A stretch of DNA of 33,410 bases from a virus (lineage: Duplodnaviria; Caudoviricetes): the IMG/VR virus record IMGVR_UViG_3300028396_000031, positions 1 through 33,410 of that record. The stretch is one strand, 5' to 3'. Position 1 is the first letter of the stretch, and the number at the start of each line of letters is the position of its first letter. Shown piece by piece: positions 1 to 33,410 of the stretch. The position numbers and the translations under genes were made by a program. The notes under the pieces are model-generated. The model saw only the letters and a program-made list of their open reading frames with translations, did not search any database and was not told the DNA's origin.

Positions 1-3000
1 TTTGTATCTATCTCTATCAGTCATTAATGCAAAGAACTGTGCTGGTTTTGTTTGTGCTAGTAATTTCATAACAGCAAATGGCCAAGCTGATGAACGTCTC
101 CATGCTGTTTCAACCGGTCCGCCGTCCCCCACTTGCCATGATTTTTCTGTACTTAATAAATCATAGTTATTAACTAACACATCAAAACTAGATTCTAAAT
201 CTCCTTCGTCTCCTGTAGGGATAACTGTTTGTAATCCTGTACGTATAGAGTTTTTAACTATTCTTTCGCCTGCAGGATCTGCAACTTTACCAAGAGCTAG
301 ATCATCCCACAGCACTAAGTTATCTTCTGTATATGGTGCTGGACCATATTGACTTTGCCACCAGCTAGGCTCTTCAGTTATTCCTAGCAATTCCCAAGGA
401 CGTAAATGTGGTATATCTGTATCATAGAATTTAAGTAAGTTACCTCTCCATCCACCTTTTAATAATTCACCATTTAATCTATCTGTTGAAGATGAATAGT
501 TCCATGTCTTTTGATTATCTTTATCGTAATCCTGTGTTTTGTAATCTAATTTGTTTTGAGCTACCCATGTTAAGAAACTTTCACTTAGTAAGTCTGTAAT
601 TTCTGCATCTGTATAGTCAGTTGTTCTAAATGCACCTGGGATAACATCTTGCCAATGCAACGGTATAATGTTTGTACTAGATACTTTGATATTGTTATAA
701 ATTCTACGTTCAAACTCTAATAATACTTCATCACGATTATCACCGAATGTAATTGTTTTAGAACCATCGTGCCCTTGTAATATTGTTTGACTTGTTGAAT
801 AACTATCGTCAGTATATGTAGTAGGAACAAATTTATCAAACAGTCCCATCTTGGTTGGTGTAGGTGGAACAAAACTTCCTTGAGTTGTTGTGTATTCTCT
901 TATAGTAACTACGTTACCTATTACTAACGGTTTTTTAACTTTGTCAATAGTTAGTCTAGGACCATCTGTTGCTAGTGTATAGTCTGTATCTTTTATTAAT
1001 TGTACATCATCAATATAAACTAAAATAGATTTATAGTTGGCTGTTGTAAAATCATATGTATATAATGTATCAAATATGTTATCATCAATTGCTGTTATTG
1101 TGTGTTTTGTTTCTTCAAACACTTGTCCACATGGAATTGTGTCTGCCCAATAAAACGGCATATCACTATTCTTACCTCTGTTTAAATCTTGAAATGCTTG
1201 ATCTAATCTTTCAGGTGCATTACCTTGATAATCATTTTTAGTTAATGTATCAATCAATCTATTTTTAAATTTTTCATATTCTGTTGATGCAAATTCAACT
1301 GAGTCAAAGAAGTTAATATTTGAATCTTTAGCAAACAATGCAGTAAACTGTAATGGTGATGATTGTTCAACAATCTGACTACCATAGCTAGGTAAATTTG
1401 CTAAATCTTTAAGATTGTTTTCACCTAGTATAGTGCCACTAAGATCTGGATTTCTTTGTGCAAGACTAACAAAATGATTTCTAACTGTACCTAATGTAAC
1501 AGTTTCAAAACTAGTGTTTACTGAATTATCACTAAGGTTACCTGGCATTTCATAGTAACCAACTTTACTTGCCTGACTACTTATTACACGAATATGTACA
1601 AGGTCTGCTTCACTAGCTAGTGTCACTGTTGTAGTTGTTGCTGTCCTTGTAACAGTATAATCACTAGGACTAACATATTCATTATCAACGTGAACGATAA
1701 CTGTATTATCACCGTCAGCGTATCTAACGTCACAGGTACATTCTGTTTTGTCTGTAAATGTAAATATCTGTGCTTGACGTGATGTTGTTGATGCTTTTTC
1801 CCAACCTGTTTTTAAATTAAAAGTTGTTCTGTCTGCATACTTTCTAATAAATCCTGTTGCAACTTTTGTTGTAGTTGATACATTGTTAACTGTATAAACA
1901 AAAGTATCACTGTATAAATTGTTGTCAAATACAATATCACCAACATTATTAATGTTTAAATATTTTAATCTTAAATCAAGTTCACTATCTATATTTCCTG
2001 AACCTGGTGCATATGAAAATAGTTTTGTTCCAACAAAGTTAGTTGATGGATAGTACGTACTGTTGCCTATAGAGTTTCCGTCAGCATCAAATATATCAAA
2101 CAATGGTGCCTGATTAACTTTTGTTTTTTGTTGTGTTTGCTCCCAGGCAGTACCTGTATATCTATAACTCTTACCTTGCAAAGTATTTCCACTGGTTACA
2201 TATATTGTTTCGTCTTCTACCACGTCGCCATCATCAGCTTTAATTAATTGAATAATTTTTTCACTCTCTTGCCCTGGGTCAAGTGTGATGCCAACTGGGT
2301 CAACTAATTTGACTTCGTAAATTTTATTTCTTACTTCAGGATCTAGGTCAGCGGCAAATATAATTCTTGAACCGTCAAATAATTGCACACCATCAATACC
2401 ATATCCAATTTGTCCTGCTACATTTGAAAGTGCATCTGTTTGTTTTGTGTCAATAATTGTAACTGGTGCTTTACCATCTGTACCAAAGTTAAACAGTCTT
2501 AATCCATCATTGAATGATAATATAGGACGTTTAGCACGAGCAGTCTGATCTATATTAGCTACTGTCTTATTATATTTTGCTGAATCTTTTATTACTGAAA
2601 TATGGAACCAACGATTTGATCTTGTCCAAGGATTTTGATCTGTAGACCCTCTGTTAATTGTCATGTAGTCTTTAACTGTTGGTGCATTCAGACTTGAGTC
2701 AAATGGTGTTTCGTCATATCCTTTAACATCGTATGGTTGTGTTTCACTAACTGTAAATTCTTCTGGTGTTTTAAAATCAGTTACTGGTAATAATTTAATT
2801 GCAGTGCCTACACCCTCAACATAGTATTCTTTATCTTGATACTCAGCTGGCTCTGTTTTGCCACGGAACTGTACTTTCATTCCATTGGTTAATTTAATAC
2901 CTGTTGGTGAAGTATAAGTTTTAACTCCTACAATATCGTCTCCAACATTTAGTGTCAACTGATTAACAGCATCTACTACACGAATAATTCCAAATCTATT

Positions 3001-4263
3001 TGTATCTGTGCCATCTTGATAATACAGTGTATCTTTAACTGCTGATAGCAATGGCTGTTCCTCAAAGAAACCTTCAGCTGTTTTCCAATAATACATGTTA
3101 TTGTGTGCAGTACCGTACTGAATATGAACTTTAGTTAACGCTGGAACTTCTTTAACTTTATTAAGTACCATAATTGGATTTGCACCACTAGCATCAAACA
3201 ATGGCGAATCCTCATCTATTTCGTATACATATTCAATTCTGTATATTGAGTAACGATTTGTTTTTGTTGTTATATCTTCAGACTCGGCGAATGGTTCGCC
3301 GTCATTATCAAATAGTCCATTATCAAATCTTGCATCACGTTTCCAGCCTGAATCTTCTCCATCACCAGGATTTCTATTAGTAAAGATAATTGTTCTGTTA
3401 CGTAGATCTGTTATTTCGTCAATGCCGTCATACTTGTCTAAGAATGGTTTTAGTTGTTGATTATTAACTTCATCAAAGTCTAAGTCAGTTACTAGATCAA
3501 CTTTATCAGTAACATCCATGTTTAAGAAAAAGTTCTGATCAGTTGCTAACGGTACATTAAAATCAACTACTCCGTTGTCATCTCCGTTGTTAGTGACTCC
3601 TAATACCGCTCTGCTTGATTGATTAGGTTGACCTTTGACTGTTCCTGTTGATCCTGGATCAGTTTGTATATAAAATGGAAAGCCAGTTTGTTGAACATTA
3701 AATTTATAGTTTCCGCCTCTAACCACAGTAATCGTAGGGTTAGTTCCTTCTACACCACTTAGCGAATAGTTAAATTCATTTCTTGTAACATCATACTCAT
3801 CACTGGTTGATATTTCTGTAGCACCTACGTCAACTGAATCTGGTCCTTGCGGTAACCAATAGTACTGTGCAAAATTAATAAACATGTCGTAGTCAACAAA
3901 CGGATCCCATGCGTAAAACTCACTATCAAACAATCTATCATGTTTGTCAGTTAATGCACCATTTACCTGAAGTGCGTCTACTATTCCTGGGTACGTTAAA
4001 AAGTCGTTTGTTTCTTTTGAGTCTGTCTTTTTAAATGTTACTGTTGGCTCAAGTTGATATACAGAACGTTCTTGATCTTGTTCCAATACATAGCTGTCAC
4101 TACCACTAACACCTAAGCCAGTTTGTTGTCCAATAAATCCTTCAACTCTTTTTAGTTCAGGTCGTTGGACAATTTGGTCCAGAGTAGCATTTAGAAACTT
4201 TTCATTAGTTTCAGTTCTAAATATTTCTGGTAGTAGATCTATAGTTCTTGTTAGTCTGGCCAT
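1..4263 (-). CDS. Very large virion/baseplate structural protein (gp7-like wedge position), truncated at the left window edge
   Basis: Not in the ORF track because it has no stop in the window. ATG at 4263 gives MARLTRTIDLLPEIFRTETNEKFLNATLDQIVQRPELKRVEGFIG. The same frame is open at position 1 (...WRRSSAWPFAVMKLLAQTKPAQFFALMTDRDRYK), implying at least 1421 codons. It starts 3 nt after the gp6 stop. The gp7 equivalence is inferred from synteny only. Confidence 0.8.
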   Translation of the reverse strand, partial: MARLTRTIDLLPEIFRTETNEKFLNATLDQIVQRPELKRVEGFIGQQTGLGVSGSDSYVLEQDQERSVYQLEPTVTFKKTDSKETNDFLTYPGIVDALQVNGALTDKHDRLFDSEFYAWDPFVDYDMFINFAQYYWLPQGPDSVDVGATEISTSDEYDVTRNEFNYSLSGVEGTNPTITVVRGGNYKFNVQQTGFPFYIQTDPGSTGTVKGQPNQSSRAVLGVTNNGDDNGVVDFNVPLATDQNFFLNMDVTDKVDLVTDLDFDEVNNQQLKPFLDKYDGIDEITDLRNRTIIFTNRNPGDGEDSGWKRDARFDNGLFDNDGEPFAESEDITTKTNRYSIYRIEYVYEIDEDSPLFDASGANPIMVLNKVKEVPALTKVHIQYGTAHNNMYYWKTAEGFFEEQPLLSAVKDTLYYQDGTDTNRFGIIRVVDAVNQLTLNVGDDIVGVKTYTSPTGIKLTNGMKVQFRGKTEPAEYQDKEYYVEGVGTAIKLLPVTDFKTPEEFTVSETQPYDVKGYDETPFDSSLNAPTVKDYMTINRGSTDQNPWTRSNRWFHISVIKDSAKYNKTVANIDQTARAKRPILSFNDGLRLFNFGTDGKAPVTIIDTKQTDALSNVAGQIGYGIDGVQLFDGSRIIFAADLDPEVRNKIYEVKLVDPVGITLDPGQESEKIIQLIKADDGDVVEDETIYVTSGNTLQGKSYRYTGTAWEQTQQKTKVNQAPLFDIFDADGNSIGNSTYYPSTNFVGTKLFSYAPGSGNIDSELDLRLKYLNINNVGDIVFDNNLYSDTFVYTVNNVSTTTKVATGFIRKYADRTTFNLKTGWEKASTTSRQAQIFTFTDKTECTCDVRYADGDNTVIVHVDNEYVSPSDYTVTRTATTTTVTLASEADLVHIRVISSQASKVGYYEMPGNLSDNSVNTSFETVTLGTVRNHFVSLAQRNPDLSGTILGENNLKDLANLPSYGSQIVEQSSPLQFTALFAKDSNINFFDSVEFASTEYEKFKNRLIDTLTKNDYQGNAPERLDQAFQDLNRGKNSDMPFYWADTIPCGQVFEETKHTITAIDDNIFDTLYTYDFTTANYKSILVYIDDVQLIKDTDYTLATDGPRLTIDKVKKPLVIGNVVTIREYTTTQGSFVPPTPTKMGLFDKFVPTTYTDDSYSTSQTILQGHDGSKTITFGDNRDEVLLEFERRIYNNIKVSSTNIIPLHWQDVIPGAFRTTDYTDAEITDLLSESFLTWVAQNKLDYKTQDYDKDNQKTWNYSSSTDRLNGELLKGGWRGNLLKFYDTDIPHLRPWELLGITEEPSWWQSQYGPAPYTEDNLVLWDDLALGKVADPAGERIVKNSIRTGLQTVIPTGDEGDLESSFDVLVNNYDLLSTEKSWQVGDGGPVETAWRRSSAWPFAVMKLLAQTKPAQFFALMTDRDRYK

Positions 4264-4266
4264 TCT

Positions 4267-7200
4267 TTATCCTTGTTTTAACGTGCCTGCTGTAAGTGCA
4301 TCAATAACATCAACGTCGTTAACGCTCGCCGCATTAACAAATATTTCATTTGGTGCACATTTTATTTCATATAAGTCACCGAATGTTTTTGTTGGGTCTG
4401 TTGGTACTAAAACAACCGATGATATAATATCACCTAGTTCTTCATGTAGGTATGCTGATAATTCAGAGAAGTAAAATGTATCTCCAAAGTCCCATTTATC
4501 TATATTAAAGTATTCATTCATTGCTTCAACAACACGTGATTTCATTTCACCTGTTGATACAACCACTCCACTTTGTTTAATCACTTTAATTTTACCTTGA
4601 AGTTCAGTTGCTGACTTAGTTCCAAATAATGGTTTAAACGTTACTGAATTTAAAATTAAATTGTCACTAGCCATTTTGTTATCGTTCAATGAACTATATG
4701 CAATAGTTAATTCATCAATAGTTGGCTTGGTAGGCATAACAACTTTATCTGTTATATCTTTAATCCAATTTGTGTAATCTGTATAGTATGTGTTTGACAC
4801 TAGGAACAAATCAATAATATTTGTTAGTGCTGGATCAATTCTACGTGTGTTTGGTGAGTTATGTTTGTATTGAAAATATAAATCTTGTCTACCAATTGAT
4901 ACTTGATAGTCTGTACTTTCAGCTAGTGTAAACTCACTGCCTGTAATTGTTAATACATAAAATTTCTTATCTGTGTAAGCATAAAATACTTGTCCATTGA
5001 GGTATTCAGTTTTCTTTAATTCAATGTCATCTAGAGTTGCATACAATATATTAACTGTTGAACTAGCTAAAGGAACATATCTTTCTAAGTTGTCAAAATC
5101 AGTTTGCTTATTAAAGAATACATATTTTGTATTTGGATTAGTATCAGGATCAACAAGATCTAAAAAGATATCTGGATTGTCTGCAATGCCATCTGTATCT
5201 TTATCTGAATAACTTACTTTTACTTTAAAGTTATCAACAAAGCCATCTGTTTCAACTTCTTGTCCAACAATGTCTAAACTAACATCGGTTGTTAATCCAT
5301 CACTTGAATCTGGTTTGGTATTTGTTTTTAATACTTTAACCGAATCATTAACTGTTTTACCTGTTTTAGGATCATATACTTTTGAACCAGAATCATATAT
5401 AAATCTATTTTCTAACACTGATGCAAAGAAGTAACCTAGGTTACGATATTTCATTGTGTATAAATCACCGTCTGTAGTAAACTGTATTAACCAGGACGCA
5501 TCTACATTTGTTCCTGTAGTATTACCACGATAGCTACTATCGTATTCTGCATCTTCATCTAGGTTGTCTGTTGAAATAATATACCATTCACTAGTAGTTT
5601 CGTTATATCCAATACCAAAGTCTCTGTATACTTCAATTTGATCAATAATTAAATTTTCAAAAGTTGTTGTTAGGTCTGTAGTAAACTTAGGAATAACTTC
5701 TGTTGGAATACAACCACTAGGTAGATACTCATTGAATGTTATAGGACCTGTTCCGTCTGACAGGTTACCTGTTCCAAAGTTAGTACCATCTAATGTTAAA
5801 TTAGTTACTGTTGCCCATATTACTAATTTGTCATTTGATTTAGTTGGAAGTCCTGCCTGCAATCTATTGTTTGCATCAAAGTATTGGTTAGTTGGTGCTG
5901 TAAATTTAACTAGAGCACCTTCTTGAATATATTTTGTATTTCCAGAAGTAAATGATCCAACTGGTTCAGCATTGCTAGAGGCATTTAAAAAGTAGCCAGT
6001 AGTTTGATTAACAACGGCTGTTGACTTATTCCAAGACAATGATAAGCTAGTTAGTGGAATACGTTGATACTTGTCGTAGTAAAAGTGTGTTAGTTCTCTT
6101 CCTTTAAGTATTGGCTCAACAGTATTTGTTATAATGTCTGCAATATCATTTGTGTCTAAGAAACTAAAAGTAATTGTTGGATCTGTAAATGATCTATAAA
6201 ACATTCCGTCACTGGCAAAAGCAGTTGTTGATGAATACTTACCTGTAGGATCTAGTAAATCTAATTGTCTATTAATGCCAATGCCTGTTCTTGCAATAGC
6301 TTTTGACTTTAAGATACTTGTAAATCTTGTGTACGGAAAGTTGTTATAGTCTTCGCCGTTAACCATTCTATTCTGTGTATAAAAAGCCGCTGGTGCTCTT
6401 TCTTTAATTTCTTCAATACTTTCTCTTGATTTAGAATTTGAAACAGGTGACTGTAAACTAACTGTCAGTGTTAGTGTTTCTGTTCTGCCGTTACGGCTTG
6501 TATAGTTTATAGGTACCTGTACGTTTTGTATTTCTTCAGGATTAATAACATACTCTAATCCGTTTGATGATCTAACATAACTTCTATAGTTACCCAATGG
6601 TATCTTACTAAATGTGCCATCACCAAATTGTAATTGTATTTGATCGTTTGTTCCTGTGTTAACCTGATACACAGTTCTTAACTCAGTTGAATTTGTTTTA
6701 TCAACAGCAAAGATATTATCTACTTTTGACCACTCAGACTGAATTGTGCCAGTGCTGTCAAGTTCAAACAACCAAACATCATCTTCGTTAATACCTGATG
6801 TGTTAATATCAACTGTTCTATTTGAAATACGATCAATAAGTGTTATGTCCTGATTAGTTAGTGTCCCTTGTTTAAATGTAAAGAAGTATCCTGTTTCTGG
6901 GCTACCATATCCTAATTTGTCGTTGCGATATAAAACATTAAACATACCACCTGGCTGTGGTGCAGGTTCATACATATATGTTTTAGTTGAAGAAGTACTT
7001 GATGTAATTTCAAAGTCCATTGCAATACCATCAACTTCTGATGTAAACTGAGCAACTGGTACTGTATTTGCAGTTGTGTTTAGTTCATATTCGTCTGTGA
7101 CAACACCTAATATATTTTGACTGTTTCCAGGAAGTCCAAAACGCTGACTATCAATCATAGCCGCATTCATAATTGCATTAAATTGTTCTAACCAATCTGA

Positions 7201-7647
7201 GTTAGTAACGTCATTCCAATTAATTGTAACACCAGACAGATTAAAGTTATTGTAGTCTAAAACTGATTCTGTTGTTGATACACCTGTAACTTTTAAGTAG
7301 CCATTGCCGTTACGGTTACGTTTTGGAGTATAGCCAACTAGTTTTGCTAACTTAATTACTGAGTCTCTACGTTCTGCTGTATCTAAAAAGTTTTCTCTAG
7401 TATTTAGATCAGAACGGAAAGCAAGACCTTGCCCTGTAAAGGCAATTAGATCTAGCATTGCAATAAATTCACTTGACTCTGTGTAGTCGTTAAATGTTTC
7501 TGGATAGTATAGACGTAAGTAGTCTACCATCGACTTTCTCAGCGTTTCAAAGTCATAACTTTGAAAATCAGCTTCTTTGAAAGTACGGTATAACTTCTTC
7601 CAGTCTTCCGCTCCAAATATAGCGGTTTGTCGTGTAGTTTTAGCCAT
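4267..7647 (-). CDS. gp6: Baseplate wedge subunit, T4 gp6-like
   Basis: N-terminal DFETLRKSMVDYL...FNDYTESSEFIAMLDLIAF...ENFLDTAERRDSVIKLAKLVGYTPK, QLQFGDG and ESIEEIKERAP...QNRMVNGEDY are typical gp6/baseplate-J motifs. Lies next to gp25. Confidence 0.9.
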   Translation of the reverse strand: MAKTTRQTAIFGAEDWKKLYRTFKEADFQSYDFETLRKSMVDYLRLYYPETFNDYTESSEFIAMLDLIAFTGQGLAFRSDLNTRENFLDTAERRDSVIKLAKLVGYTPKRNRNGNGYLKVTGVSTTESVLDYNNFNLSGVTINWNDVTNSDWLEQFNAIMNAAMIDSQRFGLPGNSQNILGVVTDEYELNTTANTVPVAQFTSEVDGIAMDFEITSSTSSTKTYMYEPAPQPGGMFNVLYRNDKLGYGSPETGYFFTFKQGTLTNQDITLIDRISNRTVDINTSGINEDDVWLFELDSTGTIQSEWSKVDNIFAVDKTNSTELRTVYQVNTGTNDQIQLQFGDGTFSKIPLGNYRSYVRSSNGLEYVINPEEIQNVQVPINYTSRNGRTETLTLTVSLQSPVSNSKSRESIEEIKERAPAAFYTQNRMVNGEDYNNFPYTRFTSILKSKAIARTGIGINRQLDLLDPTGKYSSTTAFASDGMFYRSFTDPTITFSFLDTNDIADIITNTVEPILKGRELTHFYYDKYQRIPLTSLSLSWNKSTAVVNQTTGYFLNASSNAEPVGSFTSGNTKYIQEGALVKFTAPTNQYFDANNRLQAGLPTKSNDKLVIWATVTNLTLDGTNFGTGNLSDGTGPITFNEYLPSGCIPTEVIPKFTTDLTTTFENLIIDQIEVYRDFGIGYNETTSEWYIISTDNLDEDAEYDSSYRGNTTGTNVDASWLIQFTTDGDLYTMKYRNLGYFFASVLENRFIYDSGSKVYDPKTGKTVNDSVKVLKTNTKPDSSDGLTTDVSLDIVGQEVETDGFVDNFKVKVSYSDKDTDGIADNPDIFLDLVDPDTNPNTKYVFFNKQTDFDNLERYVPLASSTVNILYATLDDIELKKTEYLNGQVFYAYTDKKFYVLTITGSEFTLAESTDYQVSIGRQDLYFQYKHNSPNTRRIDPALTNIIDLFLVSNTYYTDYTNWIKDITDKVVMPTKPTIDELTIAYSSLNDNKMASDNLILNSVTFKPLFGTKSATELQGKIKVIKQSGVVVSTGEMKSRVVEAMNEYFNIDKWDFGDTFYFSELSAYLHEELGDIISSVVLVPTDPTKTFGDLYEIKCAPNEIFVNAASVNDVDVIDALTAGTLKQG

Positions 7648-7675
7648 AGCTTACCTATAATCCTTATTATGTAAG

Positions 7676-7683
7676 TATTTATC
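7676..7683 (-). promoter_or_regulatory. T4-type late promoter GATAAATA upstream of gp6
   Basis: One mismatch to TATAAATA, in the gp25-gp6 intergenic gap. The same octamer recurs upstream of many structural genes. Confidence 0.7.
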
Positions 7684-7703
7684 ACTTTAATAAAGTGCGT
7701 ATA

Positions 7704-8078
7704 TTATAAGTAGCTTGCTGTTTGAGTTTCTGTATCGAGGAATATTTTAAGTAATTGTGCTTCACTTGACTGCACTGTGCTAACTGAAAGTTCACACAAT
7801 AAGCCATTGTTTTGTTGAAAAAATACAACGTCTTCAACTTTAACTCTAGGATCTTTTTCAACTGACTTACGCATCTGATTTTCTAACTGTTTTAAGGTTG
7901 CATCATCAATTGAATCAAACAAGTAGTTCCATAGCTCAGTACCAACATTTGGTCTGCCCGGCATTTCGCCTTGCTTAATTAAAAGATTATTTAATAAGTC
8001 TCTTTTAATTAATTCAAAGTCTTCTAGGCGAAACTTTTTAGCTTTGCCAATTGTGCTGTATCCGTAGAATTGTGCCAT
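7704..8078 (-). CDS. gp25: Baseplate wedge subunit gp25 (sheath initiator, GPW/gp25 family)
   Basis: 124 aa with LIKRDLLNNLLIKQGEMPGRPNVGTELWNYLFD...DPRV, the GPW_gp25 signature. Lies between gp5 and gp6. Confidence 0.9.
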   Translation of the reverse strand: MAQFYGYSTIGKAKKFRLEDFELIKRDLLNNLLIKQGEMPGRPNVGTELWNYLFDSIDDATLKQLENQMRKSVEKDPRVKVEDVVFFQQNNGLLCELSVSTVQSSEAQLLKIFLDTETQTASYL

Positions 8079-8085
8079 AGTCAGT

Positions 8086-8093
8086 TATTTATC
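8086..8093 (-). promoter_or_regulatory. Late promoter GATAAATA upstream of gp25
   Basis: Motif sits 7 nt before the ATG at 8078, with no SD sequence in between. Confidence 0.7.
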
Positions 8094-8096
8094 GCT

Positions 8097-10328
8097 TTAA
8101 GTTCTAGTGTATCTAGGCTGTCTTACTCTGGTATCACCTAGTATTTTTGTTATATCGTTATCTAGTGTAGTTCTATCTGTTGTGCCAGCAAACGCACCTG
8201 GATTACTATAACTCTTGCTTAAATCTGTTAGTTTAGTATCAACAAAATTAATGCTGTATTGTCCATTTCGTGCTGTCTGCTCAATGCCACTATTAATTAG
8301 AGCATTACCGCCACCTTTACTCCACGCCAGTACATTATCACTACCATGCACTGTTGCCGCTTGTATTAATCCACCTAGGTCTTTTGCAATTTCTGTTCCT
8401 TTGACAACACCTTTAGCTATTAGATCACTTAAATTAGTGTTATACAAATCTTCTTGTGCTTGTGATTGAGTACTAACATCTGTTAAGAAATTATTTAGAT
8501 TGTTTGCCCCAGACTTACCCGTCCATACATTAGTATTATTAAGTACAGATTCTAATTGTGTAGTTACATTTCCAAATCCATCTGTTACTGTTGAACTAGG
8601 ATCTTTCAAATATCTACTAGCTGTGCCAGGTTTAAGATATCCTGTTTCTTCAAGTTGTTTAGCTGACAGTCCGTATGTGCCTACTCCTTTGTCTACACTT
8701 AGCTCAGTTGATTCTTGACCAACGTCTTTGGCTTTTTGTGCCATTAATCCTTTAACCTGGTCTTCGTTTAAGCTACCAACTGAATTACTAGGAGTTGGTG
8801 TGTTTACAAAGTCACTTTCTGTTATTTGGGTCTCAGGTAGTTTTTCACCTACTGCTGTTGCTAGTGCTGGAGTTAACTCGCCTGCTTCTGTTGTTCCAAA
8901 TTGTACTGAGTTTTCAACACCAAGATTGTGATATGGCCAAGGTTCATGTGTAGGTACTCTAGTAGCAATAGTTTCTAACTTACCAAATTCAGCTTGCCAG
9001 CCAGTTGGTGTAAATTTAGCATCAGCAACTTTATTTTTCTTCATCAGTGGAGGAGCACTTACAGGAACACCACCGCCATTATTAAGGTTAATAGTGCCTG
9101 CATTAAAATCCATTCTGTCGCCACCTTTCACACTGCTTATTTTTCCACCTTCAAGTGCCGCGGTGTTATCACTTTTTAACCCAGCAAACTGTTTACTATA
9201 CAGTCTTGATGATGCTAATCCTGTTCCTACAAAAGATGTTTTTGCTTCTAAGTTCATTGAACTTTCTGAATATGCGTTTAGTTTTCCACCAGCATACATA
9301 TTAATATCTTTATCAGCGTGTAAGTTAATAGTGCCTTGTGTTCTTACGTTAACTGAGTTTGTAGAAAATACATCTACTGTTCCTTCCTGACCAAACTCTA
9401 ACCACGACTGTCCACTAGCATGTATAATATGAAAACAGTTTCCGTCATCACTCATTATAATTTGATGACCTTTTGCTGATCTAATTCTTACTAGCTGATC
9501 TTTACCTTCGATTGTTCCGTCATCAAGTACTATTGAATGTCCACCTTCACGCCCAATTACTTTTACCTGTTCTGGTTTCAGTTCGCCATTTTGTAGTTTT
9601 GTTCTTATCTGTGATTGGTCAGAGCCTTTAACACCATTGTATATAGGTTTACCTGGAGTGCTTAGTCCAAATACGTTACTTGGCGACTCTCTCTGTGCTG
9701 ATGATGTAATAGGTCCTCTGATCGTGTCTGTTAACAGTCCTTGACCAAACATGGTTCCTGCTACTGCATTATGTACAGGTTTAGCTTTTTTAAAAAACTC
9801 AGGACTATCGTTTATTTCACTGTCTGCATTGTTGATTTCTGTTACAGGTAATTGACTTGCTCCAGATACAAATGAGTCAGCGGCGCCACCAGCTTTGTAT
9901 GTTGTTGCTGATCCAATAGCAGGCACCATATGATTAAGACTGTCTTCTGGAATACAACCCACATAGTATCCGTTGTTAGGATCACCTGTTACAAAGAAAC
10001 ATAATACTTTTGTTCCAATGTCGGGTGGAGTAAACCACATACCGTATGAATGTTTATTGCCAACAAAGCTACCAGTTCCTTGAAGACCTGAACTTTCTGT
10101 TGATCCAAAGAATGGGGGAAGATAATTTATTGTTCTCCAGTTTGATTCATCATTTTCATCAGGACCTGCAAACTGTTTAATGTATACTTGTAGTCTAGCC
10201 GCACGTGTTGGATCAATATTGTTTTTAACAATACCTATAAATGGCCCCGACTCAGTTGGTAAATTATTTCCTGATCCAACCTTATAGTTTCTTGGGGTGC
10301 CTCGTCCTCTTATGTGTTCTTCTGCCAT
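8097..10328 (-). CDS. gp5: Baseplate central spike, gp5-like (OB fold, beta-helix, C-terminal lysozyme-like region)
   Basis: GPFIGIVKNNIDPTRAARLQVYI and YGMWFTPPDIGTKVLCFF (gp5/VgrG OB fold). GGHSIVLDDG...IRSAKGHQIIMSD...GQSWLEF beta-repeat region. Immediately upstream of gp25. Confidence 0.8.
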   Translation of the reverse strand: MAEEHIRGRGTPRNYKVGSGNNLPTESGPFIGIVKNNIDPTRAARLQVYIKQFAGPDENDESNWRTINYLPPFFGSTESSGLQGTGSFVGNKHSYGMWFTPPDIGTKVLCFFVTGDPNNGYYVGCIPEDSLNHMVPAIGSATTYKAGGAADSFVSGASQLPVTEINNADSEINDSPEFFKKAKPVHNAVAGTMFGQGLLTDTIRGPITSSAQRESPSNVFGLSTPGKPIYNGVKGSDQSQIRTKLQNGELKPEQVKVIGREGGHSIVLDDGTIEGKDQLVRIRSAKGHQIIMSDDGNCFHIIHASGQSWLEFGQEGTVDVFSTNSVNVRTQGTINLHADKDINMYAGGKLNAYSESSMNLEAKTSFVGTGLASSRLYSKQFAGLKSDNTAALEGGKISSVKGGDRMDFNAGTINLNNGGGVPVSAPPLMKKNKVADAKFTPTGWQAEFGKLETIATRVPTHEPWPYHNLGVENSVQFGTTEAGELTPALATAVGEKLPETQITESDFVNTPTPSNSVGSLNEDQVKGLMAQKAKDVGQESTELSVDKGVGTYGLSAKQLEETGYLKPGTASRYLKDPSSTVTDGFGNVTTQLESVLNNTNVWTGKSGANNLNNFLTDVSTQSQAQEDLYNTNLSDLIAKGVVKGTEIAKDLGGLIQAATVHGSDNVLAWSKGGGNALINSGIEQTARNGQYSINFVDTKLTDLSKSYSNPGAFAGTTDRTTLDNDITKILGDTRVRQPRYTRT

Positions 10329-10334
10329 ACTCTA

Positions 10335-12524
10335 TTAATTACCTTTATCTTCTCTTTGGTCTTTAGTTTTTTTAGGAAACTCTCTCAATACACCTCTCAT
10401 TGTCTGTGTCATTTTTCCCTGACTGAATAAACTGTTAACATGTGTTAGTTTGTATATTAATCCTCTTGTAGATTCTGTTCCGTCAGTAAACAAAGGATCT
10501 AATAATTTTGCACCACCGGTTTGTGCATCATAGTCTTCCATAGTTCTAAAGTTAACTCCGACTAATACGTCTTGACTGTCATAGTTAATAGAACCATCTG
10601 GCATAAATGCTCCAAACGTATTTCCACTGTCGTACATTATATCATTTTGCATAATATAATCTGGATCACCCATAACTGTCATTTCAAATGTTGCAAAATC
10701 AACTGTTGAATAAATTACCTCTGCGGCCTGTTCTGCAGGACTTGCAATAGCATCTGGTTGGCCCAAACCTGTTGTGTCTTGATTAACAAATGACTTAGGT
10801 GTGCTGTTTTCTATTTCAGGACCAAACTCCTGTTTGTCCAATGGTATCTTACCATCTACTGGAACAAAGTATGTCGCATTTAGATCTTGTTGATAATCTA
10901 ACACTTCTGTATTCTCTCCAGTAAACCAATAGTTATATGCTTTGTGTACTCCAGTAAAGTCTGATTTATTAAAATAAGGAGAGTAAGTTTCAACTACTTT
11001 TTTTGGTGATACTACGTATTCTATTTCGTAAGCATAGTCACCTCTTTTCTCGTCCCAGGCTATAGGACTAACATTTACACCTACGTGCCACCATTTCAAT
11101 GATTTAGAATAATCAGTTGATTGAGTCTGCGTACCATCGGGATTCTCAACCCATTTTTGTTGTTTCTGTGTCCACTCACTTGCCCTAAGTAGTATGTCAA
11201 TCAGTTGAGGAATTTGTTGTCCTGCAGGTATTGAAAATATTTGTCTTGTTTTATCCATCGATGTATTGTTCAACAGTGCATTTGCTGATCTACCCGAAGA
11301 TTGATTCATTGCTGTTCTATTCTTAAATGCTTTTTCTGCAACACCGGCTATAATTCTCTGTTTACCGATGTCACCTTTAAACGTAACTCGATATCGATCT
11401 GCTTGTTCAAATTGTCCTTTAGTTTTTAACTTGTCGGCTTGCTTGTTCAGTTCAACCATAATACCTTTAGTGATAGCTGAGCCGCCTGCTGAGTCTCGTA
11501 GTATACCCGGAGTAACTTTTCCTGGTTGTGGTCGTCCACCAAATGCTTGCGGGTAGTTATACACAGGTTCTTCTGTAATTGTTTGATCAAAGCTACGTTG
11601 TGTTTCAACAGACTTAGCATTAAAAATGTCTTCCATTGATTGCCCAAGTACTTCAACGTTGAAAGGAACTGTTGCTCGCTTTGCTGAAAGAGCTATGCCA
11701 TGATTAATTGCTATTGCTTGACAGTCGTATGTGATTGCTCCTGTAGCTACTTTTGAATTTATTTTTTGAAACATAAATGGAATAAACTTTGTCATTCTAT
11801 CGTCCATTTCGTCACTGACTTGTTTACCGTTTTCATCATAACCTTTATACTTAATAACCATGATGTAGTGCTGTCTTACAAAGTCTTTAAGACCGTTGTC
11901 TGCACATAAGTTTTTTAATTTAGTAAGAAATGTATATCCCATTGGCTCAATGATCTTAAATGACATTGTTAATACATTATGTGGTGCGGAATTTGCCGCT
12001 GGCATTAATCCTTGTATTTCTAAATCATCAATAAAAAGATCAGGAAAGATTGCGTCTTCGTTCACATTGTTTCCACCACTTTGTAATATCTTACTAAGTC
12101 CCTGTGTTGTTTTTTTACCTTCTGCTCTTAAACGACTATACTGTTCAGGACTTGCTAGATATAAACCAATGTTATACGTTAGCTGTGCATACTTAGTTGT
12201 TGGATTATCACTAGGATCAAACGCTTGTTCAAACGCTTGCTCAAAATTTACAAAGTTAGTACCACCAACAACTGCTACTGTTTCAGCTTTGTCGTCACTA
12301 CTGGCGGAACTACCATTTTCTAAAATGCCGTCTGTTAACGGATTTAAATTACCAACTTCCGCGGCGTCGTTGCGAATCTTAACAGTATCAGCATTTGCCT
12401 CTACTACAGTTTCTCCTGGAGGTGATCCTAAATGACTAGGATAAGGAGTTTGTGTTCCTGCTCCTTCTTTTTTTGCAAGAGCTTCACTGTCAACGATTGC
12501 ACCAGATGATGTACGTTCGGCCAT
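10335..12524 (-). CDS. Putative baseplate hub protein (gp27/VgrG N-terminal-like)
   Basis: 729-aa ORF between gp53-like and gp5-like genes. C-terminal FEMTVMGDP...GLIYKLTHVNSLFSQGKMTQTM resembles the ends of hub proteins. Assignment is mainly by synteny. Confidence 0.55.
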   Translation of the reverse strand: MAERTSSGAIVDSEALAKKEGAGTQTPYPSHLGSPPGETVVEANADTVKIRNDAAEVGNLNPLTDGILENGSSASSDDKAETVAVVGGTNFVNFEQAFEQAFDPSDNPTTKYAQLTYNIGLYLASPEQYSRLRAEGKKTTQGLSKILQSGGNNVNEDAIFPDLFIDDLEIQGLMPAANSAPHNVLTMSFKIIEPMGYTFLTKLKNLCADNGLKDFVRQHYIMVIKYKGYDENGKQVSDEMDDRMTKFIPFMFQKINSKVATGAITYDCQAIAINHGIALSAKRATVPFNVEVLGQSMEDIFNAKSVETQRSFDQTITEEPVYNYPQAFGGRPQPGKVTPGILRDSAGGSAITKGIMVELNKQADKLKTKGQFEQADRYRVTFKGDIGKQRIIAGVAEKAFKNRTAMNQSSGRSANALLNNTSMDKTRQIFSIPAGQQIPQLIDILLRASEWTQKQQKWVENPDGTQTQSTDYSKSLKWWHVGVNVSPIAWDEKRGDYAYEIEYVVSPKKVVETYSPYFNKSDFTGVHKAYNYWFTGENTEVLDYQQDLNATYFVPVDGKIPLDKQEFGPEIENSTPKSFVNQDTTGLGQPDAIASPAEQAAEVIYSTVDFATFEMTVMGDPDYIMQNDIMYDSGNTFGAFMPDGSINYDSQDVLVGVNFRTMEDYDAQTGGAKLLDPLFTDGTESTRGLIYKLTHVNSLFSQGKMTQTMRGVLREFPKKTKDQREDKGN

Positions 12525-12525
12525 A

Positions 12526-12825
12526 TTAGATTCCTAATGCAGTATTAAGTGTTGATTGTTTTGGAAGATATATTTTTAACCCGGCTTTAAAGTCCCATAT
12601 TGGGTCTTTAATAGCATTAGGATTACGTGAAGCAAATACCCACCATAGACCTGGGTCACCATACAAGTCGTTGGCTAATAAGTCTGGACGGTATTGGTAT
12701 GTTTGATTAAGTTCAACTATTTGGTCGTCTTCTTCTTTTGGAATATTACGATTAACCATAATGTCTAAGTATCCATCTGCCATTGCAGTTTCAAAATAAG
12801 GTGATGTTTGTTGATAAGTTGCCAT
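12526..12825 (-). CDS. gp53: Baseplate wedge subunit, gp53-like (LysM-like)
   Basis: YQYRPDLLANDLYGDPGLWWVFASRN...IYLP is the gp53/LysM-type motif. The ATG at 12825 overlaps the upstream stop (TAATG) and has AGAGGA upstream. The track start is 12831. Confidence 0.75.
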   Translation of the reverse strand: MATYQQTSPYFETAMADGYLDIMVNRNIPKEEDDQIVELNQTYQYRPDLLANDLYGDPGLWWVFASRNPNAIKDPIWDFKAGLKIYLPKQSTLNTALGI

Positions 12826-13991
12826 TACCATTGTCCTCTCTGTGATAGTCCTTGACCGCTAGCATAATCCTTAAGACTGAATTGTCTACTTTGTTCTTCT
12901 CTTGTTACTATTGGTAATAATATTATGCTTAATTCTATTTTTGTAGGAACATAAGTTGCTCCTGATTTTGCTAGATTTGTTCCTTCATTTGCTGTTCGAA
13001 ATCCTTGTTCAGCACCAACATCAGCACCTATACCAAATAGTCTGCCAATACGTGATGCAATTCCAAACATACCATAATTGCCTGAACCACCATTTAGTCT
13101 TGCTCTTGTTTGTTGTGCCTCAATACTTCCATACCCTGCTACACTTGTTCTGATGTAGTCCACATTATCTGGCAGAGAATAGTTAAATTGACTTACTACT
13201 GCTTTATGATAGTTAAATTGATCAGGACCAAATCCTGTAACACTTAATAGTGGAGGAGGTGTTCCTTTATTTTGATCTTGTCCATAAAACATTTTTGACG
13301 CAGATTTAAAAAAGTGTATGACTGCCATTAGATAATCTGCTTCTTCTGTTGACTGTGCTGTAAATGTAGCATTAATTTGTACGTCACTTATCTCACTGCT
13401 TTGATAAAAGTAAGTAGGATAATTAGAATGTGTTGGTGTTGTTTTATCATAGTTTGCACGATAGTTAACTAACACATTTGGTGTATATGGAAATATTACT
13501 CCATCTGTTTTTATTAACGGAGCAAGTATACTGTACTCATCGCCGTCTTTATATAATACATCACTGCCAGGCATCAGCCCAACTTTAAATCGCCAATCTT
13601 CAGAAAATGCTTTATTGCTAGCAGAAACATTTACAGTATCAGTTACTGATCCTAATTGTTTAATTTGTTGATTAGTTCCGGCTTGATCTGGGCCTGTTCC
13701 AGTAGGAGTACTAAAGTTTGGGCCTATCTGGTCACTTGGTGATATTGCACGGTCACCCGGAACCTGACTGCCTGTACCAACTCCAGTAAAGTCTGGCTGT
13801 GGTGCAGGTGCCGTAATAGCACGACTACCTGGTACTTGACTGCCTGTAGCAACTCCAGTAAAGTCTGGCTGTGGTGCAGGTGTCGTAATAGCACGTTCGC
13901 CTGGCACTTGGCTACCTGTAGCAACTCCAGTAAAGTTTGGAGCAACAGGTGCATTGTTTACTTTCTTTTCATTTATTGGATCTTGAGCCAT
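12825..13991 (-). CDS. Baseplate/tail-tube initiator-like protein (gp48/gp54-like) with N-terminal repeats
   Basis: GVIFPYTP...Y...THSNY...FTAQ...YLMAVIHFFKSASKMFYG...GTPPP...F.Y.LPDNVDY is a tube-fold, baseplate-cap-like pattern. Start 13991 (MAQDP) is preferred because AGAGGA precedes it. The track start is 14012. Confidence 0.6.
   Translation of the reverse strand: MAQDPINEKKVNNAPVAPNFTGVATGSQVPGERAITTPAPQPDFTGVATGSQVPGSRAITAPAPQPDFTGVGTGSQVPGDRAISPSDQIGPNFSTPTGTGPDQAGTNQQIKQLGSVTDTVNVSASNKAFSEDWRFKVGLMPGSDVLYKDGDEYSILAPLIKTDGVIFPYTPNVLVNYRANYDKTTPTHSNYPTYFYQSSEISDVQINATFTAQSTEEADYLMAVIHFFKSASKMFYGQDQNKGTPPPLLSVTGFGPDQFNYHKAVVSQFNYSLPDNVDYIRTSVAGYGSIEAQQTRARLNGGSGNYGMFGIASRIGRLFGIGADVGAEQGFRTANEGTNLAKSGATYVPTKIELSIILLPIVTREEQSRQFSLKDYASGQGLSQRGQW
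13743..13952 (-). repeat. Three tandem 72-bp (24-aa) coding repeats, PAPQPDFTGVATGSQVPGxRAITx
   Basis: GCACG anchors at 13747, 13819 and 13891 give a period of 72. The protein repeat is visible in the translation. Confidence 0.9.
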
Positions 13992-14014
13992 TCTATTTCC
14001 TCTGTTATACATAC

Positions 14015-14022
14015 TATTTATT
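14015..14022 (-). promoter_or_regulatory. Late promoter AATAAATA for the baseplate operon
   Basis: Late-motif variant at the head of the minus-strand structural operon. Confidence 0.6.
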
Positions 14023-14063
14023 TAAATAATTAACCCCCAATATAATAGATAAACCAAAAAAGG

Positions 14064-14091
14064 TTGACAGGGGCCTGTTTGGCTGTATAAT
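14064..14091 (+). promoter_or_regulatory. Sigma70-type promoter for the gp55-gp47-gp46 operon
   Basis: TTGACA (14064-14069), 16-nt spacer, TATAAT (14086-14091), A-rich UP region. SD AAGGAG at 14106-14111. Confidence 0.8.
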
Positions 14092-14120
14092 TAATAGTAA
14101 CTAATAAGGAGAATTGTGCA

Positions 14121-15029
14121 GTGGCTGAACAAAAAATTATGAGAGGTGGACGTAGAGTCAACTATCTTAACAACCGAGACATTCTTGCAGAAATACACAA
14201 AAGTAAGAAAACATATTGCAAATATCTTAACAAAGAAACAGATTCAGATTTTGATATTATTGTAGATGACGTTAAAAAGATTAACAAGACACGTATCAAA
14301 GAAGCTAGAACAAATAAAATTACTCGTGCTAAAAAAATTGACGGAGTTATTTTAGAACCTAAAGATGTTAGTGATCAAGAATTAGTATTTCGTGTTATGA
14401 CTTGGGAACATATCCCAATGGTTGATAAAAAGCCAACTAAAGCACAGTTAAAAAAACGTGCCAAGATAGAAGATATGTTTGACGACATTGAAGAAGCCAG
14501 AGAACAAGAAGATTATGGTATCACTGACCAGGTGCATACTAAATGTAATTTTCCTCCATTCAAACACTACAAAGTTGATGAAGAAGGAAATCCTGTGCTA
14601 GTAGGCAAAAGTCATTGGAAAGGTGATTTAGAAACAGGTAAGTTTTCAAAAGATCACGGTGAAATGACTATGAAACTAGCTAACATGTTTATTAAACTAT
14701 GTGAGCGTTATGCTACTAGATCAAACTGGCGTGGTTATACATACAATGAAGAAATGCGTGGACAGGCGTTATTGCAACTAAGTCAAATTGGTCTACAGTT
14801 TGATGAATCAAAATCAGATAATCCGTTTGCTTACTACACAGCGGCCATTACTAATTCGTTTACTCGTGTACTTAATATTGAAAAGAAAAACCAAAGTATC
14901 AGAGATGACATTTTAGAAATGAATGGATTGAATCCAAGTTGGACTAGACAAAACAGTGGTCCAGATAAAGCAGATCCAAATGGACAAGCTAAAGTAACAA
15001 CTACTAAGCCAAAAGAGTCGACAAAGTAA
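14121..15029 (+). CDS. gp55: Late-transcription sigma factor, gp55-like
   Basis: NYLNNRDILAEI at the N-terminus and MFIKLCERYATRSNWRGYTYNEEM...QFDESKSDNPFAYYTAAITNSF...IEKK are gp55 motifs. Lies upstream of gp47/gp46 as in T4-like phages. GTG start with SD. Confidence 0.88.
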   Translation: MAEQKIMRGGRRVNYLNNRDILAEIHKSKKTYCKYLNKETDSDFDIIVDDVKKINKTRIKEARTNKITRAKKIDGVILEPKDVSDQELVFRVMTWEHIPMVDKKPTKAQLKKRAKIEDMFDDIEEAREQEDYGITDQVHTKCNFPPFKHYKVDEEGNPVLVGKSHWKGDLETGKFSKDHGEMTMKLANMFIKLCERYATRSNWRGYTYNEEMRGQALLQLSQIGLQFDESKSDNPFAYYTAAITNSFTRVLNIEKKNQSIRDDILEMNGLNPSWTRQNSGPDKADPNGQAKVTTTKPKESTK

Positions 15030-15046
15030 ATTTAGGTCTGTATACT
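15018..15046 (+). promoter_or_regulatory. Sigma70-like promoter upstream of gp47
   Basis: TCGACA (15018-15023), 17 nt, TATACT (15041-15046). Confidence 0.55.
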
Positions 15047-15078
15047 TTAAGTATATTTTTTTATTCATAAAGGAAGGT

Positions 15079-16095
15079 ATGAGTAATTTATTTAAAAAGG
15101 CCGCAATCCTTACAGATATACATTTTGGATTAAAGTCTAACTCAACAACACACAACGAAGACTGTTTGAATTTTGTCAAATGGTTTATTACTAAAGCAAA
15201 ACAAGAGAATTGCGATACCTGTATCATGATGGGTGATTGGCACAATAACCGTGCCGCAATTAACATTGTTACTTTAAACTATAGCTTACAAGCAATTGAG
15301 TTACTAGGCGAAGCATTTGACAGAGTGTTTTTTATTCCTGGTAATCACGACTTATACTACAGAGACAAGCGTGATATTCAATCTGCATCATGGGCTAAAC
15401 ATATCAAAAATGTACACATCATGAATGACTTTCATTCAGAAGGTGATGTACAGTTTATACCTTGGCTAGTAGGCGACGAAGCTAAAAAGATTAAAAAAAT
15501 GGAAGGACGCTATGCGTTTGGACATTTAGAACTTCCTCACTTCTTTATGAATGCAATGGTACAAATGCCAGACACTGGCGAAGTACAGAGAGAAGACTTC
15601 CAAGGCTTAGAGTCAGTTTATACAGGGCACTTTCATAAAAGACAAAGTCATAATAATATTATCTATACTGGTAATTGCTTTCCTCACAACTATGCAGACG
15701 CAGGTGATGATGACAGAGGTATGACTATATTAGAATGGGGAGAAAGTCCTACATTCCATTCATGGCCAGATCAACCTAGATATAGAGTATATAACTTAGA
15801 TGAAATGTTGGCTAAACCAGATGAACTGTTATTAGAAAAAATGCACATTCGTGTCAATTTAAATATTGATATATCATATGAAGAAGCTAGTTTTATCAGA
15901 GAAGAATTTGTAGGCAAATACAAATTAAGAGAACTTACACTTATTCCTGTTAAAAAAGATATTATGGATTCGGTTGCAGAACCTGGAGAATTAAAGTTTG
16001 AATCGGTTGACACTATTGTAACAAATCAGTTAACTTCAATTGAATCAGATCACTATGATCCTAATATGTTATTAGAAATTTACAGAGATTTATGA
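15079..16095 (+). CDS. gp47: Recombination endonuclease subunit (Mre11/SbcD-like)
   Basis: Metallophosphoesterase motifs DIHFG, GDWH, GNHD and GHFH. Confidence 0.93.
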   Translation: MSNLFKKAAILTDIHFGLKSNSTTHNEDCLNFVKWFITKAKQENCDTCIMMGDWHNNRAAINIVTLNYSLQAIELLGEAFDRVFFIPGNHDLYYRDKRDIQSASWAKHIKNVHIMNDFHSEGDVQFIPWLVGDEAKKIKKMEGRYAFGHLELPHFFMNAMVQMPDTGEVQREDFQGLESVYTGHFHKRQSHNNIIYTGNCFPHNYADAGDDDRGMTILEWGESPTFHSWPDQPRYRVYNLDEMLAKPDELLLEKMHIRVNLNIDISYEEASFIREEFVGKYKLRELTLIPVKKDIMDSVAEPGELKFESVDTIVTNQLTSIESDHYDPNMLLEIYRDL

Positions 16096-16826
16096 TCTTA
16101 TATTCTAACTCATGTAGTTTTGGTGCTAGTGGGCAAGGACACAAAATTTATCCAGAAGTAGTTGCCGAATCATTATCTGCTGAACTACACAACAATGGCC
16201 GTAACGGAAGTTGTAATCGAAGAATAATACGAAGTAGTTTGCGTTCATTAATTGAACTTACAAAAACTAACAAAAAAATAACAGCATTGATTGGATTAAC
16301 GTTTCTTAGTCGAACTGAACTATGGCAACCTCACTTATCTGCTGTTGACAATGATGGTGACTTTCATAGCATTAGCAACCAAAAAATAATAGATTTAGAT
16401 TGGAGTAAAGGAATTAATAAAACAATTAATCCTAATGTACATGAATATGCAGACGACGAAGTAAAAGATTACTACAAGCATTGGTTAATTCATTACAGCA
16501 AAGAAGGTGCTATAACTGATTTAATATCTGATTTAATAATGTTACATAGTTTTGCCGTTAACAACAACATTAATATTTTAATATTTTCTAATTGTGAACG
16601 CTTTCCTGGGCATCCTGATGTAGATCGGCAAAGTCCTTTCTTGGCAAGTTTGTTAGACTATGTTAAACTAAACACTAATATTATAGATCCATGGGATTTT
16701 TCTTTTGCTGACTTTGCTTTAGAATTAGGACACACTCCTAAAGATGCTAAACAGTTTGGTCTCAATGGACATCCCGGTAAACAGGCTCATGAGGATTTTG
16801 GAAAGTACTTACTAAAATATGTTTAA
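16092..16826 (+). CDS. Hypothetical SGNH/GDSL-hydrolase-like protein
   Basis: ILYSNSCSFG (block I-like), NGRNGSCN (block II-like), NGHPGKQAH (block V-like). Overlaps the gp47 stop (ATGA) and the gp46 start. Confidence 0.55.
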   Translation: MILYSNSCSFGASGQGHKIYPEVVAESLSAELHNNGRNGSCNRRIIRSSLRSLIELTKTNKKITALIGLTFLSRTELWQPHLSAVDNDGDFHSISNQKIIDLDWSKGINKTINPNVHEYADDEVKDYYKHWLIHYSKEGAITDLISDLIMLHSFAVNNNINILIFSNCERFPGHPDVDRQSPFLASLLDYVKLNTNIIDPWDFSFADFALELGHTPKDAKQFGLNGHPGKQAHEDFGKYLLKYV

Positions 16827-18588
16827 ATTAAAAACACTTACAGTTAAAAACTTTATGAGTGTGGGTAATGCCACACAAGCAGTTAACTTTGACCGAAATG
16901 ATTTAACACTAGTACTTGGTGTTAACATTGACCTTGGAGGCGATGATAGTGGTGCTAGGAATGGTACAGGTAAAACCACTATCATTAACGCCCTTTCATA
17001 TGCACTGTATGGTCAAGCATTAACAAATATCAAACGTGATAACTTGATTAACAAAACTAATTCAAAAGGCATGCTAGTTAGTTTAGAGTTTGAGCATAAC
17101 GGTGTAACACATAAAATAGAACGTGGACGTAAAAAGAATGTAATGCGTTTTTATGTAGGTGACGAAGAGCAAGATATCACTGACATGGCACAAGGTGATA
17201 GTAGAGAAACACAAAAATATATTGAATCAATGCTTGGTATGAGTCATGAAATGTTTAAGCATTTAGTTGCATTAAACACTTATACTGATCCATTTTTAAA
17301 CTTACGTGCCAACGATCAAAAAGATATTATTGAGCAGTTGCTTGGTATTACAATGCTAAGTGAAAAAGCAAACAATCTTAAAGAACGCCTTAAAGAAACT
17401 AAAGATAAGATTAAAGAAGAAGAAATAAGAATTGATGCTGAACGTGATGCCAATGAAAAAATGAAAGAACAAGTAGAAAGTCTCAAACGTAGACAAACAA
17501 TGTGGGCTAATAAAAAGAAAGAAGACGTAGATAGCTTTACAATAGCAATTACAAACTTAGAAAAAATTGATATCGATAAAGAACTTGATAGTCACAAACA
17601 ACTTGCTATACACAATCAAAACAAAAAAGATCATGATGATCTTACTGATGCTGTCAATCGTGCTAATCGTGATATTGCTAAAGAGCAGGGTAATGTTGAC
17701 AAACTAGAACAAGACATTGTGTTACTTAAAGAACATAAGTGTCATAGCTGTGGACAAGAAATACATGACGAAAAGCATGAGGAACAGTTAAAGGATAAAC
17801 AAGATACTTTAGTTAGAGTGCAAGATGATATTACAAAGCACACAGAGACCTTACAACAGCTCACAGACGCATTAAATGAACTAGGTGACGTTGGCTTTGC
17901 TCCAGAAGTATTTTACACAAACGAGTCAGATGCTTTTGAACATAAGAATTCAATTACTACGCTAGAAGCACAGTTAAATTCAAAACAAGACGAAGCTGAT
18001 CCTTATGTTGAGCAAATTAAAGAAATGGAAGAAAGTTCAACGCAAGAGCCTAGCTACGAAACAATTAACGAACTTACTAAATTACGAGAACATCAAGAGT
18101 TCTTACAAAAACTATTAACTAATAAAGATTCATTTATTAGAAAACGAATAATTGATCAAAATCTAAGTTATCTTAACGCACGACTAAGTTATTATCTTGA
18201 TAAGATCGGACTGCCACATACAGTCACCTTCCTTAACGATCTATCAGTAGAGATTACAGAACTTGGTCGTGAGTTAGATTTTGACAATTTAAGTAGAGGC
18301 GAGCGTAACAGATTGATACTTTCGCTGTCATGGAGTTTCCGAGATGTTTATGAAAGTCTCTACGACCCTATTAACTTACTATTCATTGATGAATTGATTG
18401 ATTCGGGCATGGACGCCAGTGGTGTAGAAAGTGCCCTTGCAATTCTTAAGAAAATGAGTCGTGAGCAAAACAAGTCAATTTGGTTAGTGTCACACAAAGA
18501 TGAATTATCAGGACGTGTCAATAACATTATGACTGTTACAAAAGAAAACGGCTTTACTACATACGGTACAGACGTAGAATCGGTATAA
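16819..18588 (+). CDS. gp46: Recombination ATPase subunit (Rad50/SbcC-like)
   Basis: Walker A NGTGKTT, coiled coil with CHSC zinc hook, signature LSRGE, Walker B LLFIDE, D-loop SGMD, H-loop VSH. Confidence 0.95.
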   Translation: MFKLKTLTVKNFMSVGNATQAVNFDRNDLTLVLGVNIDLGGDDSGARNGTGKTTIINALSYALYGQALTNIKRDNLINKTNSKGMLVSLEFEHNGVTHKIERGRKKNVMRFYVGDEEQDITDMAQGDSRETQKYIESMLGMSHEMFKHLVALNTYTDPFLNLRANDQKDIIEQLLGITMLSEKANNLKERLKETKDKIKEEEIRIDAERDANEKMKEQVESLKRRQTMWANKKKEDVDSFTIAITNLEKIDIDKELDSHKQLAIHNQNKKDHDDLTDAVNRANRDIAKEQGNVDKLEQDIVLLKEHKCHSCGQEIHDEKHEEQLKDKQDTLVRVQDDITKHTETLQQLTDALNELGDVGFAPEVFYTNESDAFEHKNSITTLEAQLNSKQDEADPYVEQIKEMEESSTQEPSYETINELTKLREHQEFLQKLLTNKDSFIRKRIIDQNLSYLNARLSYYLDKIGLPHTVTFLNDLSVEITELGRELDFDNLSRGERNRLILSLSWSFRDVYESLYDPINLLFIDELIDSGMDASGVESALAILKKMSREQNKSIWLVSHKDELSGRVNNIMTVTKENGFTTYGTDVESV

Positions 18589-18625
18589 AATTTTCCAGGG
18601 GGTAGCATACCTGACTAAATGTATT

Positions 18626-19099
18626 ATGCTACACAATTCTAATAAAGGAACTATATTGTCATACGAAAATCCATGGATGTATCAGGATGCTGTCTTTGAA
18701 ACAGAAGACATTGGTGAGATGTACGGTTTCGTTTATAGAATTACAAATACCACTAATGGGCATGACTATGTTGGGAAGAAGTTTTTCTGGACAGTAAAGA
18801 AACGCCCACCACTCAAAGGCAAGAAAAATAAAAGAAGATCAACTGTTGAAACGGACTGGAAGACCTACTGGGGATCTAGTGACCGTTTGACCCGCGATAT
18901 AGAAAACTTAGGCAAAGAAAAATTCTCAAGGCAAATAATCCACTTATGTAAGGCAAGAGGTGAAACAAATTACATGGAAGCCTATTATCAGTTTAAAGAA
19001 AATGTATTACTACGTGATGACAATTACAATGGTATTATAAACATTAGACTTGGTATTGGCAGTGTAAAGAATATACTCGTAGAAGACTTAAACAAATAA
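18626..19099 (+). CDS. Stand-alone GIY-YIG family endonuclease (catalytic domain only)
   Basis: YGFVYRITNTTNGHDYVGKK (GIY-YIG motif), YWGSS, conserved E (NYME) and N (NYN). A basic insert KKRPPLKGKKNKRRS. An in-frame TTG at 18656 with AAAGGAA upstream may be the true start. Confidence 0.8.
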   Translation: MLHNSNKGTILSYENPWMYQDAVFETEDIGEMYGFVYRITNTTNGHDYVGKKFFWTVKKRPPLKGKKNKRRSTVETDWKTYWGSSDRLTRDIENLGKEKFSRQIIHLCKARGETNYMEAYYQFKENVLLRDDNYNGIINIRLGIGSVKNILVEDLNK

Positions 19100-19100
19100 T

Positions 19101-19470
19101 CAGCCAATGATGCAGATGTGTTCTGTGTCCTAAGAGGTAATCACGTAACAGCGTGTGGAACTTACAAGAATAGACTTGTAAACGGGACGGCAAACAACAA
19201 CTAAAGAATAAAAGCTAAATGATGTAGGCTCTGAGAAAAAGCAACCTACGTGCTTAGATAATTTCGCTAACTAGGGATTATCAAGCATCCGCCAGATGAA
19301 TCTAGAGTAAGGGGTACCGGCTGACCGCCTCTGTGTAGTATATTACAATCTCTTTTAGTTAGTATGACGTCAGTACTCGGATAATGTACTACGGACATGA
19401 TTTGCCTGCGGATAGGTGAATTATGACTGTATCTGGATAATGCACGTAAGGGTTTATACTAGCATTGTTT
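19101..19470 (+). ncRNA. Putative large structured non-coding RNA of unknown class
   Basis: No long ORF. About ten nested helices, a terminal helix (19106-19113 with 19462-19469) and an 8-bp loop pseudoknot (19266-19273 with 19356-19363). Many G-U pairs favour the + strand. Confidence 0.65.
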
Positions 19471-19498
19471 ATTATCGTTTATAGATTAAAAGAAAAAC

Positions 19499-19543
19499 AA
19501 CTTCGAGTGTTAACGAAGAAGTTAGATGTCGCAGACATCTTTA
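19499..19543 (+). terminator. Tandem hairpins after the ncRNA, possible terminator or processing site
   Basis: AACTTC...GAAGTT (19499-19523), then AGATGTC-GCA-GACATCT (19524-19540) followed by a short T run. Confidence 0.4.
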
Positions 19544-19629
19544 ATAAGCCCAAAGAACTATGGTTTAATTGTTTTATTAGCAGTAACTATGACTTGACTA
19601 TCTGTTAGGTTATCACTGAACGTGAATCC

Positions 19630-19653
19630 AAAAAAAAGCACCCCTTGAGGTGC
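19630..19653 (-). terminator. Intrinsic terminator for the small membrane-protein gene
   Basis: The minus strand reads GCACC-TCAAGG-GGTGC-TTTTTTTT. Confidence 0.8.
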
Positions 19654-19692
19654 CTTCTTCTTATTCTGTGGAAATGGTGTAAGGATATTCTC

Positions 19693-19923
19693 TTACTTCT
19701 TATTCCAAATTGTGTATAAAACCCACACTGCAATTAAACCAACTAAGCCTTCAGCTCCTAAAGATTTAACTACTCCAGTTACGTTACCAATTACGTTAAC
19801 TTCTGGAAAAAACGGTATGTTACCTACGCCAAGTAGTTCTAATACGATAAACATCGCCATTAGTGATACAGCTACGTCAGCTATAGATGAACTCCATTTC
19901 TGAATGTTTTTTAATACTTCCAT
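19693..19923 (-). CDS. Small two-helix membrane protein of unknown function
   Basis: 76 aa with hydrophobic segments VAVSLMAMFIVLELLGV and GLVGLIAVWVLYTIW and a basic C-terminus. Strong SD AGGAGG and its own terminator. Confidence 0.8.
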   Translation of the reverse strand: MEVLKNIQKWSSSIADVAVSLMAMFIVLELLGVGNIPFFPEVNVIGNVTGVVKSLGAEGLVGLIAVWVLYTIWNKK

Positions 19924-20026
19924 TTTACTTCCTCCTGGGATTTTGTCCCGGTTATTACAGCGTTGGTACTACATTATTGTAATACTACGCTATTATTACT
20001 ACACATAAATTCTGCATAGTAACTAG

Positions 20027-20034
20027 TATTTAGG
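20027..20034 (-). promoter_or_regulatory. Late-promoter-like CCTAAATA upstream of the membrane-protein leader
   Basis: TAAATA core immediately 5' of a three-hairpin leader. Confidence 0.45.
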
Positions 20035-20133
20035 TCCGTTTACTGCTATAATATACACTGTTATTAAAAAAATGTTAGTTTGTATAACTATAACAATTTA
20101 TTAACTACGCATATTATTCTGAACCTAATTAGT

Positions 20134-20162
20134 ATATTAACAGAAATGTTAATATTTGTCAA
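20134..20162 (-). promoter_or_regulatory. Sigma70-type promoter overlapped by an inverted repeat
   Basis: Minus strand TTGACA (20162-20157), 17 nt, TGn-TAATAT (20139-20134). ATATTAACA-gaaa-TGTTAATAT dyad at 20134-20155. Confidence 0.55.
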
Positions 20163-20181
20163 GAGATCAAACACCAAAAGC

Positions 20182-20370
20182 CTAAAAGAAAGGCATTTTG
20201 GTTTTCTTTGTTGTCTCCATGTTATCTTTGATTATGTCGGAAATAATATCTCTTTCCTCCATTGATAAGTGCATTGCCTCAGTGTAACTCAGGCCCCCTC
20301 TCATGTACCAAGCCAATTTTAAACTTTCTTGTTTGATTGATTTTGTTTCTTTTTCCATACCATCAACCAA
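20182..20370 (-). CDS. gp51-like baseplate/tail assembly chaperone segment, probably the -1 frameshift extension of the upstream gene
   Basis: LAWYMRGGLSYTEAMHLSMEERDII resembles gp51/gpT-type C-terminal chaperone modules. No SD sequence. The frame stays open back to the slippery site at 20412-20418. Confidence 0.6.
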   Translation of the reverse strand: MVDGMEKETKSIKQESLKLAWYMRGGLSYTEAMHLSMEERDIISDIIKDNMETTKKTKMPFF

Positions 20371-20405
20371 CTGTTCAATTTCTTCAGGGCTTGCGGTCAG
20401 GAGCC

Positions 20406-21248
20406 TTATACGAAAAAATTTGACATATCCAAGGTAAATGGCTGTTCAAATCCTGTGTTACATTCTCTACATGTAATCTGTAATGGCTTCATTTCGCTTT
20501 GTCCACGAATACTTGTTAAATGATCCTGTATCTTTTTAAACAGCTTACGATCAATATTCTGCATAAACTCATTGATCTGTTGTCTATCTTCTACTACCTG
20601 GCCGCCAATGCTGATACTTTGTACACTTTCATTCATAGTGTTCATTGTCATCTTAGTTACTTCTGTTAGTGCCTCACTCATTGCTTTGAGTTTCTGCTCG
20701 TCTGTAACATTTTCTGCTTCACTAGTTAACTGAATACGTTTTTGTTGCTCGAACTGTTTCTGTGCTGACTCGCTTATTTCGTGATAGTTAAGCGGCTTAA
20801 AAAATATCTCTAGATCATCAATGATAAGTTTTTTTGAAAAGTCTGGACTTCCATACTGATCAATAACATTTCGCAAGTCAAGTGCATAATCCTGTGCTTC
20901 ATTACAATGCGGACAACTCACTGTCATTTCCATTTCATGTCCATAACTAGCAATACGAATTGCTGTAAACAACATGTCAATGTCAACCTGTGGTATTACC
21001 CACGGGTCTTTGATATTTGGTACACAACTTTGAAATAGCTGTGCTACTGCTGATCCATTAAAAAGTGCATCAGGCGTTCTAGTAATGATTTCGTCCATAG
21101 CTGTCATAGGAAAGATAGGTATCTCGCCGTTGCTAGGAATATCAATACTGTCTTTTGGATAGTACTTACCCTCACTAGGCAGTTTAACATAAATGCTAGG
21201 CTGTCTAAAGTACTTTTGTAACGGGTTAGAACTTGTATTTTGTACCAT
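20406..21248 (-). CDS. gp26: Baseplate hub assembly chaperone, T4 gp26-like
   Basis: NPLQKYFRQPSIYVKLPSEG...PMTAMDE...DIDMLFTAIRIASYG, two CxxC pairs (CPHC, CREC) and a C-terminal NFF. ATG at 21248 is preferred over the track start 21281. Confidence 0.7.
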   Translation of the reverse strand: MVQNTSSNPLQKYFRQPSIYVKLPSEGKYYPKDSIDIPSNGEIPIFPMTAMDEIITRTPDALFNGSAVAQLFQSCVPNIKDPWVIPQVDIDMLFTAIRIASYGHEMEMTVSCPHCNEAQDYALDLRNVIDQYGSPDFSKKLIIDDLEIFFKPLNYHEISESAQKQFEQQKRIQLTSEAENVTDEQKLKAMSEALTEVTKMTMNTMNESVQSISIGGQVVEDRQQINEFMQNIDRKLFKKIQDHLTSIRGQSEMKPLQITCRECNTGFEQPFTLDMSNFFV

Positions 21249-21259
21249 GGTTTTTTTCC

Positions 21260-21292
21260 GATAAATATTGTTACGTAACACTAATATTTATA
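21260..21292. promoter_or_regulatory. Face-to-face pair of late promoters around a palindrome
   Basis: GATAAATA (+, 21260-21267) and TATAAATA (-, 21285-21292) flank TGTTACGTAACA (21269-21280). Confidence 0.7.
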
Positions 21293-21317
21293 TACACATA
21301 AAACCAGGTTAAAATTA

Positions 21318-23321
21318 ATGGCAGATGAACAACAAGCACTAGAAGAATTTACCAGAAAGATACAAGAAGCGGGCGGTGCCACGGATGGAATGATTAAAAA
21401 TCTCAAAGACGCAGAAAACAGTCTTGGGAATTTTGCTAAAAAATCTGTAGCAGATGTAGCTAAAGGTGTGCAAAGCTTTGGTGGATCAGTTATTAACGGT
21501 AGTAAAAACTTTGATGCTTTACTGCCTGTAGTAGATGCTCTTGGATCAGCTATGGCTGGACTAGCAGGCGCAATTCCATTTGTCGGAGTTGGTGCCGCAA
21601 AGTTTGTTGAAGGTGCAACAGAAGCAAGTAAATTTTTAATCGGTGAGCTAGGTAAACAGGTAGGAACATTCCAAGAAGTCAGTAAGTCCGGTGTAATTGC
21701 CGCAGGCGGAATGACTGAATTTTCAAAACAAGCATTTGGTTCACGTTTAACTCTACAACAATTTAGTCGTGTGGTAACAGATAACAGCAAAGCATTAGCC
21801 GCAATGAGTGGTAGTGCATATGACGGAGTATCTGCATTTAGTGAAGTAACTAGTGTGCTAACCGATGATCAGGGAATGTTTGCTAGACGACTAGGTATGT
21901 CAGCTGAAGAAATTAATGAAATGACAGCTGGATTCATGAAACAACAAACTAGACTAGGTCGTACTCAAGGTAGAGGAACAGAACAGTTACTTGGAACAAC
22001 CACAACATATATTAAAGAGTTAGATTTACTATCAAAAATTACAGGTGAAAATAGACAAGAATTACAAAAACAACAAGAAGCAACACTGAGAGAAACTAGA
22101 TTCTCTGCTATGGTTGCAGGCATGAAAGAAGAAGAAGGTAAAAAATTATTAGACTTTGTTAGTGTAATTGGTAGTTCAAGTCCAAGAATTGCCGCTGGTA
22201 TGAAAGACTTACTAACTGCCGGAACTGCTACAACAGAAGAAGGTAGACAGTTAATGATGTTGAGTGGTGGTAGAGCACGAGACATTGCTAAACAACTACA
22301 GTCAGGAGCAATTGATCAAGTAACTGCAACTAAAATGTTGCAAGACGCAGTAGGACCAAACCTTGAACGATTTAGAGGTTTGTCAGCAATTTTAGGTGAC
22401 TCAAACGAAATGACAGCAGGCTTTGCTGAAAACTTAGCGTTTGCAACAAGGGAACTTACTTCATATGCTGAACTAGTAGAACAATCCAATAAACAAATGG
22501 GCGGGTCAGACCCACTAATTGTTGATATGACGACAGCACAGAAAAACATTGAAGACTTTGCAATGAGCCTAAACAAAGTCATTCTAGACATGATGCCTGC
22601 CACAGGCGAAATAGTAACTGTGTTAACAGACGGGTTGAAAAAAGTTACCAACATGGTAGACACTGGGTTTAAGATAGCAAAGGGTGAGATTACTGTAGCT
22701 GAAGCAGTGTTTCATGAGGTAAGTGGCAAAACAACTCCAGCAGAGTATCAAGAAAAAGCCAGACAAGAAATTACACAAAAAATTACTGAAGTAACACAAC
22801 AAAGAAAAGATAACTTTTTAAAATTGGGCAAAGAATACACTGCTGAAGACGAGGCTAAATCAAAACAGTACGCAATCAATAAGGTTAAATCTCAATATAG
22901 ATTTCGTAATAGTAATATGATGGATGCCATTGATATAGTAAAAGACTCTTTTGCTCGAGGAGGAATTGCAAACTTTCCAAATACCGGTGCTCTAGCAATG
23001 TTGCATGGCACAGAAGCAGTAGTACCGTTACCAGACGGCAGATCAATACCAATCAGCATTAACACAGACGAAATGGCAAAAGCACTTAGTCCAACAGGAG
23101 TCGCAGGTGCTAATTCATCAACTCTACCAGGTGGCATTACAGCAGATGCACTAACACCTGCAATGGCTACAGCAGTAAATGAAGTAAAGTCTGAAGCTAA
23201 CACTTTAGCAAGTGCTGACAATGAGTTAATGCAAAAACAAAATATCAAACTAGATGAACTAATTAGATTAATGGGCAAACAGGTATATGTGTCTGAGCAA
23301 ACTCGCTCTCAATTAATGTAA
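21318..23321 (+). CDS. Tape-measure-like tail protein (gp29-like)
   Basis: Ala/Gly/Thr-rich helical 667-aa protein. C-terminal FARGGI...GALAMLHGTEAVVPLPDGRSIP motif is common in tape-measure proteins. Adjacent to the chaperone pair. Confidence 0.7.
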   Translation: MADEQQALEEFTRKIQEAGGATDGMIKNLKDAENSLGNFAKKSVADVAKGVQSFGGSVINGSKNFDALLPVVDALGSAMAGLAGAIPFVGVGAAKFVEGATEASKFLIGELGKQVGTFQEVSKSGVIAAGGMTEFSKQAFGSRLTLQQFSRVVTDNSKALAAMSGSAYDGVSAFSEVTSVLTDDQGMFARRLGMSAEEINEMTAGFMKQQTRLGRTQGRGTEQLLGTTTTYIKELDLLSKITGENRQELQKQQEATLRETRFSAMVAGMKEEEGKKLLDFVSVIGSSSPRIAAGMKDLLTAGTATTEEGRQLMMLSGGRARDIAKQLQSGAIDQVTATKMLQDAVGPNLERFRGLSAILGDSNEMTAGFAENLAFATRELTSYAELVEQSNKQMGGSDPLIVDMTTAQKNIEDFAMSLNKVILDMMPATGEIVTVLTDGLKKVTNMVDTGFKIAKGEITVAEAVFHEVSGKTTPAEYQEKARQEITQKITEVTQQRKDNFLKLGKEYTAEDEAKSKQYAINKVKSQYRFRNSNMMDAIDIVKDSFARGGIANFPNTGALAMLHGTEAVVPLPDGRSIPISINTDEMAKALSPTGVAGANSSTLPGGITADALTPAMATAVNEVKSEANTLASADNELMQKQNIKLDELIRLMGKQVYVSEQTRSQLM

Positions 23322-23337
23322 TTTGGTTATATTTCCA

Positions 23338-23384
23338 TTGACATCCTAAACTTTATTTGCTAAAGTTTGTAATAGCGATAAATA
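23338..23384 (+). promoter_or_regulatory. Late promoter GATAAATA (23377-23384) and possible sigma70 promoter upstream of the portal gene
   Basis: TTGACA (23338-23343), 17 nt, TAAAGT (23361-23366), overlapped by the dyad AAACTTTA-N5-TAAAGTTT. The late motif follows. Confidence 0.6.
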
Positions 23385-23411
23385 CTATCCATAAGCAAAA
23401 AGGTTAACTAA

Positions 23412-25097
23412 ATGGCAAGCTGGAAAAAATATTTTAAAGTAGCAGATCGTACTGACGGATCAATGAGTCCAATCAGTGGTTCAAATCAACCACAGGGCAG
23501 TGTTGGTAACGATATCTCATATAAAAACTATCAATCAAGTTTACCAGAAGTATATTCTGGACATCCTAATCGTGTTGAAAGATATAACCAATACGAAGCA
23601 ATGGATATGGACTCAGAAGTCAATGCTTGTTTAGATATTATTGCAGAATTTTCAACACAGACCAATGATCAAAATGGTACAGCCTTTGAAATAGACTTTA
23701 CAGATAAGCCAACAGACAACGAAGTTGAAATAATTAAAACACAGTTACAACAATGGAATAAACTAAACAAGTTTGATCAACGTGCATTTAAAATGTTTAG
23801 AAACACAATCAAATACGGTGATCAGGTATTTGTTAGAGATCCAGAAACATTTGAACTATATTGGGTTGACATGACAAAAGTGTCAAGAGTTATTGTTAAC
23901 GAAGCTGAAGGTAAAAAACCTGAACAGTATGTAGTAAGAGATATTAATCCAAACTTTGAAAACTTAACAGTTGCGGCTAAAACAGCACAAGATGCACAAA
24001 TGAATCCACCAACACAGGGCGGATATACTGCACCTAATCAATATTCAGCACCAAACGCACAAGGCGCAGGTCAAGGTAGATTTGGTCAGTCAATTAACGA
24101 AAGTGCATTAGAAGCACAGCACGTAGTTCATTTATCATTGTCAGAAGGATTAGACTTTAAATGGCCATTTGGTACTTCGGTATTAGAGAACATTTACAAG
24201 GTCTACAAGCAAAAAGAACTGTTAGAAGATGCTATATTGATATACCGTGTGCAACGTGCACCAGAGCGTAGAATCTTCAAAATAGACGTAGGTAACATGC
24301 CAAGTCATATGGCAATGGGTTTTGTTGAGCGTATTAAAAATGAAATACATCAAAGACGTATTCCTACACAACAAGGCGGAGGCCAGAGTGTAGTAGATGC
24401 TACGTACAATCCATTATCAATAAACGAAGATTACTTCTTTCCAGTAACAGCAGATGGTAGAGGATCTAGTGTTGATACATTACCAGGCGGACAGAACCTA
24501 GGTGAGATTGACGACTTAAAATACTTTAACAATAAATTGTCTAGAGGATTAAGAGTACCAAGTTCATACTTGCCAACTGGACCAGATGAATCATCACAAG
24601 CAATGAATGATGGTCGTGTTGGAACAGCACTAATACAAGAATATAGATTTAACCAATACTGTATGCGTATGCAGAATCAACTAGTGCAAAAACTAGATGA
24701 CGAATTTAAAATGTTTTTACGTTTTAGAGGATTTAATATTGATTCATCATTGTTTAATATTAAATTTAATCCACCACAAAACTTTGCAAGTTACAGACAA
24801 GCAGAGTTAGACACTCAACGTGTTAATGTATTCACAGCGTTAGAATCATTACCATATGTGAGTAAACGATTTGCAATGAATAGATTCTTAGGACTAACTG
24901 AAGAAGAGCTAAGACAAAATGAAGAACTTTGGGAAGAAGAAACAGCAAATCAAGAATCAACACCAGCTTCAGGCAGTGATCTTAGATCAGTTGGTATCAG
25001 CCCAGGCGATATTGAAGCTGATATGAACACCGGTAGTGATCTAGAAGCGGAACTAGAAGCACCTGATGATATAGATGCAGGTGACGAAGAGATATAA
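23412..25097 (+). CDS. gp20: Portal vertex protein
   Basis: LLEDAILIYRVQRAPERRIFKIDVGNMP...EDYFFP...GRGSSVDTLPGGQNLGEIDDLKYFNNKL.RGLRVP is the T4 gp20 signature. Confidence 0.96.
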   Translation: MASWKKYFKVADRTDGSMSPISGSNQPQGSVGNDISYKNYQSSLPEVYSGHPNRVERYNQYEAMDMDSEVNACLDIIAEFSTQTNDQNGTAFEIDFTDKPTDNEVEIIKTQLQQWNKLNKFDQRAFKMFRNTIKYGDQVFVRDPETFELYWVDMTKVSRVIVNEAEGKKPEQYVVRDINPNFENLTVAAKTAQDAQMNPPTQGGYTAPNQYSAPNAQGAGQGRFGQSINESALEAQHVVHLSLSEGLDFKWPFGTSVLENIYKVYKQKELLEDAILIYRVQRAPERRIFKIDVGNMPSHMAMGFVERIKNEIHQRRIPTQQGGGQSVVDATYNPLSINEDYFFPVTADGRGSSVDTLPGGQNLGEIDDLKYFNNKLSRGLRVPSSYLPTGPDESSQAMNDGRVGTALIQEYRFNQYCMRMQNQLVQKLDDEFKMFLRFRGFNIDSSLFNIKFNPPQNFASYRQAELDTQRVNVFTALESLPYVSKRFAMNRFLGLTEEELRQNEELWEEETANQESTPASGSDLRSVGISPGDIEADMNTGSDLEAELEAPDDIDAGDEEI

Positions 25098-25100
25098 ATA
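25093..25100 (+). promoter_or_regulatory. Late promoter TATAAATA
   Basis: Exact T4 late consensus, overlapping the gp20 stop and 5 nt before the next ATG. Confidence 0.75.
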
Positions 25101-25105
25101 CTATT

Positions 25106-25324
25106 ATGATACTTAACGAACTATACAACAAACAACCAGGCTATCAAGACGCAGACGAAGATAAAAGCAAAGCTCGTATTGGTGACTTGCGTAAGACAAA
25201 GTTAACTTTAAAACAGTTAAACAAGTTACGTGTTATGAATGACGTAAGAACATACGAACAAGCAATGAAAGCAAAGCGTATTCAACTACAGTACGGAACA
25301 CAAGAAAACGACGTACAATTATAA
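25106..25324 (+). CDS. Small hypothetical head-morphogenesis protein
   Basis: 72 aa with basic LRKTKLTLKQLNKLR. Occupies the gp67/gp68 region between portal and protease. Confidence 0.7.
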   Translation: MILNELYNKQPGYQDADEDKSKARIGDLRKTKLTLKQLNKLRVMNDVRTYEQAMKAKRIQLQYGTQENDVQL

Positions 25325-25344
25325 GAATTCCTTATAATTTCTCA

Positions 25345-25370
25345 AAAAAGGCTCAAAAAGGCGCCTTTTT
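25345..25370 (+). terminator. Putative terminator/palindrome
   Basis: AAAAAGGC...GCCTTTTT, containing the perfect 16-bp palindrome AAAAAGGCGCCTTTTT (25355-25370). Confidence 0.5.
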
Positions 25371-25402
25371 GCCTAGAAAAACTCCTATATTAAGAAAAAG
25401 TG

Positions 25403-25410
25403 TGTAAATA
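25403..25410 (+). promoter_or_regulatory. Late promoter TGTAAATA
   Basis: Variant motif upstream of the GGAGA SD of the 25444 gene. Confidence 0.55.
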
Positions 25411-25443
25411 CACGCACGAAGAGATATATGGAGAAAAAATATC

Positions 25444-26208
25444 ATGGAAAATAAATTTGAACAACTTATCGAATACATCATTAATGATGAAGAAGATAAA
25501 GCAAAAGAATTATTTCACGATGTAGTGGTTGAAAAATCACGTGACATCTACGAAGAATTAATGTCAGAAGAAGAAGCAGAAGTTGCTGAATCAACTGAAG
25601 AAGAAGTATCAGAATCTACAGACGAAGAAGTTGCTGAATCAACAGAAGAAGTTGAAGAAGCTATTGAAACTGAAGAAGAAGTAGGCGGCGACCAAGCAGA
25701 AGACTTAATTGCTGACGTTGAAGCTGACGAAGAAGGTATTTCAGAAGATGACTACGATGAAGACGGTGAAATGGATGATCACGAAGAAGATCACGAAGAA
25801 CTAGAAGATCGTGTTGTTGACTTAGAAGACAAGCTAGACGAGTTAATGGCTGAATTTGAAGACGCTATGAAACCAGAAGGCGAAGAAGAAGCTCCAGCTG
25901 ACGAAGCTGAAATGGAACCAGAAGCTGAAATGGAAATGGAATCAACAGAACAAGCAACTGACGAAGTTGTTGAAGCTGAAGAAGAAGTTACTGAAGAAGC
26001 TTTAGAAGAAGGTGCAGAGCTTAAAGCGGCACCAAAACCAGAAACAAAAGAAGGCGCTGATCAAACTAAATCACCAGTAGCGGCTAATGCCGGTGCTAAA
26101 GGTGCAGAGGCAAAACCTCAAGCATCAAAAGGTGAAGAAAAAGGTTCAGCAACACCTAAAGCAGAAGATCAAGGCGGAACTACTGAGCCAGATCTTAAAA
26201 AAGTTTAA
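25444..26208 (+). CDS. Highly acidic prohead core/scaffold-like protein
   Basis: Very Glu/Asp-rich, with V-x-E-S-T repeats and the coiled coil ELEDRVVDLEDKLDELMAEFE. Lies just before gp21. Confidence 0.65.
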   Translation: MENKFEQLIEYIINDEEDKAKELFHDVVVEKSRDIYEELMSEEEAEVAESTEEEVSESTDEEVAESTEEVEEAIETEEEVGGDQAEDLIADVEADEEGISEDDYDEDGEMDDHEEDHEELEDRVVDLEDKLDELMAEFEDAMKPEGEEEAPADEAEMEPEAEMEMESTEQATDEVVEAEEEVTEEALEEGAELKAAPKPETKEGADQTKSPVAANAGAKGAEAKPQASKGEEKGSATPKAEDQGGTTEPDLKKV

Positions 26209-26239
26209 TTTAAACTTTATTATATAGGTACCTTACAAT

Positions 26240-26869
26240 ATGTCAAACATATACTTAAAAGAAAATCTTAACTACAGCATGGCTAACATGATTGTTGAGT
26301 CAAGCCAAGATGGTAAAGATTTATATATGAAAGGTATCTGCATCCAGGGTGGTGTAAAAAACGCTAACGAACGTGTGTATCCAGTAACTGAAATTGAAAG
26401 TGCAGTGGCAACACTGAACGAACAAGTAACAGGTGGATACAGTGTTCTAGGCGAAGTTGATCACCCAGATGATTTAAAAATCAACCTTGACCGTGTATCA
26501 CATATGATTGAAAATATGTGGATGGATGGTCCAAATGGATGCGGTAAACTAAAGATTCTACCTACACCAATGGGTCAGCTAGTTAAAACTATGCTTGAGT
26601 CGGGTGTGAAGTTAGGAGTTTCGAGTCGAGGTAGCGGTAACGTTAACGAAGGCTCAGGACAAGTCAGTGATTTTGAAATTATCACTGTCGACATTGTGTC
26701 ACAACCAAGTGCTCCAAATGCTTATCCTACAGCAATTTATGAAGGTCTCATTAATATGAGAGGCGGTCATAATGTTTTAGAGATGGCACGTGAAGCAAGT
26801 GGCGACGCTAAAGTACAACGATATTTGAAGAGTGAAGTATTAAGACTCATCAAAGATCTTAAGGCTTAA
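26240..26869 (+). CDS. gp21: Prohead core protease
   Basis: LYMKGICIQGGVKNANERVYP, LGEVDHP, INLDRVSH, LPTPMG, LGVSSRGSG, DIVSQPSAPNAY. Confidence 0.95.
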   Translation: MSNIYLKENLNYSMANMIVESSQDGKDLYMKGICIQGGVKNANERVYPVTEIESAVATLNEQVTGGYSVLGEVDHPDDLKINLDRVSHMIENMWMDGPNGCGKLKILPTPMGQLVKTMLESGVKLGVSSRGSGNVNEGSGQVSDFEIITVDIVSQPSAPNAYPTAIYEGLINMRGGHNVLEMAREASGDAKVQRYLKSEVLRLIKDLKA

Positions 26870-26883
26870 ATAGGAGATTTAGC

Positions 26884-27978
26884 ATGCTAGATGTACTAAA
26901 ACCATTATTAGATAGCGATCTCGTTAATGAAGAAACTCGTGCTGAAATAACTGAAGCATGGGATTCTAAATTAGAAGAGGCTCGTGAGAGTGTGCGTACT
27001 GAACTTCGTGAGGAGTTTGCACAAAAGTACGAACATGATAAAAAATCAATGGTTGAAGCAATCGATCGCATGGTAACCGAAAGTCTAGAAACTGAAATGG
27101 CTGAAATGAAAGATGAAAAAGCCAAATTAGCAGAAGATCGTGTTAACCAAGTTAACAAAATGAAAGAATCAGCAGAAAAATTTAATAACTTTATGGTTAC
27201 TAAGTTAGCTGAAGAAATCAAAGATCTTCGTTCAGACAGAAAAGTACAGACTGAAACAGTTGCAAAACTAGAACAGTTTGTGGTTAAAGCATTAGCAGAA
27301 GAAATTAAAGAATTTGCACAAGACAAACAGGACGTTGTAGAGACTAAAGTTAAACTTGTAGCAGAGGCTCGTGAGAAACTAGAACAACTTAAAACTAAGT
27401 TTGTTACAGAATCAAGTGAGAAAATGACTAATGCCGTTGCCAAGCATTTGAAAGCAGAACTTTCGCAGTTGCAAGAAGATATCAAAGTTGCTCGTGAGAA
27501 CACCTTTGGTAGAAAAATCTTTGAAGCATACGCTAGTGAATTTGGTGCAACTCATTTAAATGAGAACGCAGAGATTCGTAAACTAGCTGACGCAATTAAA
27601 GATAAAGATCAGCAAATTGCAGAAGCAACCGATAAACTCAATGAAACTACACAGTTGGTTGAGTCAAAAGAACAAGAGATTGTTGTAATTAAAGAGTCTA
27701 ATGAGCGTCAAGCAAAATTAGATGAACTACTTTCTAATCTTAATGATGAGAAAGCAGAAGTTATGACTAATTTATTAGAAGGCGTAAATGCTAAGAAATT
27801 AGAAAACGCTTTTAACAAATATCTCCCAGCGGTTCTTAACGAGAATGTAGTGAAGTCTAAAAAAACAACACTTACAGAATCTGTTAAGGAAGTAACTGGA
27901 GATAAAGACAAGCAAGTTGAAGCAACACAAGATGAGAATGGAAACATTATCAACTTACGTAAACTTGCTGGTATTTAA
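26884..27978 (+). CDS. gp22: Prohead scaffolding protein
   Basis: Coiled-coil, E/K-rich 364-aa protein between gp21 and gp23. Confidence 0.8.
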   Translation: MLDVLKPLLDSDLVNEETRAEITEAWDSKLEEARESVRTELREEFAQKYEHDKKSMVEAIDRMVTESLETEMAEMKDEKAKLAEDRVNQVNKMKESAEKFNNFMVTKLAEEIKDLRSDRKVQTETVAKLEQFVVKALAEEIKEFAQDKQDVVETKVKLVAEAREKLEQLKTKFVTESSEKMTNAVAKHLKAELSQLQEDIKVARENTFGRKIFEAYASEFGATHLNENAEIRKLADAIKDKDQQIAEATDKLNETTQLVESKEQEIVVIKESNERQAKLDELLSNLNDEKAEVMTNLLEGVNAKKLENAFNKYLPAVLNENVVKSKKTTLTESVKEVTGDKDKQVEATQDENGNIINLRKLAGI

Positions 27979-28001
27979 GTAAGACATTAGGAGAATTAAT
28001 C

Positions 28002-29177
28002 ATGTCACAAGAACTACTTGAAAGCCGTTGGGGTGAGACCAAAGACGCATTATTAGAAGGTCTACAAGGTAACAAAAGATCCTCAATGGGTGTTATTTTA
28101 GAAAACACAAAGAACTACTTAGCTGAAGCGGCTGGTACAGGCGCAACTGCGGCTGGTAACGTAGCTACTCTAAACAGAGTTATCCTTCCTGTAATTAGAA
28201 GGGTTATGCCTACAGTTATTGCTAACGAAATCGTTGGTGTACAACCAATGACAGGCCCAGTAGGTCAAATTCATACATTAAGAGTACGTTACGCTGAAAC
28301 ATTAAACGCAACAGGTACTGCAAATGATACAACAGCAGGTGATGAAGCACTATCACCATTCCAGATCTCAACAGCATATGCTGGTGACGGTACTGCTGGA
28401 GACGCTGATGCAACAGCAGGTAAAGAAGGTACAGGTGGTCGTAAGATTTCAGTACAAATTCTTAAACAAGCTGTTGAAGCAAAAACACGTAAATTACAAG
28501 CACGTTGGACATTTGAAGCGGCTCAAGACGCTCAATCACAACACGGTATCGACGTTGAAGCTGAAGTAATGGCGGCATTAGCACAAGAAATTACTGCTGA
28601 GATCGACCAAGAAGTTCTAGCTTCACTAAGAGCTTTAGCGGCAACAGAATTTACATACAACCAAGCAACTGTATCTGGTACAGCTACTTTCGTTGGTGAC
28701 GAGCATGCGGCACTTGCTGTTCTAATCAACAGAACAGCTAACTTAGTTGCACAACGTACACGTAGAGGCGCAGGTAACTGGGCTGTTGTATCGCCAGCGG
28801 CGTTAACAGTACTACAATCTGCTACAACTTCAGCGTTTGCACGTTCAACTGAAGGTACATTTGAAGCTCCAACAAACACTAAGTTTGTAGGTACTTTAAA
28901 CTCAGCTATGAAAGTTTATGTTGATTCATATGCGGCTGATACAACACCAGTACTAGTTGGTTATAAAGGTTCATCAGAAGCTGATGCGGCGGCATTTTAC
29001 TGCCCATATATCCCACTAATGTCTTCAGGCGTTGTGTTGGATCCAGGTTCATTCGAACCAGTAGTATCATTCATGACACGTTATGGTTATGTTGAGTTAA
29101 CAAACAGTGCTTCATCGTTTGGTAACGCGGCTGACTACGTGGGTGAAATTGCAGTTTCTAACTTATCATTCTCGTAA
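28002..29177 (+). CDS. gp23: Major capsid protein
   Basis: IRRVMPTVIANEIVGVQPMTGPVGQI, VEAKTRKLQARWTFEAAQD..SQHGIDVEAE, FYCPYIPL and FMTRYG. Strongly biased codon usage. SD AGGAG. Confidence 0.97.
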   Translation: MSQELLESRWGETKDALLEGLQGNKRSSMGVILENTKNYLAEAAGTGATAAGNVATLNRVILPVIRRVMPTVIANEIVGVQPMTGPVGQIHTLRVRYAETLNATGTANDTTAGDEALSPFQISTAYAGDGTAGDADATAGKEGTGGRKISVQILKQAVEAKTRKLQARWTFEAAQDAQSQHGIDVEAEVMAALAQEITAEIDQEVLASLRALAATEFTYNQATVSGTATFVGDEHAALAVLINRTANLVAQRTRRGAGNWAVVSPAALTVLQSATTSAFARSTEGTFEAPTNTKFVGTLNSAMKVYVDSYAADTTPVLVGYKGSSEADAAAFYCPYIPLMSSGVVLDPGSFEPVVSFMTRYGYVELTNSASSFGNAADYVGEIAVSNLSFS

Positions 29178-29220
29178 GAGCAGTAAGTTATTAACAGTAG
29201 TTACTACTACAGTTAGATTT

Positions 29221-29249
29221 AAAAAGCACTCTTCGGAGTGCTTTTTTTT
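29221..29249 (+). terminator. Intrinsic terminator after gp23 (UUCG tetraloop)
   Basis: AAAAAGCACTC-TTCG-GAGTGC-TTTTTTTT. Confidence 0.93.
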
Positions 29250-29279
29250 GACTTGCAGTTCTAGATAATAAGTAACTGT

Positions 29280-29996
29280 ATGCGACAATTAGATTTTAAA
29301 CTATTCTCATCACAGTTCGACACAGCGTGGAAACAAGAACTATTTTTTAGTAAGTATCCGCCTAATGAAACGTATGATTGGGTAGACACAGACACACCAG
29401 AAAATGCTAGTAATCAAGATGAGATAACTTATCAATTTAACGAACACGGATTTAGATCAGATAGTTTTAATCAACGCACAGACTTTACCATATTAACATC
29501 AGGATGTAGTCTAACAGTAGGTATAGGTGTTAAGTATGAGAACACATGGACCCAACAGCTTAAGACACATTTTAACCAACCTACAACAGTTTGGAACCTA
29601 GCACAGAGTAGTACGAGCCCAGACTATGTTGTGCGTTCAATATACAAGACTATAGACATATTAAAACCAAACTTGGTAGCAGTGTGTTGGCCAGCAGAGT
29701 CTAGAATTGAGTTACCCCAAGATAAACATTTACTAACAGACTATCAACTAGATACTGCAGAATATCCTAAACTATTAGAAAATCCAAATTGGGCATATCA
29801 CAATTTCCAAAAGAATATAATATTACTAAAACAAATTTGTCTAGTTAGAAATATTCCTCTAGTACATGGCCCTGGAGAATATACAGACTTCGGTATTGAT
29901 CCTGATACTACAGCAAGAGATGGAAGTCACCCTGGTAATCCATGGCATCGAGAGTTTGCTGAGCTTGTTTTTCGACACTATTCAGATAAATACTAG
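29280..29996 (+). CDS. Hypothetical SGNH-hydrolase-like protein
   Basis: YQFNEHGFRS, ILTSGCSLTVGIG (block I-like), NLAQSSTS, ARDGSHPG (DxxH). Preceded by late-like AATAAGTA at 29267-29274. Confidence 0.6.
   Translation: MRQLDFKLFSSQFDTAWKQELFFSKYPPNETYDWVDTDTPENASNQDEITYQFNEHGFRSDSFNQRTDFTILTSGCSLTVGIGVKYENTWTQQLKTHFNQPTTVWNLAQSSTSPDYVVRSIYKTIDILKPNLVAVCWPAESRIELPQDKHLLTDYQLDTAEYPKLLENPNWAYHNFQKNIILLKQICLVRNIPLVHGPGEYTDFGIDPDTTARDGSHPGNPWHREFAELVFRHYSDKY
29985..29992 (+). promoter_or_regulatory. Late promoter GATAAATA
   Basis: Same motif as elsewhere. Precedes a structured leader and the 30090 gene. Confidence 0.7.
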
Positions 29997-30089
29997 TGCT
30001 AATTACACGGGGTAGTTAGTTTATGCTGTTTAACCATACCAGCGTAGTGGCTAGAACCCACAATGGACTTCTATAAGGAGAAATATAAA

Positions 30090-30449
30090 ATGGGTAGACC
30101 AATAGACAAATACTTTTTAGGCGCAACAGGCGGAGCACCAGCAACAATTCCAGTAAGAGCGGACATTGGTGGTACAGACTTTGAAGGATATATTATATCA
30201 CAAAAAGGTCGCGATACATTCAAAGTATCAAACGATGGTGATACAGTACAAGGTGAATGCACTTTAGTTAACAAACTTACAGGACATGACGACGGTGAAA
30301 TGTCTATAGTAGGTATTGCTGACGGTGGTGATGCAGTTGCTATTCAAAAAATTACAGCTCATAGAGCAGTTGGATACAATGGCACAGTTTACACTTGGGC
30401 AGTTGCAGATGACTCATCTGAATCATTACTAAGACTTACAGCTATATAA
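30090..30449 (+). CDS. Putative virion structural (head decoration-like) protein
   Basis: MGRPIDKYFLG... ATG 30090 has SD AAGGAG (30075-30080). The track start is 30063. Function is inferred from its late promoter and position after gp23. Confidence 0.6.
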   Translation: MGRPIDKYFLGATGGAPATIPVRADIGGTDFEGYIISQKGRDTFKVSNDGDTVQGECTLVNKLTGHDDGEMSIVGIADGGDAVAIQKITAHRAVGYNGTVYTWAVADDSSESLLRLTAI

Positions 30450-30468
30450 TTTTTAAAATTATACGGTC

Positions 30469-30506
30469 AAAAATCCCTTGTGTTAAATACAGTACAAGGG
30501 ATTTTT
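30469..30506 (+). promoter_or_regulatory. 13-bp hairpin (terminator-like) with a late-promoter-like GTTAAATA in its loop
   Basis: AAAAATCCCTTGT (30469-30481) pairs with ACAAGGGATTTTT (30494-30506). Loop GTTAAATACAGT. Confidence 0.65.
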
Positions 30507-30507
30507 T

Positions 30508-31077
30508 ATGACTATAGGTATTGCATTAGGTAACGGCAAAAGTAGAAAAGGAATAGATGTACAGCATCTTAGATCCTATGGGCTAGTTGCCGGCTGTAAT
30601 AGAATATATCAAGAAGAAGAAGTTGACATACTAGTATCAACAGATAGACAAATGGCCGCTGAAATAGAAGACAGTGGTTATGCAAAAAGACACGAATTTT
30701 GGACTAGACGCCCAAGACCAGACACAGGGTCAAGAAAGTTAGAAAGACCAACATATGGTTATTCATCAGGCCCTGCGGCTATTGCTCAGTTATGTGAAAA
30801 AGGTTGTAAAGAAATATACTTTATTGGATTCGATCTAGGATCAACTGACCAGTATGTTAATAATATATATGCAGGCACAACATGGTATAAAACTCCGGAT
30901 ATGAAACCTACTTACTACGGTAATTGGGTTAATCAATTAAAACAAGTATCTGAAAGATGGAGTAATAATATATTTTATAGAGTACTTGGAGAATATAGTA
31001 CTGCATATGATTTTGAAAGACCAAACATTTTAGACATTAATATAACTAACTTTAAAAGAAAGATAAATAGTTTATAA
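30508..31077 (+). CDS. Putative glycosyltransferase-like protein (CstII/GT42/Maf-like Rossmann fold)
   Basis: Motif order ALGNGKSR...GCN...SSG...KEIYFIGFD parallels GNGPS...CN...TSG...EIYLSGID of CstII-type sialyltransferases and DUF115/Maf proteins. Confidence 0.5.
   Translation: MTIGIALGNGKSRKGIDVQHLRSYGLVAGCNRIYQEEEVDILVSTDRQMAAEIEDSGYAKRHEFWTRRPRPDTGSRKLERPTYGYSSGPAAIAQLCEKGCKEIYFIGFDLGSTDQYVNNIYAGTTWYKTPDMKPTYYGNWVNQLKQVSERWSNNIFYRVLGEYSTAYDFERPNILDINITNFKRKINSL
31062..31069 (+). promoter_or_regulatory. Late promoter GATAAATA
   Basis: Recurrent motif upstream of the 31097 gene. Confidence 0.65.
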
Positions 31078-31096
31078 CTAGGAACTAGATAAAACT

Positions 31097-31699
31097 ATGA
31101 GTACAACTAAAAAAATTAACGGTGATTATAAAGTTATAGCAGACAATGTTACTATAACTGGAAACCTCACAGTATCAGGAACACAAACAACTGTTAACTC
31201 TGTAGACACTGCAATCAATGATAGAGTTATCGTACTTAATGACGGTGAGTCAAGTGCAGGAGTCTCAGGCGGAACTTCTGGGATTGAAGTTGATAGAGGC
31301 ACATCAACAAATGCTCGATTTGTATATGACGAAGTAACAGATGCTTGGCAACTAGATGACGGGTCTGGATCTTTAGTTCCAGTGGTACAATCGGTTACAG
31401 GACTTACTGAAGTTGTAGATGATACTAGTCCACAGCTAGGCGGAGACTTAGATGTTAATGGAAACAATATTGGCCAAGCAAGTGCAGACGTAACAATACT
31501 AGCAGAAGAAGTCAATTTAGATGCAGACGCAGTTAGAATTTTAAACAATCCAGGTACTCCTAGTTCTGAAGCAGGATATAACAAATTATATGCCGCAACA
31601 CCAGCAAGTGGCGGAACAGGATTATTTGTTACTAATAGCACTGCAACCGAAGAATTAGTAAGCAAATCAAAAGCCATAGTATTTGGCATAATATTTTAG
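31097..31699 (+). CDS. Virion structural/fibre-like protein
   Basis: GNLTVSGTQTTVNS...GIEVDRG and DTSPQLGGDLDVNG motifs, typical of phage fibre and structural proteins. Confidence 0.7.
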   Translation: MSTTKKINGDYKVIADNVTITGNLTVSGTQTTVNSVDTAINDRVIVLNDGESSAGVSGGTSGIEVDRGTSTNARFVYDEVTDAWQLDDGSGSLVPVVQSVTGLTEVVDDTSPQLGGDLDVNGNNIGQASADVTILAEEVNLDADAVRILNNPGTPSSEAGYNKLYAATPASGGTGLFVTNSTATEELVSKSKAIVFGIIF

Positions 31700-31709
31700 G
31701 AAATAATAA

Positions 31710-32024
31710 ATGGCACTTACAACCAATTTAATAGCAGATTCAGCAACCACAGTATACACATCAAGTGGAACAACAGCGTTGACTTATCTGTCTATTACAA
31801 ACTATACAGCATCTGCAGTGGATGTAGATTTACATATTGTACCTAGTGGTGATTCAGCAGGAGATGCAAATCTTGTTGCAAAAGAATTAACAATTGATGC
31901 AAAAGATACATTTTACTTTTATGGTGGCGGAGAAAAGTTGTTATTAGATGCTTCGGACTTTATTAGTGCGACAGCAAATACAGCTACGTCATTAAACTGT
32001 GTAGTTTCATATACAACAATTTAA
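31710..32024 (+). CDS. Small beta-rich virion protein
   Basis: 104 aa, Thr/Ser/Ala-rich, SD AGGA, within the late structural operon. Confidence 0.7.
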   Translation: MALTTNLIADSATTVYTSSGTTALTYLSITNYTASAVDVDLHIVPSGDSAGDANLVAKELTIDAKDTFYFYGGGEKLLLDASDFISATANTATSLNCVVSYTTI

Positions 32025-32030
32025 TACATA

Positions 32031-32447
32031 ATGGGAAGATTTTTAAAAATTACAAAACCCTTAGGAGGCACATTAGCCCAGGCTGTAGAAATACCATCTG
32101 GTGCAAGTGCGTCAAGACCAGTAACACCTAAGTCAGGTTCAATTCGATTTAATACAGAACTAGCCCAGATTGAATTGTTTAACGGAACTGAGTTTGTAAC
32201 ACAAGCAAAAGTAGGTGAAGTAGATCTAACCATTGACAAATTTACAGGTGACGGAACAACAACAACTTTTACAATGGCTCAAGAGCCAAGCCATGCAAGA
32301 CAGATTATGGTATTCATTGGATCTGTTTTTCAAGACTACACAACAGCATACACAATACTAGAAGATGACATTACATTTACATCAGCACCTCCTACAGGTG
32401 AAACAATTAATGTTATACACGGTCTTGGTAGTACAGACACTGCTTAA
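32031..32447 (+). CDS. Virion structural protein
   Basis: IPSG....RP.....GSIRFNT...IE.FNG and FTGDGTTTTFT...VFIGSVFQ...ITFTSAP modules, seen in phage fibre and baseplate proteins. Confidence 0.7.
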   Translation: MGRFLKITKPLGGTLAQAVEIPSGASASRPVTPKSGSIRFNTELAQIELFNGTEFVTQAKVGEVDLTIDKFTGDGTTTTFTMAQEPSHARQIMVFIGSVFQDYTTAYTILEDDITFTSAPPTGETINVIHGLGSTDTA

Positions 32448-32455
32448 TCAATTCA

Positions 32456-32463
32456 GATAAATA
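32456..32463 (+). promoter_or_regulatory. Late promoter GATAAATA
   Basis: Recurrent motif, followed by a ~90-nt structured leader. Confidence 0.7.
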
Positions 32464-32554
32464 AACACATAAACAACATTTCGTTGTGGACAAACCGAGG
32501 TAAACCTGCGATTGTACAAGGTTATCCGTGAAACACGGAGGATAAGGAGACAGT

Positions 32555-33410
32555 ATGGCTATAGGCCGCATATCTGGACGCATGCTCAAGGACGATCTTG
32601 CTCGTGACACCAGTCTAACATTTGACACAGATACACTAGCTATCGACTACACCAATGATCGAGTTGGAGTAGGCACGGCTACACCTAGTACTCCGTTAGA
32701 AGTAGTTGGCGATTCAAAGCTGGCTAACATTTCAATATCAGACAACACAATTTCATCAACAGTAACAAATGCAAATATTGTATTATCGCCTGACGGTACA
32801 GGTAATATTAGTGTTGATACAAATTTTATTAATAACTGTGTTGACCCAATTCAAGATCAAGATGTAGCTACAAAGATATATGTTGACAATGCTGTAGGCG
32901 GAGCGGCTCAGATTGGTAACGCAATAAACTTAGGTACAGCCGCAGATGGCTCACTAACAACAGACGGTGCATATATTAATTGGACAACATCAACCAAAGT
33001 TACTGATGCTATAGATGATTTAAATGAAGTAGTTGAAAATGTAAGAAATGATACATTTGTCAAAGACGTAGATTTTACAGCTGATACAACCAGTGGCGGT
33101 GCCGGGACAACAGTAACACTAACTATCACAGCAACAGGAAACGCCAACAGATATACCATTGTTTGGGGCGATGGAGACACTACTACAGCTACTACAGATT
33201 CAACACCAACACATACATACGCAACAAACACAGGATCACCTTTTGATGTTACAGTAACAGCATTTAACAATTCAGGTTCGGGTACAGGCTCAACAGCAAG
33301 TAAAACTAGAGAAGATTATATCACAATTTACACAGCAGACCCTGTAGTAAGTTTTGCTATATATTCTGCTTCAAGTGGCGGATCACCAATAAACTACTGG
33401 GACGATGGTG
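32555..33410 (+). CDS. Tail-fibre-like protein with a PKD/Ig-like domain, truncated at the right edge
   Basis: Not in the ORF track because it has no stop. ATG 32555 with SD AAGGAG gives MAIGRISGRMLKDDLARD...RVGVGTATP...DVATKIYVD...YTIVWGDG...PTHTY. The frame is open to the window end. Confidence 0.85.
   Translation, partial: MAIGRISGRMLKDDLARDTSLTFDTDTLAIDYTNDRVGVGTATPSTPLEVVGDSKLANISISDNTISSTVTNANIVLSPDGTGNISVDTNFINNCVDPIQDQDVATKIYVDNAVGGAAQIGNAINLGTAADGSLTTDGAYINWTTSTKVTDAIDDLNEVVENVRNDTFVKDVDFTADTTSGGAGTTVTLTITATGNANRYTIVWGDGDTTTATTDSTPTHTYATNTGSPFDVTVTAFNNSGSGTGSTASKTREDYITIYTADPVVSFAIYSASSGGSPINYWDDG

Follow-up and report, generated by a model that had tools for sequence, protein, structure and literature searches.

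The 33,410-nt stretch of DNA analysed here, hereafter the window, comes from a T4-like jumbo myovirus related to RaK2 and PA5oct. Its gp46 is closest to the gp46 proteins of PA5oct-like, Phosso, Atu_ph07 and RaK2-like phages. Baseplate genes on the minus strand are followed by gp55, gp47, gp46 and a SegE-like ORF on the plus strand, then by a gp26-like hub gene on the minus strand and by portal and capsid genes. A sigma70-type promoter (TTGACA-16-TATAAT, 14064-14091, plus strand), recognised by consensus match only, heads the gp55-gp47-gp46-segE-RNA block. The genes for the late sigma factor gp55, gp47 (SbcD), a variable 244-aa ORF and gp46 (SbcC) occupy 14121-18588 and are the conserved upstream neighbours of a structured RNA. 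They are followed by segE (18626-19099, plus strand), which encodes a 157-aa single-domain SegE-like GIY-YIG nuclease (PF19835, E = 1.4e-38; phrog_447). The RNA element begins at the segE stop codon, extends from about 19103 to 19441 and has no adjoining tRNAs in the window. Further downstream, a terminator-like hairpin (19638-19653, plus strand) lies at the strand switch, ahead of a convergent 76-aa ORF and the hub gene.

Other features were recorded alongside this block. Variable ORFs are inserted among gp47, gp46, segE and the RNA, with the block kept intact (16092-16826 in the window; loci L027, L109, L124 and L143), and the variable ORF of the window has a weak DUF6071 match, the others being unassigned. 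The 76-aa ORF (19693-19923, minus strand) is membrane-like, has no family match and is conserved in near relatives; it also lies on the deepest contigs of several RNA runs. A virion protein (12825-14012, minus strand) has a set of about four imperfect copies of APQPDFTGVATGSQVPG close to its N terminus. The Rfam freshwater-2 RNA was found at 30001-30092, upstream of a small ORF, with 63.8 bits, above its gathering score.

The initial annotation had read a closed, multi-domain, pseudoknotted RNA fold, and all the pairings it listed are present in the window sequence. In relatives, 80 segE loci were examined for the RNA, and two motif scans added 240 loci, reaching a distant subfamily whose segE is 34-50% identical. 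The resulting 251 full-length copies gave 148 non-redundant homologues, with a near set of 57 sequences. Window positions conserved at 97% or more among the 148 copies number 83, a count raised in part by the use of motifs to find many of the copies, especially at the search motifs themselves. Folding energy was not informative, unlike covariation: it was no better than chance on the plus strand (z = -0.69, with 26 of 100 shuffles folding equally well), and z was -0.25 on the minus strand. In 48 homologues taken from 114 candidates, 87.7% of cells in the comparative structure pair, against 72.7% in shuffles and 38-44% in slid controls. Double changes occur at 55 of 73 pairs in these homologues, and none of 500 shuffles scored as high. 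A tree-aware G-test found 21 significant pairs, 18 of them canonical, in the near set and 20, 14 of them canonical, in all 148. Covariation across the 148 non-redundant homologues thus supports a multi-domain, pseudoknotted RNA under selection at the RNA level.

The 5' domain (19103-19191) differs between subfamilies and comprises P1, the TGTCCT/GGGACG helix and two inner hairpins. P1 joins GCC (19103-19105) to GGC (19189-19191), is 97% paired and had gone unnoticed before. A conserved AAAUGAU and a hairpin with a GAAA(A/C)AG loop follow (19217-19250) and recur in all three PA5oct copies. The next hairpin (19251-19287), supported by covariation, presents in its loop (19266-19273) the 5' side of pseudoknot 1, which pairs with 19356-19363. 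This long-range pairing was in the initial annotation and it held firmly, with all eight pairs double-changed in the 48 homologues and 100% pairing in the 57 near sequences. The conserved core (19289-19363) contains a CCG, pseudoknot 2, a three-way junction of AGAG/CTCT, an AGGGG/CCTCT stem and a TGTA/TACA hairpin, and the 3' strand of pseudoknot 1; it is homologous in GAP32, RaK2 and PA5oct. A 12-bp hairpin supported by covariation, hairpin B (19396-19425), lies between two short repeats. Comparative evidence bore out the TGTAGG/CCTAC helix, the GATAATTTC hairpin, AGAG/CTCT, the GGGG..CCTC stem, TGTA/TACA, the 12-bp hairpin and the hairpins of the 5' domain.

Other parts of the earlier reading did not survive. 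The supposed closing helix (19106-19113 with 19462-19469) is paired in only 32% of the 57 near homologues. CCAGATG/TATCTGG is 73% paired with one of its seven pairs double-changed, and it is supplanted by pseudoknot 2, missed at first, in which CAG (19293-19295) pairs with the loop CTG (19321-19323) in 148 of 148 copies. GTAC/GTAC, at 75% paired, is doubtful; some of these near-set percentages are depressed by register shifts. With the closing helix gone, and with P1, the second pseudoknot, the twin repeats and a 3' double hairpin lying outside the first reading, the fold is not closed over its whole length. Neither the RNase P-like words (GAGGAA, AGAUAAAU) nor the GGA loops of CsrA type are conserved between subfamilies, and both were dropped as candidates. 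The element is a conserved, double-pseudoknotted RNA fold, and it belongs to a family.

The family matches no known class, as first proposed. A search of Rfam on the element gave nothing at gathering threshold, nor anything at E up to 10 except a weak overlap of the cow-rumen-2 RNA (RF02947) with 19251-19352 (17.8 bits, E = 1.7), which is far under the gathering score of 66 bits and was treated as chance. No description of the family was found in the available literature. Large supplementary lists of candidate phage RNAs exist and could hold fragments of it. The RNA is new as a sequence and structure class.

The family spans giant phages, from wild phages of seas and lakes to cultured phages of E. 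coli and Pseudomonas. Two motifs gave estimates of about 350 and about 460 stored stretches among uncultured aquatic contigs. Records of the family include at least 72 RaK2-like and 11 PA5oct-like, and 72 records hold 285 places. It is thus a large structured RNA class, absent from Rfam and present across hundreds of uncultured aquatic contigs as well as in cultured phages. Simple sequence searches scarcely link the two groups: blastn of the RNA found no match in cultured phages, and nhmmer profiles reached at best E = 0.039 between the aquatic and GAP32 types and gave no significant match at the cultured loci. A covariance model trained on aquatic copies alone was run over all 358,663 bases of GAP32. 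Its top four matches were intergenic elements of the family (E = 1.3e-5, 0.0019, 0.012 and 0.098; next 1.8), four of the five GAP32 copies, the missed one having a long insert. The RaK2 core is close to that of the window, and pseudoknot 2 is paired in all 21 RaK2-type copies with the core located; eight more loci yielded no core by that pattern. The same model found no significant match in PA5oct, and the homology there consists of motifs read by eye, namely the GAAA(A/C)AGA hairpin and pseudoknot 2, which covaries.

Cultured relatives carry several copies. GAP32 has five paralogues at 35, 99, 177, 261 and 341 kb, all on the plus strand and 53-84 kb apart. This spacing is more even than expected (P = 0.005 for the minimum gap and 0.0008 for the maximum gap), and since positions in RaK2-like phages are shared by descent it counts as one observation. 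BF and Munch have five copies, PBECO4 four, XaC1 at least four and RaK2 three, co-oriented within each genome, and PA5oct has three, all on the plus strand. Phosso has one copy only, its homology judged by eye, and two complete aquatic genomes have one copy each. The ancestral copy always lies beside gp46/47 and a resolvase gene at a convergent strand switch, and extra copies lie away from recombination genes. The element thus has a fixed slot between a resolvase gene and the baseplate hub gene, with three to five co-oriented dispersed copies in cultured relatives. Atu_ph07 gave no RNA homologue next to gp46, nor did SCTP-2 next to its resolvase gene. Scans of bacterial genomes gave 0 and 7 matches, of which five were without the RNA and two were phage-like contigs in one MAG. 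These two Haliscomenobacter MAG contigs (L327 and L329), each with segE, the RNA and gp26, are probably binned phage contigs, or else hint at a host.

The gene upstream of the RNA is less constant than the RNA itself. The RNA lies 3' of segE in 76 of the 80 segE loci, the other four being without downstream DNA. Of the distinct copies found by motif, 101 have upstream DNA; segE adjoins the RNA in 75 of them, lies 159-1176 nt off in 16 and was not seen in 10. A PD-(D/E)XK resolvase fills the slot in several of these 10, with PF24608 and phrog_244 matches in the two that were tested. segE is present without a PD-(D/E)XK resolvase in two complete genomes, and the 71% complete record G001, which carries the RNA, shows the reverse and has no segE. 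A PD-(D/E)XK resolvase also fills the slot in PA5oct and Phosso, and EndoVII does so in GAP32; in all three a largely non-coding gap of 0.8-1.5 kb follows before the hub gene. In Phosso an RNase HI gene (L342:7774-8160) lies directly after this syntenic gap. Foreign ORFs separate segE from the RNA in many loci, and four Kyanoviridae-type segE loci are without the RNA. A second, homing-type GIY-YIG-looking ORF lies between the two in L137 (G003:C1, about 312.1-312.8 kb) and L151, and G003 has several further SegE-family matches. Because relatives have unrelated resolvases in this slot, SegE is not a dedicated partner of the RNA. The presence of three unrelated nucleases in one post-gp46 slot (window 18626-19099; L088:781-1290; L345:4903-5397) also suggests that the SegE-like family, widely annotated as 'NAD synthetase' (phrog_447), may be a Holliday-junction resolvase. 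No sequence relative of SegE was found in the PDB.

A clue to function lies in the twin repeats that flank hairpin B, the last hairpin before the RNA end, which the initial annotation had not seen. Copy 1, CT(C)GGATAAT (19376-19385), has one extra base; copy 2, CTGGATAAT (19433-19441), would form the 3' end of the RNA, as the PA5oct transcript ncRNA004 ends on the equivalent repeat. The sole significant non-canonical covariation in the near set joins these two repeats, and it is covariation by identity. No third site in the RNA covaries with them by the tree-aware G-test. The repeat hexamers are identical by column in 144 of 148 aquatic copies, against 34.5 expected, and the other four look misaligned by eye. 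These four rows (L095, L101, L182 and L193) were left out of a count of changes over a tree from which the repeats had been excluded. At least 27 switches were counted at position 19379/19435 and 21 at position 19383/19439, each with 0 of 144 rows mixed, and position 19385/19441 was mixed in 3 of 144. RaK2-type copies have another repeat word, again matched (trinucleotide in 21 of 21, hexamer in 20 of 21 with one mixed), and RaK2 itself has a further matched variant. Within single genomes (GAP32, Munch) the repeat variants differ between paralogues but match within each copy, which argues for a local constraint and against a shared protein or RNA partner. Cross-pairing of the repeat flanks was rejected at 53-55% paired. 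The simplest reading is that repeat 1 of the RNA would base-pair with repeat 2 on the template DNA strand, a pairing that demands identity and tolerates a small bulge in copy 1.

The second repeat is followed by a variable spacer, beyond which conservation resumes. This spacer (19442-19498), 13-72 nt long and on average 73% AT where the core is 56% AT, is a candidate unwinding element. It is followed by a conserved double hairpin (19499-19540), supported by covariation, the first hairpin of which has a GAGYG..A(G/A)CGA loop found in 144 of 148 copies; it may be a single-strand DNA loading signal or a terminator. The same hairpin motif lies on the strand opposite the RNA in PA5oct (L341:7801-7830) and Phosso (L342:7466-7487), which fits a signal in single-stranded DNA better than an RNA domain.

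Promoters differ between the groups. Every GAP32 and BF copy lies behind its own TG(A/G)AAC..TATAAT promoter, of a class that lies upstream of DNA-synthesis genes in CBB according to the available text (PMC5259590), and the GAP32 copies combine these promoters with the 3' hairpin pair. PA5oct copies lie behind sigma70 promoters. Aquatic copies have no dedicated promoter, the RNA following segE under the upstream operon promoter only. A late-type TAA(A/C/G/T)TA motif precedes segE in most loci (67 motif counts, 81 upstream regions).

The element is present in RNA libraries. In five of eight metatranscriptome runs for the lineage of the window, a near-identical contig links segE with the 5' portion of the RNA, contigs giving neither strand nor level. 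Depth is low over the RNA and high over the 76-aa ORF, figures that cannot rank expression, and contig ends range from 19171 to 19460, with two studies stopping at 19252, and cannot fix the RNA end. Where contig joints cross the element, the intervening sequence is unknown, and they demonstrate no splice. In PA5oct one of the three copies, a paralogue of the syntenic element, is ncRNA004, a published ncRNA of low abundance that is highest early and makes up at most 0.08% of phage reads in the available text (Lood et al. 2020, PMC7318152). Its published 3' end (246734) is the last base of the second repeat, an end that is itself an RNA-seq coverage boundary. Like the window RNA it has the GAAA(A/C)AGA hairpin, pseudoknot 2 and the repeat-hairpin-repeat end; unlike it, ncRNA004 is about 620 nt long with a different 5' part, and the available report presents it as an unexplained transcript. 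The family gives this orphan transcript a candidate role.

Multiple co-oriented, spaced copies and strictly coupled twin repeats point to a cis-acting role of the RNA on its own DNA. We see about an even chance that it serves R-loop replication origins as a structured pre-primer, like RNA II of ColE1. This reading draws on twin-repeat identity, the ColE1 layout, the co-oriented spaced copies, the promoters of the GAP32 and BF copies, parallels with T4 origins and the RNase HI gene after the syntenic gap in Phosso. RNA polymerase would transcribe through the element, and the folded RNA would present repeat 1. Repeat 2, about one RNA-DNA hybrid long, would then be made after hairpin B. By pairing with the DNA template of repeat 2, repeat 1 would anchor the RNA and so seed a persistent R-loop that reaches into the AT-rich spacer. 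The 3' end used by the phage polymerase would come from RNase H action or from termination, and helicase or primase would be loaded at the double hairpin of the displaced strand. An R-loop origin would have a promoter upstream and an AT-rich region downstream, and both are found here in the GAP32 and BF promoters and the 73% AT spacer.

Several observations count against the pre-primer reading. Cumulative skew follows gene strand, and at four-fold sites the G-C skew of plus-strand genes is slightly below that of minus-strand genes in four of four genomes, giving no leading-strand sign for the plus strand. Both complete aquatic genomes have a single copy, and aquatic copies have a late-type motif before segE and no promoter of their own. 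The 83 near-invariant positions exceed the obvious needs of priming, and T4 origins share no motif and need no structured RNA. The mixed rows at 19385/19441 and the single mixed RaK2-type hexamer are exceptions to strict identity. The spacing P values, the ncRNA004 end and the PA5oct homology also weigh less for being one observation, a coverage boundary and a judgement by eye, respectively.

Four other explanations were weighed. An ornate RNA acting in trans, as a scaffold or protein sponge of the ROOL, GOLLD or OLE kind, is unlikely but the likeliest of the four. The large size, two pseudoknots and many invariant bases of the element would suit such a role, as would the promoters and 3' hairpin pair in GAP32. 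Homo-base contacts would then hold the twin repeats, which resemble T-loop sequences, as the two sides of a pseudo-symmetric internal loop, for example an interdigitated double T-loop. However, identity over 7-9 consecutive positions, through changes among A, G, U and C, would be hard to maintain by symmetric non-canonical pairs, and the flanking cross-helices are poorly paired. An RNA acting in trans has no need of co-oriented, evenly spaced copies, and the PA5oct paralogue is rare.

It is rather improbable that the element is a cis-acting R-loop or pause/termination device other than a first-round origin, such as a start site for recombination-dependent replication, a source of substrates for gp46/47 and the resolvase, or a transcription stop at the strand switch. 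The constant place of the ancestral copy beside these genes at a convergent strand switch would fit, as would the late-type motif before segE and the likeness of hairpin B with its 7-9 nt tail to a pause hairpin. Against this, the extra copies lie elsewhere under their own promoters, and a terminator needs no fold of 340-600 nt. A ribozyme, self-processing or acting on other RNA or DNA, is a slimmer prospect again, and would be compatible with a primer role if it made the 3' end. The compact double-pseudoknot core and invariant unpaired purines speak for catalysis, but no Rfam ribozyme, intron or RNase P model matched the window at E up to 10 or the homologues at E up to 1. No catalytic core motifs of group I or II introns, RNase P or tmRNA, no exon context and no tRNA-like domain were found for the RNA, and the RNA contig joints demonstrate no splice. 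A guide or scaffold for an RNA-guided SegE nuclease is very improbable, for although segE and the RNA lie close together and are joined on RNA contigs, PD-(D/E)XK resolvase or EndoVII takes the same slot, G001 has the RNA alone, foreign ORFs part the pair, the Kyanoviridae-type segE loci do without the RNA, no variable guide lies inside the fold, and the obligate link to one nuclease family of an OMEGA-like system is absent.

If the pre-primer reading is right, the RNA marks exact candidate origin sites in phages whose hosts are laboratory E. coli and P. aeruginosa; the available literature searched on these phages names no replication origin. A broader and more tentative proposal is that jumbo phages related to RaK2 and PA5oct, including laboratory-tractable and therapy phages, might replicate from a dedicated double-pseudoknot RNA machine. 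It would capture its template through a covarying twin repeat, possibly make its own primer end, and have been duplicated into evenly spaced origins as genomes grew. Identity covariation of this kind would be a genomic signature of an RNA pairing with its own template DNA, and could find other RNA-primed origins.

Among known RNAs, ROOL, GOLLD and OLE are likewise large, multi-junction and pseudoknotted, and ROOL and GOLLD are often found in prophages according to the available text (PMC5737381). The phage RNA differs from them in its lack of any Rfam match, its position away from tRNAs in the window, its spaced co-oriented copies and its twin repeats. Closer in their link to replication are ARRPOF, GEBRO and PAGEV, structured motifs of 223-349 nt tied to plasmid replication regions in the available account (Weinberg 2017, PMC5737381). 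They are plasmid-borne, whilst this RNA is phage-borne and matches no Rfam model. T4 has at least five dispersed origins, three of them near strand switches, and its oriF and oriG consist of a middle promoter and an AT-rich unwinding element, as described in the available text (PMC3016281). The RNA studied here shares with these origins a T4-like phage, a middle-type promoter, a downstream AT-rich element and dispersed sites near strand switches. By contrast, the minimal T4 origins are about 100 bp long, with no common motif and no need of structured RNA, where the phage RNA is a covarying fold of 340-600 nt.

The nearest parallel is ColE1. No sequence or fold homology to RNA II or RNA I was found, with no Rfam match and 0 blastn matches of the GAP32 copy in 72,556 plasmids. 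The ColE1 RNA II strand has two identical G6 runs, at 928 and 1175, with GAGCGTAGCGA downstream on the same strand at 1332. The upstream G6 run pairs with template DNA, and the GAGCG..AGCGA motif lies in what we take to be the primosome assembly site, with a presumed role in loading. RNA II forms a persistent hybrid that is trimmed by RNase H to the primer (PMC5043065, available text). Both systems thus have a promoter-driven structured RNA of several hundred nucleotides, with identical short runs upstream and near its 3' end and GAGCG..AGCGA downstream on the same strand. Two marks of a ColE1-type replicon recur in the phage RNA: an upstream RNA segment identical to the one at the proposed hybrid start, and GAGCG..AGCGA downstream on what would be the displaced strand, the latter in 144 of 148 copies. 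The phage repeats differ in being of mixed sequence and about 55 nt apart, against 247 nt for the G6 runs, and the phage RNA differs in its two pseudoknots, its multiple copies and its phage location. The mechanism would be a variant of RNA-primed origins.
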